Assembly: GCA_964551605.1 (NCBI GenBank)
Contig: CAZKCV010000001.1
Span: forward strand, 136,898 to 200,897
DNA: 64,000 nt
Source: an uncultured Gammaproteobacteria bacterium
GTDB taxonomy: Bacteria; Patescibacteriota; Microgenomatia; Daviesbacterales; UBA10151
Direction of reading: 5' to 3'
This document shows, one piece after another, positions 1-64,000 of this stretch (position 1 is the stretch's first letter; the number at the start of each line of letters is the position of its first letter). The translations under genes were made by a program, and so were the position numbers. The notes beneath the pieces were generated by a model that saw only the letters and a list, made by a program, of their open reading frames with translations, was not told the DNA's origin and did no database searches.

Positions 1-73
1 GTATAGTGTATAGAGTATAAAGGGTAGTTCGCGCTACACCATTATACTTGATACTTTATACATTATACTTATT

Positions 74-670
74 TTAGTATTCTTTCCTTCCTTCCAGTGC
101 CCTGGAAAGAGTTGTCTCATCTGCATATTCTAAATCAGATCCCACCGGCAGTCCCCTGGCAATCCTCGTTACTTTCACCCCCAAAGGAGCAATTAACCTT
201 TGGATATACATAGCTGTAGCCTCTCCTTCCATTGTCGGATTTGTTGCCAAAATTATTTCCTTAACACTGCCATCCTTTAATCTTGGCAGTAGCTCCTTAA
301 TATGAATTTCCGACGGCCCGATATTTTCTAAAGGTGAAATAACTCCGTGTAATACATGATATAGACCCTTAAAATTTGCTTTTTCTAAAGCCAGTACATC
401 CAACGGATTTTCCACCACTGCAATTACTTCTTTGTCCCGGTCCTGATCTAAACAAATCTGGCAGGGATCAACTTCCCCGATATTAAAGCAAATAGAGCAG
501 ATTTTAGTTTTTTCTTTCATTCCCAGTGCTGCATCAGCTAAAGCCCTGGCTTCTTCAATGGGAGCATGTAGTAAATAATAAGTTAACCTCTGGGCTGTTT
601 TCGGCCCAATACCAGGTAATCTCTCAAAAGCTTCTATTAAACTTTGTACTGATTTGGGGGCTTGCGCCAT
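74..670 (-). CDS. recR: Recombination protein RecR (Cys4 zinc finger plus Toprim)
   Basis: 198 aa. CxxC...CxxC motif and C-terminal Toprim-like region. Conserved neighbour of ybaB. Confidence 0.85.
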
Positions 671-686
671 TGCGTGGCAAATTGTA

Positions 687-965
687 TCACATCCCCGGCA
701 TACCCATACCGCCCATTAAACTTTTCATTTCATCCGCAGCAACCTTTTGAGACTGTTTTAAGGCCTCATTGACAGCTTCCGTAACTTTATCTAAATCATT
801 GTCGCCGGAAATAGCAACTACTTTCTGATCACCAGTCATTACTACCGTGACACCTTTGTGCTCCACAGTAATCTTTATGGCAGCTAATCTTTTTTGTACT
901 TCCATTGCCTGGTCTCTCATCTTCTTGAGATCACCAAGCTGTTTTAGTCCATCCATTAATCCCAC
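687..965 (-). CDS. ybaB: Nucleoid-associated protein YbaB/EbfC
   Basis: 92 aa, typical YbaB length, with a Gly/Met-rich tail. By my count the start is a GTG about 1 nt away from the track end. Confidence 0.8.
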
Positions 966-1040
966 GTTTTTAAATCCTCCTTAAAAATATAACTGCCTTT
1001 GATTTGAAAAGGCAAGGTTCTTCGAAACGAGCAGTAAAAT

Positions 1041-1053
1041 CCGGCGAAGCCGG
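1041..1053 (-). terminator. Candidate intrinsic terminator after folD (ccggcGAAgccgg hairpin plus U-rich tract)
   Basis: GCGAAGC-type mini-hairpin extended to a 5-bp stem, followed on the minus strand by auuuua. Confidence 0.35.
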
Positions 1054-1083
1054 ACTGCGAGCAAGAAGGTCCTTATAGAAATA

Positions 1084-1932
1084 TTATAACGTATTTGACT
1101 GAGTTCGTCTAGCTGAATCAATTACATTCCGGAGCAAACTGACAATTGTCAAAGGCCCGATTCCGCCCACTGTCGGACAATATAATTTGACAATTTTGCT
1201 GATTTCCTCTTCATTGATATCTCCATAGATCTCCTGTTTACCATCAACAGTTTCCCTACCTACTCCTACCCCGATTACATATGCCCCCTTTTTAACATTT
1301 GACCCGTTCACAATATTTTTTACTCCGGTGGCAGAAATTACTATATCCCCGCTTTTAATTTTTGTGTCCGGATCCTCTGTATCACTGGCAATTACTGTCA
1401 CTTCAAATCCGTAACTTTCCAGAAGCTCCCTGACAGGCCTTCCAGCAGTCTTACCCCGGCCTAAAACTACAATTTTTTTGCCTTTTAAAAATTCTTCTGT
1501 CTTGGAAAATCCTTCCAAATACGTAAAAGCTGTCAGCATTTCCCAAACAGCCATTGCAGTTGCTTTATCATATGGTGATTCCTCACTAAAACCGTCTACA
1601 TCTTTTTTAGGATCAACTTTCCCGATCAATTCATCAAAATTCCAACTGTCATATATCGGGTACTGAATAATCATCCCATGGACATTTTTGTCAGCATTTA
1701 ATTTTTCAATAGTTTTTATACACTCATTAAATTGATCTTTAGAGAATTCAAAAAAAATTACTTTAACCCCGATTTCTTCTGCGCGCTTAATCTTAAAGTT
1801 TACATAAATCCTGGAAGCCGGGTCTTCACCTGCAAGGATAATGGCAAAGGTCGGTTGAATCTTTAATTTCTTAACCTCCTCCTGGAGTTTTTTGGCAATT
1901 GCATCTGCCACTTCTTTACCGGATACTTTCAT
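1084..1932 (-). CDS. folD: Bifunctional methylenetetrahydrofolate dehydrogenase/cyclohydrolase
   Basis: 282 aa with Rossmann GxGxxxG (VLGRGKTAGRP). Sits in a folD-glyA pair. Confidence 0.85.
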   Translation of the reverse strand: MKVSGKEVADAIAKKLQEEVKKLKIQPTFAIILAGEDPASRIYVNFKIKRAEEIGVKVIFFEFSKDQFNECIKTIEKLNADKNVHGMIIQYPIYDSWNFDELIGKVDPKKDVDGFSEESPYDKATAMAVWEMLTAFTYLEGFSKTEEFLKGKKIVVLGRGKTAGRPVRELLESYGFEVTVIASDTEDPDTKIKSGDIVISATGVKNIVNGSNVKKGAYVIGVGVGRETVDGKQEIYGDINEEEISKIVKLYCPTVGGIGPLTIVSLLRNVIDSARRTQSNTL

Positions 1933-1937
1933 GGAAG

Positions 1938-3257
1938 CTACTTATCCACCCCTGGCACCGGAAACTTTCCGGCAAATCTTTCTACTTCTTTTCTGATTAA
2001 CTTCAAATTATTATTTCTGTGAATCTTTATTTTTACCTCCTTTAAGAAATCTCTTCTTTTTTCCGGTTCTTTAGGTAAATCCAATCCTTTTATCTCTTCC
2101 AGTACTCTTTTAATCCAAACTGCAATTTTTACCATATCCTTTTCTTTCATTCCCCTTGAAGTCAGCGCCGGTGTTCCTAGACGAATACCCGATGGATAAA
2201 AAGGCGAAGCCGGTTCCCCGGGAATCGTATTCTTATTGACCGTAATCCCTGCTTCCTCTAGCGCATATTGGGCCTGGTACCCCATTCCGTATCCATATCT
2301 GGTTAAACTTAAAAGTATTAGGTGCGTTTCCGAAACAGTCCCGAGTTCTTTTGCTAAAACTGCTGCATTTTTGGCCACTTGAATTGCATATTTTTTAAAT
2401 AAAGGGTTTGAGGCTTCTTCTAAACTCACAGCAATAGCTGCTGTTTGGTGATTGTGAGGACCGCCCTGAATCCCCGGAATTATTGCCCTTTCAATCTTAC
2501 TTCTTATTTCCGGATCTCTTTTCATCCCCCGTTCAGTGACCAAGATTATCGCTCCCCTGGGACCTCTTAAAGTTTTATGTGTAGTAGTCATAATGATATC
2601 AACATAAGGAACCGGTGATTCATGTACACCGCCTATGATTAAACCGGTTATATGGGAGATATCTGCCACCAGGGTTGCATTTACCATGTCGGCAATCTTC
2701 CTGAATTTGCTATAATCTAACTTAAAAGGGTAAGCAGTTGTCCCTACCCAGATTAATTTTGGCTTGTTTTTTTTGGCCAAGGTTTCCAGCCCATCAAAAT
2801 CAATTTTCCAGTCCTTGCCAACATTGTAATTAACAGCTTTATAAAAAATACTGGAGAAATTTAAGTTGGCACCGTGTGTTAAGTGCCCACCGGAAGATAA
2901 CGAGAGCCCCATCACCACATCTGCGGGGTTGCAGACTGCCATGGTGATCGCCATATTAGCCGGAGAACCGGAATATGATTGCATCAGCGCAACCGGCACA
3001 CCGAATAATTTTTTTGCTAAATCACTGGCATAATTCTCAATCTTGTCTATAACTTCATTCCCACCGTAATACCTTCTGCCCGGAAAACCTTCCGAGTATT
3101 TGTTGGTAAGAATGGAACCCAAGGCTCTTAATACATCTGCAGAAACATAATTTTCCGAGGGGATCATTTCCAAGCCATACTTTTGACGACGGGCTTCTTC
3201 AGAAATCAGCTTAAATACTTTTTTTGTAGCAACGTGTAATGCCATAGAAAAACCCAT
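1938..3257 (-). CDS. glyA: Serine hydroxymethyltransferase
   Basis: 439 aa with the PLP-lysine region TTTHKTLRGPRG. Confidence 0.9.
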   Translation of the reverse strand: MGFSMALHVATKKVFKLISEEARRQKYGLEMIPSENYVSADVLRALGSILTNKYSEGFPGRRYYGGNEVIDKIENYASDLAKKLFGVPVALMQSYSGSPANMAITMAVCNPADVVMGLSLSSGGHLTHGANLNFSSIFYKAVNYNVGKDWKIDFDGLETLAKKNKPKLIWVGTTAYPFKLDYSKFRKIADMVNATLVADISHITGLIIGGVHESPVPYVDIIMTTTHKTLRGPRGAIILVTERGMKRDPEIRSKIERAIIPGIQGGPHNHQTAAIAVSLEEASNPLFKKYAIQVAKNAAVLAKELGTVSETHLILLSLTRYGYGMGYQAQYALEEAGITVNKNTIPGEPASPFYPSGIRLGTPALTSRGMKEKDMVKIAVWIKRVLEEIKGLDLPKEPEKRRDFLKEVKIKIHRNNNLKLIRKEVERFAGKFPVPGVDK

Positions 3258-3303
3258 TGTTAATCAGTAAGAGTTAATTGTCAATAGTAAAGAGTGCTTT
3301 CCC

Positions 3304-4023
3304 TTGCTAAAAATTTTTATTTACCATATCATCTTAGGAGTAATGCTACTTAGACTTGTTGATAAAATAAAAGAAGCAGAAGATGTTACCTCATTTATCT
3401 TTAAGCCGGAAATGGCTTTTCCCTGGAAAGCGGGGCAGTTTTTACACTACACCCTCCCTCATCGAAATTTTGATGAACGTGGTCTTGAGCGTTATTTTAC
3501 GATTGCTTCCGCTCCACATGAGCAGGTAATCTACATAACTACCCGATTTGCTAAAGAGAAAGGCAGCAGTTTTAAGAAAGCCTTAAGATCGTTAAAATTA
3601 AACGATACCACAGAAGCTGTTGGCCCTGATGGAAATTTTACAGTAGATGATCCAAACCAAGAAATGGTCTTTATTGCCGGGGGAATCGGCATAACTCCTT
3701 TTAGAGCTATTCTGTTGGATCTTGAACATAAAAAAATATTCCCTAAGATTACCCTTCTATATTCCAATAAAACACCTGATTTCCCTTACATAAAACTTTT
3801 AGGTAAACTAATGAGACTCAACAGGAATTTAAGAATACATTATTTTATCGGCCCCAAAAGAATAAATGAAGACTCAATTAGGAAGATTGTTGAGAATTTA
3901 AAGAAGCCAATTTTTTATGTCTCCGGCCCCGGAGGCATGGTCAAAAATTTAAGTAATCAGCTAAAAGAAATCGGCGTACCAAAAGAACACATTAAGCAGG
4001 ACCTCTTCCCCGGCTATGATTAA
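3304..4023 (+). CDS. FAD/NAD(P)-binding oxidoreductase (ferredoxin-NADP reductase-like dehydrogenase module)
   Basis: R-YFTIAS FAD-binding motif and GGIGITP NAD(P) motif. Confidence 0.7.
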   Translation: MLKIFIYHIILGVMLLRLVDKIKEAEDVTSFIFKPEMAFPWKAGQFLHYTLPHRNFDERGLERYFTIASAPHEQVIYITTRFAKEKGSSFKKALRSLKLNDTTEAVGPDGNFTVDDPNQEMVFIAGGIGITPFRAILLDLEHKKIFPKITLLYSNKTPDFPYIKLLGKLMRLNRNLRIHYFIGPKRINEDSIRKIVENLKKPIFYVSGPGGMVKNLSNQLKEIGVPKEHIKQDLFPGYD

Positions 4024-4028
4024 TTAAA

Positions 4029-4637
4029 ATGAAATCATTCATCAAGGTTTTTATCTTAATCTTTCTTTTATTTATACTGATCGTGCCTATCATATTAATA
4101 AACCAGGAGCTTAGCTTTAAGAAAACTGCCGATCTATTATTTTTTATCCACCGTGGTTTAGGCTTATATGCTTTTTCCCTGATTTTTTTGGCATTAGTAA
4201 TGGGATCAACTATAACTTTACTGGACAGGCTTTTTACACCGGGTAAAGCTTTTGTCATTCATCAGGTAATTGCATCTTCAGGTTTTACCTTAGCAATTCT
4301 TCATCCGGTATTTTTGTTTAGCACTTATCTTTTAGAAGGTAATTTAAGTTATGTGATTCCCTTTTTATCAGGTATAAATCTTTTCTATTTTTTACTGGGA
4401 ATTTTTGCTTTGTTGCTACTTATATTAACTGTAACCTCAGCACTGTTACGCTTCAGGCTCGGCCCTCAATGGCTTTTTATCCACCGCCTCAACTACTTGG
4501 TATTTTGGTTAATTTTTTTCCATGGCTTAAACTTAGGCACCGATACCCAAACATATTTTGCCCGAATAATATTTTTAGCTTATGGATTAATTGTAAGCGC
4601 TATTACCATCCGTAGGCTCTTAGTTTACCGTATCTGA
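4029..4637 (+). CDS. Ferric-reductase-like transmembrane heme-binding protein
   Basis: 202 aa, about 6 TM helices with His residues spaced inside helices (IHR, ILHP, IHR, FHG). Starts 5 nt after the FNR-like gene. Confidence 0.55.
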   Translation: MKSFIKVFILIFLLFILIVPIILINQELSFKKTADLLFFIHRGLGLYAFSLIFLALVMGSTITLLDRLFTPGKAFVIHQVIASSGFTLAILHPVFLFSTYLLEGNLSYVIPFLSGINLFYFLLGIFALLLLILTVTSALLRFRLGPQWLFIHRLNYLVFWLIFFHGLNLGTDTQTYFARIIFLAYGLIVSAITIRRLLVYRI

Positions 4638-6368
4638 ATTAAATATTTCTGCTGCTGCCCGGATAATTTCATCATCTGCTGCCAGCTCTAAATTGGCAAT
4701 ATCTTCCCTTCTTTCCGGACGGCTACCCAATGCTGTGGAAACCCTGATGCCTCTGCCTAAGACGTCGGAAAAAACCCCTTCTAAAAGATCCCTATTCTTC
4801 GGCGCCTCCAGGATTCTTTGATGAAATGAATACGGAACCTCCAGTATGACGGTGTTCTCCGTGCACTTTCTAATACTAATGGACCTAAGTAATGCTTCTA
4901 ATGAATAATTAAAAGAACGCACTGTTTCCAATACAAAAGTCCACTTCTCTTTTAACTTAAAAATATCCAAAGAATCGGATGAGACAGTTGAAAACTCTGA
5001 TTGCTCCTTATTACTATGGGAATCTTCTCCTTTCAAAACTTTCTCAACCTCTTCCTGTCTTCTTGAGCTACTAGCATCGTCATTGCGAGGAGTCCCGACT
5101 TCAGTCGTGGACGACAAAGCAATCTTGGTGGGAATTTCTTCCGGACTAGATTGCTTCCCCCGGATCAAGTCCGGGGTCGCAATGACGGAAAAGGAAGTAC
5201 AAATTTCTACCACTGCCAGCTCCAGCGGTAATGACGGAATGGAAGCGAACTTTAATTTTTCCAGAGCTTTTTGCAAAATATCCAGTGCTTTAACTAAATC
5301 CCGACCGGATAAATTCTCTGACAATATTACCATCTGCTCATACTTATCTTCAGTAAGTTGAGGTTTAACCAACTGCCCTCCTACCTTATTTTTAATCAAC
5401 ATCAAGTTTCTTAAGGTATCCATTAAGGAAAGCGTTAATTCCCGAACATCTGCTCCATGCTCCAGCTGCCCTGATACATTCAGTAAGCTTTTTGCCGAAT
5501 CTTGCCTGAAAAGGTCTTTTACTAAATCCACAAGGTCATCAAAGGGGGTGGATTGAAGATTTTCCTGTAAATATTTAATTGTAACCTTAACTTTAGCAGC
5601 ACTTACCTGATCCAATAACTTGATGCCATCCCTAAAACTCCCTTCCGCTTTCTTTACTAAAAGCTTGAAGGCTTCCGGCTCAATATCAATTTGTTCTTCC
5701 TGAATTATTTTTTCAAAGGCGGCTGAGATCTCGCCCGGAGCAGCTAACTTAAAATCCAACCTTTGTACCCTGGATAGAATCGTCTGCGGGATTTTCCCCA
5801 GTTCGGTGGTTGCCAAAATAAACAACACATGTGCAGGAGGCTCCTCCAGAGTCTTAAGCAAGGCATTAAAGGCTTCCGTGGTTAACATATGTGCCTCATC
5901 AATGATGTATACTTTTTTCTTAAGAGAACTGGGTGAAAGCTTAATTTTTTCCCTTAGCGACCTAATGTCTTCAATTCCCCGGTTGGAAGCGGCGTCAATT
6001 TCAATAAGGTCCAAATTAGATCCGTCAGTAATGGAGATACACGTTGCGCATTTGTTACATGGGTAGTCATTAGTCTTCAGTATCGCTTCGCTCTCAGCTA
6101 TCAGACTTTTTTTGTCTTTGTCTGACGACTGACGACCGGTACCAATCGAAGATTGGTGGACTGACGACTTCTTCTCACAGTTAACCATCTTAGCTAAAAT
6201 CCGGGCGGTAGAAGTTTTACCTGTTCCCCTGGGGCCGACAAAAAGATAGGCGTGGGATAATTTATTGTTTTGAAAAGATGAAAGAAGAGTTTTTTTTACA
6301 GCTTCCTGACCCATTAGTTCTTGTAAAGTTTGAGGGCGGTACTTTAGATAATAAGCTATATTTCCCAT
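4620..6368 (-). CDS. dnaX: DNA polymerase III subunit gamma/tau
   Basis: Walker A GPRGTGKT, zinc module CNKCATC, tau linker. Contains two in-frame repeat-derived insertions. Confidence 0.9.
   Translation of the reverse strand: MGNIAYYLKYRPQTLQELMGQEAVKKTLLSSFQNNKLSHAYLFVGPRGTGKTSTARILAKMVNCEKKSSVHQSSIGTGRQSSDKDKKSLIAESEAILKTNDYPCNKCATCISITDGSNLDLIEIDAASNRGIEDIRSLREKIKLSPSSLKKKVYIIDEAHMLTTEAFNALLKTLEEPPAHVLFILATTELGKIPQTILSRVQRLDFKLAAPGEISAAFEKIIQEEQIDIEPEAFKLLVKKAEGSFRDGIKLLDQVSAAKVKVTIKYLQENLQSTPFDDLVDLVKDLFRQDSAKSLLNVSGQLEHGADVRELTLSLMDTLRNLMLIKNKVGGQLVKPQLTEDKYEQMVILSENLSGRDLVKALDILQKALEKLKFASIPSLPLELAVVEICTSFSVIATPDLIRGKQSSPEEIPTKIALSSTTEVGTPRNDDASSSRRQEEVEKVLKGEDSHSNKEQSEFSTVSSDSLDIFKLKEKWTFVLETVRSFNYSLEALLRSISIRKCTENTVILEVPYSFHQRILEAPKNRDLLEGVFSDVLGRGIRVSTALGSRPERREDIANLELAADDEIIRAAAEIFNSDTVN
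5079..5186. repeat. Palindromic element, family A (gtcattgcgagg...cctcgcaatgac), in frame inside dnaX
   Basis: About 108 bp. Its 3' arm is identical to the copy at 40278-40317. Confidence 0.8.
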
Positions 6369-6826
6369 TAATTATGATGAACTCCCAAAAGATGATTTAC
6401 GCCGTGCTCTACCAAATACTTAACTTCTTCATCTACAGAAATACCGTCAAGTGAAGCATCCTCAATTGCCTGCGGATAGGAGATAACAATGTCTCCGAGC
6501 CGGAGCCATCTATCCGGGGAGGCTACAAAGCCCACCCGGGGAATATGTTGCAGACTGGCAGGGTGGGAATCCTCCAAAGCAAAAGATAAAATATTAGTGG
6601 TCGCATCTATCCCCCGGTACTTCTGATTAAGTTCATGCATCTTTCTGTCACCTACAATGCTAATCCCCAGTTCAATGCGGCCGGAAATACGGAATTTTGT
6701 GAGAATTGCTGCAACAACAGCCTTAATTGCTGACTTATTAATATTATATCTGGGATCGGAATTAACAATTATATTTATCATATTAGTTATTTCTTCTTCA
6801 TGACCCATGCAACCTTTCTTTAACAA
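6368..6826 (-). CDS. ybeY: rRNA maturation endoribonuclease YbeY
   Basis: 152 aa with C-terminal H..H...H metal motif (HGVNHLLGVHH). Confidence 0.7.
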   Translation of the reverse strand: MLKKGCMGHEEEITNMINIIVNSDPRYNINKSAIKAVVAAILTKFRISGRIELGISIVGDRKMHELNQKYRGIDATTNILSFALEDSHPASLQHIPRVGFVASPDRWLRLGDIVISYPQAIEDASLDGISVDEEVKYLVEHGVNHLLGVHHN

Positions 6827-7244
6827 TACTACTTACTTGACCACCTTCCGCTCTTCCTTTAACTTTACCTATGACCACCCCCATCACCTTCCCCATCTCC
6901 GAAAACGATGTTGCCCCTAATTCATTTATAGTCTCCTCAACTATTTTAGTCAATTCCTCATTACTCATCTGAGCAGGTAAATAACCTTCAAGGATCTTCG
7001 CTTCTAACTCTTCCTTTGCTGCGGACTCTTCCCTGCCGCCCGCCCGAAAGCTATCTGCTGCTTCTTTTCTTTTTTTTACTTCCCTTGAAATCACGGAGAC
7101 TATATCTTCATCAGATAAACTTTCACCCTTGGAAATTTCTTTATTTTTAGCTTCGGACAAAAGCAGTCTGAGGGTGGAAACTTTAACCTCATCACGGGCC
7201 AACTGAGCATCTCTTAAATCAGTTTGCAGTTGATCTAATAACAT
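6798..7244 (-). CDS. yqeY: GatB/YqeY domain protein
   Basis: 148 aa, helical, YqeY-like. Adjacent to rpsU as in Firmicutes. Confidence 0.7.
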   Translation of the reverse strand: MLLDQLQTDLRDAQLARDEVKVSTLRLLLSEAKNKEISKGESLSDEDIVSVISREVKKRKEAADSFRAGGREESAAKEELEAKILEGYLPAQMSNEELTKIVEETINELGATSFSEMGKVMGVVIGKVKGRAEGGQVSSIVKERLHGS

Positions 7245-7248
7245 AGGG

Positions 7249-7446
7249 TTATCTGCTGTATCTCCTGGCCCGCATGATTTTTCTTCGTTTCTCAGCCAAA
7301 TACTCCTGACGGAGTTCGGATGGTTTCCGGTAAACAGACCGTTCCCTGATTTCCTGGACTATTCCTTCTGCCACGGCCTTTTTTTGAAATTTTCTGATCA
7401 CTGAATCCGTGCTGTCGCCCGGACCGGCTTTTACAACAATAGACAT
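7249..7446 (-). CDS. rpsU: 30S ribosomal protein S21
   Basis: 65 aa, basic, with the KRRKIMRARRY tail. Confidence 0.85.
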   Translation of the reverse strand: MSIVVKAGPGDSTDSVIRKFQKKAVAEGIVQEIRERSVYRKPSELRQEYLAEKRRKIMRARRYSR

Positions 7447-7474
7447 AAATGTAAAAACACCTCCTTTTATTTAA

Positions 7475-7807
7475 CTAGACAAACTTCTTCCATTGTCCAC
7501 CCAGAAGATGGAAATGTAAATGAGGTACATGTTGTGCTTTTCCCCCATTTACGACCACCCTGTATAAATCATTTTCCAAATTTTTCTCTGCCACCAATGT
7601 ATTTACAGCCTGGTAAACTTCTGCCAGTAAATCACCATAACTGCCTCCGAGATCTTTAATCCCTCCGATATGTTCTTTCGGTACTATCAGGGTATGAACT
7701 TCTGCCGAAGGATTAATATCATCAAAGGCTACCAGTTTCTCAGACTCATAAGCCAATTCTTTTGTAATCTCACCACTAATAATTTTGCAAAAGATGCAAT
7801 CATTCAT
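7475..7807 (-). CDS. HIT family hydrolase
   Basis: CIFCKII N-terminus and the histidine triad HLHFHLLGG. Confidence 0.85.
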   Translation of the reverse strand: MNDCIFCKIISGEITKELAYESEKLVAFDDINPSAEVHTLIVPKEHIGGIKDLGGSYGDLLAEVYQAVNTLVAEKNLENDLYRVVVNGGKAQHVPHLHFHLLGGQWKKFV

Positions 7808-7846
7808 AAATTTTTACTAGGAGAATTATACTCCGAAGATTATACT

Positions 7847-8926
7847 TCAGGCAACCATCTTTTTTAGTAAATCCAAGGTCCTGGTTTGCCTTAAGGCATG
7901 CCTTAAATGCAGACGGGGCTCCTGTGCTTCAAATTGCTGCTTAATCTTTGCATCCTGTATTTTATCCACTTCTGCCTGCAGTTCGCCGTCAGAAATTGTC
8001 ACATTCTCCAACCTGGCCACTTCAGCCAGTCCCAGCTCCATCCGGACATTTTTCTCAGCCTGTACCCGCCACTCTTCCTTGATTTGTTCTAAAGTCTTAC
8101 CCTGGCTTTTTAGGTAATCTTCCAGCAAAAGCCCCATATCCGCCACCCTTCTCTGAAGTGAAACCAGCATCCGGTTTAGCTCATCCTGGATTAAAATTTC
8201 CGGCAACTCCACAGTGGTCATTTTCTCTACTTCCTGCAAAATTGCCTCTTCAAAATCCAATTCATTGTTGTAAGAAACATTGGATTCCAGATCTTTCCTG
8301 ATTTTGGATTTTAGGTCAGTAAGACTTAACGCACCCATGGCCCTGGCAAATTCTTCATTAGGTCCGGCTTCGCCGGATTGACTGCCCTGGAAGTTGATTG
8401 AACCAGCTTGCCCTCCTGCGGTCTGCTGTCCACTGTCACCTGTAACCTGTACACCTGCTTTCGCTTTCCATCTTTTATACAAGTCATCAATTACCTTCTG
8501 CACCTCCTCTTCAGTTACGGCTTTGGGGGTAGACTTTGTAACTTTAATGGTTTTGTAATCACCGACAGCAACAGCAGGTCTGTTGGTAATGGTTGCCTTA
8601 AATTGAAGTTGATCACCTTTTATAAAACTTAGCAGGTCATACTTAGGATAATCAATCGGGATAATATCGCTGCCTTTCAATGCTTCAATCAGGAAATTAG
8701 GCATGGCAGCTTTCAAGACTTCATCCTGAAGTCTCTGCCCCAGCTGCTGTTCTACCATCGGAAGAGGCGCAGCCCCTTTTCTAAAACCTGAAAGCTCCAC
8801 ATCAGCAGCCATCTTCTGCAAAGTAGCATCCCAGGTAGCCTGTAAATCCGTCCAGGGGACAGTAATAGTGACTTCAATTATTGATTTTGGCTGTTTGTTG
8901 ATATTTTTGTTTATCATAATATTCAT
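7847..8926 (-). CDS. tig: Trigger factor (short form)
   Basis: GFRKGAAP signature of the ribosome-binding domain. 359 aa, so the PPIase domain is reduced. Confidence 0.7.
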   Translation of the reverse strand: MNIMINKNINKQPKSIIEVTITVPWTDLQATWDATLQKMAADVELSGFRKGAAPLPMVEQQLGQRLQDEVLKAAMPNFLIEALKGSDIIPIDYPKYDLLSFIKGDQLQFKATITNRPAVAVGDYKTIKVTKSTPKAVTEEEVQKVIDDLYKRWKAKAGVQVTGDSGQQTAGGQAGSINFQGSQSGEAGPNEEFARAMGALSLTDLKSKIRKDLESNVSYNNELDFEEAILQEVEKMTTVELPEILIQDELNRMLVSLQRRVADMGLLLEDYLKSQGKTLEQIKEEWRVQAEKNVRMELGLAEVARLENVTISDGELQAEVDKIQDAKIKQQFEAQEPRLHLRHALRQTRTLDLLKKMVA

Positions 8927-9040
8927 ATCCTTCGAACGAAGTGAGAAGTTTCCTTAAAAGTATTAATAATTCTTAAGGTAAGTTCTCTCTAACCGCTCGA
9001 ACAATAATCCAAGGTAATGTACCAGAAATAAGCTTCAAAA

Positions 9041-10282
9041 TCAATGAGAATCCTTAGCTATCTCCAATAGCTGCTTAAAATCAACGAATTTAGTTTCCTT
9101 TTCTGACCTTTTCTTCACTTCCAGTTTTTCTCCTGTCTTCTTGGAAATCACAACTCTATAAGGTATTCCTATTAGATCAGCGTCTGCAAATTTGGCCCCG
9201 GCTGAAACACCAATCCGATCATCAAACAAAACTTCCACCCCTTCTGCCTGCATCAATTTATAAGCCTTATCCGCCATTTCCATTGCCTTTTTATCTTCCA
9301 GATCCAATCCCACTATATGGACTTGGAATGGAGCTATACTTCCGGGCCAAATAATTCCCCTCTCGTCATGCAAAACCTCTACAATTGCTCCCATTACCCT
9401 AGAGATGCCTAAACCATAACATCCGGCAGAAACAGTCTTTTTTTCTCCATCTTTATCTGTAAAACTTAAATCAAAAACTTCCGCATATGACCGCTTCAGT
9501 GGAAAAATATTTCCTACTTCAATCGCTTTTTCCTCTTTTAACTCCCCGCCGCATTCAGGACATTTTTTGTTTTCTGCAATTTCTTTATTGATAGCATCAC
9601 CGCATTTTTGACAAACATAAATCAAATCTTCACCGGAAGGAGTCAGGACTTGAAATTCTTCAGACAAATCAGAAAAAGTTCCGCCGGAAGCTTTTGTTAC
9701 CAATGCCGGTATTCCTAACTTTTCGAAAATTCTTAAGTACGACTCTCTTACCTTTTTGTAATACTCATTCCTCTCTTCATCATTAGCATGAAAAGCATAG
9801 AGATCTTTCATCAGAAATTCCCTGGTACGCAGCAAACCAGCCTTAGCCCGCGGCTCATTACGAAGTTTTGTCTGAATCTGATATAAATAAAACGGCAAAT
9901 CCTTGTATGACTTTATATACTCAGCCAGTAAGGGATAAATTATTTCTTCGTGGGTCGGCCCCAGTACCAAATCCTTATCTCCGGCTCCCTTTAATTTATA
10001 TAAAACATCAAAACTGTTGAACCTGCCGGTTTTCTTCCAGTTTTCACCGGGCTGAAGAACCGGCATGAACATTTCCTGTCCCCCAATTTTATCCATTTCA
10101 ACTCTGACAATATTGGAAATTTTATCCAGTACTTTCCAGCCAAGCGGGAGGTGTGTATAAACCCCAGCCATTTCCTGATGGATAAATCCGGCTCTAATCA
10201 AGAGTTGGTGGTTTATAGATTCAGCTCCAGTTGGAACTTGTTTTAAAGTTTTAGGAAACAGTCTTGAGTATTTCATGGTCAT
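9041..10282 (-). CDS. proS: Proline--tRNA ligase
   Basis: Class II aaRS motifs and ProRS-like N-terminus. Cys4 cluster CQKCG...CPECGG. Confidence 0.8.
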   Translation of the reverse strand: MTMKYSRLFPKTLKQVPTGAESINHQLLIRAGFIHQEMAGVYTHLPLGWKVLDKISNIVRVEMDKIGGQEMFMPVLQPGENWKKTGRFNSFDVLYKLKGAGDKDLVLGPTHEEIIYPLLAEYIKSYKDLPFYLYQIQTKLRNEPRAKAGLLRTREFLMKDLYAFHANDEERNEYYKKVRESYLRIFEKLGIPALVTKASGGTFSDLSEEFQVLTPSGEDLIYVCQKCGDAINKEIAENKKCPECGGELKEEKAIEVGNIFPLKRSYAEVFDLSFTDKDGEKKTVSAGCYGLGISRVMGAIVEVLHDERGIIWPGSIAPFQVHIVGLDLEDKKAMEMADKAYKLMQAEGVEVLFDDRIGVSAGAKFADADLIGIPYRVVISKKTGEKLEVKKRSEKETKFVDFKQLLEIAKDSH

Positions 10283-10627
10283 TTAATATAGTTTAGCACT
10301 AAGTTGAACTTTTTGATCCGGCACCACCAAAATACATTGTCCTTTTGCATCTGAGATTCCAAGAGTCAAAAATTCAGAGGTAAATGGCCCTATTTGTTTT
10401 GGAGGCATATTGATAAGACCTAAAATCAGTTTATCCTGCAAATCTTCTTTTTTATAAAGATGGGTCGCGCCAACTGCTGAGTTTTTTATTCCAACTTCTT
10501 CTCCAAAATCAACCGTAATTTTATAAAGCGGTTTTCTAGCTTCCGGAAAATCTTCGACTTTGATAACCTTTCCCACTCTGATATCCACCTTATCAAAATC
10601 CTCATAACTTATTTGCGGTTTTACCAT
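10283..10627 (-). CDS. tRNA-binding domain protein (CsaA/Trbp111-like OB fold)
   Basis: 114 aa. VDIRVGKV...FPEARKPLYKITVD is typical of the MetRS C-terminal-like tRNA-binding domain. Confidence 0.75.
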   Translation of the reverse strand: MVKPQISYEDFDKVDIRVGKVIKVEDFPEARKPLYKITVDFGEEVGIKNSAVGATHLYKKEDLQDKLILGLINMPPKQIGPFTSEFLTLGISDAKGQCILVVPDQKVQLSAKLY

Positions 10628-10720
10628 TAAAAGATTATATCATCCTTTGTTCCACTTTCCGGTTACATTGAGTCGCTATAGCGACTGATGTAACCATTCA
10701 TTCACTCTATATGGGATCAC

Positions 10721-11389
10721 TCAACGGCTAACCTGCAGCAACGGTAAAACTTGTGTATATTCCGGCAATACTGTTATATCTACAGATTGTTCAAAGAGTG
10801 CATTATTATTGGCTTTATCTTTTACTCGCATTGTGACATGCTCTTTCCCTACTCCCCGTACGGCTTCTATCCTTGTAATAGAATTCTCTTCGATCAAACC
10901 CACTCCCCGAAGGCCTAATGCTGCCGTGCCAACTGGAACACTGACATCCAGGGGAGCTTTAATGGTGCAATCTATATTTGGGGGCAGAGTGCAAGCCTTC
11001 GCCTCCACTCCTGTGGTCTGCACTATGGTTTCCACAATAAGCTCAGCAGGGTAACTTTCTTCCTTATTTACCACGTAGATCCTAACTGCTGGTGTAACCT
11101 GATCACCCAAATTAACCTTAGCATCCTCAAGCGGTAACTCATCTAAAAGATTTTCAGGTCTATTCGGGAAACTACCTAAAAGGTAAAGTCGGATATCCAA
11201 ATTAGAGTTAATTGTGCTTATTTCTTGGGATGGCATGAAGCCGGGTACAACCACTGTACGATCAGATGCTGACTGCCCGACTGCTTCTACTAAAACACTA
11301 TTCACAGGTATTGAATGCGAAATAATAATTGCCGCTGCACTCATTACCATTTTTTCTGCCAAATTAAAAAACTTTCTTTCAATCATCAA
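10721..11389 (-). CDS. Hypothetical secreted/membrane-anchored protein
   Basis: N-terminal hydrophobic segment. No recognisable motifs. Confidence 0.4.
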   Translation of the reverse strand: MMIERKFFNLAEKMVMSAAAIIISHSIPVNSVLVEAVGQSASDRTVVVPGFMPSQEISTINSNLDIRLYLLGSFPNRPENLLDELPLEDAKVNLGDQVTPAVRIYVVNKEESYPAELIVETIVQTTGVEAKACTLPPNIDCTIKAPLDVSVPVGTAALGLRGVGLIEENSITRIEAVRGVGKEHVTMRVKDKANNNALFEQSVDITVLPEYTQVLPLLQVSR

Positions 11390-11395
11390 AATCCC

Positions 11396-12499
11396 CTATG
11401 GTAAAAGCTTGCGGATGTCGGAGAAGGTAATAAGAAGGGCAAGAGCCAAAAGAATGATAAAACCTACCTGGTGGACCATTTTTTCAATATCACCTCTCAC
11501 TTTTCCACCGCTTACTGCTTCAATTACCAGGAACAATAACCTACCGCCATCCAAAGCCGGTACAGGCAAGACATTAAAAATGGCTAAAGTTAAAGAAATA
11601 ACCCCCACCAGCCACAAAAATGTTAAGGCAGCAGCCCAGCCGGCAGATAAAATCGTACCGGTAACTACAGCTAACCCTACCGGGCCGGCTACTGATTGTG
11701 AAGCTTTTCCAAAATCTCCGGTAATTAGGTCTTGAAATAAATTGCCTAGACCCGCAAAAGTTACTTTGGTTAAATCCCAAGAATAAGTAATTCCGGAAAA
11801 TATTTTTTCTGCAGGGGTTTTATATTCCCTGAATGGAATCGGGCTGAAAATAACTCCGATTAATGCATCTTCACCAGGACCCTTTTTAGGAGTTACTCTC
11901 ACTGTCCTTAATCTGTTCCCGTCAGCATCTGATAGTTGTAAACTCAAGGGCTGCTCGCCTTTTGACCTAATCAGCTGTCTGGCGTTGTCAATATTCTCGA
12001 CTTTTTGGTTATCAATGGAAATCAGTTTATCTCCAACCTGTATTCCAGCCTTCTCTGCCGGGAAGTTTTGTTCCAGTTTGGCAATATAAACGGCCGGCTC
12101 CAGCGTCGGATAAATAACCCTGAAATTTTGTGAAGCTATAACAGTATAAAAGAGCACCCAAGCCAACACTAAATTCATAACTACTCCGGCTACCACTACT
12201 ATAATTCTTTTACTCACCGGCTTAGTCCTAAAATCCCTGCTGTTCTCCGAACCTTTTCTCTTAATTGCCAAATCACCCTGTTCATCTTCTCCCAACAATC
12301 GGACAAAACCTCCGAAAGGCAACCAATTAAGAGAATAAATTGTTTCCCCGATTTTCTTTCCCCAGATTCGGGGCGGAATACCAAAGCCAAATTCTTCGAC
12401 TTTAATGCCGAAACGCTTGGCCATGATAAAATGCCCGAATTCGTGGATCAGGACTAAAACTAAAAGGGTAATGATGAAAATAATAATAGAAAATATCAT
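11396..12499 (-). CDS. rseP: RseP-like site-2 zinc metalloprotease (M50) with PDZ domain
   Basis: HEFGHF zinc motif in TM1, central PDZ, C-terminal LDGG motif. Confidence 0.85.
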   Translation of the reverse strand: MIFSIIIFIITLLVLVLIHEFGHFIMAKRFGIKVEEFGFGIPPRIWGKKIGETIYSLNWLPFGGFVRLLGEDEQGDLAIKRKGSENSRDFRTKPVSKRIIVVVAGVVMNLVLAWVLFYTVIASQNFRVIYPTLEPAVYIAKLEQNFPAEKAGIQVGDKLISIDNQKVENIDNARQLIRSKGEQPLSLQLSDADGNRLRTVRVTPKKGPGEDALIGVIFSPIPFREYKTPAEKIFSGITYSWDLTKVTFAGLGNLFQDLITGDFGKASQSVAGPVGLAVVTGTILSAGWAAALTFLWLVGVISLTLAIFNVLPVPALDGGRLLFLVIEAVSGGKVRGDIEKMVHQVGFIILLALALLITFSDIRKLLP

Positions 12500-12601
12500 A
12501 ATAGTCGTCAGCCATCAGCTGTCAGTCATAAGCTAAGCTTGCGAGCTTCGCTCTTCAGACAAATCAGAAAAGTCTGAAAGCTGAAGACTGAGGACTGAAG
12601 G

Positions 12602-13156
12602 CTATATCTGTATCAGTTCTTCTTCCTTGGCTTTACCTAATTGTTCAATTTCAGCCACCTTTTTATCTATCAGCTCCTGCAGAATTTTTTCCCTTCGGAA
12701 AAATTCATCCTCACCGAATTCCCCATCTTCGGAGGCTTTTTTCCAGCCATTTCTAAAATCCTGCCTGATTTGTCTGATCACCACATGAGCTTCTTCCTGT
12801 TTATGATGTAACAATTTTCTAAACTCTTCCCTTCTTTCCGCTGTTAAGGGAGGAATCGGTAAACGGATTAAGGTGCCTTCATTAGAAGGATTCAAACCCA
12901 AGTTTGCTTCCTGAATGGACTTGATCACCTTATCTAAAATTGAAGCATCCCAAACCTGCACTGTTAAAAGCGAAGGTTGGGGAGCAGAAATATTTCCCAC
13001 CTCATTAAGCTTCATATGGGATCCATATGCTTCCACCGGAATATTTTCTATTAAAGCGGGATTAGCCCGGCCGGCCCTGATTCCGGCAATTTCCGCCTTA
13101 AAATGGTGCAGTGCAGCATCAATCTTGTTGTTTGGTTCTGTTAATACAGGATCCAT
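12602..13156 (-). CDS. frr: Ribosome recycling factor
   Basis: 184 aa, RRF-like throughout. Part of the frr-tsf-rpsB cluster. Confidence 0.85.
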   Translation of the reverse strand: MDPVLTEPNNKIDAALHHFKAEIAGIRAGRANPALIENIPVEAYGSHMKLNEVGNISAPQPSLLTVQVWDASILDKVIKSIQEANLGLNPSNEGTLIRLPIPPLTAERREEFRKLLHHKQEEAHVVIRQIRQDFRNGWKKASEDGEFGEDEFFRREKILQELIDKKVAEIEQLGKAKEEELIQI

Positions 13157-13611
13157 TATTCTCCAAGAGCTATTCTTTCAAACCGACCAATCTGAATATT
13201 TTCTCCCACTTTACCAACTACTCCTTTTATCAACAAATCTACAGTCAAAGAGTTGTCTCTTATATATTCCTGTGACAGAAGGTCTTCAACGCTGGAGGGG
13301 TTCATTGAGGCAATCTGCAAAGTAAGCTCATGGGCTAAATTTTTGAAATCTTCGGTCCTGGCTACAAAGTCCGTCTCACACAAAAGCTCTACCAAAACTC
13401 CCACTTTACCGGCATGGGAGTATGTTTCCACTATTCCGGCCTTCACTTCCCTTTCCGCCTTAGAAGAAGCTTTATCCAGCCCTTTTTTCTTTAGCCACAC
13501 TTTAGCCTTTACCATATCCCCGTCAGACTCTTTTAAGGCCTCCCTGCAGTCAGCAATTCCTGCCCCAGTTTGCTCTCGGAGTAATTTGATATCTTCAATC
13601 TTTATGTCCAT
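13156..13611 (-). CDS. tsf: Elongation factor Ts (short form)
   Basis: UBA-like N-terminus LLREQTGAGIADCREAL, conserved TDFVART motif. 151 aa. Confidence 0.8.
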   Translation of the reverse strand: MDIKIEDIKLLREQTGAGIADCREALKESDGDMVKAKVWLKKKGLDKASSKAEREVKAGIVETYSHAGKVGVLVELLCETDFVARTEDFKNLAHELTLQIASMNPSSVEDLLSQEYIRDNSLTVDLLIKGVVGKVGENIQIGRFERIALGE

Positions 13612-13640
13612 AAAGCTTTATATAAATCCTAATGAATTTT

Positions 13641-14465
13641 CTAAACAACTCTCTCTGACTCTTTTACTGTTTCCTTCTCTACCATCTCCTCTGCAGCTGC
13701 TACTTCTTCTTTTAATTCCTCCGGTAGCATATCTTCCTTTTTAGCTGCTGCTTTTTCTGCCTTTTCAGCTTCCTTACCAGCTTCCTTCTTCCCTTCGCCA
13801 TAAGCCGAAGCCACAGCCCCCACTAAAACTTTAATAGATTTTATGGCATCATCATTGCCGGGAATTGGGTAATTTATTTCCGTTGGGTCGGAGTTTGAAT
13901 CCGCGATAGCCACAACTTTAATCTTAAGCCGGTTCGCCTCCCTGATTGCAATGTTGTCTGAAACTGCATCCACCACAAACAAGGCATCAGGAAGTTTCCC
14001 TAAATCCATTACTCCGGCAAAGTCTCTTTGCAGTTTGCTCATTTTCCTCTCCAGGAGCAAATTTTCTTTTTTAGTATATTTGGATAGCTCTCCTTTTTCT
14101 TTTTGATCCAGGTACTCCTTGAGGATTTTAATATTTTTCTGCATCTGCTCAAAATTCGTTAAAAATCCGCCCATCCAGCGTGCTACTAAAAACGGGGCTT
14201 TAAGCTCTTTACAAATTTCCTCAATGATAGGCTTAGCTTGTTTTTTGGTTCCCACAAAAAGCAGGACTTTACCGGATTTTCCCATTTCATAAACAAACTC
14301 ACAAGCTTCTTTTAAGTATTTTTCAGATTGGGTTAAGTCAATAACATGAACACCTTCACGGGCGCCATAAATATAAGGCTTCATCCGGGGATGACCGCGC
14401 CTGACCTGGTGCCCAAAATGGACTCCAGCTTCTAATAATTCCTGTAAACTAGGTAATTTGTACAT
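13641..14465 (-). CDS. rpsB: 30S ribosomal protein S2 with Lys/Glu-rich C-terminal extension
   Basis: LLEAGVHFGHQ core. Start trimmed to the Met of MYKLPSLQELL. The 42-codon track extension reads through a 5' UTR motif. Confidence 0.8.
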   Translation of the reverse strand: MYKLPSLQELLEAGVHFGHQVRRGHPRMKPYIYGAREGVHVIDLTQSEKYLKEACEFVYEMGKSGKVLLFVGTKKQAKPIIEEICKELKAPFLVARWMGGFLTNFEQMQKNIKILKEYLDQKEKGELSKYTKKENLLLERKMSKLQRDFAGVMDLGKLPDALFVVDAVSDNIAIREANRLKIKVVAIADSNSDPTEINYPIPGNDDAIKSIKVLVGAVASAYGEGKKEAGKEAEKAEKAAAKKEDMLPEELKEEVAAAEEMVEKETVKESERVV

Positions 14466-14600
14466 GTTTTCCTTGTTCCTCTCTACCAGCAGTATAGTTT
14501 CAGGAAAACCTAAGCAAAGCTTGCGAGCTTCGCTCTTAAACTGATAGATGTTTAATGCTGATATTTTATCAGGAACAAACGTATAAAGCAATACCTACTA

Positions 14601-15104
14601 CTATCTTTCCAATTCCAGAAACCTGTACTTAAACCCGTCTGATTCCTGTTCTTCTGACTGCCAGACTACTTTTTTAAAATCAGAGTAGTCAGGAAAAAAG
14701 GTATCTCCTTCTATTTCCTGATCAATTACTGTCAGATACAGTTTATCTGCTAAAGGCAAGGCCTGTTTGTAGATTTCACCACCACCGATTACAAATACTT
14801 CTTCGCTGCCAGGTTGATTCTTTGCCATCTCCAGCGCCTCCTCCAAAGAATGAGCAACTATTATACCCTCTGTCTGATAAGATGGATCCCGACTGATCAC
14901 AATATTTGTTCTACCAGGTAACACCCTTCCGATCGATTCATGGGTTCTTCTCCCCATTATAATCGGATGTCCCATGGTAATTTCTCTAAACCTTTTCAGC
15001 TCTTCCGGAATATTCCAGGGCATGCCGCCCGCTCTGCCGATTACCCGTTTGCTTCCGGCTACAGCTACGATAATACTAATTTTGGGCTTTTCCATAATAT
15101 CCAC
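14601..15104 (-). CDS. folA: Dihydrofolate reductase
   Basis: IIVAVA...GMPW...IMGRRT motifs. Confidence 0.85.
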   Translation of the reverse strand: MDIMEKPKISIIVAVAGSKRVIGRAGGMPWNIPEELKRFREITMGHPIIMGRRTHESIGRVLPGRTNIVISRDPSYQTEGIIVAHSLEEALEMAKNQPGSEEVFVIGGGEIYKQALPLADKLYLTVIDQEIEGDTFFPDYSDFKKVVWQSEEQESDGFKYRFLELER

Positions 15105-16068
15105 CTGCCACAGTTAACTCTGCTTTAATTACCGGATGCGGATTGTAGTTTTCTAAAGTCACCAGTTCCGGCTTAAAATCATCAATCGTTTTTAAGCTTT
15201 TATCTATTTTTACAGTTGGGAAAGGCTTTGGTTTTCTTCTAATCTGTTCTTTAACCTGAGCTATATGGTTTTCATAAATATGAACATCACCAAAGGTATG
15301 AATAAATTCCCCCGGTTCATAGCCGGTGATCTTAGCCAAAACCACAGTTAATAAAGCGTAACTGGCAATATTAAAAGGCACCCCCAAGAAAACATCACAA
15401 CTTCTGTGATAAAGCTGCAGCGACAGCTTTCCTCCTCTTTGATTAACCTGAAACATATTGTGGCAAATCGGGAAATGGGAAGTATCTTCATAGGTGGCCA
15501 TTGAATAAAGGTATTCCGGATTCCAGGAGGTGACAATTAAATTCTTGGCATCCGGATCTTCTTTTAGCTCCCGGACTATCCATTTTAACTGGTCAATAGT
15601 CCGGGAGCTTCTGGTGGGCCATTTCCTCCACATCTCTCCGTAAATCCTCGGCAACTCCCCCCATTTTTTTGCAAATTTCTCATTCGTCCTGATTTTTTCT
15701 ATAAACTCTTCTTTAGATAAGAGTCTAGTATTTGTTTTCCTTAACTCTAGATTCTTGACTCTTGACTCTTCTTTAAGCTTATACATCTTATACGGATAAT
15801 CATCCCAGATATGAACATTGCGGTCTACCAGATACTTAATATTAGTTTGTCCGGAAAAGAACCAATACAACTCTTCCAAAACTCCTTTCCAGTAAACTTT
15901 TTTGGTAGTTAAAAGCGGAAAACCTTTAGAAAGATCAAATCGGATTTGGCGGCCGAAAACACTATACAGCGCCACATCAGTCCCCCGGTCAATTTTTTTA
16001 ACGCCATTTTTAAGAATGTCTTTTAGTAAATCCAGATATTGATATTCTTGATGCCTTACCCTTGCCAT
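15076..16068 (-). CDS. thyA: Thymidylate synthase (ThyA type)
   Basis: ThyA N-terminus and catalytic-Cys region. 330 aa with a Lys-rich insertion encoded by a cttgact tandem repeat. Confidence 0.85.
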   Translation of the reverse strand: MARVRHQEYQYLDLLKDILKNGVKKIDRGTDVALYSVFGRQIRFDLSKGFPLLTTKKVYWKGVLEELYWFFSGQTNIKYLVDRNVHIWDDYPYKMYKLKEESRVKNLELRKTNTRLLSKEEFIEKIRTNEKFAKKWGELPRIYGEMWRKWPTRSSRTIDQLKWIVRELKEDPDAKNLIVTSWNPEYLYSMATYEDTSHFPICHNMFQVNQRGGKLSLQLYHRSCDVFLGVPFNIASYALLTVVLAKITGYEPGEFIHTFGDVHIYENHIAQVKEQIRRKPKPFPTVKIDKSLKTIDDFKPELVTLENYNPHPVIKAELTVAGGYYGKAQN

Positions 16069-16230
16069 AAGTTCCTATTCTAACAGAACAGCGAAGTTTA
16101 GGTCAGTCAAAAAATGTTGAGGATTTTGTGCTGACTATCTCGATGACTTACCTTTGGTATCCACAAAATTCTCACAAGCGAGCAAGTCTCTACCGTGCGA
16201 ACGCTTTTTTGCGACCAAACGAGCTGTTCA

Positions 16231-16800
16231 TTATACTTGTCTCTCCTCCTTTTTCGGGCTGACCCTGCCGCCCTGGTGCTGACCCCGGTAGGAGACAGTT
16301 TTACCTTTTATTTTATGAAAAATAATATTACAAATCCTGGCTCCCAGCTGCAGTTTAACCGGAAAAGGGCTTAAGTTAGTTAAACCCATGGTCAGCTGTC
16401 CGCTGTAACCGGGATCGGTTTTTGAATTTAAAAGCAACAGTCCGGCCCGGAAAAGCGAAGTCCTGGTGTGCACTATCGGCATTAAATCCAAAGGCGTGTT
16501 GATTATTTCTACAGTCTGAGCTAAATAATATTCTCCGGGTTTTATTACAATCCAGGGTTGCTCTTCTTTTTCCTGCTGAAATTTAGCTACCTCTTTTGTC
16601 TTAACTCCCTTTCTACTGCCTAGTGCCTGTTGCCTGTCGCCTTCAATAAATGCTCCTCCTTTTATGATCTTATGAACAGCTCCTAAACGAAGGTCAATCC
16701 CCACCCCTTCCGGATTTTTCAAATCCCGGTGGCCCAAATTCTTAATTAGGGAATGTTTTTTTATTCTTTTGTGAATTTCATCTAACCCGAGTACGGACAT
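16231..16800 (-). CDS. dCTP deaminase/dUTPase-fold protein (paralog 2)
   Basis: DPGYSGQLT...GARICNIIF motif of the Dcd/dUTPase trimer fold. Confidence 0.6.
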   Translation of the reverse strand: MSVLGLDEIHKRIKKHSLIKNLGHRDLKNPEGVGIDLRLGAVHKIIKGGAFIEGDRQQALGSRKGVKTKEVAKFQQEKEEQPWIVIKPGEYYLAQTVEIINTPLDLMPIVHTRTSLFRAGLLLLNSKTDPGYSGQLTMGLTNLSPFPVKLQLGARICNIIFHKIKGKTVSYRGQHQGGRVSPKKEERQV

Positions 16801-17425
16801 TTTTTCTCCCCATGATATTTGATACTTCCGGCATCTTACTTCCCCCGTATCTGTTATTAGGACTCTTTTTGTAAGATCTTTCTACCGGAGCTGCCAGCTT
16901 TTCAAAAGAAAAGGCACAGATCGGACTGCCTTCATAAATTACTAACTTCTTGCCTTTTAAGAAAGTACCGAATTCCAAAACCGGATGACCATCCCAGCCC
17001 GGATCAAACCTGGCAGCAGTTGAATGCACAACTACCCCTAATCTAGCCAGGGAACTTTTTCCATGCAGGTGTCCGACAATATTATCCGGTAAAGTTAACC
17101 TTTCATAAGTCGTGGCAATTACAAAATCATGCTCTGTCAGAATAAAGGGTTGGCCTGGTTTTAACTCCACTAACCTCATCATAGATTCCATATCTTCTTT
17201 GGTAGCATACCTGGTATCGATAGTATTTAACCCTTCATCAGTAAAAACCCGCAGTTTATTACCAAGGTGGAAATCCACTGTCACCTCATCTACGCAATCT
17301 TCCCAGTCTTTTGGTAGCGGGTCTATTTTAATAATTCCCTTTTTTATATGTTCCCTTAAAGCCCAGTCAGGAAGGGTGCCTAAAATATCCAAATCCGCAG
17401 ATCTTTTAGAAGTTTTCTTTGGCAT
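16778..17425 (-). CDS. dcd: dCTP deaminase
   Basis: GKSSLARLGVVVHSTAARFDPGW motif. Overlaps its downstream paralog by 23 nt. Confidence 0.7.
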   Translation of the reverse strand: MPKKTSKRSADLDILGTLPDWALREHIKKGIIKIDPLPKDWEDCVDEVTVDFHLGNKLRVFTDEGLNTIDTRYATKEDMESMMRLVELKPGQPFILTEHDFVIATTYERLTLPDNIVGHLHGKSSLARLGVVVHSTAARFDPGWDGHPVLEFGTFLKGKKLVIYEGSPICAFSFEKLAAPVERSYKKSPNNRYGGSKMPEVSNIMGRKNVRTRVR

Positions 17426-17458
17426 AAGCTAAGATCCTAATGAAATTAGACCCTTTTT

Positions 17459-17932
17459 TCAAGTGGGAAGATTTGAAGGATTCATTACCGCACCCATTGT
17501 AGTTCCATACGCAGATAGCTGCTCCGGGGTAGGAGGACCATTATTTTCCCAAGAGATGCCTCGACCGCCACGTAAACTGTAAATATTGGCAACAATCCCA
17601 TCTTTTCCTGGATCTAATCTGAGATATCGACTGCTCTGCTCTCCTATAAAAATCAACATTCGTGATTCCGACAGTGGTCTGCGGCCAATCGCAACAACAA
17701 AAACGTCCTTTAACTCTTTACTCCGGGCTTGAGTTCTTTCCCATAACGAAAGGTGGTTTTCATCGATCAATTTAGCAATGAGATCCCAAACTAACGGTTT
17801 AATACCCAGAGTCAAAATACTAACACGTATTCTTTCCCTCCGCCCCCACTTCGGCACTCCTATTTCTACCCCCGCCAATAACTTAGCGCTATCACTATGT
17901 AAACTACGTAGTATCTCTGTTTCTGCAATCAT
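17459..17932 (-). CDS. Hypothetical protein embedded in the dTMP-synthesis cluster
   Basis: 157 aa, no recognisable motif. Confidence 0.4.
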   Translation of the reverse strand: MIAETEILRSLHSDSAKLLAGVEIGVPKWGRRERIRVSILTLGIKPLVWDLIAKLIDENHLSLWERTQARSKELKDVFVVAIGRRPLSESRMLIFIGEQSSRYLRLDPGKDGIVANIYSLRGGRGISWENNGPPTPEQLSAYGTTMGAVMNPSNLPT

Positions 17933-17980
17933 TTATGAAAAAAATACTATAAGTTTAACTGTTTGTCAAGTGGAGAGATT

Positions 17981-18631
17981 TTATTTTATCTCTTCCAATA
18001 TAGACAGTAATTCTTGCTGAATTTCTTCGGGAGACTTCATTTCCCCTTCTTTCATACAATCAACAACATGCCAATTTGTTTCTTTTTTAGATAATTCTAA
18101 ATAGATTTTATTTGCCTCTTCCAGGTGCTTGATGCTTTCTTCATGAAGATCAGATAATCTGCTGGCAACATTTTTTTGTCCGGTCTTAGGAGCAACCTTT
18201 AAAAGAATCGTTAAGTCTTCTCTTGGCATCCGGTTGGTTTGGTATTCCAATGTGTCTAACCAGGAAATAAATTCTTCCCTTTGATTCCCGGCCAGAATGG
18301 CCCCCATGTGAGCTTTATTGGCAGAAACATACCTGTTAGCCAAAACTATATTTCCTTCATTTAGCCATTTTTCAATCTCAGGTTTTGCCAAAAGCCGGTC
18401 CCCGGCAAAGGCTAAAGAGATAAGGTAGGGATTTACTTCCTTAAGGGAACCAAATTCACCTTCCAGGTATCTTGTCACTAAATCCGCATAAATATTATCT
18501 CCGTATCTGGGAAAACTGACAGCCTCCCAGGCGACGCCTTGCGAGGCTAAATATTCTTTTAACAACTCAACCTGGGTACTCTTGCCTGATCCGTCAATCC
18601 CCTCCAATACAACTAAGGATCCTTTTTTCAT
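17981..18631 (-). CDS. tmk: Thymidylate kinase
   Basis: P-loop LEGIDGSGKST and the dTMP-kinase lid region. Confidence 0.85.
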   Translation of the reverse strand: MKKGSLVVLEGIDGSGKSTQVELLKEYLASQGVAWEAVSFPRYGDNIYADLVTRYLEGEFGSLKEVNPYLISLAFAGDRLLAKPEIEKWLNEGNIVLANRYVSANKAHMGAILAGNQREEFISWLDTLEYQTNRMPREDLTILLKVAPKTGQKNVASRLSDLHEESIKHLEEANKIYLELSKKETNWHVVDCMKEGEMKSPEEIQQELLSILEEIK

Positions 18632-18647
18632 CTGAGGCGGGTATAAA

Positions 18648-18911
18648 TTATGAGTAAGGAGAAAAACCCTCTGCTGTTATATCTCCTCTGACACCATTTT
18701 GGGTTCCTATCATACACAAATCTCTCTTCATGTATTCACTCCGCTCGTCCAAATTCACTGGACAGCTATCCTTTTTGTCACAAGGCAGGCAAAATTGCTC
18801 AAGTCGTTTTTCTAATTTATTTCCGGGTAGCCCAATTGACCTGGCAAATCTGCCTCCTCCTGAAACCAAAACTCCTCCAACTAATCTGCTGTCCCGCTCT
18901 TGTGTTGGCAT
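18648..18911 (-). CDS. Hypothetical small Cys-rich protein (may be non-coding)
   Basis: 87 aa with a CLPC...C cluster. Lies in the 320-bp tmk-pyrG spacer. Confidence 0.25.
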   Translation of the reverse strand: MPTQERDSRLVGGVLVSGGGRFARSIGLPGNKLEKRLEQFCLPCDKKDSCPVNLDERSEYMKRDLCMIGTQNGVRGDITAEGFSPYS

Positions 18912-18950
18912 AGTGAGATTATACTATCAGACACCTTTATTTGTCAAAAA

Positions 18951-20586
18951 TCAGCTGATCTTTATCTTAGAAGCGGCTTTAATAAACCCTAAAAACAGCG
19001 GATGCGGGGAAAGCGGCCGGGATTTTAGTTCCGGATGGAACTGGGTCCCTATGAAAAACGGATGGTCTTTCAGTTCAATTATCTCCACCAACTTTCCGTC
19101 CGGTGAAGTTCCGGAAATGGTTAAACCTTTTTTCATAAATTGTTCTAAAAAGTCATTATTAAACTCAAACCTGTGCCTGTGACGTTCCGAGATTTCCGGC
19201 TTGCCATATAAACTGCGAACCAGCGACCCTTCTCTTAGCTTACAATCCCAGGCTCCTAATCTCATGGTGGCTCCGTATTCCCGCTTTAACATTTTCTTCT
19301 CCTGATCCGGCATGATGTGAATAACCGGATATTTGGTCTCCGGATCTATTTCCGTGGTGTGGGCTCCCGGAAGATCCAAAACATCCCGGGCATATTCCAC
19401 TACTGCAAGTTGCATGCCGTAACAAAGGCCAAAATAAGGAATGTTATTTTCCCTGGCATATTTAATTGCCTCAATTTTTCCTTCAATATCTCTTGACCCA
19501 AAACCTCCTGGCACAATAATCCCGTTAAATTGACGCAGGATATCAACATTATCCAGAATTTTGCCCGAATCGAGCCAGGTAATTTCCGGTTTTAACCCCA
19601 GAGTCCAGGATGCATGCTTAACTGCTTCAATTACAGAAATATATGAATCGGCTAAGGTGAAAGCTCCGGTAGAGAAGTACTTACCCACTATAGCAATCTT
19701 TACAATCTGTTTACCCTGAGCTTGTCGAAGGGCAGAATCAATTTTCCTGACAAACTCTTTCCATTCTTTCATATCCTCATTTTTCCTCTTTAACCCCAAT
19801 TTATCCAGCAACCTTTGGGCTAAATTCTGTTCATCAAATCCCAGCGGTACTTTATAAATACTGTCCACATCGGGAGCGGAAATAATGTCCGCCGGCTCCA
19901 GGCCGGTAGACATAGACAATTTTCTGATTCTCTGCTGATCCAGCGGCTTCTCAGACCGGGCCAAAAGTATATCCGGTTGGATACCCATGGCATTTAAGTC
20001 CCTAACAGACATCTGGGCCGGTTTGCTTTTCATTTCACCAATCGAGGCCGGAATAGGCAAATAAGTAATATGGGCATGGAGGACATCTGCCGGGTTTTTT
20101 AATTTCATCAGCCGGTTGGCTTCTAAAAACAGGATGTTTTGGTATTCTCCGGTAGTACCCCCGATTTCTATGACTACCACATCAGCATTACCAGCCCGGC
20201 CGGCTTCTTTAATTCTTTTGATAATTTCTTCGGTGACATAAGTCACCACATCCACGCATTCCCCGTCATATTCTAAGTTTCTTTCACGCTGGATGACTGA
20301 AAGATAGATTGATCCTTGAGTAGCAATGCTGTTTTTATTTAAGGATTCATTTAAAAACCGCTCATAATGACCTAAATCCTGATCAGTTTCCGTGCCATCA
20401 TCTAACACAAACACTTCACCATGCTCAATCGGATTCATGGTCCCGGCATCGACATTCAAATAGGGATCCATCTTTATAGGAGTTACTTTATAACCTGCTG
20501 ATTTTAAAAGGAGCGCAATCGAAGAGGTAGCAATACCTTTTCCAATACCACTAATAACACCACCTGTGACAAATATATACTTCATA
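18951..20586 (-). CDS. pyrG: CTP synthase
   Basis: Start trimmed to MKYIFVTGGVISGIGKG. The 23 track codons upstream read through a palindromic repeat. The C-terminal half is a GATase (class I glutamine amidotransferase) domain, inferred from position. Confidence 0.85.
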
Positions 20587-20597
20587 GCTGATTCTAG

Positions 20598-20658
20598 AGA
20601 TTGCTTCACTACGTTCGCAATGACGTCATTGCGAGGAGCAAAGCGACGAAGCAATCTG
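20598..20658. repeat. Family A element, rearranged half-copies, intergenic between pyrG and topA
   Basis: agattgcttc...cgcaatgac followed by gtcattgcgagg...gacgaagcaatct. Confidence 0.7.
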
Positions 20659-20701
20659 TTTACGGGGGATTTTTGAGGCCCTCAATATAATACCAAGAAG
20701 G

Positions 20702-22786
20702 CTACCGGATTGCAAGTATTGTTTCAGGAGCAACAACTTCTTTCTGATCTCCCTCAGGAACGACTGGCTTGGGTTTGGTCCAGCTGGCAAATTTACAGAC
20801 GGGCCAGTTTTTGCAGCCGTAGAAAGTTTTGCCCCTTTTAGTTCTTCTCACTACAATATCCCCGCCATCCTGGGGACATTTGGCGTTGACCTTTTCTTCC
20901 AAAGATTCCGTATGTTTACATTCCGGAAAACCGGAACAAGCCAGGAACTTCCCGAATCTTCCTACCCTAACAATTAATTCCTTACCGCAGTCGGGGCACT
21001 TTTTACCGGCAAATTGAACTTCCATTTTCACTTTCTGGGCTTCTTTCTTAGTCTGTTCTACCTTTTTCTCAAACGGTTGGTAAAAAGCCGCAATTGTGGG
21101 ACGCCACTGCCTTTCACCCCTGGCTATTTCATCTAATTCATCTTCTAAACTGGCCGTAAAAGTGTAATCTATAATATCAGAAAAATTTGCCATCAAAAAA
21201 TCAATTACCGTCATACCTAAAATAGTAGGTATAAATTTTCTATTTTCTTTTTCTACATAAAACCGCTCCTGAATGGTAGAAATTATCGGGGCATATGTTG
21301 AAGGCCGGCCTATACCCAGCTCTTCCAGCTTTTTAATTAAAGAGGCTTCATTATATCTAGGCGGAGGTTCGGTAAAATGCTGAGACGGTAAAAGCTGCAC
21401 CAAAGCAAGCAACTGACCCTCAGATAAAGTAGGCAAAACTTGCTTTTTTTCCTCCCCTTCTTCCTCCGCCTCTTTTCCGAAGAGCTTAAGCCAACCATCA
21501 AATCGAATCACGCTGCCGGTTGCCCGAAGTAAATATCCGTCATTGCGAGGAGTCTGCGACGAAGCAATCTCTTGATTTTCCGAGGAAGATTGCTTCGCTT
21601 CGCTCGCAATGACGTCGATGGTTGTTTGGTCCATAACCGCCTCATTCATCTGGCACGCCACAAACCTTTTCCAAATCAGATCATATAACCGTACATGGTC
21701 TTTATTGAAATTTCCCTTCCCCCTTAACCCTTCACCCTTTTCCCTTATGTCTGTTACCCGAATCGCCTCATGCGCTTCCTGGGCATTTTTTGATTTAGAC
21801 TTAAAAACCCTGGCAACAGAAGGCAAATAAGTTTTACCGATAAAATTCTCTATGTATGTTCTGACAGCCCCGATTGCCTGAGTTGATAAATTAACGGAAT
21901 CTGTTCTCATATAAGTGATCAGTCCGTGTTCATACAAGGCCTGGGCAAGCATCATGGTCTTTTTGGCTGACATTCCCAATTTATTAGCCCCGGCTTGCTG
22001 CAGGGTTGAAGTTGTAAAAGGCGGGTATGGGTAGCGGCGGACTTCTTTTTGTGTAATTTTGGAGATGTTATACTGAGCCTTTTCCAGATTTTTGACATGC
22101 CCATCCGCTTCTTCCTTATTTTTGATTTCCAGCTTTTTGCCATCTTTTTCTATTAAATTGGCAATGAAACTGTTGCCTGTTGCCTGTTGCCTGTTGCCTT
22201 CCAGCTCTACCTCAATATTCCAATATTCCTCCGGCTTAAAGGCCTTTATCTCCCTTTCCCGTTCCACTATCAGCCTTAAAGCTACTGATTGAACCCGGCC
22301 GGCAGATAAGCCCTTTTTAACCTTTTCCCATAAAAGCGGTGAGAGTTTATAACCCACTAATCTATCTAAAACCCGTCTGGCCTGCTGGGCATCAACCAGT
22401 TTAAGATCAATAGGCCGGGGGTTTTCAAATGCCTCTTTAATGGCATCCTCAGTAATTTCATGAAAAACCACCCGCTTGGTATCTTTAGAATCATTTAATA
22501 CACCGGCTAAATGCCAGGCAATTGCCTCTCCTTCCCGATCAGGGTCTGTGGCTAGCCATAAAGACTCCGCTCTCTCAGCTACCTTCTTTAATTCATTAAC
22601 CCTTTTTTTCTTATCACGGGGAATAATGTATTTAGGATCAAAATTATGCTCAACATCTATTCCAAGCTCGGATTTCGGCAAATCCCGGATATGGCCCATT
22701 GAAGCCTCAATTTGATATTTATCACCCAGAAACTTTTGAAGTGTTTTCGCCTTAGTCGGTGATTCAACAATTACTAAATTCTGCAT
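20702..22786 (-). CDS. topA: DNA topoisomerase I with C-terminal zinc ribbons
   Basis: Toprim N-terminus and multiple C4 zinc ribbons. Carries in-frame repeat insertions. Confidence 0.9.
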   Translation of the reverse strand: MQNLVIVESPTKAKTLQKFLGDKYQIEASMGHIRDLPKSELGIDVEHNFDPKYIIPRDKKKRVNELKKVAERAESLWLATDPDREGEAIAWHLAGVLNDSKDTKRVVFHEITEDAIKEAFENPRPIDLKLVDAQQARRVLDRLVGYKLSPLLWEKVKKGLSAGRVQSVALRLIVEREREIKAFKPEEYWNIEVELEGNRQQATGNSFIANLIEKDGKKLEIKNKEEADGHVKNLEKAQYNISKITQKEVRRYPYPPFTTSTLQQAGANKLGMSAKKTMMLAQALYEHGLITYMRTDSVNLSTQAIGAVRTYIENFIGKTYLPSVARVFKSKSKNAQEAHEAIRVTDIREKGEGLRGKGNFNKDHVRLYDLIWKRFVACQMNEAVMDQTTIDVIASEAKQSSSENQEIASSQTPRNDGYLLRATGSVIRFDGWLKLFGKEAEEEGEEKKQVLPTLSEGQLLALVQLLPSQHFTEPPPRYNEASLIKKLEELGIGRPSTYAPIISTIQERFYVEKENRKFIPTILGMTVIDFLMANFSDIIDYTFTASLEDELDEIARGERQWRPTIAAFYQPFEKKVEQTKKEAQKVKMEVQFAGKKCPDCGKELIVRVGRFGKFLACSGFPECKHTESLEEKVNAKCPQDGGDIVVRRTKRGKTFYGCKNWPVCKFASWTKPKPVVPEGDQKEVVAPETILAIR
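21539..21613. repeat. Family A element in frame inside topA
   Basis: About 75 bp. Encodes VIASEAKQSSSENQEIASSQTPRND. Confidence 0.8.
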
Positions 22787-22832
22787 CTTACTTAATTAAC
22801 TCTCGAATAATTGTAAGGGAGTTGTCAATACA

Positions 22833-23090
22833 TCAAGTTTCAAAATCCTCATCCAGCACCTCCGGGTTAACTGAATCAAGTTCCTTTTGCAAATCAGTGT
22901 TACTGTCATATTTAATCTCTTTTGGTGGATTGAGCCTGGAAGATGGGAAAGGGGAAGTTTGTTGAAGAGAATCTTTTGAGGAAATAGGGCTTATTAAAGG
23001 CAAATGTTTCTGATTAGTGACAAAAAACACCACGATCGTTGTAAAAATTGTCAATACCAATATTATTAAAAAGGTCCTATTGTTTTTCAT
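22833..23090 (-). CDS. Small membrane-anchored hypothetical protein
   Basis: 85 aa, single N-terminal TM. Confidence 0.4.
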   Translation of the reverse strand: MKNNRTFLIILVLTIFTTIVVFFVTNQKHLPLISPISSKDSLQQTSPFPSSRLNPPKEIKYDSNTDLQKELDSVNPEVLDEDFET

Positions 23091-23091
23091 T

Positions 23092-23463
23092 TTATAGCGC
23101 CTTCCCCACTTCTCCTTTAGCTTTCAGGATTTTACCTCTTAGAACTCCTAAGCTACTTCGAAGTTGACTTTCTGATGAAAACTTTTGGGCTCGCTGAAAG
23201 GCCAAGGCTTCTGCCGCAAAAGTTACCTGGTAATCAGCGCTTTTTATCTTTGTGTCCACCCCGCCAAAAGCTACCCTGGTTTCCGTAATCCCTTCTCTCC
23301 TGCGAAGTTCTTCCATAATAGCTGCCAATTTTAAAACATCCCCCTCAAATCGATCACAAACTTTTTGATTGATTTGATCAAGGGAATTTGTTTGCGGAGT
23401 ACTTGCAAAAACAGTCACCGGCAGAAAAACTGCCAGTACCACAAACAGGAGAATCATCTTCAC
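23092..23463 (-). CDS. Secreted hypothetical protein (signal peptide)
   Basis: 123 aa. Signal peptide MKMILLFVVLAVFLPVTVFAS. Confidence 0.45.
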   Translation of the reverse strand: MKMILLFVVLAVFLPVTVFASTPQTNSLDQINQKVCDRFEGDVLKLAAIMEELRRREGITETRVAFGGVDTKIKSADYQVTFAAEALAFQRAQKFSSESQLRSSLGVLRGKILKAKGEVGKAL

Positions 23464-23535
23464 TTCTCTAGCATACCATTTTTCAACTTTCCTGTTCCTA
23501 ATCCGCCTTCTGCCTTTTCGCTCTTCCCTTTCCGT

Positions 23536-26043
23536 TTAGAGTAACTCTACCCCGGCCTTAAACAGATTCCCCTTTGTAAGCTGGTCCTGCAGAATTAACC
23601 TGGAAAGTTTGGCTTCCAGGGTATCCTGCAGCAAACGGCGCATGGGGCGCGCCCCCAGCACCGGATCAAAACCCTTTTTGGCAAATTCTGCCACCAGCTT
23701 TGGATCAAATTCCACCAAATACCCTTTTTCTTTCATCTGTTTTTGTAAACCCGCCAATTTAATGGTAACTATCTTTTGCAGGTCTTCCGAAGACAGCGGC
23801 TTAAACAATATGACATCATCAAACCTGTTGATTAGTTCCGGCTTGAAAATTTTCAGCAGCTCATCATTTACCTGTTTATCTATTGCTGCCAAATTCTTCC
23901 CGGATTCCAAGCCCTCAGCAATGCTCAAACTGGCAGCATTGGAAGTAGCTATTATAATGGTATTGGTAAAATCCACTGTCCGGCCGCTTGAATCCGTTAA
24001 CCTGCCGTCTTCCAACACCTGTAAAAATAAAGTTAAAATTTTCTGATCGGCTTTCTCAAACTCATCTAAGAGCAAAAGCGCGTAAGGACGTTGCCGGACA
24101 GCTTCTGTTAGCTGACCTTCCTGTCCCAACCCGCCGATCAACCGATTCACTGATTCACTGTTTTGGTATTCAGACATGTCAAACCTGATAAATGCCCCTG
24201 CTCCCTTAAAGTAGATATCCGACAGTATTTTAGCCAGTTCTGTTTTACCCACTCCGGTAGGACCAATAAACAAAAATGATCCGATCGGCCTGGCCTCTTC
24301 CCGAAGTCCGGTGGCACTGCGTCTGAGGGCATCTGCCACTGCCTTGACCGCCTGCTCCTGATCTATCAATCTCTGATGTATCTCTTTTTCTAAGTTTAGT
24401 AGTTTGCTTTTGTCGGTATTGCCGACCTCCATTAAAGGAACCTTGACCCGCTGAGAGATAATCCTTCTGATTACTTCTTTAGTTACCCAACCATTCACGG
24501 ATCCGGTATATGATTCATTTAAGATACTGATCGCAGAATCGGGTAAAACCCGATCATGGATCAGCTTTTGCGCTAAAGCAACTGTTGTCTTCAAAGCAAT
24601 AAAGGTAACTTTGACTTTTTCTTTTCTTTCTGACTCTATGGCTTTATCTTCCAGGATAGTAAGGGTATTTTCCGGGGTAGCCGGAGGGATCTCTACCTTA
24701 ATAAATAACCTGGCCAGCGCCCCGTTTTTTTCCAAGGTCCGGTTGTAATTTTCAATTTCGGTCGTGGCAATAAATTGGAATCTTTCAGATTCTAGATACG
24801 GCAACATCAAGGAATAGATATTCAAACTGCTTCCGGCTTCACCCTCTCCCAAGGTCTGAATTTCCTCAACCGCAATAATAACATTGCCCGTAGCCTCAAC
24901 CTCTTCAAAAACTGTCTTAATACGGTCTGCCAACTCCCCTTGTGTCCTTATGCCTGAGAGGAGTCTGGTAGGTTCTAAAATAACCAGCCTTTTGGTAGCT
25001 AAACTTTCCGGAGCATCGCCTGTGACGATTTGCTTTGCCAGAAATCGAAGCAGAGCTGTTTTACCGGAACCGGGCGGACCAACCAGGATGACATTTTTGT
25101 TTCCTGGTTGAGAAAGCACAGAGATAATCTGCTCTAACAAAGCAGTGCCACCAATAAAGTCAGAAAAACCTACCATAGCAGCAGTTTTTGTTAGATCTTC
25201 CGCTACAATATCTAAAGTTGGTGTAGGCACCCCCAGCCAGCCCCTGTTTACTCCTTTCAAGTGGCGGACTGAAAAGTCATCATCCCAGATATAAATTCTC
25301 CTCCAGATATTTCTTTTCTTTTCCAGATAAAACAATGCCTCCTTAAAATCATCCGTAGTTAATTCAAATTTGGCTAAATATTGATCTATATGAGGCACTG
25401 CCGGTAAGGCGGCAACAAAAAAATGGGCCGGGCTTAAATACTCACTCCCGCAAAACTTACCCAGCTCCCATGCCTCTTTAATTAATGCTTCTTTATCAGT
25501 AATTTCAAATACAGGAAAACCGCTTAGCTGAATCTCTAAATTGGCCAGTAGTGAAATTACTTCCCGGGATTCCAAGATTTTCATGAAGATTAATTCCTCC
25601 GGCTTGATTAACGAAGCATGCCATATAGCCGCCGGATTTTTACTGATTTGCCATAGTTTTTTATGGGGGTTAAAAAATATTTCCAAAAAGAATAAACCAA
25701 TGCCGCTAAATAATAATATTCTGCTAAAAAATTGTGGTAAATCCAAAAAAGCCAGAGCAGGTAGCGCAAACCAGAATAATGCCAATAAAAACAAGACTAA
25801 AGTTACCATCAAAAAGGCAAACAGTCCCATTACAATACGGCTTAAGCGGAAAATTAAACTTAAAGCCCTGCCGACAATTGTAGAATCATGAAAAAGCGGG
25901 GTAAAAAGCAACTTCCACATAAGTCCTACTGCTAAATCTTCCTCCAGCAGCAAAATCAAATTCTTCCAGGACCTGATAAAAAAACCTATTGCTTCCGGAT
26001 ACCAGAATTTTAATAAGCTAATTGGCAATGTTAGATACTTCAT
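23536..26043 (-). CDS. Membrane-anchored ClpC-like double AAA+ ATPase
   Basis: About 130-aa N-terminal multi-TM region, a Clp_N-like repeat, D1 (GPPGSGKT with Walker B VEEIQ) and canonical D2 (GPTGVGKT, LLLDEFEKA, ATSN, GARPMRR). Confidence 0.75.
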   Translation of the reverse strand: MKYLTLPISLLKFWYPEAIGFFIRSWKNLILLLEEDLAVGLMWKLLFTPLFHDSTIVGRALSLIFRLSRIVMGLFAFLMVTLVLFLLALFWFALPALAFLDLPQFFSRILLFSGIGLFFLEIFFNPHKKLWQISKNPAAIWHASLIKPEELIFMKILESREVISLLANLEIQLSGFPVFEITDKEALIKEAWELGKFCGSEYLSPAHFFVAALPAVPHIDQYLAKFELTTDDFKEALFYLEKKRNIWRRIYIWDDDFSVRHLKGVNRGWLGVPTPTLDIVAEDLTKTAAMVGFSDFIGGTALLEQIISVLSQPGNKNVILVGPPGSGKTALLRFLAKQIVTGDAPESLATKRLVILEPTRLLSGIRTQGELADRIKTVFEEVEATGNVIIAVEEIQTLGEGEAGSSLNIYSLMLPYLESERFQFIATTEIENYNRTLEKNGALARLFIKVEIPPATPENTLTILEDKAIESERKEKVKVTFIALKTTVALAQKLIHDRVLPDSAISILNESYTGSVNGWVTKEVIRRIISQRVKVPLMEVGNTDKSKLLNLEKEIHQRLIDQEQAVKAVADALRRSATGLREEARPIGSFLFIGPTGVGKTELAKILSDIYFKGAGAFIRFDMSEYQNSESVNRLIGGLGQEGQLTEAVRQRPYALLLLDEFEKADQKILTLFLQVLEDGRLTDSSGRTVDFTNTIIIATSNAASLSIAEGLESGKNLAAIDKQVNDELLKIFKPELINRFDDVILFKPLSSEDLQKIVTIKLAGLQKQMKEKGYLVEFDPKLVAEFAKKGFDPVLGARPMRRLLQDTLEAKLSRLILQDQLTKGNLFKAGVELL

Positions 26044-26408
26044 TTTGCTCTTATCAAATTTCCTTCAGGATCCAATTCAACAAAATGTTCGGCTCTTCCT
26101 TCCCGGTATGCAGGACACTGATTTTCCGGCAGGTCATCGGTGGGTAAACGAGGACTGTGGGCAATATCGGCCACCCACCCCGGCATTAAAGCATCCGAGA
26201 GACAGGGGCCAACTGAGAAATCTTCACCCCGATCTCTTCTCTGACGGTAAACATGTTGAGCCTGATTAACAGCCGTATCTATCTCGCCTTTAGGGGTGGT
26301 TTTCAGGGCAGTATTATTTAGAATTAGTGTGAAAACAGCAGTAATAATTATTACAGTTAAGGCAATAATAAGCAGGATTAATTTAGGCATAGTTATTACT
26401 AAGCTCAC
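26040..26408 (-). CDS. Small TM-anchored hypothetical protein (GC-rich)
   Basis: 122 aa with N-terminal TM. ATGA overlap with the Clp-like gene. Confidence 0.45.
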   Translation of the reverse strand: MSLVITMPKLILLIIALTVIIITAVFTLILNNTALKTTPKGEIDTAVNQAQHVYRQRRDRGEDFSVGPCLSDALMPGWVADIAHSPRLPTDDLPENQCPAYREGRAEHFVELDPEGNLIRAK

Positions 26409-27487
26409 TTCTTGCAGTATATCCCAGCTCCCAAGCTCTCCACAAGTCCTGAAATCTCCATTTTTAACAAGAGGGCGGAAATTTTTGGGGAAGGAAATTT
26501 GAGTTCCCTGCCAATCTCGTCAATATGCCGGTTTTCATTCTCTAATGCAGCTAAAACTTTTCTCTCCTCTTCCGAAAGATCTCTTTCGTTCTTGACTCTA
26601 GACTCCAGACTCTTGATTCTATTAATTCCCAGCTCCTCCAAAATTTCATCCGGGCTAAAGACGGCTCTGGCCCCTGCTTTAATTAAATCAATCGGGCCTT
26701 TTGATAAATGTGAAGTAATTGGACCGGGGACGGCAAACACTTCGCGCCCCTGCTCCAAGGCTAACCTAGCAGTAATAAGCGAGCCGGAATCCTCTGCTGC
26801 TTCGATTACTAACACGCCCTGCGATAAACCGGAAATAATCCTGTTCCTGGCCGGAAAGTTACCCGGCAAGGATGGGTAATCCGGTGGAAACTCGGAAATA
26901 ACTGCACCGAAACCCTCCGCAATTTTTGCGGCTAGATTGCGGTTTTCCGGAGGAAAAACATTATTTAAGCCTCCACCCAAAACGGCAATTGTCTGCCCTT
27001 GTTGAGCAACAGCTGTGGCGTGGGCTTTGGCATCTACCCCGCGGGCCAGTCCTGAAACTATAGTCAAACCCGCTTCTACCAACCCTCTGGTAAATTGCTC
27101 CGTGGCCACCCTGCCGTAACCGGTTATTTTCCTGGTTCCCACCACCCCGATCGCTTTTTTATCCCAATCCGGTTCGCCTCTATAAAAAATTACCACCGGT
27201 GGATCATAAATTTGGGCCAATAATTTTGGGTAACTCTTATCAAAAATGGTTACCCACTTGATTCCGCTATCAGCAATCTTCTCGGCATAACTTTCCGGCT
27301 CCAACTTCCTCCGTGTTTCCACCAGCAAATTGACTGTGTTCCTGAAAATCCCCAACTTCAGTAACTCCTCCCCATTAGCTTCCCAAGCCAACTTGGGGTC
27401 TTTGAAATATTCTAGAACTGCCCGGAGCCTAATCGGCCCTAAACCATTAATAGAGTGCAAAGCTAAAAGGTATGGAATATTATTCAT
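26405..27487 (-). CDS. dprA: DNA processing protein DprA/Smf
   Basis: GLARGVDAKAH..., GGGLNNVFPPEN and NFPARNRIISGLS Rossmann-like motifs. Confidence 0.85.
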   Translation of the reverse strand: MNNIPYLLALHSINGLGPIRLRAVLEYFKDPKLAWEANGEELLKLGIFRNTVNLLVETRRKLEPESYAEKIADSGIKWVTIFDKSYPKLLAQIYDPPVVIFYRGEPDWDKKAIGVVGTRKITGYGRVATEQFTRGLVEAGLTIVSGLARGVDAKAHATAVAQQGQTIAVLGGGLNNVFPPENRNLAAKIAEGFGAVISEFPPDYPSLPGNFPARNRIISGLSQGVLVIEAAEDSGSLITARLALEQGREVFAVPGPITSHLSKGPIDLIKAGARAVFSPDEILEELGINRIKSLESRVKNERDLSEEERKVLAALENENRHIDEIGRELKFPSPKISALLLKMEISGLVESLGAGIYCKK

Positions 27488-27513
27488 AAACTATTCATAA
27501 ATACCAATCATAT

Positions 27514-29385
27514 TTATTCTCCTAAGCTTTTTCCAGACTCTGTAGCTTGAGTATAAGCAGAGCTTGCGGCTTCGCCTAAAACATCCTTTATTAAATTACT
27601 TTTATCAGGAGAAAAATAGTAGCGGTAAGCTTCCTTGGCAATCGGGGCTGCCACTGAAGAACCTTCTCCTCCGCCTTCTATTAAAATAGTCAGGACAATT
27701 TTAGGATCATCAACCGGGGCATATGAGGTATACCAGGCATGAGTACGGTTTTTCGGATCACCAAACTCAGCCGTACCGGTTTTGCCGGCTGTCTGAATAG
27801 GAAAAGTAAAAAACGGCCAGGCTGTCCCGCCCTCCTTCGGTACCAGGATCAATCCCTTTTTCACCAGCCCAACCTTTTCTTTTGAGATCAAATATCCAAC
27901 AAGCACTTGTTGCTTTTCTGAAAGCAATAGTTGTGGTTTATATAAAATGCCGTCCGTGGCAATATAACTGGTAATCCCCAAAATCTGCAAAGGCGTAGTC
28001 AAAACAAACCCCTGGCCTATTGCCATGTGAAGAGTATCTCCCGGATACCAGGGCAGGTCATAAGTTTTTTGTTTCCAAGCATCATCCGGCACCAACCCTT
28101 CAACTTCACCGGGCAAATCAATGTTAAGCTTGGAGCCTAAGAATAATTTCCTTGACCATTCAGTTAATGATTGTTCCCCGATCAACCGGGCAACTTCATA
28201 AAAATAAATGTCATTCGAGCGCTGCAGCGCCTTTACCAAATTTACCGCACCCTCTGTCTTACCATACTGGTTAAAGTACCAATTACTGAATTTATACGGC
28301 CCCAAGTACAATACTCCGTTATCCTGAAAGGTAGTCTTTTCGCTGACTTTTCCGGAGTTGAGTGCAGCCAGGGATGAAATAATTTTATAGGTGGAACCGG
28401 GCGGGTAAGTGCCTCCGATCACCCGGTTGAGAACCGGGGCAGCAGGATTTAGGAAAATTTCACTAATAGCCCGGTCATCAGGGTTTTTAGTAAATATATT
28501 AGGGTCAAAAGAAGGCAGGGATAAAAGTGCCAAAATTTTTCCGTTACCCGGATCTGCGGCCACAGCCGCCCCGCAGCAGCTGTTGGTTTTTTGTAAGGCC
28601 TCTTTCATTAAATCAAAAAGCCGCTCCTGTAGGGCTGCATCCGTAGATAAGTAAACATTTTGTCCGGGTATTGGCGGTTTCATCCGCAAGGTCCGGATTT
28701 TGCGGCCTAAAGAATCTACCTCAATAATTTCCCCGCCATCTATTCCGCGTAAAGTTTTTTCATATTCGGCCTCTATCCCCATCTGTCCCACCTGATCTCC
28801 CTGGCGGTAACCCTGATATTCTTTATTCTTTAATTGTGTTTCCGAAATCTCCCCCAAGAAACCAATCACGTGGGCAAATTTTTCTCCCAGCGGATAGTCT
28901 CGGACATTATCAACCTCCAGGCTTTGAGCCCGGGGATCTTTTTTGACCTCCCATTCCATAGCTTCTTCTCTGGTTACCAACCTGACTTTATGTCCGGCAG
29001 ATGCCGGATCAGTAAAACGAAAAGCCGGTGAGTTGGCTGCCAGGATTTTGCCGTTACGGTCAAAGATCACCCCCCGGGGAGCGTGAATAGTTTTGACTTG
29101 AATCCGGTTGCCATCTGCCAAATTCCTGTTTTCGCTGCCCCGGACAATTTGTAGGTGAAAAAGCCGCACAAAGATAACAAAAAAAGATACTAAACAAGCA
29201 ATGAAGAAAAATATTATCCTCCAGGTGTTTTCATCCAGTTTGTGTTCTTTTTCCGGATGGAAATTCGGTAACAAAAAATCAATCCAGTCAGCGGATGGTA
29301 CGTTTTGAAAATGTCCGGCTTTAGCCGTCACTTTTGCTATTTCTTCAGAAAAACCAGGGCCTAAATTTCGTTTTCTGCGGACCAT
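27514..29385 (-). CDS. mrdA: Penicillin-binding protein 2 (elongasome transpeptidase)
   Basis: N-terminal TM. STYK (SxxK) and GKTGTAE (KTG) motifs. Directly downstream of mreCD. Confidence 0.85.
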   Translation of the reverse strand: MVRRKRNLGPGFSEEIAKVTAKAGHFQNVPSADWIDFLLPNFHPEKEHKLDENTWRIIFFFIACLVSFFVIFVRLFHLQIVRGSENRNLADGNRIQVKTIHAPRGVIFDRNGKILAANSPAFRFTDPASAGHKVRLVTREEAMEWEVKKDPRAQSLEVDNVRDYPLGEKFAHVIGFLGEISETQLKNKEYQGYRQGDQVGQMGIEAEYEKTLRGIDGGEIIEVDSLGRKIRTLRMKPPIPGQNVYLSTDAALQERLFDLMKEALQKTNSCCGAAVAADPGNGKILALLSLPSFDPNIFTKNPDDRAISEIFLNPAAPVLNRVIGGTYPPGSTYKIISSLAALNSGKVSEKTTFQDNGVLYLGPYKFSNWYFNQYGKTEGAVNLVKALQRSNDIYFYEVARLIGEQSLTEWSRKLFLGSKLNIDLPGEVEGLVPDDAWKQKTYDLPWYPGDTLHMAIGQGFVLTTPLQILGITSYIATDGILYKPQLLLSEKQQVLVGYLISKEKVGLVKKGLILVPKEGGTAWPFFTFPIQTAGKTGTAEFGDPKNRTHAWYTSYAPVDDPKIVLTILIEGGGEGSSVAAPIAKEAYRYYFSPDKSNLIKDVLGEAASSAYTQATESGKSLGE

Positions 29386-29400
29386 AAATTGAATTTGTAA

Positions 29401-29844
29401 TTAAAGTTTTAATTTGATCTCTTTTTGAATAATGAATCTTTCCTCCCAAAGCCTGACCAGAAAAAGTATGGGCAAAGACAATAAAGAAGCTAGAATGAGC
29501 TTGGTGATTTCAAAGATACCCTGATTTGTAACGGAGTTGGCTAATTGATTCAGAGAAAGAAAAATGAAACTCATCGGTATTATAAGTAAGGGATTGCCGG
29601 CTAATCGGATTTTAGACAAGCTCTCTGTTGCCTGGATAAAAAGCAGATAAAGCAAACTTTGTAGTCCTAAGGGGCTTAGGTTAAGGTGTGAAGTCAGCAG
29701 CCCAAATCCAAAGGCTAAATAAAGATTTGTTCTATCTGACCGGATATAGGCCCGGCAAATTAAGATTAACAGCACAAGATCTACAGGCAAAATGGTAGTC
29801 TGCAGAAATGATGCAATGATTAAGATAATGATTAAAGTTTTCAT
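29401..29844 (-). CDS. mreD: Rod shape-determining protein MreD
   Basis: 147 aa polytopic membrane protein between mreC and PBP2. Confidence 0.6.
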   Translation of the reverse strand: MKTLIIILIIASFLQTTILPVDLVLLILICRAYIRSDRTNLYLAFGFGLLTSHLNLSPLGLQSLLYLLFIQATESLSKIRLAGNPLLIIPMSFIFLSLNQLANSVTNQGIFEITKLILASLLSLPILFLVRLWEERFIIQKEIKLKL

Positions 29845-29846
29845 AA

Positions 29847-30635
29847 TTATTCCCCAATTACAAATACTAATTCCAAATCTCTGATATCAAAAACCGGCTG
29901 AACTTTAGCTTGTTTAAATACTTCATTGGTCCGCTCCAGTATTTTTGTCACCCGGCCCAAAATTAAACCTCTGGGCAAAAATCCCTCCAAGCCTTCTGAA
30001 TAGACTAGATCCCCTTCGCTAATTTTTTCTTCATGTAAGATTTTATCCATTAGAATTTCCGTCCCAAACTGTCCTAGCAGGACTCCTTTTGCCTTGCCTT
30101 CCTTATTGACTGAAAATGCTGCTATTTTTGAATTGGGATCAGCCAAAAGCTCTATATTGGAAGCAACAGGGGTAACGGCAATTATCTTACCTATAAAATT
30201 ATCTTCAAAGATTACGGCCTGGCCGACTCTAATATTAGAATTTAGACCCTTGTCAATTTTTAAATGCCTGCCTAACCCAATCGGCCGGGCCGGTAAAAGG
30301 TTATAAGTATCCGGATCGAGGTGTTTTTCCTGGGAAACCAAAGCCTGTGTTTCTCCCAAGCTTTTCCGCAGTTCTGCGTTTTCCGAAAGCAGCTTTCCGA
30401 TTTGCTCTTTTAAGGCTTTATTTTCCTGAGCTGCAAACCGGGCCTGAAATATAAAATGAAATTGCTTGCCGATATTTCTGTTAGTATTATAGATCCCAAA
30501 AGAAACAGGATTGGTAATAAAATAAAGTAGCTGCTTTGGTAAATTTAACAGTTTAATCGTGTCCAAAAATAAGACCAGTAAACTAAAAACACCTAGAATT
30601 AAAAATATTTTAATGCCGGGGATAACTTTTGTCAC
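29847..30635 (-). CDS. mreC: Rod shape-determining protein MreC
   Basis: N-terminal TM, coiled coil, beta domain, and operon position. Confidence 0.75.
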   Translation of the reverse strand: MTKVIPGIKIFLILGVFSLLVLFLDTIKLLNLPKQLLYFITNPVSFGIYNTNRNIGKQFHFIFQARFAAQENKALKEQIGKLLSENAELRKSLGETQALVSQEKHLDPDTYNLLPARPIGLGRHLKIDKGLNSNIRVGQAVIFEDNFIGKIIAVTPVASNIELLADPNSKIAAFSVNKEGKAKGVLLGQFGTEILMDKILHEEKISEGDLVYSEGLEGFLPRGLILGRVTKILERTNEVFKQAKVQPVFDIRDLELVFVIGE

Positions 30636-30693
30636 TGCCGATCAATATACCATAGCTTGTTTAAGCAAACAAACCTTTATATAATAAAGCGAC

Positions 30694-31533
30694 ATGGCTG
30701 CAGATCAAACTTTTCTAGATAAATTAAAGGCTAAATGGAAACAAAACAAATTCGTCTGCGTGGGTCTGGATAAGCAAAGCTTGAGATCTAAAGATCTTAA
30801 GCAAAGCTTGCCATCTAGCGATGGTAAAGGCAATTTTGAGTTTTACAAGAATATTATCGACCAAACTTTTGACCTGGTACTCGCTTATAAACCGAATATC
30901 GCATTCTACGAAGCTGAAGGCACTGCCGGCTTGGAAACCCTGAAAAGAACCGTCCAATATATCCGGGAAAAAGATTCGGAAATGCCGATAATTTTGGATG
31001 CTAAAAGAGGTGACATCGGCAGCACCAATGAAGCCTATGTGAAAGCCATCTTTGATGATTTAGGGGTTGACGCAGTCACTATTCACCCGTATCTGGGTAA
31101 AGAAGCAGTAGAGCCGTTTTTGCGCAGAACTGATAAAGGAATTATCGTTTTAGTCAGAACATCAAACCCCGGGGCCGGAGAATTCCAGGATTTAGAAGTT
31201 TACCCTGAGCGAAGTCGAAGGGGAAAACCACTTTATCAGGTTGTGGCTGAGCATGTAGCCAAAGGATGGAATCAAAACAACAATTGTGCCGTGGTGGTTG
31301 GAGCTACGTATCCTGATGAAATCAAAAAGGTCCGTGAGATTATAGGAGACATGCCGATTTTAGTACCGGGTATTGGAGCCCAGGGCGGAGATTTAGAAAA
31401 TACCCTCAAAAACGGCCTAAACAGCCAAAAACAGGGTTTAATTATTTCCTCCTCCAGGGGAATTATTTTCGCTCCCAACCCCAGGGAAGCTACTTTAAAA
31501 CTACATCAGGATATAGTATCTTTACTCTCATGA
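30694..31533 (+). CDS. pyrF: Orotidine 5'-phosphate decarboxylase (type 2)
   Basis: ILDAKRGDIGSTNEAY active-site region. 279 aa. Confidence 0.8.
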   Translation: MAADQTFLDKLKAKWKQNKFVCVGLDKQSLRSKDLKQSLPSSDGKGNFEFYKNIIDQTFDLVLAYKPNIAFYEAEGTAGLETLKRTVQYIREKDSEMPIILDAKRGDIGSTNEAYVKAIFDDLGVDAVTIHPYLGKEAVEPFLRRTDKGIIVLVRTSNPGAGEFQDLEVYPERSRRGKPLYQVVAEHVAKGWNQNNNCAVVVGATYPDEIKKVREIIGDMPILVPGIGAQGGDLENTLKNGLNSQKQGLIISSSRGIIFAPNPREATLKLHQDIVSLLS

Positions 31534-32177
31534 ATAACACCTCAGAACAAGTTGCCAAAATCTTACTAGACCTGCACGCAATTTCCTTAAACTCCCAGGA
31601 GCCATTCAGATATGACTCAGGAATTTTGAGCCCGGTTTATATTGATAACCGTATCCTAGTTAGTTATCCAAAACAAAGACAAACGATCCGGGATCTATAC
31701 ATAGATGCCATGAAATCCACGGGAGAACATTTTGATTTAATTGCCGCCACTGCCACAGCCGGCATTCCTCACGCGGCCTGGATTGCCGATAAACTAAATC
31801 TACCAATGGTATATGTCAGAGGCAAAGCCAAAGACCACGGAAAAAGAAACCGAGTGGAAGGTATTGTTGAAAAAGGGGCCAATGTAGCAGTAATAGAAGA
31901 TTTAATTTCTACCGGAGAATCATCTATTGAAACTGCTGAAGCAGTCAGGCAGGCCGGTGGAAAAGTTTCCTATATTTTTGCCATCATCACATATGACATG
32001 GAAAAATCCAAAGAGAATTTTCAGAAAAACAAACTCAAATTAATCCCTTTAACCACCTTTAAAGAGGTTTTAAACTTGGCCCAAAATTTAGGTAAAATCT
32101 CCCAAAAAGAAAATGAAATAATCCTGGATTGGACTAAAGATCCCGAGTCCTGGGGCAAAACAAACGGGTTTAAGTAA
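31530..32177 (+). CDS. pyrE: Orotate phosphoribosyltransferase
   Basis: PRPP-binding VAVIEDLISTGES motif. Overlaps pyrF by 4 nt. Confidence 0.8.
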   Translation: MNNTSEQVAKILLDLHAISLNSQEPFRYDSGILSPVYIDNRILVSYPKQRQTIRDLYIDAMKSTGEHFDLIAATATAGIPHAAWIADKLNLPMVYVRGKAKDHGKRNRVEGIVEKGANVAVIEDLISTGESSIETAEAVRQAGGKVSYIFAIITYDMEKSKENFQKNKLKLIPLTTFKEVLNLAQNLGKISQKENEIILDWTKDPESWGKTNGFK

Positions 32178-33264
32178 TTTTTTCTTTGACCCCTTTGGCC
32201 AAATAGGGGTTCCACATGGCTCCGGTGGCACTCATTACAGCATCTGCTCCGGCATTTTTGAATTCAAAATAATCCTCAGCCTTAGTTACGCCTCCGACAC
32301 CAATTATTTTTATATCAGCCTCGGCTTCCTGTCTAAATTTAGCCAACCTTTCTACCATATCCAATCCCGCCCATTTAATGGCAGTTCCGCAAACTCCTGA
32401 CCGGAGCCTATTTTTTCCCGGTAACGCCTGATTACCCACCTGGTCCACCACTTCTGCAGAAATAGTGTTAATAGCTGCAATTCCCTGGGCATACTTACCG
32501 GCTATCTCTATTAGCCTCTTTAAATCTGCATCATTTTGGTAATAACCCACTTTTAAAATCAACGGAATATCCCCGATTTCTTTTCTAATGGCCTTAGCCA
32601 CCTTTTCCGTCATTTCCAGGTTATAGCAAACTAAACCTTCGTTGCCGATATTAGGGCAGGATAAATTAGCTTCCAGCAACTTGGCACCGGTTTCAGCTGA
32701 TAATTTGGCAGCCAGGGCATAATCAGCCACAAATTCTTCCGGAGTTTGATTTTCCCTGACAGTTCCCATAAAGCTCAGCACTAAAACCTGGCCTTTGCCG
32801 GCATAAGTAATGGCCGCTTTAACATCTTCCTGCCAGACACTTGGCTCTTTGGAAGGCACCCCAAAGGAGTTAGTAATGGATAGAGGCTCAGAGTAATTAT
32901 TATCTGCAATAAGCTTAGTTTGAGCTTTTGCAGGGGTCAAATCACCTTCGATTTTTACAGCCAAAATATTGGGAAAAGGGTGACAGGGAAAGGTGCTGCT
33001 TCTGACAGTTTTATAAACACAAATATCAAAGCCTTTTTGAAAAGCGCTCTTGCAAAACTTAGCATTTATCAGTGGACCTGCCGGAATTCCGAATGGAGTA
33101 AAAACTTTTTGCCCTAAAAAATCCTCTGTTGGTTTACCCTGAGTCCCTCGACTTCGCTCGGGATCTTCGGCTTCGCCTTCGGCAAAAACTCCAAACGGCC
33201 CCTGGTCATAATTTTCTTCATAGCTTCTATTAGGATCATAAAAGGGAGTTTGCAACATGATCAA
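32170..33264 (-). CDS. pyrD: Dihydroorotate dehydrogenase (class 1-like, Cys active site)
   Basis: LSCPNIG active-site region, C-terminal TIM-barrel FMN motifs IGVGGV. Confidence 0.75.
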   Translation of the reverse strand: MIMLQTPFYDPNRSYEENYDQGPFGVFAEGEAEDPERSRGTQGKPTEDFLGQKVFTPFGIPAGPLINAKFCKSAFQKGFDICVYKTVRSSTFPCHPFPNILAVKIEGDLTPAKAQTKLIADNNYSEPLSITNSFGVPSKEPSVWQEDVKAAITYAGKGQVLVLSFMGTVRENQTPEEFVADYALAAKLSAETGAKLLEANLSCPNIGNEGLVCYNLEMTEKVAKAIRKEIGDIPLILKVGYYQNDADLKRLIEIAGKYAQGIAAINTISAEVVDQVGNQALPGKNRLRSGVCGTAIKWAGLDMVERLAKFRQEAEADIKIIGVGGVTKAEDYFEFKNAGADAVMSATGAMWNPYLAKGVKEKIT

Positions 33265-33283
33265 ATTTTAACATATAAAAATC

Positions 33284-33374
33284 GTCATTGCGAGGAACGA
33301 GTCATCGAGTGACGTGGCAATCTTGATGTGGGATTCATCCGACCTAGATTGCTTCGCTAATCGCTCGCAATGAC
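33284..33374. repeat. Family A element, intergenic between pyrD and mreB
   Basis: gtcattgcgaggaacg...agattgcttcgctaatcgctcgcaatgac. Confidence 0.8.
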
Positions 33375-33393
33375 GTAAGGCAATAACTTTGGT

Positions 33394-34458
33394 CTACCTT
33401 AATCCACCTGTTACTTTCACCTTAGAAAGCAAATTCAGGTTATCCAAGACTTCTCCGCAGCCGCGGACTACTGTAGTCAGCGGATCATCGGAAACATAAA
33501 CCGGCAGCTTGGTTTCTTCAGCAATTCTTTTATCCAATCCCCGCAGGAGTGCCCCACCGCCTGCCAGAAATATTCCTCTCTCTACTATATCCGTTAAGAG
33601 TTCCGGCGGAGTTTCTTCTAAAATTTCCTGGACACCGGAAATCATCTGGGTAATTGTAGGGGTCAAAGCTTCCCTGATTTCAGCAGCAGAAACTTTTATT
33701 GATTTAGGTAATCCTGTTGAAAGATCCCGGCCACGGATGACTGTAGCACTATCCTCTTTATCCTTACCGGGATAGGCCGAACCTATTTCTATTTTGACAT
33801 CTTCGGCAGTCCGCTCCCCGATCAACATTCCATACCTGATCCGCATGTAATTTATAATCTCTTCATCCAGCTCATCTCCGGCAATTCGGAGCGACCTATT
33901 AATTACCATTCCGCCTAAAGATATAATTGCCATTTCTGTGGTCCCTCCGCCAATATCTACAATCATCACCCCCTCTGGATCTTCAACCGGAAGTTTTGCA
34001 CCTATTGCCGCAGCCATTGGTTCTTCAATCAGATAAGCTTCCCTGGCTCCGGCTGATAAACAGGCATCCTGCACTGCCCTCCTCTCAACAGGGGTTACAC
34101 CCGAAGGAATGCCTACTACTACCCGGGGCCTGGGGATCTTTGGCAACGAAAAAATCCCGCTCCCCGGATTATTATGAACTTTCTGGATAAAATAACGAAG
34201 CATGGCTTCGGTAGTGTCAAAATCAGAAATTACTCCATCCCGCAAGGGCCTGACTGCCTCTATTGCTGCCGGGGTCCTGCCTAACATCCTTTTGGCTTCC
34301 CGCCCGATTGCTAAAACCTGCCGGGTTTTTTTATGAAGCGCTACAACAGTAGGCTCCCGGATGACAATACCCTTACCTTTGACCAACACCAGAGTATTAA
34401 CAGTACCCAAATCTATACCAATATCATAGGAGAGAAGCTGCCAGATTTTCCCAAACAT
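33394..34458 (-). CDS. mreB: Rod shape-determining protein MreB
   Basis: Actin-fold motifs DLGTVNT, VVIDIGGGTTE, FLAGGGALL. Confidence 0.9.
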   Translation of the reverse strand: MFGKIWQLLSYDIGIDLGTVNTLVLVKGKGIVIREPTVVALHKKTRQVLAIGREAKRMLGRTPAAIEAVRPLRDGVISDFDTTEAMLRYFIQKVHNNPGSGIFSLPKIPRPRVVVGIPSGVTPVERRAVQDACLSAGAREAYLIEEPMAAAIGAKLPVEDPEGVMIVDIGGGTTEMAIISLGGMVINRSLRIAGDELDEEIINYMRIRYGMLIGERTAEDVKIEIGSAYPGKDKEDSATVIRGRDLSTGLPKSIKVSAAEIREALTPTITQMISGVQEILEETPPELLTDIVERGIFLAGGGALLRGLDKRIAEETKLPVYVSDDPLTTVVRGCGEVLDNLNLLSKVKVTGGLR

Positions 34459-34477
34459 GATGGGAGTTTAACATATC

Positions 34478-34972
34478 TTAAACTTTTAAGAAATTGCCCA
34501 CTATTAAACCTATGGCGGTGGCCAATCCTCCAATCACTAACATCTCGGAGGCGCTCCGGAAGGCTTTCTCCTGAACAATTTTGCCCTTAAAATAACCTAC
34601 TGCAAAAAGGGCTACCAGGGCACCTATTACACTGACAAACCTGGCTATTTCTACCGGTAAAATGATAAACGGCATAATCGGCACCATGCCGGCCAGAAAA
34701 TAGGAAACAAACATTAAAACTGCATCCATTAATAAATCGTCTTTATGCCTATGCCTTTTATCCATCTGGTGAACTGCTTTCTCGGAAGAATATTCACCGG
34801 CTGCCATGGAAGAAGCTTCCACGGAAATGGCTACGAAAGAAGCCAAAATAATAACTGCCTGGTTAGGGGCCCCGACTGAAATACCCACCACCACCCCAGT
34901 GGTGGAAACCAGCCCGTCCTGCAGCCCAAATATCACACTTCTTAAATAATCTTCATCTAATCTAATTTTCAT
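34478..34972 (-). CDS. VIT1/CCC1-family membrane protein
   Basis: GLQDGLVSTTGVVVG signature. Confidence 0.7.
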   Translation of the reverse strand: MKIRLDEDYLRSVIFGLQDGLVSTTGVVVGISVGAPNQAVIILASFVAISVEASSMAAGEYSSEKAVHQMDKRHRHKDDLLMDAVLMFVSYFLAGMVPIMPFIILPVEIARFVSVIGALVALFAVGYFKGKIVQEKAFRSASEMLVIGGLATAIGLIVGNFLKV

Positions 34973-35272
34973 TTAACTAGGATTAAACCTGAATTGCACT
35001 TGTAAAGAAGCTCCCAGAACCTTAGCTAACCTTTTGAGGAAGGAGAGTGAAGGGATTGTTCTGGCATTTTCCACCCGGGAAATCACTGATTGCTTGGTTT
35101 TCATCCGTTTAGCAATTTGAGCCTGAGTTAGACCTTTTTCAAGTCGCGCTTTAATAAGCGCATGAGCTATTTCAAATTCAAGCCGCGTTTCTTCAGCAGC
35201 TTCCTTGAACCCTGGTCTTTGCAATAGCTCCTTTTCAAAATCTTCCCACTTAACATAATTCAGCTTTTTCAT
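34973..35272 (-). CDS. HTH-XRE antitoxin-like regulator (HigA-like family)
   Basis: WEDFEKELL...KGLTQAQIA...TKQSVISRVE...PSLSFLKRLAKVLG. Paralog of the gene at 46533. Confidence 0.7.
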   Translation of the reverse strand: MKKLNYVKWEDFEKELLQRPGFKEAAEETRLEFEIAHALIKARLEKGLTQAQIAKRMKTKQSVISRVENARTIPSLSFLKRLAKVLGASLQVQFRFNPS

Positions 35273-35278
35273 AATTTG

Positions 35279-35307
35279 ATATTATCACAATTTTGCTATA
35301 ATTGCAA
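35279..35307 (-). promoter_or_regulatory. Sigma70-like promoter TTGCAA-N17-TAATAT placing the TSS at the start codon (leaderless mRNA)
   Basis: -35 at 35302-35307 and -10 at 35279-35284 on the minus strand. The start codon is about 7 nt downstream. Confidence 0.4.
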
Positions 35308-35419
35308 TAATCTAATTCGTCTTTTATGGTCTACTAATCTTTCTTCTGCTATCCTAATCTCTTTAGACAGAATCTGCCACTTTTCTCCCATAACCCCAGT
35401 ATATCAGGAAGAATTTTGA

Positions 35420-36853
35420 TTATTCTTTCTGATCTTCTCTATCAAGTATACCGGGATAAACAATGCTCGCTTGGAAGAAATTATCAACTTCCCTTTGACT
35501 AATTCCTTTCCTGCGGGCATCTAAAGAAATTATTCCGTAAGTTGCTAAAACAGCGGCATAAACAAAGGGCGTTGCAGCAATATTGATTAAATCCTCCCCT
35601 CTTCTTTTGATCTTATTATGCAATTTATTAAAATTTTTCAACCAAGCTTGTGATTCTTCTATCTCGCTTTGAGGAACTGTTATTACTTCGGAAGCATCTT
35701 CAATAGTTCTTTTCCCCAACATCCTGGCTAAACCAGCATGGCCTGATTTTATCAAAATCATAGGTACCAGCGTTCGCAGATCATCCCTGAAAGCAGGATT
35801 TTGACATCGGAAGTAACAACTGTATAAACAACCAGGACATCCTTCAACAGCTTCCTCTTTTTTCTTTCTCCACTCCTGACTTTTTAAACTCACACCCGTT
35901 TCAAAACCAGTTCTTATTTCTGAACAAACACCTACCTCTCCTTTTTCTCCTAATGCCCGTATATGGATAAACTGATCTTGCACCGAATCACATTTCCACA
36001 ATTTATCACTAGGATTCATAACCCTTTCTAAATAATTCCAGCCGTCAATTAGAAAACCTCCTTTTCTTAGTGGTTCCAATTTTTGACAAACCATTTTTAT
36101 TTGCTCTAAAGTAGGGACATTACTCTTAGTAGGCGCTGTCGAAAATCCCTGGCCGATTTCTTGAACTATTGATGTGCTAAAGAATACTCCATTTGCCGCA
36201 CAAGTCTTTGCTACTTTAGGAATAATATCAACTCTATCCTTGGTAAAAACAACGCTCACTGTTGGAACAATTCCCTCATTAGCTGCAGCTCTTGCCTTTC
36301 CTATAATACATCTTATACCAGCTTCAGTAGGAGAATGCAGGGAAAAGATTAAAAAATCCAATCCTACCTTTTTAAGTCTTGAGAGGTAAATTAAATTATC
36401 TAAATGATCTCCATTAGTGATGATGCTAGTAATCATACCTGAATTAGAAGCATGACCGATGATTTTTAATGCGTGATCTACGTAAGTATTACCTTCTTCT
36501 GTAATAAATGGGTCTAAGTTTTTCCTAAAATCTACGTACATTAAATTTGCCCCATTCAGGCACATTTGGTATCCCCCCTGACGTACTCCACCATCAAATT
36601 GACATCCTGCGAGAGATTCTCCCCCAACATATTGAAGAAACCTAAAACCCTCATCGTGTGCCCAATCTACTTGCTTTAAAGACTCAGCCACAGTAGAAAA
36701 TCTGCCAGTATTTTGCCTATTGTGCACATTGCAATAGCTACACGCTCTATTGCAGTTTGTAGGGCCTTCCATTATTGCCAAGCTGTGTCCATTTTTAGCA
36801 GCTTCATATGCTCCCCAGACTTTAGACACACCCTTTAAAACTTCTCTTAACAT
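35420..36853 (-). CDS. Radical SAM / SPASM-domain protein with C-terminal hydrophobic helix
   Basis: CNRACSYC (CX3CX2C) motif. C-terminal Cys cluster W-KC...GVC...GCPGCLYSCYFRC. Putative TM IAATPFVYAAVLATYGIISL. Confidence 0.7.
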   Translation of the reverse strand: MLREVLKGVSKVWGAYEAAKNGHSLAIMEGPTNCNRACSYCNVHNRQNTGRFSTVAESLKQVDWAHDEGFRFLQYVGGESLAGCQFDGGVRQGGYQMCLNGANLMYVDFRKNLDPFITEEGNTYVDHALKIIGHASNSGMITSIITNGDHLDNLIYLSRLKKVGLDFLIFSLHSPTEAGIRCIIGKARAAANEGIVPTVSVVFTKDRVDIIPKVAKTCAANGVFFSTSIVQEIGQGFSTAPTKSNVPTLEQIKMVCQKLEPLRKGGFLIDGWNYLERVMNPSDKLWKCDSVQDQFIHIRALGEKGEVGVCSEIRTGFETGVSLKSQEWRKKKEEAVEGCPGCLYSCYFRCQNPAFRDDLRTLVPMILIKSGHAGLARMLGKRTIEDASEVITVPQSEIEESQAWLKNFNKLHNKIKRRGEDLINIAATPFVYAAVLATYGIISLDARRKGISQREVDNFFQASIVYPGILDREDQKE

Positions 36854-36947
36854 AGAGGCTATTATCCCATAACAACAAAACTACCGCAAATAAAACTACT
36901 TGCCCCTATCTACCTCTCTCTGTTAGGATAGAAACGAATACAAGCCA

Positions 36948-39098
36948 ATGGTTAACATTATTCTGGATAGAATCATTCCCTACTCTTTTTATGCCCTCTT
37001 TTTCTTAACTCCCCTGGTTTGGTCATCTGCCAATCATGAGCTTTTTGAATATAACAAAATGATTTTAACTTATGGCCTCACTGTCATTATTGTAGGAGCC
37101 TGGCTACTTAAAGCGATTAACGAAAAACGATTAACGATCAAACGAACTCCCCTAGATATTCCACTTTTATTATTTTTGGGAGCCAATATCCTGTCTACTA
37201 TATTTTCAATTGATCCCCACACTTCTATTTGGGGCTATTATTCCCGTTCAAACGGCGGGCTTTTATCCATCATCTCCTACCTATTATTATATTGGGCGTT
37301 TGTTTCCAATATGGACTTTGAGAGAGTTAAACTTGCCTTAAAATTTGGCCTGACTTCCGGTTTTATTATTTCCCTGTGGGCAATTTTTGAACACTTTGGA
37401 GTTTCTCCGTCCTGTGTAATTTTAAGGGGGGAGTTTAATGCTTCCTGCTGGATACAGGATGTCCAGGCCCGGGTTTTTGCCACTTTAGGCCAACCCAACT
37501 GGCTGGCAGCCTATTTGGCTATGTTAATTTTCCCCACTTTGTATTTTGCTTTAACTGCTTCCCATAAACTATACGCTATACGCTATACGCTTATCGCTAT
37601 TATCTTCTACCTGGCTTTTACCTTTACTTATTCCCGGGGACCCACACTGGGACTGATTGGAGGAATGGCGGTATTTATTATTGGCTACCTCTTCTGGCAT
37701 CCTGAGGGCAAAGCCCGAAGGATCTCTGCTCTACGAAGTACTTATTTTGTAACATTTATTTCAGACCCTCACATTCGTGAGAGATTCTTCACTACGTTCA
37801 GAATGACAAAGCTAGGAGGTATTTTAATCTCTTTCTTAATAATCAACCTCCTCTTTGGCTCAGCCTTAACTTCATTTAGATTAATTTCCAAATTTGCTGC
37901 CCCGGCCAGGCCCGGGATAGCTCTCCCAACCTCAAGCGGCACCCAACTGGAGAACGGCGGTACCGAATCCGGTCAAATCCGATTTATTGTCTGGAAAGGT
38001 GCCCTGGAAATATTTAAACATTACCCGCTTTTCGGCTCAGGAGTGGAAACCTTTGCCTATGCCTATTACCAGTACCGGCCGCCGGAACATAATCTAACCT
38101 CTGAATGGGATTTTCTTTACAACAAAGCGCATAATGAATATCTGAACTACCTGGCTACCACCGGAATTGTCGGCTTTGGGACTTATTTGCTGGTGATTGG
38201 AACATTCATTTATTGGTGTATTAAAAAAATTTCTAAATCCGAATTACTAATTTCTAATCAAATCCCAAATCCTAAACCCCAATTAGGTCAATTAGAAATT
38301 AGATCAATTAGAAATTTAGTTCTTGCACTCCTTGCTGCCTATATCTCCTACTTAATCTATAACTTCTTTCTTTTCTCCGTTGTCATTATTGCCGTCTTTT
38401 TCTATCTACTTCCGGCCCTGGCCTTTGTTGCTGCAAATTCCACTATACCCTATACCCTATACCCTATACCCTACCTCTACCGGAGACCACTATATACCCG
38501 GGTAGCTAAAGGTCTGGTGATTTTTTCCATCATCTATCTTCTATATTCTATATTCCAGCTTTGGTATGCCGATACTTTATTTGCCAAAGGTGAAAAAGCT
38601 ACTGATGCCGGTAGACTGAGTAAAGCCTATGAGTTTTTAACCAGAGCCTCGGATATTAACAGGGCTGAACCGCTTTATCAATCAGAACTGGGTTTTGTAC
38701 AGGCACAGGCAGCTGCGGCTTTAAAAGATACTGATGCTTCCGCATCCGCCGATTTTAAGGACGATGCGGTTTCCCTAACTGAAAATGTCTTAGAAAAAAG
38801 TCCCCAAAATATTTCATTCTACCGGACAGCAGTCAGGACCTATTTTGAGCTTTCCCTGACAGACAATGCCTTCATCGATAAAACCCTGCAAACACTGGAT
38901 CAAAGCATAAAACTGGCTCCCACTGATCCTAAACTTTATTATAATAAAGCCTTAATTCTTGAAAGCATCGGCAAAAAAGAAGAACAAATTAGAGCTTTAG
39001 AAAAAGCCCTACAGTTAAAACCAAATTATCTGGAAGCACTGGCTCTTTTAAAAGAGGCTACCGGATCAGCCCGCCTGCCGGACGGGCAGGCTAAATAA
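36948..39098 (+). CDS. O-antigen ligase (Wzy_C)-domain polytopic membrane protein with C-terminal TPR repeats (PglL/WaaL-like)
   Basis: SRGPTLG and LFGSGVETF...HNEYLNYLATTGIVGF motifs, at least 10 TM helices, TPR-like tail. Confidence 0.7.
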   Translation: MVNIILDRIIPYSFYALFFLTPLVWSSANHELFEYNKMILTYGLTVIIVGAWLLKAINEKRLTIKRTPLDIPLLLFLGANILSTIFSIDPHTSIWGYYSRSNGGLLSIISYLLLYWAFVSNMDFERVKLALKFGLTSGFIISLWAIFEHFGVSPSCVILRGEFNASCWIQDVQARVFATLGQPNWLAAYLAMLIFPTLYFALTASHKLYAIRYTLIAIIFYLAFTFTYSRGPTLGLIGGMAVFIIGYLFWHPEGKARRISALRSTYFVTFISDPHIRERFFTTFRMTKLGGILISFLIINLLFGSALTSFRLISKFAAPARPGIALPTSSGTQLENGGTESGQIRFIVWKGALEIFKHYPLFGSGVETFAYAYYQYRPPEHNLTSEWDFLYNKAHNEYLNYLATTGIVGFGTYLLVIGTFIYWCIKKISKSELLISNQIPNPKPQLGQLEIRSIRNLVLALLAAYISYLIYNFFLFSVVIIAVFFYLLPALAFVAANSTIPYTLYPIPYLYRRPLYTRVAKGLVIFSIIYLLYSIFQLWYADTLFAKGEKATDAGRLSKAYEFLTRASDINRAEPLYQSELGFVQAQAAAALKDTDASASADFKDDAVSLTENVLEKSPQNISFYRTAVRTYFELSLTDNAFIDKTLQTLDQSIKLAPTDPKLYYNKALILESIGKKEEQIRALEKALQLKPNYLEALALLKEATGSARLPDGQAK

Positions 39099-39358
39099 TG
39101 AAACGCCTTGCCAAAGCTATAGCTGAAATTAAATTTAAGGATAGGCCTAAAAATATCTCAACTGAGTTTCAAATGTACGGCGTTTACCTGGCAGAAAGTT
39201 TGCAGGATACCAAACATTATTCACTGTATATCAAACTGGCCAAAGAGGTGGACCGCAGAATCCTGGAAGAAACCTTAAATTTCACCAAAGGCTATTACGG
39301 AGCAAAATCGAAAGCAAAAATCTTTATGTGGAGATTGCAACAATTGAAGCAAGAGTGA
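39098..39358 (+). CDS. Hypothetical protein
   Basis: 86 aa. Start overlaps the upstream stop. Confidence 0.35.
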   Translation: MKRLAKAIAEIKFKDRPKNISTEFQMYGVYLAESLQDTKHYSLYIKLAKEVDRRILEETLNFTKGYYGAKSKAKIFMWRLQQLKQE

Positions 39359-39361
39359 AAA

Positions 39362-39667
39362 TTACACTAGTGTCATTATTTGCTTACCGGGTAAGCGGAA
39401 CATAGGGATAGCGGCATTTTCACATTGCCGACGTACTTCTTCCAAGTCATCAGTCATGGATGTTATCATTTTAAGAAAAAGTGGCTTACTAACTTTAGAT
39501 CTTGTCCTGGTGTAGAAATTCGGATCTAGGACCAATCGCACTGACTGATAACTCACTCCGGCACGCTTTGCTAGCTGGGCTATATTTACCCCCTTTTTTT
39601 CCATAAAAGCAGCAAATCCGGCCGCTAATTCTGGAGTCCTGGGAACATAATATTCTTTGTAGCTCAT
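39362..39667 (-). CDS. Hypothetical HTH-like protein
   Basis: 101 aa. VNIAQLAKRAGVSYQSVR helix-turn-helix. Confidence 0.4.
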   Translation of the reverse strand: MSYKEYYVPRTPELAAGFAAFMEKKGVNIAQLAKRAGVSYQSVRLVLDPNFYTRTRSKVSKPLFLKMITSMTDDLEEVRRQCENAAIPMFRLPGKQIMTLV

Positions 39668-39703
39668 TTTTAAATTATAACAAATAAATGTTACAATTCC
39701 CTC

Positions 39704-40222
39704 ATGATATCTTTAGTTAAAGCGCCTGATCCCAGGTTAAGAGTTCAAACTAAACCGGTGAAAAAGATTAACCCGGCCCTAAAAAATACCCTAAAAGAAA
39801 TGGTTAAATTAACCAAAACTTTCAAAGACCCTGAGGGCGTAGGCTTAGCTTCCACCCAGGTAGGATTGGACGGCAGCTTCTTTGTAGCTAAAGACACCAA
39901 AAAGTTTCTTTCTGTTATCAATCCCAAAATAATTTCTGCCGGCAAAAGAACAAAGCAGTACTTTGAAGGCTGTTTGTCTGTCCCAAATATGTGGGGGGAG
40001 GTCAGAAGAGCCACTAATATTAAAGTTACTTACCAAAATGGGGAAGGAAAAACCGTTACTGTACCATTAAAAGGAGTTCTCGCTTGGATCTTCCAACATG
40101 AAATAGATCACCTAAACGGAACCTTATTTTCAGACCGGGTGCTGGAGCAAAAAGGGAAGTTCTATAAATTCACCGGCAAAGATAAAACCGGCACGGACAC
40201 GTTTCAGGAGGTGACAATATAG
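39704..40222 (+). CDS. def: Peptide deformylase
   Basis: GVGLASTQ, EGCLSVP and HEIDHLNG motifs. Confidence 0.9.
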   Translation: MISLVKAPDPRLRVQTKPVKKINPALKNTLKEMVKLTKTFKDPEGVGLASTQVGLDGSFFVAKDTKKFLSVINPKIISAGKRTKQYFEGCLSVPNMWGEVRRATNIKVTYQNGEGKTVTVPLKGVLAWIFQHEIDHLNGTLFSDRVLEQKGKFYKFTGKDKTGTDTFQEVTI

Positions 40223-40223
40223 C

Positions 40224-40317
40224 GTCATTGCGAGGAACGAAGTGACGAAGCAATCTTGGTAGTGATTAAACATTAACTAGATTGCTTCCCCCGGATCAAG
40301 TCCGGGGTCGCAATGAC
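40224..40317. repeat. Family A element, intergenic between def and fmt
   Basis: gtcattgcgaggaacgaagtgacgaagcaatct...agattgcttcccccggatcaagtccggggtcgcaatgac. Confidence 0.8.
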
Positions 40318-40328
40318 GAAATAAAAAA

Positions 40329-41045
40329 ATGACAATAATGAAAATTATCTTCTTGGGTACTCCGGATTTTGTTCAACCTATTAAAGATACCCTGGCCAAA
40401 CATTACACTTTAGTAGATTCATTAAATGAAGCCGATTTGGCAGTTGTGGCAGCTTTTGGAAAAATTCTCACCTCCGAAGAGCTTAATGCCCCAAAATATG
40501 GATCTGTTAATGTCCATCCGTCACTCCTGCCCAAATACAGGGGTCCGTCTCCCATCCAGGCAGCCATATTAAACGGGGATAAAACCTCCGGCATTAGCAT
40601 AATTAAAATGGACGAGGAAATGGACCATGGGCCAATAATATACCAAGAAGAAATAGAGCTTTCAGATAAGGATACTTTTGACAGTTTGAGTAAAAAAATG
40701 TTTCAGCGTGCAGCAGAGGTTTTACCGAAAGTTTTAGAAGATTTTATACAAAGAAAAATCCAACCCCGGTTACAGAGACACGCTATAGCGACTTATTGTA
40801 ACCTGCTTACCAAAAACAGTGGTTATTTTGATATTAACCAGCCGCCGTCACCAAAACATCTGGACCGCATGATCAGAGCTTATTACCCCTGGCCCGGTGT
40901 CTGGACTAGATGGAAGAGTAAAATTGTCAAGCTACACCCCAAGGGTGCAATCGGAGAAAGGTTAATCCAATTGGAAGGCAAAAAAGCTATACCCTTAAAA
41001 GATTTCCTAAATGGCTACCCTGATTTTCCAATCAAAACTCTCTAG
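40329..41045 (+). CDS. fmt: Methionyl-tRNA formyltransferase (short)
   Basis: Formyltransferase N-terminal domain motifs (HPSLLPKYRG). 238 aa. Part of the def-fmt pair. Confidence 0.75.
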   Translation: MTIMKIIFLGTPDFVQPIKDTLAKHYTLVDSLNEADLAVVAAFGKILTSEELNAPKYGSVNVHPSLLPKYRGPSPIQAAILNGDKTSGISIIKMDEEMDHGPIIYQEEIELSDKDTFDSLSKKMFQRAAEVLPKVLEDFIQRKIQPRLQRHAIATYCNLLTKNSGYFDINQPPSPKHLDRMIRAYYPWPGVWTRWKSKIVKLHPKGAIGERLIQLEGKKAIPLKDFLNGYPDFPIKTL

Positions 41046-41053
41046 AAGATTTT

Positions 41054-41479
41054 TTGTATAATTATTGGTTAATAAATATAAATATGTCACAGATTGAGCG
41101 ATCCACACCCGAATGGTTACAAGCAGTGAGCAGGGTCCGTCGTCAGATAGAGACTTTAACTGTCAACCTGGAAACAGGTCGGGGCGAACTACCGGAGCAT
41201 TGCTTTGCTTTTGCATATGACAAGGAGACAGGGGAAGGATTTGGTGCTTTAATACAGCGCGACTTTGAGTATATTGATGTACGCCATTTGCCAAAAGCTC
41301 CCCCGGAAGTTGTTGTCGATATCTTAATGAAAGTCTTCCCTATAGTGCCTCTTGTCTGTAACCGGCAAATCGCAGAACAACTATCTAAAAACCCCCGATC
41401 TGTCGAATGGCTAAGGGAAGATAATGGCCGGTTAATCAGTAGATCTGAGGGGACAATGATTGTTTACACTCCTCTATAG
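41054..41479 (+). CDS. Hypothetical protein (GC-rich)
   Basis: 141 aa. The true start is probably MSQIER near 41084. Confidence 0.35.
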   Translation: MYNYWLININMSQIERSTPEWLQAVSRVRRQIETLTVNLETGRGELPEHCFAFAYDKETGEGFGALIQRDFEYIDVRHLPKAPPEVVVDILMKVFPIVPLVCNRQIAEQLSKNPRSVEWLREDNGRLISRSEGTMIVYTPL

Positions 41480-41528
41480 TCCCATAGTTTGATTATTGAT
41501 CCTTTTTATATTATAATGTCAGATATAT

Positions 41529-42254
41529 ATGTTTCTGGAAAAATATCTACAGAACCCAAAACTGAGGGAACTCGTGGAAGAACGGGGCTATCAATCAGAT
41601 TTACCCTTAAACATACAGTTTTTACAAAAGGTTGGGCTCATAGAAGCGACCGGAATTATCCAACCAGGCACAAGAATCCTGGAAATCGGTTGCGGCGCAG
41701 GAGCCATGGCTGCGGAATTAACCCGCCGTGGTGGAACTGTAGCTGCACTTGAGTTAAACCTGGATGAACTTAAGAAGGGACGGGCGCGCTACCCGGAGGT
41801 AAATTTTGTCAACGCAGACGCACACACTATCCCATTTCCCGATAGCTTTTTTGACTGGATTGTCAGCTTTGATGCTATGGAACATTTGATTAACCTGCCA
41901 GGATATCTTACTGAAGCCCGGAGGGTGCTTGTTCCGAATGGATTAACAGCGTTTGGAATTCCCAACAAACCGGTTTCACGATTATGGGAATGGGCTAAAG
42001 GCAATTCATTTAAGCTCCAACAGACTTATCACCCCAGTGTGCAAACATACCGGGGTTTACAAAAGCTTTTCAGGGAAGCCGGCTTTGCTAAACCGCAATT
42101 TTTCAAAATGCCCTTCATGGATAGCAAAACATTAGATGAGATACAGATAACCGCCCTCGCCCCTGCCACCGGATTATTACAGCTTATACCCTGGAATCAT
42201 TGGCCGCAACCTCTTTATCCGATGTTTCATGCCGTGGCTCAAAAATCGGATTAA
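41529..42254 (+). CDS. Class I SAM-dependent methyltransferase
   Basis: ILEIGCGAGAMAAEL motif I, with downstream motifs. Confidence 0.75.
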   Translation: MFLEKYLQNPKLRELVEERGYQSDLPLNIQFLQKVGLIEATGIIQPGTRILEIGCGAGAMAAELTRRGGTVAALELNLDELKKGRARYPEVNFVNADAHTIPFPDSFFDWIVSFDAMEHLINLPGYLTEARRVLVPNGLTAFGIPNKPVSRLWEWAKGNSFKLQQTYHPSVQTYRGLQKLFREAGFAKPQFFKMPFMDSKTLDEIQITALAPATGLLQLIPWNHWPQPLYPMFHAVAQKSD

Positions 42255-42453
42255 GTTTTTTAACTATTCTCAAACATGAAGTACAGTATTTTTGGCCCTT
42301 AAACCTGTGAAGATTTGGCCGTTGTATCCTTTTATGAATCGGAGCGCGCAAAGCCCAGGTTCCGCCGGCTCCGGAAGAACCTTTCTTATGCCTGGAGAAA
42401 GCCACTGTATTCTTACCTTTTCCACACCGAAAACAAACTAACATGTGGTACAC
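42184..42453 (-). CDS. rpmB: 50S ribosomal protein L28 (zinc-ribbon type)
   Basis: C-RCGKG...SRH...PNLHRF...CTSCLR pattern. Confidence 0.55.
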   Translation of the reverse strand: MYHMLVCFRCGKGKNTVAFSRHKKGSSGAGGTWALRAPIHKRIQRPNLHRFKGQKYCTSCLRIVKKLNPIFEPRHETSDKEVAANDSRV

Positions 42454-43107
42454 TATAACATAATGGACCCGCAGTTACTAGTTGCCCTATCCCAAGCCGT
42501 CCCGTTAATTGTGCTTCTGTTTTCAGTCATACTTCACGAGGTAATGCATGGCTTTGTGGCCAAAAAATTCGGGGACAATACTGCCGAGCGGGCCGGCAGG
42601 CTAACCTTAAACCCTATCCCCCACATTGACCCGGTCGGCACCATACTCTTACCTCTTGCTTCCCTATATCTGGGAGGGATTCTCTTTGGTTGGGCAAAAC
42701 CAGTGCCGGTAAACCCGTTAAACTTTTCTAATTTAAGAAAGGGGGAGCTGATGGTTTCAGCAGCCGGCATACTGGCTAATTTTGGCCTGGCAGTGGCGGC
42801 AGCTTTAGTTTTTCGCCTACTGGACGGGCTGCCGCAGACATTCCCGGCTCTTTTAGGCGGCATCCTTAGTTTCACGGTATTGATTAACCTGGTCCTGGGG
42901 ATTTTTAATCTGCTGCCAATCCCGCCGCTTGACGGATCAAAAATATTGCTCTCCCAGTTGCCTTCTAAATTGGCAGCCGAGTACCAGAAAATAGAATCCT
43001 ACGGATTCATCATTTTATTATTACTACTTTTTACGGGCATGCTGGGGTTTGTTTTTAATATCGCCAGACTTTTGACCGCTGTTTTACTCGGTACCGGAGG
43101 TTTCTAA
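42445..43107 (+). CDS. Site-2 protease family (M50) membrane metalloprotease
   Basis: LHEVMHG HExxH motif in a TM helix. 220 aa. Confidence 0.75.
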   Translation: MVHYNIMDPQLLVALSQAVPLIVLLFSVILHEVMHGFVAKKFGDNTAERAGRLTLNPIPHIDPVGTILLPLASLYLGGILFGWAKPVPVNPLNFSNLRKGELMVSAAGILANFGLAVAAALVFRLLDGLPQTFPALLGGILSFTVLINLVLGIFNLLPIPPLDGSKILLSQLPSKLAAEYQKIESYGFIILLLLLFTGMLGFVFNIARLLTAVLLGTGGF

Positions 43108-44282
43108 TCCCGGAAAAAATTTCTGATTTGGACTACAAAAATCAAAGTCAAAAGAATTAATACTGCGGAAACAGTAAAGGGTGAGTGAAAATCAAAGTTA
43201 GCAAACAGCCAGCCGCCCAGGATCGGCCCAAAGATCCGGCCTAAGGATTCAAAGGAAGCAAAAATTCCCATGGTAGTCCCCTGTCCCTCCCTGGTTTTTT
43301 TGGAAACCAAGGTAGCCACTGTCGGCCGCGTGATGGATGAACCCACAGTCATCAGCACCATAAAGAGAAGCAGGAAAATACCGTCTTTGGCAAAAGGCAC
43401 CAAAAACAGCCCCACAGCCATCAGCGTCAGGCCCAATACTACCGCCTTGTGTTCACCGATTATTTTCGTCACCCTAAATACTATCAGAGCCTGCATGAAC
43501 ATGGCCAAAAACCCCTGGATGGAGAAAAAATAACCGATATTGGAAACTGATAAATTAAGTTTCTCCAAACCAAAAAGCGGCACTGCCACTTCATTATTAG
43601 TTAGGGCAAAAGACCACAAAAATGTCAGGATAAAAAATGACCCCAGCTCCCCTTTTAAGCCGGAATACATATGTTTTACATTAAAAAGGCCTTCTTTAAG
43701 GGTGAGGATTTCCGCTTTCTTGCTTAAAGATTCAGGCAGGAATTTAAGTACTAACAGAAAATTAATCAGGGCTAAAATGCCGGCTGCAAAAAAAGGGAAG
43801 GATAAATTTATGGAAGACAACACCCCGCCAATTCCGGGACCAAAGATAAAACCGGCTGAAAAAGAGGCTCCCAAATTACCCATGCCTTTAATCCGCTCCT
43901 CCGGAGTAGTCACATCAGAAACATAGGCATGGACAGAAGAAATAGCTGCAGCAGAAAAAATTCCCTGCAAAATCCTGGCTGCAAACAGCCAGAACAAGCT
44001 GTTGGCTAACCCGAACAGCACAAACGAAACACCTAGGCCTAAAAGCGAAATCACAATAATCGGCTTTCGGCCGTACCGATCGGATAGCCTGCCCCAAAGC
44101 GGTGCTAAGAAGAATTGGGCTATGGCATAACTGCCTGCCAAAAGACCCACCGTCCACTCTGTAGCATTAAAATGCCGGGCATAGAAAGGCAGCAGGGGAA
44201 AAATCATCCCAAAGCCAACTATGGTAATAAAAACCGTAGCATAGAGAAAGACAAGTGGCGGCTGTTTTCTAATTTTATCCAT
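43104..44282 (-). CDS. MFS transporter
   Basis: 12 TM helices and the GRLSDRYGRKP motif-A loop. Confidence 0.8.
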   Translation of the reverse strand: MDKIRKQPPLVFLYATVFITIVGFGMIFPLLPFYARHFNATEWTVGLLAGSYAIAQFFLAPLWGRLSDRYGRKPIIVISLLGLGVSFVLFGLANSLFWLFAARILQGIFSAAAISSVHAYVSDVTTPEERIKGMGNLGASFSAGFIFGPGIGGVLSSINLSFPFFAAGILALINFLLVLKFLPESLSKKAEILTLKEGLFNVKHMYSGLKGELGSFFILTFLWSFALTNNEVAVPLFGLEKLNLSVSNIGYFFSIQGFLAMFMQALIVFRVTKIIGEHKAVVLGLTLMAVGLFLVPFAKDGIFLLLFMVLMTVGSSITRPTVATLVSKKTREGQGTTMGIFASFESLGRIFGPILGGWLFANFDFHSPFTVSAVLILLTLIFVVQIRNFFRD

Positions 44283-44302
44283 CCGGATAGTATAACTTAA
44301 AA

Positions 44303-44992
44303 TTGCTTACGATTGACAACCAAAAGATTAATTGCTACCCTACTAGATCAGGAGGCTGCTTACTCTTAAAATTAATGAGTGAGAGAGATAAAAGTAATCT
44401 TTTAGAAATCAGGCGCCTTGTAGCAACAGGTATTTTTGATAATACCATCCTCAAACGGGCCGAAAATATTGTTGCAAAACGCAAAGATGATGGCTTAGGC
44501 TACCGGGAGCTTCAAACTGAACTTACCCTGCGCAGTCTCTCGCTTTACAGCTCTAGAGCCTTGTCTAGAAGAAATGGCGGTCTGGAATTTTTTCTGGCTG
44601 ATTGCCTGCCACCACGCAGCAACCTTAAATTAATTACCAATGGCACCTCTGTTGAGGAATTTTTTGCAACTGCTGTGACCGGGACTCTGGAAAGACTCTG
44701 GGAGGCGGCAAGGGAGAAATTCGACGGCGCTGACAATAAAAAAATAGGGTGGATAGTAGATGAGCAGTGGTGGGGAGTTACGGACAAAACGAGTGGTTAT
44801 TCAGCCAAGGAGTGGCAGATTATGACCAGGTGCGCTACGCTTCAGCGAAATAAAGGCAACCTGGGGACTGTAATCAAAACCATCTGTTACTGTTTTGCCA
44901 CACCCGCCCCTGAAAGGTATCAGGATGCACCAATATGGATTCCTAAGCCGAAACAAAGGAAAGGTCACCACCGCAAGAGATACCTGCCATAA
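44303..44992 (+). CDS. Hypothetical protein (GC-rich)
   Basis: 229 aa, no motif. Basic C-terminal tail. Confidence 0.35.
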   Translation: MLTIDNQKINCYPTRSGGCLLLKLMSERDKSNLLEIRRLVATGIFDNTILKRAENIVAKRKDDGLGYRELQTELTLRSLSLYSSRALSRRNGGLEFFLADCLPPRSNLKLITNGTSVEEFFATAVTGTLERLWEAAREKFDGADNKKIGWIVDEQWWGVTDKTSGYSAKEWQIMTRCATLQRNKGNLGTVIKTICYCFATPAPERYQDAPIWIPKPKQRKGHHRKRYLP

Positions 44993-45000
44993 GGAAAAGT

Positions 45001-45984
45001 ATGGAAAGATCTATCGAAGGATACCATAGAAAATGTGTCCCGCTAAACAAAGGGGGACTTTTTGCAGAAAATCCCTTAACGCCGGCCGAGCAAGACATAC
45101 TGCGCCTGCGCCGGGATGGTGCTAACACTGACAAGGCTATCGCGGAAGAACGCAATTGTTCTCTTTCAACTGTAAAAGGAATTCTTACCAATATTAGAGA
45201 AAAACTGCGTGAAGACGGATTTATAATTCGCAACACTGCTGATGTTGTTTGTATTGCTACCTCAAAAGGTTGGATCTCTCCTGACACAGGCTTGACAGCA
45301 AGAGAAGAAACCTATAAAATCCGTCCCATGACAGAAAATGAGCCTGCTTCATTAATACAGATTAGTGCACAGATTGAAAAAAGAACCAGCTGGCTTGAAC
45401 AGAGACAAAGTATGGTTAACAAACCAGGCGGCCCATATTGGCCGGAACACTTGCGGATTGGGGTTTTGCAGCAAATCCCAGATGCTGATTATTTGGATAA
45501 AGCGGTAGAGTTTGGGCACAGGTTAGAGAGGGCAAGAGATATTATGGTTACAACCACTATTCCCCGCTTAGAAACAAGGATCAAAGAACTTGCCTGTCAA
45601 CGCGCGGTTCTGGCAGAGTCCAGATTGGCGGCGGTAGAAGAGTTCGCTGACGTGTTAGGGAAAGACGCTTTAGATCGGGCCAAAGGAGTAGTTGAAAAAT
45701 GGCGACAGGAGTGTGGTTTAGTCAGTTTACCGCCGCAAACAGTGGAAGAAACTGGAGAAAGTAGCCCTAAACAACATTACACTACCGAGGATGTTGCTGC
45801 GGCAAAGGGGGTTGATCCGAATGATAAACGGGCATTCAATGGTCTTCAAGTCAAGATTTCCGTTCTTTTAAGAACACACCAGATCGCTCCTGAGCGCGGC
45901 AAGCGAAACCGAATCCTTTTTAATCCTGAGCAATTTCAGGAGATGGTAGAACTACTCTCAGGCCGCCCAGCTTCAACAACTTGA
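45001..45984 (+). CDS. LuxR/GerE-type HTH regulator with unknown C-terminal domain
   Basis: LTPAEQDILRL...AIAEERNCSLSTVK N-terminal HTH. Confidence 0.5.
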   Translation: MERSIEGYHRKCVPLNKGGLFAENPLTPAEQDILRLRRDGANTDKAIAEERNCSLSTVKGILTNIREKLREDGFIIRNTADVVCIATSKGWISPDTGLTAREETYKIRPMTENEPASLIQISAQIEKRTSWLEQRQSMVNKPGGPYWPEHLRIGVLQQIPDADYLDKAVEFGHRLERARDIMVTTTIPRLETRIKELACQRAVLAESRLAAVEEFADVLGKDALDRAKGVVEKWRQECGLVSLPPQTVEETGESSPKQHYTTEDVAAAKGVDPNDKRAFNGLQVKISVLLRTHQIAPERGKRNRILFNPEQFQEMVELLSGRPASTT

Positions 45985-46333
45985 CAAACTTTTAAGTTTA
46001 GTACTACAATTAAACTATCCTAAAGGACATTTGTAGATGGCCTAAAGGTGTCCCTACCTAGCACGTTAAAAGCCAAAATATTTTTCTTCACTGATTTGAT
46101 ACTTTACGGGAATCCGGAGTGTGTTAAAGCTTCTGCCCAAACACCAGGATACCCACCTTAGCATTGCTGAGGAAGAAATTTGGCTATCGGCTATCGTAGG
46201 GAGGAATTATTTTCTTTCTGACCTGATTGATAATTCTAAAAATTCATTAAGATGGGCTAAAAAAGTCCATTTGCTTCTGTTATTTAATTTTCCACTAACT
46301 TTTTATATCTAAACTTGATAAAATATACCTTGT

Positions 46334-46408
46334 GCCGAAGTAGCTCAGCTGGCCTAGAGCGCCACTTTTGTAAAGTGGATGTCGTGGGTTCAAATCCCAC
46401 CTTCGGCT
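46334..46408 (+). tRNA. tRNA-Thr (anticodon UGU)
   Basis: Cloverleaf with 7-bp acceptor gccgaag/cttcggc, anticodon loop tTTGTaa, T-loop ttcaaat. The CCA end is not encoded. Confidence 0.7.
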
Positions 46409-46414
46409 CAGAAC

Positions 46415-46489
46415 GCCGACATAGCTTAGTGGTAAAGCACTTCATTGGTAATGAAGAGACCGTGGGTTCGATCCCCACTGTCGGCTCCA
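46415..46489 (+). tRNA. tRNA-Thr (anticodon GGU)
   Basis: Acceptor gccgaca/tgtcggc, anticodon loop ttGGTaa, T-arm gtggg-ttcgatc-cccac, encoded CCA. Confidence 0.7.
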
Positions 46490-46532
46490 ACGAACATAGA
46501 CATCAGTATAACATCTATGTTATACTATTTTT

Positions 46533-46805
46533 ATGAGTAAATGGGAAGATTTAGAAAAAGAATTATTATCCGATCCAAAGACAAAAAAGGAGTATGACAA
46601 ACTTGCTCCCCGTTACGCAGTAATCTCGGCTCTAATTGATGCCCGTACCAAAAAGGGATTAACTCAAAAAGAACTTGCCCAAAAGATTGGTACCAAACAA
46701 TCTGCTATAGCAAGACTGGAATCAGGTAGCGTTAACCCCTCACTCGAGTTTCTGCAAAAAATCGCCCAAGTCATGGGGTATAAATTAACTATCCAACTCC
46801 GATAG
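46533..46805 (+). CDS. HTH-XRE antitoxin-like regulator (HigA-like family)
   Basis: MSKWEDLEKELLSDPKTKKEY...KGLTQKELA...TKQSAIARLESG..PSLEFLQKIAQVMG. Confidence 0.7.
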   Translation: MSKWEDLEKELLSDPKTKKEYDKLAPRYAVISALIDARTKKGLTQKELAQKIGTKQSAIARLESGSVNPSLEFLQKIAQVMGYKLTIQLR

Positions 46806-46826
46806 CATGTATTTCCCGCTCTCAAT

Positions 46827-47738
46827 TTACGGGGTTTCTACTTCTACCTGGATATATTTTACTTCCGGCACTTTACTTTTAATTTCTGCCTTGATCCTAT
46901 CCATGATTTTTTCAATATCAGTAGTAGTTAAATTCCTTTTTAAGTTTACTTCCGCATTTACCAGCAGCTTTTCCGAGCCTATATGAATGGTTTTTAGCTC
47001 CAGTACTTTCTTAACTTCCGGGGCCATCATAATAGCCCGGCGGATTTTATTTTCCACCTCCTCAGAAGCGCTTTGCCCAATAATCAACTCCCTGATCGGC
47101 ATCATCAGCAACACTCCAAAGACGGCCAAAAGTCCGCCGATCACCATGGCTCCCAGCCCATCAAACAACAGATTCCCGGTAATTTGATAAAAGACTAAAG
47201 CTGTCAAACCTGATACTGCAGCCAGGGCACCCATCAAATCCAGCACAAAGGCAGTTTTTGTTTCAATTAAAGGAGAATTAACAAAGGCTTGCCTGATTTT
47301 TAAGATACTTTTACCCTTTAATAATCTTCTGGAACTTAAGGATAAAGCATAACCATTGGTCATGGTGCTTAAAACCAAGATGCCGAAAGCCAGGTAGATA
47401 TTGTTGATCGGCAATGGGCTAAGAAACCTCTGCCAACCAAAATAGAACGAGAGTGTAGAAGTTACGCCTAAAATCAGTACGCTGGCCAGCATGGTCCAGA
47501 AATACAGTTCCAAACCATATCCAAACGGGTGCTTTTTATCCGAAGGCTTACGGGAACGGACTAAACCAATTAGCAAAAAGCCGGCTGCTGCTAAATCTGC
47601 CAAACCCTGCAGTGTTTCAGCTATCATGACCACGCTGCCGGAAAGAATAGCCACCGTAAAATTGGTTAAAACATCCAGCAGGTCAACCAAAAAGGAAGTA
47701 ATTATGACTCTACCGGCAGAAGGGGCTGATTGCATCAC
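46827..47738 (-). CDS. Cation diffusion facilitator family transporter
   Basis: 6 TM helices plus a C-terminal cytoplasmic domain. Confidence 0.8.
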   Translation of the reverse strand: MMQSAPSAGRVIITSFLVDLLDVLTNFTVAILSGSVVMIAETLQGLADLAAAGFLLIGLVRSRKPSDKKHPFGYGLELYFWTMLASVLILGVTSTLSFYFGWQRFLSPLPINNIYLAFGILVLSTMTNGYALSLSSRRLLKGKSILKIRQAFVNSPLIETKTAFVLDLMGALAAVSGLTALVFYQITGNLLFDGLGAMVIGGLLAVFGVLLMMPIRELIIGQSASEEVENKIRRAIMMAPEVKKVLELKTIHIGSEKLLVNAEVNLKRNLTTTDIEKIMDRIKAEIKSKVPEVKYIQVEVETP

Positions 47739-47946
47739 TTAAAATTATAATATATAATCCCCTGATATGGCGAAAAAGGGGAATAGACAATTATTTATCT
47801 TCCAGTGTTCTGTTTGCAAAAACAGGAATTATACTGCCACAAAAAACACGGTCAATATAAAAGAAAAACTTACTTTGAGTAAATTCTGTAAACACTGCCG
47901 CAAGACCACGGAACACAAAGAAATCAAACTCTAGCCATTTACTTCA

Positions 47947-47980
47947 TGTCATTCTGAGCGTAACGAAGAATCTCAAGATT
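47947..47980. repeat. Family B element (partial) upstream of the HTH/endonuclease-like gene
   Basis: gtcattctgagcgtaacgaagaatctcaagatt. Confidence 0.5.
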
Positions 47981-48052
47981 TAATTCACATTTACCTATTA
48001 ATTTAATTATTGACGAATATAAATCGAACCATGTAGTATGGTTATATAACAT

Positions 48053-48715
48053 ATGGCTTACAAAATGGAACTTAAGGGGAGGGCTATAAACTTAAGAGAA
48101 CAGGGTTATTCCATCAAAGAAATTGCAAAACTTCTCAGTATTGCAAAAAGCACTTCATCTGCATGGCTCAGTAATATTATGCTGTCCCCTAAGGCACAGG
48201 AAAGATTAAAGTCTCGTAGAATTTTAGGACAATACAAATCTATAGAAATCGCACGTAAAAAAAGGGTTGCGCAACAGCTAATATTAACAAATGAGGCTAA
48301 CCAACTTTTATCGAAAGTCTCAATCAATCCAGCAATATGTAAATTATGTTGCGCCCTACTCTTTTGGTGTGAAGGTGCTAAAACCAATACTCTAGTGAAA
48401 TTCACAAATTCAGACCCATCTCTAATAAAATTATTTCTTGATTTACTAAGAACAGGGTTTAAAATTGATGAATCAAAACTAAGAATCCTTATGCATTTAC
48501 ATGAATATCATGTGGAAGAGAAGCAAAAAATATTTTGGAGAGAGATCACTAAAATTCCCCTAGAACAATTCCACAGATCATATCTAAAACCTCACACAGG
48601 GAAACGGAAACATCCGAATTATCCTGGCTGCATTTCTGTAACATATTACAATGCTAAAGTTGCAAAAGAGTTAGCTACAATCTACAATACTTTTGTACAA
48701 AGGGGCGTCCGTTAA
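48053..48715 (+). CDS. HTH-domain protein, possible homing-endonuclease-like. Its 3' end overlaps tRNA-Trp.
   Basis: N-terminal HTH LREQGYSIKEIAKLL. C-terminal region is weakly LAGLIDADG-like (ALLFWCEGAK...LIKLFLDLL). The last 5 codons lie inside the tRNA acceptor stem. Confidence 0.4.
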   Translation: MAYKMELKGRAINLREQGYSIKEIAKLLSIAKSTSSAWLSNIMLSPKAQERLKSRRILGQYKSIEIARKKRVAQQLILTNEANQLLSKVSINPAICKLCCALLFWCEGAKTNTLVKFTNSDPSLIKLFLDLLRTGFKIDESKLRILMHLHEYHVEEKQKIFWREITKIPLEQFHRSYLKPHTGKRKHPNYPGCISVTYYNAKVAKELATIYNTFVQRGVR

Positions 48716-48772
48716 CTGGTAAACGGTTTCTCTCCAAAAGAAATCCTGCAGGTTCGAGTCCTGCCGCCCCTG
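48701..48772 (+). tRNA. tRNA-Trp (anticodon CCA)
   Basis: Acceptor aggggcg/cgcccct, anticodon stem tttct/agaaa with loop ctCCAaa, T-arm gcagg-ttcgagt-cctgc. Confidence 0.7.
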
Positions 48773-48785
48773 CATTATTATGAAT

Positions 48786-49175
48786 TCATTTAGCGGTGAG
48801 TTTATGGAGATCTTTGTCAAAAGTGAAAAGTTCTGCTTTTTCAATCTCAGCTTTTGAAAATAAAAAAGAATCAACAAAACTAACGTCTTCTTTTTCATAA
48901 AGAGTAAGCGCTTTGCTAAAAATATCCCGTGATTCAATATTTATATATTTTGTAGCAACTAACGGTTTTAGCTGTTTAATCACTACGGATTTATTATAAA
49001 GATAATATTTACGTAGGATGAAATCTAATTCAAAAATAGTCGCCTGGGCAACACAAAGCTTAATCTCATTACGCTTTGCTCTATTTAGTAACTGTTCACA
49101 GGCTTCTTTCTGTTGGGGAATATCATTGAGGAGAAAATGGAGTAAGACATTTGTGTCAACAATTATTGACTTCAT
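48786..49175 (-). CDS. vapC: PIN-domain toxin VapC
   Basis: IIVDTNVLL N-terminus and conserved acidic residues. 4-nt overlap with the antitoxin gene. Confidence 0.8.
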   Translation of the reverse strand: MKSIIVDTNVLLHFLLNDIPQQKEACEQLLNRAKRNEIKLCVAQATIFELDFILRKYYLYNKSVVIKQLKPLVATKYINIESRDIFSKALTLYEKEDVSFVDSFLFSKAEIEKAELFTFDKDLHKLTAK

Positions 49176-49435
49176 TTTACTTTCTCAAGTTTTTTTTCGT
49201 ATTCTTCTGCAATAGTTTTTCCTACAAAATCGTCAAGCTCTTGATTAGATAATGGTCTTTTATTCGTTTTCAGTGATCCTGCAAGTTCCAAAAAATCTTT
49301 TACCGGTTCAATAATCAACTTTTCACCCTCCAGGGAAACCAGGGCTTTTTTACCTTTATTTAATCCTAACTCCCTTCGGAATCCGGCCGGAATACTTATT
49401 TGACCCTGGGATGTAATGGAAACTGTATATGTCAT
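49172..49435 (-). CDS. vapB: AbrB/SpoVT-family antitoxin VapB
   Basis: 87 aa with a swapped-hairpin N-terminus. Upstream partner of vapC. Confidence 0.7.
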   Translation of the reverse strand: MTYTVSITSQGQISIPAGFRRELGLNKGKKALVSLEGEKLIIEPVKDFLELAGSLKTNKRPLSNQELDDFVGKTIAEEYEKKLEKVK

Positions 49436-49492
49436 ACATTAAATTTATCATAGTATATTACATTTGTCAATATACATTAACTTCGATAAGAT

Positions 49493-50215
49493 TTAAAAGT
49501 TTACCTTAATCCGGGCTGATTGGACAAACAATTGCTTTCCCTGACTGGACTTGACCTGGATGGTATAGGTTTTTTGGCCACCGGGAAGCTTAAAAGTACC
49601 GGAAGTTTGCAGGCTAAAAGTATTGCTGGTGGTGGAAACTTCCGAAGAGATGGCGCTGCCCTCAGTTACATTGTATAACCGGACATAACCGGTGCCGGCA
49701 AGCTCAGTCAGCCTCAGATTCACCTCCAGCTGCATACTGGTATAACCGGCATAACTGTCAGGATTTATGGAAGCCTGATATTCATTTAAGGTATTGTAGT
49801 CCTGGTCTGTCCAGGGCCCCCCTCCGGCGCCAAGCGGGATATACAGGGGCGACTTGGAAACGCTGGCAGGAGCCGGGGAGGCTTTCTCCAGGCTCGAAAC
49901 CCGGGCCTTTAGCTCTGTGACTGCAGATTCAAGATCCTTGACCTTGGAATCCAGGGAACCGGTTGTGGTATCGGATTTTGATGGCTTAAGGTTATTAACC
50001 TTTGATGCCAATTTGGCGACTATATCTTCCAGACTTTTTAGTCTATCTTCTGCGGTTGCCTCAGGCAAGGTCTTGGGGACCTCTATCGGGCCTTTGTCCG
50101 CTACTTGTTCTGTCTTGGCGGAAGGAGAACCGGGCTTACTTCCGGTAAGCCGCCAGTAACCAAGCCCGGCCACTATTAAAACAGGCACCAAAATAAAGGG
50201 CAGCAGTTTAATCAC
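49493..50215 (-). CDS. Membrane-anchored coiled-coil/beta-rich hypothetical protein (GC-rich)
   Basis: N-terminal TM, coiled-coil region, beta-rich C-terminus. Confidence 0.45.
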   Translation of the reverse strand: MIKLLPFILVPVLIVAGLGYWRLTGSKPGSPSAKTEQVADKGPIEVPKTLPEATAEDRLKSLEDIVAKLASKVNNLKPSKSDTTTGSLDSKVKDLESAVTELKARVSSLEKASPAPASVSKSPLYIPLGAGGGPWTDQDYNTLNEYQASINPDSYAGYTSMQLEVNLRLTELAGTGYVRLYNVTEGSAISSEVSTTSNTFSLQTSGTFKLPGGQKTYTIQVKSSQGKQLFVQSARIKVNF

Positions 50216-50239
50216 AAATTAATCATAACATATCCTCCT

Positions 50240-50959
50240 TTGCTTGACTTTAGAACCCATAGTATGATAAAATACGCACTTTGTACCAATATGAAAAAAC
50301 CTATACAATTTTTTGCCCTTATTCCTCTCACTCTTAGTTCCCTGTTAGGGTTTGACGCTAATCAGCAGCTTCTCAATCCTCTGGAGAAGAATCATTTGTT
50401 GGCTTACCGGGAGATGTCTTTGGATAACCGCCAGCCTGACAGGTTTGTTAATGATGTGTTTAAGAAAAACATCCTGCTGAATATGGCTTACCTGAGAGGC
50501 CGGGTAACCAAAGCGGCTGATATTAAATGGGAAGAGATGGAAAAACCATTTCAATATGAGTTTAAACTGGAGCCTAATAAGACCTTTGCCTTTCATTCAG
50601 ATGTAAAGGCTGAGTATCAGGAGCTATTGGTCAAAACCACTAATGCCCATTTTAATGCTGCTGAAGGATTTAAGACAGACGGCTATCTTTTTGGTGACGG
50701 AGTCTGTCATTTGGCTTCCATAATCAATTGGGCTGCCCGGGATGCCGGACTTTCAGTAGAAGCCCCCACCAGCCATGACTTTGCCGCGATTCCGGATGTA
50801 CCCAGGGAATACGGGGTATCTATTTACTCAAATCCCGCTGCCAAGGGCTCCAATATCCGACAAAACCTTTATATTACCAATAATAAAAGTAAGCCTATTT
50901 CCTTTAAGTTTGAGTATCGGGATAATAAACTCAAGGTATCAGTAGTTGAGCTAAATTAA
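50240..50959 (+). CDS. VanW-like family protein
   Basis: YLFGDGVCHLASIINWAARDAGL matches the VanW G-GVCQ..S..Y.A...AGL signature. Probable signal peptide starting at MKKPIQFF. Confidence 0.55.
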   Translation: MLDFRTHSMIKYALCTNMKKPIQFFALIPLTLSSLLGFDANQQLLNPLEKNHLLAYREMSLDNRQPDRFVNDVFKKNILLNMAYLRGRVTKAADIKWEEMEKPFQYEFKLEPNKTFAFHSDVKAEYQELLVKTTNAHFNAAEGFKTDGYLFGDGVCHLASIINWAARDAGLSVEAPTSHDFAAIPDVPREYGVSIYSNPAAKGSNIRQNLYITNNKSKPISFKFEYRDNKLKVSVVELN

Positions 50960-50994
50960 GTTATGTCAACTACATTCAGTTTACATGAACGTAG

Positions 50995-51501
50995 TCAACG
51001 GCCCACATTATCAGATTCAATTACCAACACCCAATCACCAATATCCAGTTCTTTTATTAGACTGCGGAGTTTATCTGTAACATTTTTCTTGGAGGCCCAG
51101 ACACTCTTTTGCCAAAGCTTAAAATCCCACATTTTTAATCTTCTCCGCAAAACATCACGCACCAACCGTTTGCTCTCAGGTACATCAAAGACCACAATCC
51201 TCCACTTTCCATCCCATTTAATTTCATCTTCAGGCTTTGAAAACAAAAGAAATTCCCGGCCGGCTTCTGTTAACCTTAAAATAATTTTGCCTGCATCTTT
51301 TTCTGTAGCTTGCTCTATAAACCCTTTCTCTCTTAACCTCTTAAGGGCCTGGGCTAAAGAAGCCTTTTTGAGTTCCGGAGCTCCATAATGGTAACGGTAG
51401 TGATGGTAAGCAAAATCCTCTAACCTGACATAACCATCAACCGCTTTTTCCAAAGCCAACAGGACTAATTTCCCAATACTTTCTTTTTTCCCCATATACA
51501 A
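50995..51501 (-). CDS. PaaX-family transcriptional regulator
   Basis: Winged-helix N-terminus plus the PaaX_C signature WDGKWRIVVFDVPESKRLVRDVLRRRL...VWAS. Confidence 0.65.
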   Translation of the reverse strand: MYMGKKESIGKLVLLALEKAVDGYVRLEDFAYHHYRYHYGAPELKKASLAQALKRLREKGFIEQATEKDAGKIILRLTEAGREFLLFSKPEDEIKWDGKWRIVVFDVPESKRLVRDVLRRRLKMWDFKLWQKSVWASKKNVTDKLRSLIKELDIGDWVLVIESDNVGR

Positions 51502-51574
51502 AACATACCACGATCGTTGTATATCTTGTCAATAATGCTTTACAAATGTGTATACTCTATCCTAATATGAAACT

Positions 51575-52909
51575 ATGCCTCAAAAAAGTACCATACCAGT
51601 AAATCCCCACCAGGAACACCATGACCACAAGACCCTAAAATTCCCGGACGGGTTTTTATGGGGCTCAGCCACCAGTGCCCATCAGGTAGAAGGTAATAAT
51701 GTATACAGTGACTGGTGGCGGTGGGAATCCCTCCCCGGCCATGCCAGGTCAGGACAAGCATGCAATCAATATGAGCTTTACGAACAGGACTTTGACCTGA
51801 TTAAAAGCTTAAACCACAATGCCCACCGGCTTTCCCTGGAATGGGCAAGAATCGAACCAAAAGAAGGTGAATTTGACTTTAGCGCCATTGAGCACTATAA
51901 ACAGGTCTTTTCAGCCCTTAAAAAACGGGGCTTAAAGGTCATGTTGACTTTATGGCACTTTACCCTGCCACAATGGGTAGCAGATAAAGGCGGCTGGGAG
52001 TCCGGCAGAACCGTGAAATACTTTGAGCGGTTTGTTAAAAAAATTGTCCCGGAGATAGCCGGATATGTTGATTTCTGGATTACCCTTAACGAACCCGGAG
52101 TATATATCTATGAAACATATATAGCAAGAATCTGGCCTCATTCAAAAAAAAGCCGGTTCGGACAGCTTAAAACTTTCCTAAACCTGGTGACTGCCCATAA
52201 AAAAGTCTATAAATACCTGCATTCAGCCACCAAGGCCCCGGTGGGAATTGCCAACAATATCCTCTCTTTCCAGTCTTATCATAAACATTCTTTTAAGGAG
52301 CAGATTGCCGTCTCAATTAATGACCTGTTTGTAAACCATTTGTTTTATATGTTTACCAAGGGCAAACATGATTTCCTGGGGATCAATTATTACTTTCATA
52401 TCCGTTTTAAGAATGATGACTTAATAGCCAGGGAGGAGCATCTGGGTGAACAGGTCCGCGAGGTTTCGGATCTCGGATGGGAGATTTATCCCGAAGGGAT
52501 TTTTGAAGTGCTGACTGACCTGGCTGACGGTATTCCTATTTATATTACCGAATGCGGAATTGCCTCTACCAATGATGACAGAAGAAACCGCTTCCTGATT
52601 TCGTACCTCCAGGAAGTAGCCAGGGCTATCAGATCCGGGGTTAATGTCAAAGGCTTTTTTTACTGGTCACTTTTGGATAATTTTGAATGGCACTTGGGGT
52701 TTGAACCTAAGTTTGGCCTGGTAGAGGTGGATTTTAAGACCCAGGCCAGGAAAATTAGGCCTTCCGCCTTAGTGTATACAGATATTATTCAACATAACGG
52801 AATTCCCCATTCCCTGCTGAGATTTCTCGGGCACACCATCCAGGCAGAAGAGGTGTTGGAAAAGAGGCTTAAAGAGATAGAAAAAGAGATTGATTTGAAA
52901 ACTAAATAA
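51575..52909 (+). CDS. Glycoside hydrolase family 1 beta-glucosidase
   Basis: FLWGSATSAHQVEGNN motif, acid/base TLNEP, nucleophile ITECG. Confidence 0.85.
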   Translation: MPQKSTIPVNPHQEHHDHKTLKFPDGFLWGSATSAHQVEGNNVYSDWWRWESLPGHARSGQACNQYELYEQDFDLIKSLNHNAHRLSLEWARIEPKEGEFDFSAIEHYKQVFSALKKRGLKVMLTLWHFTLPQWVADKGGWESGRTVKYFERFVKKIVPEIAGYVDFWITLNEPGVYIYETYIARIWPHSKKSRFGQLKTFLNLVTAHKKVYKYLHSATKAPVGIANNILSFQSYHKHSFKEQIAVSINDLFVNHLFYMFTKGKHDFLGINYYFHIRFKNDDLIAREEHLGEQVREVSDLGWEIYPEGIFEVLTDLADGIPIYITECGIASTNDDRRNRFLISYLQEVARAIRSGVNVKGFFYWSLLDNFEWHLGFEPKFGLVEVDFKTQARKIRPSALVYTDIIQHNGIPHSLLRFLGHTIQAEEVLEKRLKEIEKEIDLKTK

Positions 52910-52916
52910 AATTATT

Positions 52917-52984
52917 GTCATTCTGAGCGAAGCGAAGAATATAACTTAATGATTATATCCTTCGGCTAATCGCCTCAGGATGAC
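52917..52984. repeat. Family B palindromic element (gtcattctgagcgaagcgaagaat ... cgcctcaggatgac) at the GH1/EamA junction
   Basis: Imperfect terminal inverted repeat gtcattctgagcg / cgcctcaggatgac. A related copy lies at 47947-47980. Confidence 0.6.
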
Positions 52985-53957
52985 AGGGATTATGAATCAT
53001 TTACCATTTACCCTTACTGCCTACCTTTTGAATGCCCTGGCGGTTTTAGCCAATAAATTTTTGCTTAATAAAGCCATCCCCGACCCTTTAGTGTATGTTT
53101 TTTATATCAGCGTTGTCTCTTTATTTGCAGTTTTAGTCCTACCCTTTACCAATACCCCGGCCCTTTCCACTTTTTATCTGGCATCAGTTTCTACCGTTCT
53201 TTGGACGCTGGGTGCCTATTTCATGTTTAAAGCCCTAAAATTAGGCAATGTTTCGCGGGTGATTCCGATTATCGGTACCCTGATTCCCCTGTTTTTGCTT
53301 ATCTTTGCGGTGGGAACCGGAACTATTACTACTACTCAAACCTGGGCAGTCTGGTTTTTGGTAGCCGGTATTGTATTTTTAACTATTACAGATTGGCAGG
53401 CCCGCCTGCCAGCGCCTGAGCGCCCGCCTGCCACGACTGTGGCATGTCGGGCAGGCAGCGATGGCGGGCAGGGGAAATTCAGTATCAGGGAAATTGTATT
53501 TGAACTGCTTTCAGCCGGCCTTTTTGCCGTCTCCTATGTTTTCTTAAGACAGGCTTATTTAAGCTTGGACTTTTTCTCAGTCCTGATCTGGTCCAGATTG
53601 ATCCTGCTGCCTCTTTGTTTAATTATGCTGATTATCCCGGCTTTAAGAAGAAAAATTATCACCTCAAATGGCCTAAAAATTAACTTTTTTTCTAAACCCG
53701 GCTTGGTGTTCCTGGGCGGACAATTAAGCGGCGCCTCCTCAGAGTTTCTACTGCTCTTTTCCATTTCCTTGGCTAACCCAGCCTTAGTCAATTCCCTACA
53801 AGGCACCCAATACGTCTTTTTACTGATCTTTGCTTTAGTCTTAGGCCGGGAATACCCAAAAGTTTTTGAAGAAAAATATACCTTCAAAGAGTTAATAGTA
53901 AAAGTTATCGGGATTGGACTTCTGAGCTTTGGGATCTACCTGCTGGCCGCTACTTGA
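52980..53957 (+). CDS. EamA/DMT-family transporter with a GC-rich in-frame palindromic insertion
   Basis: 10 TM helices in two EamA-like halves. The central loop ARLPAPERPPATTVACRAGSDGGQG is encoded by a GC-rich palindrome. Confidence 0.6.
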   Translation: MTGIMNHLPFTLTAYLLNALAVLANKFLLNKAIPDPLVYVFYISVVSLFAVLVLPFTNTPALSTFYLASVSTVLWTLGAYFMFKALKLGNVSRVIPIIGTLIPLFLLIFAVGTGTITTTQTWAVWFLVAGIVFLTITDWQARLPAPERPPATTVACRAGSDGGQGKFSIREIVFELLSAGLFAVSYVFLRQAYLSLDFFSVLIWSRLILLPLCLIMLIIPALRRKIITSNGLKINFFSKPGLVFLGGQLSGASSEFLLLFSISLANPALVNSLQGTQYVFLLIFALVLGREYPKVFEEKYTFKELIVKVIGIGLLSFGIYLLAAT

Positions 53958-54117
53958 CATAAAAGTGATACAATTATGTAATGAAAAATCCCGCTCCAAG
54001 GCAGAAATAGCAAAACTCATGAAGAAACTGGATAAGATCGCGGCAGAGAATGCCAAATATACAAAAGGTTTTGATTCTGTTAAAGCCTTAAGGGAAATAC
54101 GCTATCAAGACCAATGA
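53958..54117 (+). pseudogene. Antitoxin-like small ORF (remnant TA module)
   Basis: About 33-52 codons. ATGA overlap with the downstream PIN fragment. Confidence 0.3.
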
Positions 54118-54233
54118 TTATAGCCGTATACGCAGTTTTGGCAAAAGAGAAAAAATGTCCTTTGATCACAGCTGATGAAAAGTTTGTCGGTGCTGTCAAA
54201 TTATCCTTTGTCAAAAACCTGCAGGATTATTAA
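54114..54233 (+). pseudogene. PIN-domain toxin C-terminal fragment
   Basis: 39 codons. AVLAKEKKCPLITADEKF resembles the C-terminal strand/helix of VapC. Too short to be functional. Confidence 0.4.
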
Positions 54234-54234
54234 C

Positions 54235-54528
54235 TTATGGAAAGTCCGGTTTGGGGTTTAGTTTCTGTCTGAGAGCTTCGCTTTCCGCCTTATCTTGCGC
54301 TGTTTGAACTTCTTGAGCTTTAACTCTTTGGTCTCTTAAATTCATCAATCCAGAACTTTCTTGTGATGGGATGCCGGCTGAACTGGCACCCAAATCGCGG
54401 TTATCTAAGTCTGCTAAAGCACCGGCGACTGCTTTTATTCCGAATGCGCTCGCTAATATAAACAAAACTACAAATCCCGCTCTAATAAGTTTTTCTTTTG
54501 TGTCCGGTCCAGGTTTCAATCTTTCCAT
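54235..54528 (-). CDS. Small membrane-anchored hypothetical protein
   Basis: 97 aa, one TM. Confidence 0.35.
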   Translation of the reverse strand: MERLKPGPDTKEKLIRAGFVVLFILASAFGIKAVAGALADLDNRDLGASSAGIPSQESSGLMNLRDQRVKAQEVQTAQDKAESEALRQKLNPKPDFP

Positions 54529-54567
54529 TAGAATAATATTCTACACTATGGGACTTTGCTTGTCAAG

Positions 54568-55815
54568 TCAATCGCTATATTTAACTCCGAACTTATTGGA
54601 AAACCTGTTGGCAGATCCAAGAACCGTATTTACTTGGGTAGCATCACCATTCCATTTAGCCAAGGATTTCCTCCTAAAATCAACTGTTACCGGTTCCTTT
54701 CCCACTGTGTATCCTATCCGCCAATCCCCGTTGCCTAAATTTTCGCTTTGGGCTATATGCACTTCTGAACCGATGGCTCCCCAGGTCACATGAAACAAAA
54801 TAAAGTCCTCTTTGACGTCCTTTAATAAATTTATCATCTCCAACGCTTTCCCAGGCATAAATTGTGGTCCGATGGCTCCTCCACTGATTGTGCCAGGAAC
54901 ATCCCGAGGCCATGTGGAGCCCGGAATGTTAGCAGCCATATATTTTAACCCCCCTGTCATCTTCTCTTGTATTCGGCAAATTTCCTCAAGCTGTTCTTTG
55001 GCACCACTGAAAACATCGTAATTAATTTGAGATAAAGCCGGTAAAGTACCAATATTGGTAAATCCGACTGTCTCATACATCATAAGCTTTGCTAAACCAC
55101 CTACATTCATCATTAAATCTTCCGCTCTCGGATTGCCTCTTAACCTATCTGGTATATCCAACGGATTTTCAGGATCAAAGAGATCCGGCCTAAACTTTTC
55201 CCCAGATTTATCAAGCAGCTTTTGGATAATATCTCTGGCTCTTTTGTAGGCATCAAGAGAAATTCCCATTACCTCTGGGTAAATACCCTCCTCCTTACAC
55301 CAAGCCAGGAGCTCCTCGGGCACCTTAGCCAAACGTTTATCAACCCCTGATTGCCGAATTTCATAACGCTTATTTAGCAGGTCAATCCTCAAATCAGGAT
55401 CAACTACTACCCACAAACCCCGGTCTACTTGTTCCAAAGTCTTAGCTCTTTCGGAATAAACCTGCTCAGTCTTTTCCCTTTCCGGTGTGCCTAGCGGTAA
55501 ACTAAGAGTCTTATTAAGAAAGTCTGTATCGGAAAGAGTCTCCAGGCCGGTTGGTTTTTCCTGTGTTTGAACTTGTTTTGGAGACGTTATGGCAGTAGGT
55601 TTTTGGGCTTCAGGAACTCTAGGATTCTTTCCCTCCTTAGAGCCAGCTTGTATAGCGGTTGTTAAAACAAGTCCCGCACCAGCCATCCCGAGTAACCCCA
55701 CAAGTCCCCTTCGGCTTATTCTGCCCCGTTCGTCAAATGATCTCTTCGGCAAAGCGGCTTTGGGAACAGACTGGGGGCGGTCCGGACTATCCTTCATAAG
55801 ACTACGATACCACAA
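54568..55815 (-). CDS. Secreted hypothetical protein with Tat-like signal
   Basis: SRRGLVGLLGMAGAGLV twin-arginine-like N-terminus. No catalytic motif recognised. Confidence 0.45.
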   Translation of the reverse strand: MWYRSLMKDSPDRPQSVPKAALPKRSFDERGRISRRGLVGLLGMAGAGLVLTTAIQAGSKEGKNPRVPEAQKPTAITSPKQVQTQEKPTGLETLSDTDFLNKTLSLPLGTPEREKTEQVYSERAKTLEQVDRGLWVVVDPDLRIDLLNKRYEIRQSGVDKRLAKVPEELLAWCKEEGIYPEVMGISLDAYKRARDIIQKLLDKSGEKFRPDLFDPENPLDIPDRLRGNPRAEDLMMNVGGLAKLMMYETVGFTNIGTLPALSQINYDVFSGAKEQLEEICRIQEKMTGGLKYMAANIPGSTWPRDVPGTISGGAIGPQFMPGKALEMINLLKDVKEDFILFHVTWGAIGSEVHIAQSENLGNGDWRIGYTVGKEPVTVDFRRKSLAKWNGDATQVNTVLGSANRFSNKFGVKYSD

Positions 55816-56017
55816 TCTTCCCTCTTGTGGATAATAAATAAATCTTTTACAATGCGGCTAGAATCTGTCTGCTGTCCTTTAAGCTAAAAAATTTATGCCC
55901 GGGGGACGAAAGAAAAAAACTACTGTTATACCACTGCTATCCCTTATTCTTTCTTTGGTTAAAATTATCCTGGTTAAAATAGGTAACGTGCCGCTTCGTG
56001 TGCTTCAATTTATAATT

Positions 56018-56105
56018 TACAATGTACAATGTACAATTCAGATCCTTCCAAAAATTCTACATTCTACATTCTACATTCTACATTTTGTGCGGCACAGCCG
56101 CACAA
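56018..56105 (+). promoter_or_regulatory. Heptamer tandem repeats (tacaatg)x2-3 and (ctacatt)x4 plus a 9-bp-stem hairpin overlapping the PBP1A GTG start
   Basis: ttataatttacaatgtacaatgtacaat ... ctacatt x4 (56058-56085), then ttgtgcggc-aca-gccgcacaa (56085-56105). Confidence 0.5.
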
Positions 56106-58159
56106 GAGGCCGGCCCAAAAAATTCCGCTTATCTTCCCGGGTTAAAATTGCCCTGGCAGGAGGCCTTTTTGCCGCTTTTGTTTTCTCCTATACCTTTTTT
56201 ATCCTGGCAGCTGCCTATCAGTTGCCCACTCCGACCAAGCTGACAGCTCCCAATAAATCCCTTACCACCGAAGTCTATGACCGAAACGGCATCCTGTTGT
56301 ACCGGTTTTACGAGGGCAGCAACCGCACCCTGGTTAACTTAAGTGATATTCCGGACAACATGATTCGGGCCACTATTGCCATTGAAGACCAGAATTTCTA
56401 CCACCATATCGGCATTGACATCCCGGCCATCATCCGGGCCGTTTATAGAAACGCCACCACCGGCAGCAGGGAAGGAGCTTCTACTATCACTCAGCAGCTA
56501 ATTAAAAACTCACTGCTGACCCCGGAGCGGACTTATGTCCGGAAAATCCGGGAAATGACCCTGGCGCTTTGGACAGAACGGATTTATTCCAAAGAAGAAA
56601 TCCTGCAGATGTATTTTAATGAAACCTCCTACGGCGGGGTTAATGTCGGCATCGGGGCCGCCGCCCGCACTTATTTCGGCAAAATCCCCAAGGAGCTAAC
56701 CCTGGCGGAGAGTGCTTACCTGGCCGGGCTGCCGGCTTCCCCCACCCAGTTTTCCCCTTACGGCTCGCGGTCAGACCTGGCTAAAATGCGGCAAAAACAG
56801 GTCCTGGACCGGATGGTGGAGGAAAAATATATTACCAAAGCTAAAGCTGATGAAGCCTTTACCCAAAAATTAAACATTAAACCGCTGGCAAGTAACATCC
56901 TGGCCCCCCATTTTGTCTTTTATGTCAGGGATTTACTGATAGAGCGGTTTGGCGCCCGGCTGGTTTCACAGGGAGGCTTAAAGATTTATACCAGCTTAGA
57001 TTTGGGACTGCAGGAAAAAGTAGAGGAAATTGTCAGAAAAGAGGTTGACCAGTTAAAAGGCTTAAATGTCACCAATGGCGCGGCCATGGTGATGGACAGC
57101 CAAACCGGGCAGATCCTGGCTATGGTGGGCTCCCGGGATTACCACTATCCCGGCTACGGCAATTACAATGCCACCTTAGCGCTTCGCCAGCCCGGCTCTT
57201 CCATCAAACCGGTCACTTATGCAGTGGCCCTGTCCAAAGGCTACAACCCCGGCAGCATTTTATTGGATACGCCGGTAGTATTTAAGGATGAGTGGGGCAA
57301 TGCCTATGCGCCGGTTAACTATGACGGCCGCTACCGGGGACCGGTCACCTTAAGGCAAGCTTTGGGCAGCTCACTTAATACCCCGGCAGTCAAAGTCCTG
57401 GCCGCAGTCGGCATTGATGAGTTTGCCAAAACTGCCCGGGATTTAGGTCTTACCACGATTGATAACCCGGAACGTTTCGGCCTGGCTTTGACATTAGGCG
57501 CAGCTGAAGTCAAGATGATTGAGATGATGGGCATGTACGGAACCTTTGCCGCAAACGGCCGCTACCGCGAACCAACCGGCATCCTGAAAGTAACCAACTC
57601 AGATGGCCAAACCCTGGAAGAATACCGGGACCACCCGCGCCAGGCCATTGACCCGGAAATTGCCTATACCATTACCAACATTCTGGCTGATGATGAGGCC
57701 AGGAAATTGGCTTTTGGCCCTAAATCCCTGCTGTATATTCCGGGTTATGAGGTACCGGTTAAAACCGGCACTTCGGATTGGAAAAGGGATAATGTCACTT
57801 ACGGCTATACCCCCAAATATGTAGTCGGAGCCTGGGTGGGCAATCCGGATAATCAACCGGCCAACCAGGCACTGACCTCCGGTATCACCGGGGCGGCCCC
57901 GATCTGGAATAAAATCATGCATGAGCTTTTAGACGGAACAACACCCCTAGCTTTTCAGAAGCCGGACGGAGTGGCTGATATTACAGTCTCCGGAAAAAAG
58001 GACCTGGAACTTAAGAAGAAAGTCCCTAAAGAAATGGTCCGGATTAAAAAGGATAAAGACCAGGTTATTTTCCAGGATAAATACTCCACCTATGCCACTT
58101 CCGCCGCCCAACCGGATCAGCAGGCTAATCAGGCTATTCCAGAACAACCCAACCTCTGA
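56087..58159 (+). CDS. Penicillin-binding protein 1A (GT51 transglycosylase plus transpeptidase), GC-rich
   Basis: Transglycosylase motif RATIAIEDQNFYHHIGID and transpeptidase motifs SSIKP, SLN, KTGT. Start placed at the in-frame GTG 56087 before the canonical basic-TM N-terminus. Confidence 0.8.
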   Translation: MRHSRTRGRPKKFRLSSRVKIALAGGLFAAFVFSYTFFILAAAYQLPTPTKLTAPNKSLTTEVYDRNGILLYRFYEGSNRTLVNLSDIPDNMIRATIAIEDQNFYHHIGIDIPAIIRAVYRNATTGSREGASTITQQLIKNSLLTPERTYVRKIREMTLALWTERIYSKEEILQMYFNETSYGGVNVGIGAAARTYFGKIPKELTLAESAYLAGLPASPTQFSPYGSRSDLAKMRQKQVLDRMVEEKYITKAKADEAFTQKLNIKPLASNILAPHFVFYVRDLLIERFGARLVSQGGLKIYTSLDLGLQEKVEEIVRKEVDQLKGLNVTNGAAMVMDSQTGQILAMVGSRDYHYPGYGNYNATLALRQPGSSIKPVTYAVALSKGYNPGSILLDTPVVFKDEWGNAYAPVNYDGRYRGPVTLRQALGSSLNTPAVKVLAAVGIDEFAKTARDLGLTTIDNPERFGLALTLGAAEVKMIEMMGMYGTFAANGRYREPTGILKVTNSDGQTLEEYRDHPRQAIDPEIAYTITNILADDEARKLAFGPKSLLYIPGYEVPVKTGTSDWKRDNVTYGYTPKYVVGAWVGNPDNQPANQALTSGITGAAPIWNKIMHELLDGTTPLAFQKPDGVADITVSGKKDLELKKKVPKEMVRIKKDKDQVIFQDKYSTYATSAAQPDQQANQAIPEQPNL

Positions 58160-58165
58160 GGTCTT

Positions 58166-61100
58166 TTAAGATGGAATAACCAATACGGCATTGTTCATGG
58201 GAGTATAACGCTCAAAATAAGAAATATCGCCCCCCAGACTGTCGCTGTATTCGTAAGGGTTAAAGCTTTGGGGTATAAAAATCTGGACATCTTTTGTCTC
58301 ATAGCGGAATCCGTTTTTCTTGGCTTCAGTTGACAAAAACGGGATGGTATGCGAATGATCCGAACCGCTTCCCACCATTTGTTCACCGCTGACCACCAAG
58401 ACCGCTCCGGTTGCCCGGGCTTTAGCCAAGGCCATCCGAACCACTAAATTATATACCTGCGATATTTCAGACGTGGTGTAAATAGGTTCCAATAAAATAG
58501 CCGGTTTTTGGCCGCCTTCTACTTGAAGGTTAGTCAATTTAATCACGGAGCGTGCCAAAATTTCTTTATTGTTACCTTCTACATTAATAACCCGCTTATT
58601 GGCATCGGCAACGTAAGCAGGCAAACAGTAATTATGGCTTCCTGCCCTCCAGCTTTGGCAGGTTTCTCTAGGTTCAACACCGACGTTTAAAAGAACAAAA
58701 GGGTCATCGCTGTCATAAGCTTTCAACTCCTCAACTCTAGCCAATTCTTTTTGGGTCGTTAGAACCTGTGATATCTGATCCAAATCTTGTTGGGCCTGCT
58801 CAAGGTTGCCCAAGGAATTTAAGGCATTTTTTGTTCTGCTGATAATTTCTAAAATTTTAACCGGTTGCAACTGGTCCGGAGAAAGAGATTCCAACCCGAT
58901 CATCCCCTCTAAAACTTGTAGCTCCAAATCAACTGAGTGCTTCTTCATACCCAGCTCTTTTTTTGCTTCTATATCCACTGGTCCATCCTTAAGGTCTTTG
59001 ATTAATTGACTGCGCGTCAGTTGCAATACCCTTATCCTGTCTTCGGAAAAATCCAGCCTGTAAACTTCTGCAATATGGGCTTTAGATTCCTGGACAATTC
59101 TTTTAATAGCCTCAACCGCGCCTTTTCTTGCTTCTTCTTGCTTTTGCATTTTTATTGTTACCCGCAACTCTTCAACAGGTTCTAACCACGCCTGCCTTTT
59201 GTCCTCTGGAAGAGCAGCAAGTTGGGCTACTGACGTTGGCAGGTTATTTCTCCACTCTTTAAAATCACCCAAAATAATGTGCCTGCCAATCTCCCGGGCC
59301 GCATGTTTGGTATTATCCTCTCTTTTTTCGTATTGAGCTAAAAGAGCCGGAATTATTTCAAAAGTCTTATTTTCCAAAAGATAAGGAAGCCGTTCCCGCA
59401 AGGATGGTAACTCTTCCTCGGAAATTTCCATTTTTTCTTTGGCTGCCTGAACAGCCTTTTCTTTAAGATCGGCAATAATTTCATTCAAGCTTCCCCTTAC
59501 TTCAAAACCAAAAACGCCGAAAGCATCCAAAGAACGCATCCATTGGAAGATTTCCTTGATTCGCGCGGGATCTTCTCTGGTCCCGCGGGCCACATTTAGG
59601 ATGGACCCCAAAATTCCCCCGCCGTTTTCCTTGGTAGTGAGGAATAAAAGTCCTTCTGCAAAGCTGGCGCGGGCAAAAAAACCTTTTTGCAAGTCTTTTG
59701 ATTGATAAATTAAGGCAAGTTTTTCTAAAGATTCAGGCTTTAAAGATAATCCTTCGCGGGCAATCAAACTGGGAAAGGAAAAATAGTTTTGATCTTTCGG
59801 GCTAACTAAGGCATTAAAAAGAAGCGGGTTAGTCATCCTCCAGTCAACCAATTTACTCTTGGCCATTGTTGTTACGACTTCGGGAAGGTTTTGAAGAAGC
59901 AGTTGGTCGATTTGTTCTGTTTGGCTCCACTCACCAAAGTTTCCTAAAAAATAAGCCTGTAAAGTTCTTTCGTCAAGTTTTACTCCTGAAGTCTCGGCTA
60001 TTCTAGCAGCCAGTTTTACAAGTTCCCCGTAAGCCAGATGGCTTTCAGCGCTTTGAATACAGAGTGCCATAGTATAGCCATCGTTACCTTGAAGGGCTTG
60101 CTTTATTACCGGAGCCGAATTTATAAACCATTCATTAACAACACGCCTCTCCAAAAGAGGCAAGCCTGCTAGAACTTCACTTAGTTCTTCTTTAGAAAGA
60201 GGTTCCTTGACAATAGCAGAAATAGTTTTTACCACTACCGCACTGGTATGGCCTGACCCAAACATCCTTAGGTGTTTAATTAAACCAGGAATGGCCCGGG
60301 GGTCTTTCAGTGAATAAAAAACACTGGCAACTCCTGAACCATCCCAGCTTTCACGGCCGCCCTCATATAGCTGCTCAAAAAACCTTTTTTCAACTACATC
60401 ATAAAGCGTGTGCGTCTGGTCCAGGGTCGCATCAATCCTATCCCACTCTTCCCATTGTTCAGAATTAAAACTCCGCCGTACACTCTCAATTGCCCCATTA
60501 AGATAATAATCGTCAGAAGCAGTATCAACAATCTTTGGAAAATTCGGCAGATAGACTCCATCCCTGGATAAACTATAGGAATCATGATAAAAAGGATTAA
60601 CCAATGCTTGGTATTGGTTTCGCAAAGCAGGATCTGCGGTTACTACTGCCAATTCTCTTAAACTTTTAAGAAGATCGTTCGGCTTACCGGAAACTTCAGG
60701 ATCAGTTTCTTTGTATTTGATCGGTAAATTTGTTCTGGCCAGTGCGTCTTCTTCAAAAAGCCTCGCCCCTTCTCTTGCTATCCAGTATTCCAGGATGTTT
60801 TGGGAAAGCCTGGAAGTCTTTTGTGTTAACTTCAACAATCCAGCGCTTTTTTCTTTGTCTTGAGGAGAGATGATTTGGTTTAAGAAAAGTTCAAGAAGAT
60901 ATAGGTCTTTAAAGTCTTTTTCCGCGCTTGCCAGTTGCTCCTCTATTTCATCGGACGTAAAATTGGCATCTAATGCATTTTTCTTTTCTTCAAACATACC
61001 GCCCAAAAGTGCAGTCAGCTTCTCTTCATTCACCCGATATCCTAAGCCTGCAGGAGAAACCATATCCTGGGGAACAAGATTATGTCTTCGGAAGACTTCG

Positions 61101-61243
61101 TTCATTTCATCACGGTTGACTAATTGCGGGTGTGACTCAATATTTCTGTATCCAGCAATTATCCCGTTCAATCTTGCCAGATTGTTGGTCAGTGGAGGTT
61201 GTTCTTGCTCGTGATTAGCACCATCAAAACCTGCTTCAGCCAT
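58166..61243 (-). CDS. Large hypothetical cytoplasmic protein (1025 aa)
   Basis: Long uninterrupted ORF, predominantly helical, no TM and no recognisable catalytic motif. Confidence 0.5.
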   Translation of the reverse strand: MAEAGFDGANHEQEQPPLTNNLARLNGIIAGYRNIESHPQLVNRDEMNEVFRRHNLVPQDMVSPAGLGYRVNEEKLTALLGGMFEEKKNALDANFTSDEIEEQLASAEKDFKDLYLLELFLNQIISPQDKEKSAGLLKLTQKTSRLSQNILEYWIAREGARLFEEDALARTNLPIKYKETDPEVSGKPNDLLKSLRELAVVTADPALRNQYQALVNPFYHDSYSLSRDGVYLPNFPKIVDTASDDYYLNGAIESVRRSFNSEQWEEWDRIDATLDQTHTLYDVVEKRFFEQLYEGGRESWDGSGVASVFYSLKDPRAIPGLIKHLRMFGSGHTSAVVVKTISAIVKEPLSKEELSEVLAGLPLLERRVVNEWFINSAPVIKQALQGNDGYTMALCIQSAESHLAYGELVKLAARIAETSGVKLDERTLQAYFLGNFGEWSQTEQIDQLLLQNLPEVVTTMAKSKLVDWRMTNPLLFNALVSPKDQNYFSFPSLIAREGLSLKPESLEKLALIYQSKDLQKGFFARASFAEGLLFLTTKENGGGILGSILNVARGTREDPARIKEIFQWMRSLDAFGVFGFEVRGSLNEIIADLKEKAVQAAKEKMEISEEELPSLRERLPYLLENKTFEIIPALLAQYEKREDNTKHAAREIGRHIILGDFKEWRNNLPTSVAQLAALPEDKRQAWLEPVEELRVTIKMQKQEEARKGAVEAIKRIVQESKAHIAEVYRLDFSEDRIRVLQLTRSQLIKDLKDGPVDIEAKKELGMKKHSVDLELQVLEGMIGLESLSPDQLQPVKILEIISRTKNALNSLGNLEQAQQDLDQISQVLTTQKELARVEELKAYDSDDPFVLLNVGVEPRETCQSWRAGSHNYCLPAYVADANKRVINVEGNNKEILARSVIKLTNLQVEGGQKPAILLEPIYTTSEISQVYNLVVRMALAKARATGAVLVVSGEQMVGSGSDHSHTIPFLSTEAKKNGFRYETKDVQIFIPQSFNPYEYSDSLGGDISYFERYTPMNNAVLVIPS

Positions 61244-61293
61244 ATCTTAACCATAGCAAAACCATTTACTAAAAACAAACTTTCAGGGAAATC

Positions 61294-61689
61294 TTATCTT
61301 TCCAGCACAACCCAACCTCTGAGGTCTGTTTTTTTGATTTTAATAGGAGAAGTAATAAAGCGGGATGAATCTCCGATGAAAATCAAGGTCGCATATCTAC
61401 AATAAGACCTATTAGACCAATAAGTCTTATCAACAGCCAAATCTCGCCCGTATTCTTTCTTAATCCGGGCCAGGTCTTCTCCCGAAAGGCCGTCATAAAA
61501 GATCACTTTTTTTACCCGAAACTGGCCGATTATTTCTTTGCCGGAAGGCTTTATATAAACCAAATCTCCCCGGGAAATTAAGCCGAAAGGCGGATTTTTG
61601 ACCCGGGAAAAACGGGACTCAATGGTTTTTTTACCGGATAATATCCACTCCCCCGCTTCCCCCTTAAAAATAGCCAGATGTCTTTTCAT
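61294..61689 (-). CDS. ASCH (PUA-like) domain protein
   Basis: ILSGKKTIESRF...GDLVYIK matches the ASCH beta-barrel N-terminal pattern. Confidence 0.5.
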   Translation of the reverse strand: MKRHLAIFKGEAGEWILSGKKTIESRFSRVKNPPFGLISRGDLVYIKPSGKEIIGQFRVKKVIFYDGLSGEDLARIKKEYGRDLAVDKTYWSNRSYCRYATLIFIGDSSRFITSPIKIKKTDLRGWVVLER

Positions 61690-61860
61690 TAAAGTAACTT
61701 TCTTCTGTCATCCCCCGATTAAATCGGGGGATCCATACAAATAATTGGTATAGATTCCTGCTTTCGCAGGAATGACAACGGAATTTTTCATTATTGCAAT
61801 TATACTACTACCTTTGTTATACTTGATACGTTCATGTAAACTGAACGTATCTTGACAAAT

Positions 61861-61887
61861 GGGTCTAAATATAGACCCTTTTTTTAT
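61861..61887 (+). terminator. Hairpin gggtcta-aata-tagaccc followed by T7 run, immediately 5' of the secE start
   Basis: Perfect 7-bp stem plus TTTTTTT. Could be a terminator or attenuator-like element ahead of secE-nusG-rplKA. Confidence 0.35.
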
Positions 61888-62080
61888 GCCTAATATATTT
61901 GGATTTCTAAATGAAGTTAAAGAAGAATTAGCTAAGGTAACCTGGCCCAGCCGGGAAGAAACTGTCCGTTATACGGTTCTGGTTATCCTGGTCGCGGCTG
62001 TGGTTGGTTTGTTCTTAGGTGGCCTGGATTATATCCTAACCAGCATTACCACCTTTATAATAGGAAACTATGGACGATAA
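61886..62080 (+). CDS. secE: Preprotein translocase subunit SecE
   Basis: 64 aa. TWPSREETVRYTVLVILVAAVVGLFLGGLDYIL single TM. Start trimmed to MPNIFG. Confidence 0.8.
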   Translation: MPNIFGFLNEVKEELAKVTWPSREETVRYTVLVILVAAVVGLFLGGLDYILTSITTFIIGNYGR

Positions 62081-62987
62081 AAATCAAAAAACAGAAGAAA
62101 AAGTTTCAGAAGTAACAGACGCTTCTGAGGAACCTGTTGTAGAAGAAACCACTGAATCAAATCAGCCGGAAGAGGCTTCCTCTCCTGTCATTGCGAGTGA
62201 AACCGAAGGTGAAACGAAGCAATCTTCCACGGATGAAGAAGATCGCCACGTCGTCCCGCAAAGCGGGACTCCTCGCGATGACGAAGAAATAAACAAAGAC
62301 GAAGCCGTAGTAGAAGAATCTACAAAAGAACCTGAAGCGCAAGTAAACGAACCAGGTGAGACTCCAGCTGCCGAAGAACCAACTACATCCGATGAGCCTA
62401 CTCCAGCCACCCACGAGTCGACTGAACCACAAGAATCCGCCTCCCCTACCAAAAATGATAATCCTAATGCCAAATGGTATGTTGTTCATACCTATTCCGG
62501 CCATGAAAACAAGGTGGCCCATACCTTAAAACAGCGGGTAGAATCCGAGCATCTGGAAGAGAAAATCCTGGAAATCCTGGTTCCCATGCAGGATAAAATT
62601 GAAATCAAAGGCGGCAAAAAGGTTAATGTCAAGGAAAAAATCTTCCCCGGCTATATTTTGGTCAAGATGGTCCTGGATGATATCTCCTGGCTGGTTGTCA
62701 GGACTACCCAGGGAGTAACTGCTTTTGTCGGTATAGGCAATAAACCCACTCCAATTTCTGAGGCTGAAGTACAAACTATTGTTAAATTTACCCAAACAGA
62801 AGCTCCAATGTACAAACAAGTGTTTGCCGTATCTGATGCGGTTAAAATCGTAGACGGCCCGTTTGCTGATTTTATTGGTAAAATCGACAGTGTTGATGAA
62901 GAAAAAGGTAAAGTCCGGGTCCTGGTTTCCATCTTTGGTAGGGAAACCCCGGTTGAGTTGGACTTTTTGCAAGTTCAGAAATTATAA
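62070..62987 (+). CDS. nusG: Transcription antiterminator NusG with ~125-aa acidic N-terminal extension
   Basis: NGN domain KWYVVHTYSGHENKV and KOW domain KIVDGPFADFIGKI. The extension contains a palindromic repeat in frame. Confidence 0.85.
   Translation: MDDKNQKTEEKVSEVTDASEEPVVEETTESNQPEEASSPVIASETEGETKQSSTDEEDRHVVPQSGTPRDDEEINKDEAVVEESTKEPEAQVNEPGETPAAEEPTTSDEPTPATHESTEPQESASPTKNDNPNAKWYVVHTYSGHENKVAHTLKQRVESEHLEEKILEILVPMQDKIEIKGGKKVNVKEKIFPGYILVKMVLDDISWLVVRTTQGVTAFVGIGNKPTPISEAEVQTIVKFTQTEAPMYKQVFAVSDAVKIVDGPFADFIGKIDSVDEEKGKVRVLVSIFGRETPVELDFLQVQKL
62187..62282. repeat. Family A element in frame in the nusG N-terminal extension
   Basis: About 96 bp. Encodes VIASETEGETKQSS...SGTPRDDEE. 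Confidence 0.75.
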
Positions 62988-63026
62988 GTAACCTAAGTCA
63001 CTTGAGTTACTTAAGAAACTTAAACT

Positions 63027-63452
63027 ATGGCTAAAAAGGTTAAAACATTGATTAAATTAAATATTCCGGCCGGTGAGGCAACTCCGGCTCCCCCGGTTGG
63101 CCCGGCCTTAGGCCAACACGGCTTACCGATCATGGAATTTGTCAAAGCTTACAATGACAAAACTCAGGATAAAAAAGGCAATATTTTACCGGTAGTGATT
63201 ACGGTTTATGAAGACCGGACTTTTTCATTTTTTACTAAAGAGCCGCCGGTGGCGGAAATGATTAAAAAAACTCTAAGCTTAGAAAAAGGTTCCGGCACAG
63301 CCATGAAACAGCCGGTTGGCACTTTATCTTTAGCTCAAGTAAAACAGATAGCAGAAGCCAAACTACCGGATTTGAACACAAAAGATGTTCAGGCTGCCAT
63401 GAAAATTGTCGAAGGCACTGCCAAAAGTATGGGAGTGAAAATTAGTGGGTAG
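63027..63452 (+). CDS. rplK: 50S ribosomal protein L11
   Basis: [23 protein letters not shown] motif. Confidence 0.9.
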
Positions 63453-63508
63453 GTTTTAGGTGATAGGTTATAGATTAAAACTATAAGCTACAACCAAAGG
63501 GAGCACAA

Positions 63509-64000
63509 ATGGGACGACCAAGATTAAAAATTATTGATGATGCACAGGAAGAAACTGAAGAGAAGCTTTCCAAAAAGAAAGCTAAAAAGCCGGAAATAAA
63601 GACTGAAGCATCAATTCCAGACGTCATTGCGAGCGACGCCGAAGGCGGAACGAAGCAATCCAACTCGGAAGAAACTCCCACCCAGATTGCTTCGTCGCAG
63701 ACTCCTCGCAATGACAAAGAGAAGAAAGCCCGAAAACCCGGCAAAGCCAAGCCCCGATCCAAAAAGTATCAAGAAGTTGTCAAAGACCTGGACAAAACCA
63801 AGGCTTATCCCCTTTCCGAAGCAGTTGAGCTGGTTAAGAAACTTTCCTACTCTAAATTTGATGGTAGTCTGGAAGCCCATGTCAACACTGCACAAACCGG
63901 AATCCGTGGTTTAGTCTCCTTGCCCTATGCTGCCGGTAGGAAACTGCGCATCTTGGCTTTTGGCAAAGGAGCGGAAACTTCAGGGGCTGACACGGTTGGT
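63509..64000 (+). CDS. rplA: 50S ribosomal protein L1 (partial at 3' end, with ~80-aa Lys-rich N-terminal extension)
   Basis: Core SKKYQEVVKDLDKTKAYPLSEAVELVKK...LPYAAGRKLRILAFGKG. Runs off the window. Not in the ORF track because no stop codon is reached. Confidence 0.8.
   Translation, partial: MGRPRLKIIDDAQEETEEKLSKKKAKKPEIKTEASIPDVIASDAEGGTKQSNSEETPTQIASSQTPRNDKEKKARKPGKAKPRSKKYQEVVKDLDKTKAYPLSEAVELVKKLSYSKFDGSLEAHVNTAQTGIRGLVSLPYAAGRKLRILAFGKGAETSGADTVG
63623..63715. repeat. Family A element in frame in the rplA N-terminal extension
   Basis: Encodes VIASDAEGGTKQSNSEETPTQIASSQTPRND. Confidence 0.75.

Follow-up and report, generated by a model that had tools for sequence, protein, structure and literature searches.

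In a window of 64,000 nucleotides (the whole stretch of DNA analysed here) from an ultra-small, Daviesbacteria-like CPR bacterium, NusG and ribosomal protein L1 begin with long N-terminal tails that, judged from the sequence, must be translated and are genuine and predicted to be disordered. Very probably, a palindromic element (family-A) entered the variable spacers of both tails, filtered for length and reading frame. A first-pass annotation had proposed one in-frame copy of this element per tail, and exactly one was found in each (Table 1).

The core of the window NusG comprises an NGN domain (PF02357, E 2e-28) and then a KOW motif (PF00467, E 1e-7); its top matches are NusG proteins of Candidatus Daviesbacteria, and alignments of solved NusG structures to it begin only at residue 129-135. 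An extension ahead of KWYVVHTY does exist as the first-pass annotation had claimed, but it measures 134 residues rather than about 125, and it is indeed rich in E (22%), T (12%), S (10%) and P (10%), with a net charge of -31 and without any aromatic residue. A disorder prediction, suggested at that earlier stage, agreed with this composition, as a charge-hydropathy plot places the NusG tail in its disordered region. Residues 1-135 are without secondary structure in an AF2 model of NusG, but this model is weak (mean pLDDT 49.5) and too poor throughout to separate tail from core, so the NusG disorder call comes mainly from composition. In 118 NusG homologs the ends (MDD…DNPNA-KWYVV) are conserved and the middles are anything from 10 to 154 aa long, the acidic composition being kept despite sequence turnover. 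In sequence terms, the NusG tail amounts to an acidic, hypervariable spacer that runs from a conserved MDD start, overlapping the secE stop, to DNPNA-KWYVV; the secE stop and nusG start overlap by 11 nt, with the same overlap in loci L203, L205, L206 and L207.

For L1, the rplA start codon (ATG 63509) follows a Shine-Dalgarno sequence (AAAGGGAG) located 5 nt upstream, and 83-84 residues precede SKKYQEV, in line with the roughly 80 Lys-rich residues claimed earlier (K = 18%), whereas L1 from non-CPR loci has just 3-4 residues ahead of GKKY. Among 111 L1 homologs the ends (MGRPKIKIIDDS…KPGKAKPR-SKKY) are conserved and the middles span ~40-108 aa; the 5th to 95th percentile of tail length is 40-82 aa (84 aa in the window), and even the shortest tails, of ~40 aa, retain both conserved ends. 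AF2 modelling of the L1 homolog P0121 gave pLDDT values below 50 for tail residues 9-70 and of 78-92 for the core. This tail is a lineage-wide CPR/Microgenomates feature that has already been published: the uL1 passages of Tsurumaki et al. (2022, PMC9297842) describe an N-terminal region of 40-130 aa without Pfam match in Microgenomates, of which the window tail is an instance, state that the start codons are unverified and connect the atypical uL1 with the absence of 23S helix 78 and of bL9 through loss. Conserved end motifs and embedded repeats, both found here, do not figure in those passages, and the present data add support for the L1 start and show the variable middle hosting repeat insertions.

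Neither tail contains an alternative in-frame ATG, GTG or TTG. ATG 62070 is the sole nusG start ahead of the core, the next in-frame starts (codons 149 and 173) both lying within the NGN domain. The search for downstream internal starts proposed in the first-pass annotation thus shows that the extensions are not skippable, and because the tails lack other in-frame starts the NusG and L1 cores cannot be produced without them. The tail frames are open in only 36 of 20000 shuffles (0.18%) for nusG and in 1.7% for rplA. The comparison with relatives, which had been proposed to learn whether the extensions are conserved, variable or absent, gave a divided answer, with conserved ends and variable middles; MDD and MGRPKIKIIDDS are located exactly at ORF starts in relatives, and the reading frame is retained over many tail lengths. 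It could be argued that the extensions belong to an untranslated leader, or were created by gene calling, and that the real starts lie at the conserved cores, as gene callers choose the longest ORF and the uL1 passages of PMC9297842 caution that start codons are unverified. This reading is contradicted by the start-codon, open-frame and N-terminal motif data and by element lengths that are all multiples of three, and we consider it highly improbable. We give no more room to the proposal that the in-gene elements are metagenome assembly artefacts, or that they are excised or skipped by the time translation is complete. Every sequence does come from metagenome assemblies, and chimeric contigs could be part of the reason for the mosaic similarity among the window, L207 and L206, but the same insertion site turned up in NCBI, ENA and Logan assemblies made independently from different samples, and misassembly was rejected on this ground. 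Splicing or translational bypassing, which would impose neither a multiple-of-three length nor stop-free reading nor a single frame, was likewise rejected.

Table 1. Coordinates of the genes, tails and family-A copies in the window
Feature	Position	Strand	Remarks
dnaX linker, family-A in frame, 108 nt	5079..5186	-	read as VIATPDLIRGKQSS...GTPRND
S2 KE-rich C-terminal tail, ~40-50 aa	13641..13799	-	beyond region aligning to E. coli S2
Permuted family-A copy, right half then left half	20590..20657	.	topA-pyrG spacer, directly upstream of pyrG ATG
topA, family-A in frame, 75 nt	21539..21613	-	read as VIASEAKQSSSENQEIASSQTPRND
Intergenic family-A copy, 91 nt	33284..33374	.	stops in all six frames
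Intergenic family-A copy, 94 nt	40224..40317	.	stops in all six frames
secE	61859..62080	+	Pfam SecE, E 3e-19
nusG, 305 aa	62070..62987	+	Pfam NusG residues 135-237, KOW 255-286
NusG acidic N-terminal tail, 134 codons, predicted disordered	62070..62471	+	ends before KWYVVHTY
Family-A in nusG, 96 nt, 32 codons, VIASETEGETKQSSTDEEDRHVVPQSGTPRDD	62187..62282	+	right half is the CGC variant
rplK (L11)	63027..63452	+	Pfam Ribosomal_L11_N and Ribosomal_L11
rplA (L1), 5' part, gene continues past window end	63509..64000	+	PF00687 in homologs
L1 Lys-rich N-terminal tail	63509..63760	+	MGRPRLKIIDDA start conserved, middle variable, KPGKAKPR end conserved
Family-A in rplA, 93 nt, 31 codons	63623..63715	+	read as VIASDAEGGTKQSNSEETPTQIASSQTPRND

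The window holds seven family-A copies, four of them within coding sequence (nusG, rplA, topA and dnaX), and the terminal 11-mer GTCATTGCGAG is present 14 times, where 0.44 occurrences would be expected. In each element two REP-like hairpin units (GTCAT-NNN-GAG ... GAA-N'N'N'-ATCT) are paired in inverted orientation and bounded by a terminal inverted repeat of 11-12 nt, (Y)GTCATTGCGAG...CTCGCAATGAC(R); in an unbiased scan the partner triplets of the half-units were complementary in 37 of 41 cases, with four different triplets, and both doublets and chimeric doublets of hairpin units occur. The six full copies have predicted minimum free energies of -33 to -54 kcal/mol and folding z-scores of -4 to -8.6, the range given for the window copies being -3.7 to -8.6 (nusG, RNA MFE -40.4 kcal/mol, z -5.2; rplA, -40.1 kcal/mol, z -5.9; dnaX, -54.3 kcal/mol, z -7.4), and a search of Rfam with the element returned no family at the gathering threshold or at E<=1. 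The coding copies occupy permissive sites: besides the two N-terminal tails, these are the DnaX inter-domain linker, between Pfam DNA_pol3_gamma3 (279-400) and DnaX_C (471-550), and, in TopA, a position between TVGAGD and FRLKARG where E. coli TopA (4rul_A) aligns with a 21-residue gap, a clean insertion. Tryptic peptides that only the tails could yield would include QSSTDEEDR and HVVPQSGTPR for the NusG element and QSNSEETPTQIASSQTPR for the L1 element.

All 15 DNA-verified coding copies (drawn from the window, L005 and L201-L208) have a length divisible by three, spread over nine lengths from 75 to 117 nt, compared with 25 of 92 metagenome copies outside long ORFs. All DNA-detected coding copies also share one frame of the six (VIAS..KQS..IA..PRND), which is stop-free, has the lowest hydrophobic content of the six and carries a mildly negative charge. 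Metagenome copies in long ORFs were discarded as coding examples, the ORFs being treated as spurious in view of random length modulo three and hydrophobic readings; the element is widespread in metagenomes and mostly intergenic there. In our preferred explanation, a multi-copy palindromic element, probably spreading as selfish DNA, has entered the variable stretch between the conserved ends of both tails. Within a gene it persists only if its length is a multiple of three and its reading frame is the single one that is both hydrophilic and free of stops, and the copies in TopA and in the DnaX linker follow the same two rules. The element peptide would be tolerated and not required, and the tails would be permissive sinks, growing longer as such copies are taken up.

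The first-pass annotation had further suggested that the extensions are built partly from repeat DNA and may have been seeded by selfish DNA. The first half of this proposal stands; the second does not, since just 32 of the 134 residues of the NusG tail (24%) and 31 of the 84 of the L1 tail (37%) come from the element and element-free relatives still possess tails, which argues that the elements entered pre-existing permissive tails. A blastn comparison of the non-element tail DNA with the window and all loci revealed no further repeat matches.

Double occupancy of nusG and rplA was found in four genomes: the window, Curtissbacteria locus L005, whose copies match at 88 of 90 nt, L204 and L206. 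Only ~9% of homologs carry the element, many close relatives have no element or a different repeat family at the tail sites (at least six other candidate repeat-family peptides, recognised by regular expressions on the peptides) and the middle segments of the tails are only ~33% identical. Third-codon-position identity is higher in the element (0.57-0.91) than in the NusG core (0.44-0.68) in 36 of 36 pairs, dS between the window and L207 is 0.21 in the element and 1.19 in the core, and element and flank similarities are discordant among the window, L207 and L206. This third-position excess is not what a purely tolerated, decaying insert predicts, and to that extent it speaks against our preferred explanation; it needs structural constraint, gene conversion or turnover.

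One interpretation of the excess is that the hairpin is functional as RNA or DNA, in mRNA processing or stability, as a translation pause or as a protein-binding site in the secE-nusG-rplKA operon, so that selection keeps the hairpin and the peptide is a by-product. The synonymous-site data, the recurrence in four genomes and the very stable predicted structure favour such a role, but many close relatives do without the element at these sites, the copies in metagenomes are mostly intergenic, Rfam gave no match, gene conversion or recent replacement could likewise account for the conservation, and element and flank similarities are discordant; we judge this role unlikely. The tails and the element peptide may instead be adaptive modules, with acidic NusG and basic L1 arms tuning RNA polymerase and ribosome contacts and offsetting CPR ribosome reductions. 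Conserved end motifs and a nearly universal minimum of ~40 aa in the L1 homologs do suggest a basal function of the L1 tail, the association of unusual uL1 with loss of 23S helix 78 and bL9 in the uL1 passages of PMC9297842 points the same way, and the acidity of the NusG tail outlasts its sequence. However, the homologs P0117, P0041 and P0047 have NusG cores 85-90% identical to that of the window and tails of 10-17 aa, from which we argue that the long NusG tail is dispensable, and neither the divergent middle segments nor the sporadic presence of the element fits an adaptive module, leaving this reading unlikely. We are similarly sceptical of a wider claim, in which REP-like hairpins of CPR are kept at the nucleotide level for a cis function and recurrent capture is a main route to the tails. 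If it were true, the hairpin would act in cis, in the secE-nusG-rplKA transcript or in DNA, and element capture would be one of the main ways in which the disordered tails of CPR core proteins arise and turn over. Insertion of a tolerated element into pre-existing spacers remains our preferred reading.

Judged by analogy, the closest relatives in kind are the Rickettsia palindromic elements (RPEs; Ogata et al. 2000, 2002, as summarised in passages of PMC10969869), and the present element would represent coding palindromes in a new lineage. According to this summary, RPEs are likewise multi-copy palindromes that lie in frame in unrelated, often essential genes and are read as a conserved hydrophilic peptide where the host protein tolerates the insert, and they are about 150 bp long, as opposed to 75-117 nt here. 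Like RPEs, the element combines a multi-copy palindrome with in-frame insertion, one peptide frame and permissive sites. It probably belongs to another sequence family, and it differs in its CPR/Microgenomates host, in its architecture of an inverted REP-like hairpin pair and in belonging to a superfamily that is widespread and mostly intergenic outside CPR; on length and host, membership in RPE-1 to RPE-10 is unlikely.

The 5' motif of classical REPs is GTAG. Like REPs and REPINs (PMC3116915, PMC3337134), the element is made of short, imperfectly palindromic hairpins whose 5' motif (GTCAT in this case) is conserved, has them arranged as inverted doublets folding into one long hairpin, includes chimeric doublets and lacks a target-site duplication. 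Classical REPs are extragenic, whereas four of the seven window copies are intragenic, and REPs and REPINs are mobilised by RAYT transposases, whereas none lies beside these elements in ~0.9 Mb of sequence. Specifically, no transposase or RAYT adjoins or is flanked by elements in this sequence; a RAYT search of it (the query being an E. coli RayT sequence) gave one weak match in L191, a Pfam Y1_Tnp ORF that is 1.7 kb away from an element and has a different repeat on its flanks. Intragenic MITEs (ERIC, Correia and Coxiella QMITEs; PMC10969869, PMC5896051) are comparable as small non-autonomous elements with terminal inverted repeats and possible in-frame fusions, but no related insertion sequence was identified for the present element and direct duplications of 2-5 nt were at chance level among 131 copies, which led us to reject a classical MITE with target-site duplication. 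Because neither a linked transposase nor a target-site duplication was found, we infer mobility from copy number, presence/absence and near-identical copies. A profile of the element peptide (as dimer) yielded only three matches at E<=0.01 in a search of 5.8 billion proteins, and the 31-aa L1 element peptide matched none of 1.84 billion representative proteins. Literature searches for the terminal sequence returned primers only, and those on CPR coding palindromes nothing relevant.

Extra residues ahead of the NGN domain are also known from the Actinobacteria NusG extension (M. tuberculosis, 238 aa; PDB 8eos, 8e74), and window NusG aligns from residue 112 onward to the M. tuberculosis chain from residue 26. 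The window tail far exceeds that extension in length, has a strongly acidic composition, is hypervariable among members of one candidate phylum and contains repeat DNA.

Our findings extend the Rickettsia coding-palindrome phenomenon to very different reduced-genome bacteria and offer a natural example of bacterial disordered regions growing as inserts pass a filter for frame and hydropathy. Odd lengths of CPR core proteins may in part be repeat DNA read through by the ribosome, and gene calling and protein-length comparison in CPR need to allow for translated repeats. At the level of sequence, the start-codon caveat in the uL1 passages of PMC9297842 would be settled. The synonymous-site excess in the element raises a testable question, namely whether nucleic-acid structure is selected within essential ORFs.

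Ribosomal protein S2 had been included in the same proposal on account of a KE-rich C-terminal tail of about 70 aa. The gene (13641-14465, - strand) and the KE-rich tail were confirmed, the tail being shorter, at ~40-50 aa, and containing no repeat element. Since solved S2 proteins of 269-283 aa exist, a longer S2 is not unusual, and the S2 tail is ordinary.

NusG and ribosomal protein L1 homologs identify the organism as a Candidatus Daviesbacteria (Microgenomates, CPR), and the overall observation of the first-pass annotation, that both proteins carry long N-terminal tails with repeat DNA inside, is confirmed for tails that are translated of necessity. The NusG extension had been described as some 125 E/S/T/P-rich residues, which was right in composition (Glu 22%, much Thr, Ser and Pro, net charge -31, no aromatics) but short in length, as 134 extra residues precede the NGN domain (Pfam start at residue 135; solved NusG structures align from residues 129-135 on). 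The roughly 80 Lys-rich residues claimed for L1 agree with the 83-84 found ahead of SKKYQEV, and each tail does hold one in-frame copy of the family-A element (see Table). Inspecting the tails for alternative downstream starts, we found exactly one in-frame start codon in each, the annotated ATG, the following in-frame GTG and ATG of nusG being codons 149 and 173 within the NGN domain, so that translation of a complete core has to include its tail. The rplA ATG is preceded by the Shine-Dalgarno sequence AAAGGGAG, and the 3' end of secE and the 5' end of nusG share 11 nt, an arrangement repeated in relatives. The tail frames stayed open by chance in 36 (nusG) and 348 (rplA) of 20000 shuffles, stops interrupt most of the remaining five, and no promoter-like or Rfam feature suggesting another reading was found inside the tails. 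Start signals at the cores and sister-genome stops in the extension frame, proposed as signs of an untranslated leader, were both looked for, and the tails survive because neither was found. Judged from the reading frames, both tails must be translated.

Table. Genes and GTCAT-hairpin repeats in the window.
Feature	Position	Strand	Length (nt)	Remark
secE	61859-62080	+		
nusG	62070-62987	+		
rplK	63027-63452	+		
rplA (L1), 5' part	63509 to past window end	+		
S2 gene	13641-14465	-		KE-rich C-terminal tail
Family-A copy	62187-62282		96	nusG
Family-A copy	63623-63715		93	rplA
Family-A copy	21539-21613		75	topA
Family-A copy	5079-5186		108	dnaX
Family-A copy	33284-33374		91	intergenic
Family-A copy	40224-40317		94	intergenic
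Family-A copy	20590-20657		68	intergenic, permuted, upstream of pyrG
Further hairpin family	47948-47971			
Further hairpin family	52917-52984			
Further hairpin family	61707-61776			

The comparison with related lineages that had been proposed shows tails with conserved ends and variable lengths. All 118 NusG homologs run from an MDD(N/K) start to a (K/S)DNPNA-KWYVV junction, with 10-154 aa of tail, and the 111 L1 homologs from MG(R/K)(P/T)K(I/V)K.IDDS to KPGKAKPR-SKKY, with a 5th percentile of about 40 aa and a maximum of 108 aa; L1 in non-CPR loci has no more than 3-4 residues ahead of GKKY. The L1 tail has been described before as a trait of the lineage: Tsurumaki et al. 2022 (PMC9297842) report a 40-130 aa N-terminal insertion without a Pfam match in Microgenomates uL1, with the caution that the start codons are unverified. 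Of the 111 L1 tails, 18 (e.g. P0147, P0171 and P0186) contain an additional conserved module, (G)RQDELVEKLKAELG, apparently helical and not repeat-like, which the window L1 lacks. Disorder prediction, likewise proposed, classes both tails as disordered and the cores as folded in a charge-hydropathy plot. In an AF2 model of P0121, a full-length L1 homolog whose tail carries the element at this position, the core has a pLDDT of 78-92, and tail residues 9-70 score below 50 and show no secondary structure; NusG residues 1-135 also lacked secondary structure, in a model that was poor overall (mean pLDDT 49.5) and adds little.

The seven family-A copies are defined by the terminal 11-mer GTCATTGCGAG, which occurs 14 times in the window versus 0.44 expected. 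An outer stem of 11 bp, an inner stem of 10 bp and variable side hairpins make up the fold of the six full copies (MFE -33 to -54 kcal/mol, z -4.0 to -8.6); folding is weaker in the permuted copy (-24.5 kcal/mol, z -3.7). The basic module is a hairpin half-unit of the form GTCAT-NNN-GAG ... GAA-N'N'N'-ATCT, and a scan of the window and 30 CPR loci that did not demand complementarity found the partner triplets complementary in 37 of 41 cases, with four triplets (TGC, CCT, TCT, TCC). Chimeric doublets are present, the right half of the nusG copy being the ATCGC/GCGAT variant. In a metagenome scan of at least 120 loci, 92 of the 127 full copies among the matches listed lie outside long ORFs, with lengths distributed uniformly modulo three, and hence the superfamily is widespread, normally intergenic and not CPR-specific. 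The further GTCAT-hairpin families in the window have covarying stem triplets and are apparently all intergenic (TCT, a TCT+CCT chimeric pair, and a CCC+TCC pair directly upstream of secE). GCGAAGC, an unusually stable DNA mini-hairpin, is found in minimal half-units at 21589-21613 and 52917-52940, a hint that structure may matter in single-stranded DNA. In one metagenome contig (L124:3908-4975) a 121-nt unit, made up of element right half, spacer and left half, is repeated 8.8 times in tandem with 97% identity.

Copies inside genes show evidence of a coding filter. Those identified at the DNA level (four in the window, two in the Curtissbacteria locus L005 and nine in L201-L208) have nine lengths (75, 84, 90, 93, 96, 99, 105, 108 and 117 nt), every one divisible by three, and all use the same one of six frames, VIAS(E)...KQS...IA...PRND, which is the least hydrophobic of the six (10-22% hydrophobic residues) and mildly negative; the alternative frames have stops or are strongly basic (+9 or +10) or hydrophobic. 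The full intergenic copies of the window have stops in every frame. In TopA a 25-residue insert stands against a 21-residue gap in the E. coli protein, between ...TVGAGD and FRLKARG..., and in DnaX the element separates domain III from the C-terminal domain. Compared with its E. coli counterpart, DnaX also carries another hydrophilic insert of about 31 aa (KKSSVHQSSIGTGRQSSDKDKKSLIAESEAILKTND; residues 67-101, 6068-6170, minus strand), placed after NCE and before the Cys-rich motif; the DNA encoding it contains short internal palindromes (CCAATCTTCGATTGG; TCAGAC..GTCTGA) and a GCGAAGC motif and ends in AATGAC, and the insert may be a decayed repeat. In a Daviesbacteria genome, the gene for a penicillin-binding protein upstream of secE has at its 5' end a further family-A-like copy, possibly coding (L201:155-238; 84 nt, its left side an ATCGC variant).

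The extensions had been held to be built partly from the repeat, which is so, and perhaps seeded by selfish DNA, which the residue counts and the relatives speak against. Element-derived residues are demonstrable for 32 of 134 in NusG and 31 of 84 in L1, and the remaining tail sequence has no repeat match in the window or about 200 loci. Relatives without the element still carry tails, and NusG proteins with a core 85-90% identical to that of the window have tails of 10-17 aa, which argues that the element entered pre-existing tails and, by this comparison, is a late passenger there. Across Daviesbacteria these spacer positions also harbour peptides resembling repeats of other families: VIPS..DPS..QDD (whose DNA in L001 shares the GTCAT architecture), SEVERT..GAKQT..ASRPDEP, LDDGNLKLDEEVGSSKLEDQTSNIQ..PTS, IDDGKIEDSTLKMEGG..PSSTV, VVMDDSA..ESSKK and EGRLPPNAAS. 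By approximate regular-expression counts, motif-bearing homologs have longer tails (median 86 versus 61 aa for NusG, 71 versus 53 aa for L1). Since every family in L1 ends a few residues short of KPGKAKPR, the alignments point to a single permissive or preferred insertion site. The KE-rich S2 tail is present as annotated but extends only about 40-50 residues past the part aligning to E. coli S2, rather than 70; it contains no repeat, and it looks ordinary because S2 proteins of 269-283 aa exist among solved structures.

Within the tails the element is unusually conserved. Among nine NusG genes with it at the same site (36 pairs), mean pairwise peptide identity is 56% for the element, 33-34% for the flanking tail and 88% for the core, and third-codon-position identity is higher in the element (0.57-0.91) than in the core (0.44-0.68) in 36 of 36 pairs, and than in the flanks (about 0.42) with the single exception of L207/L206, whose flanks are nearly identical. 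Between the window and L207 the element has a dS of 0.21 and the core one of 1.19. Element and flank similarity are discordant, L207 having flanks like those of L206 and an element like that of the window, and the L005 nusG and rplA copies are identical at 88 of 90 nt. Taken together, these results imply one of three causes: constraint on the palindrome at the nucleotide level, gene conversion, or replacement of the element at a fixed site. Similarity in the nusG 5' region forms a mosaic, L207 agreeing with L206 in the tail flanks and with the window in the element and core start, which suggests recombination or element replacement, or possibly chimeric assembly; part of the pattern could come from chimeric metagenome contigs. 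The strong preservation of a hairpin inside essential genes was not expected.

The element shares its architecture with REP doublets (REPINs; PMC3116915), and its in-frame coding behaviour matches that of Rickettsia palindromic elements (RPEs) as described in PMC10969869; it works like an RPE and is built like a REPIN. Unlike REPs it is not confined to extragenic DNA, and unlike MITEs it has no target-site duplication that we could find, the palindrome gaining one base only (Y...R). The literature searched contained no report of coding palindromes in CPR bacteria. No RAYT linked to the element was found in about 0.9 Mb of loci, where the sole Y1_Tnp gene is flanked by a different repeat: this IS200-like gene (L191:2330-3060) has its own repeat CTCCGGGAGCCACACATACCAAAAATAAATTTAAAATC... 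on both sides, and the two may be a REP-RAYT pair with no relationship to family A. A lone TCT-type half-unit, AGATTCTTCACTACGTTCAGAATGAC (37784-37807), lies inside ORF 36948-39098 directly before a hydrophobic segment, and its terminal AATGAC provides an in-frame ATG (MTKLGGILISF...); this ORF may be two genes, with the half-unit donating a start codon.
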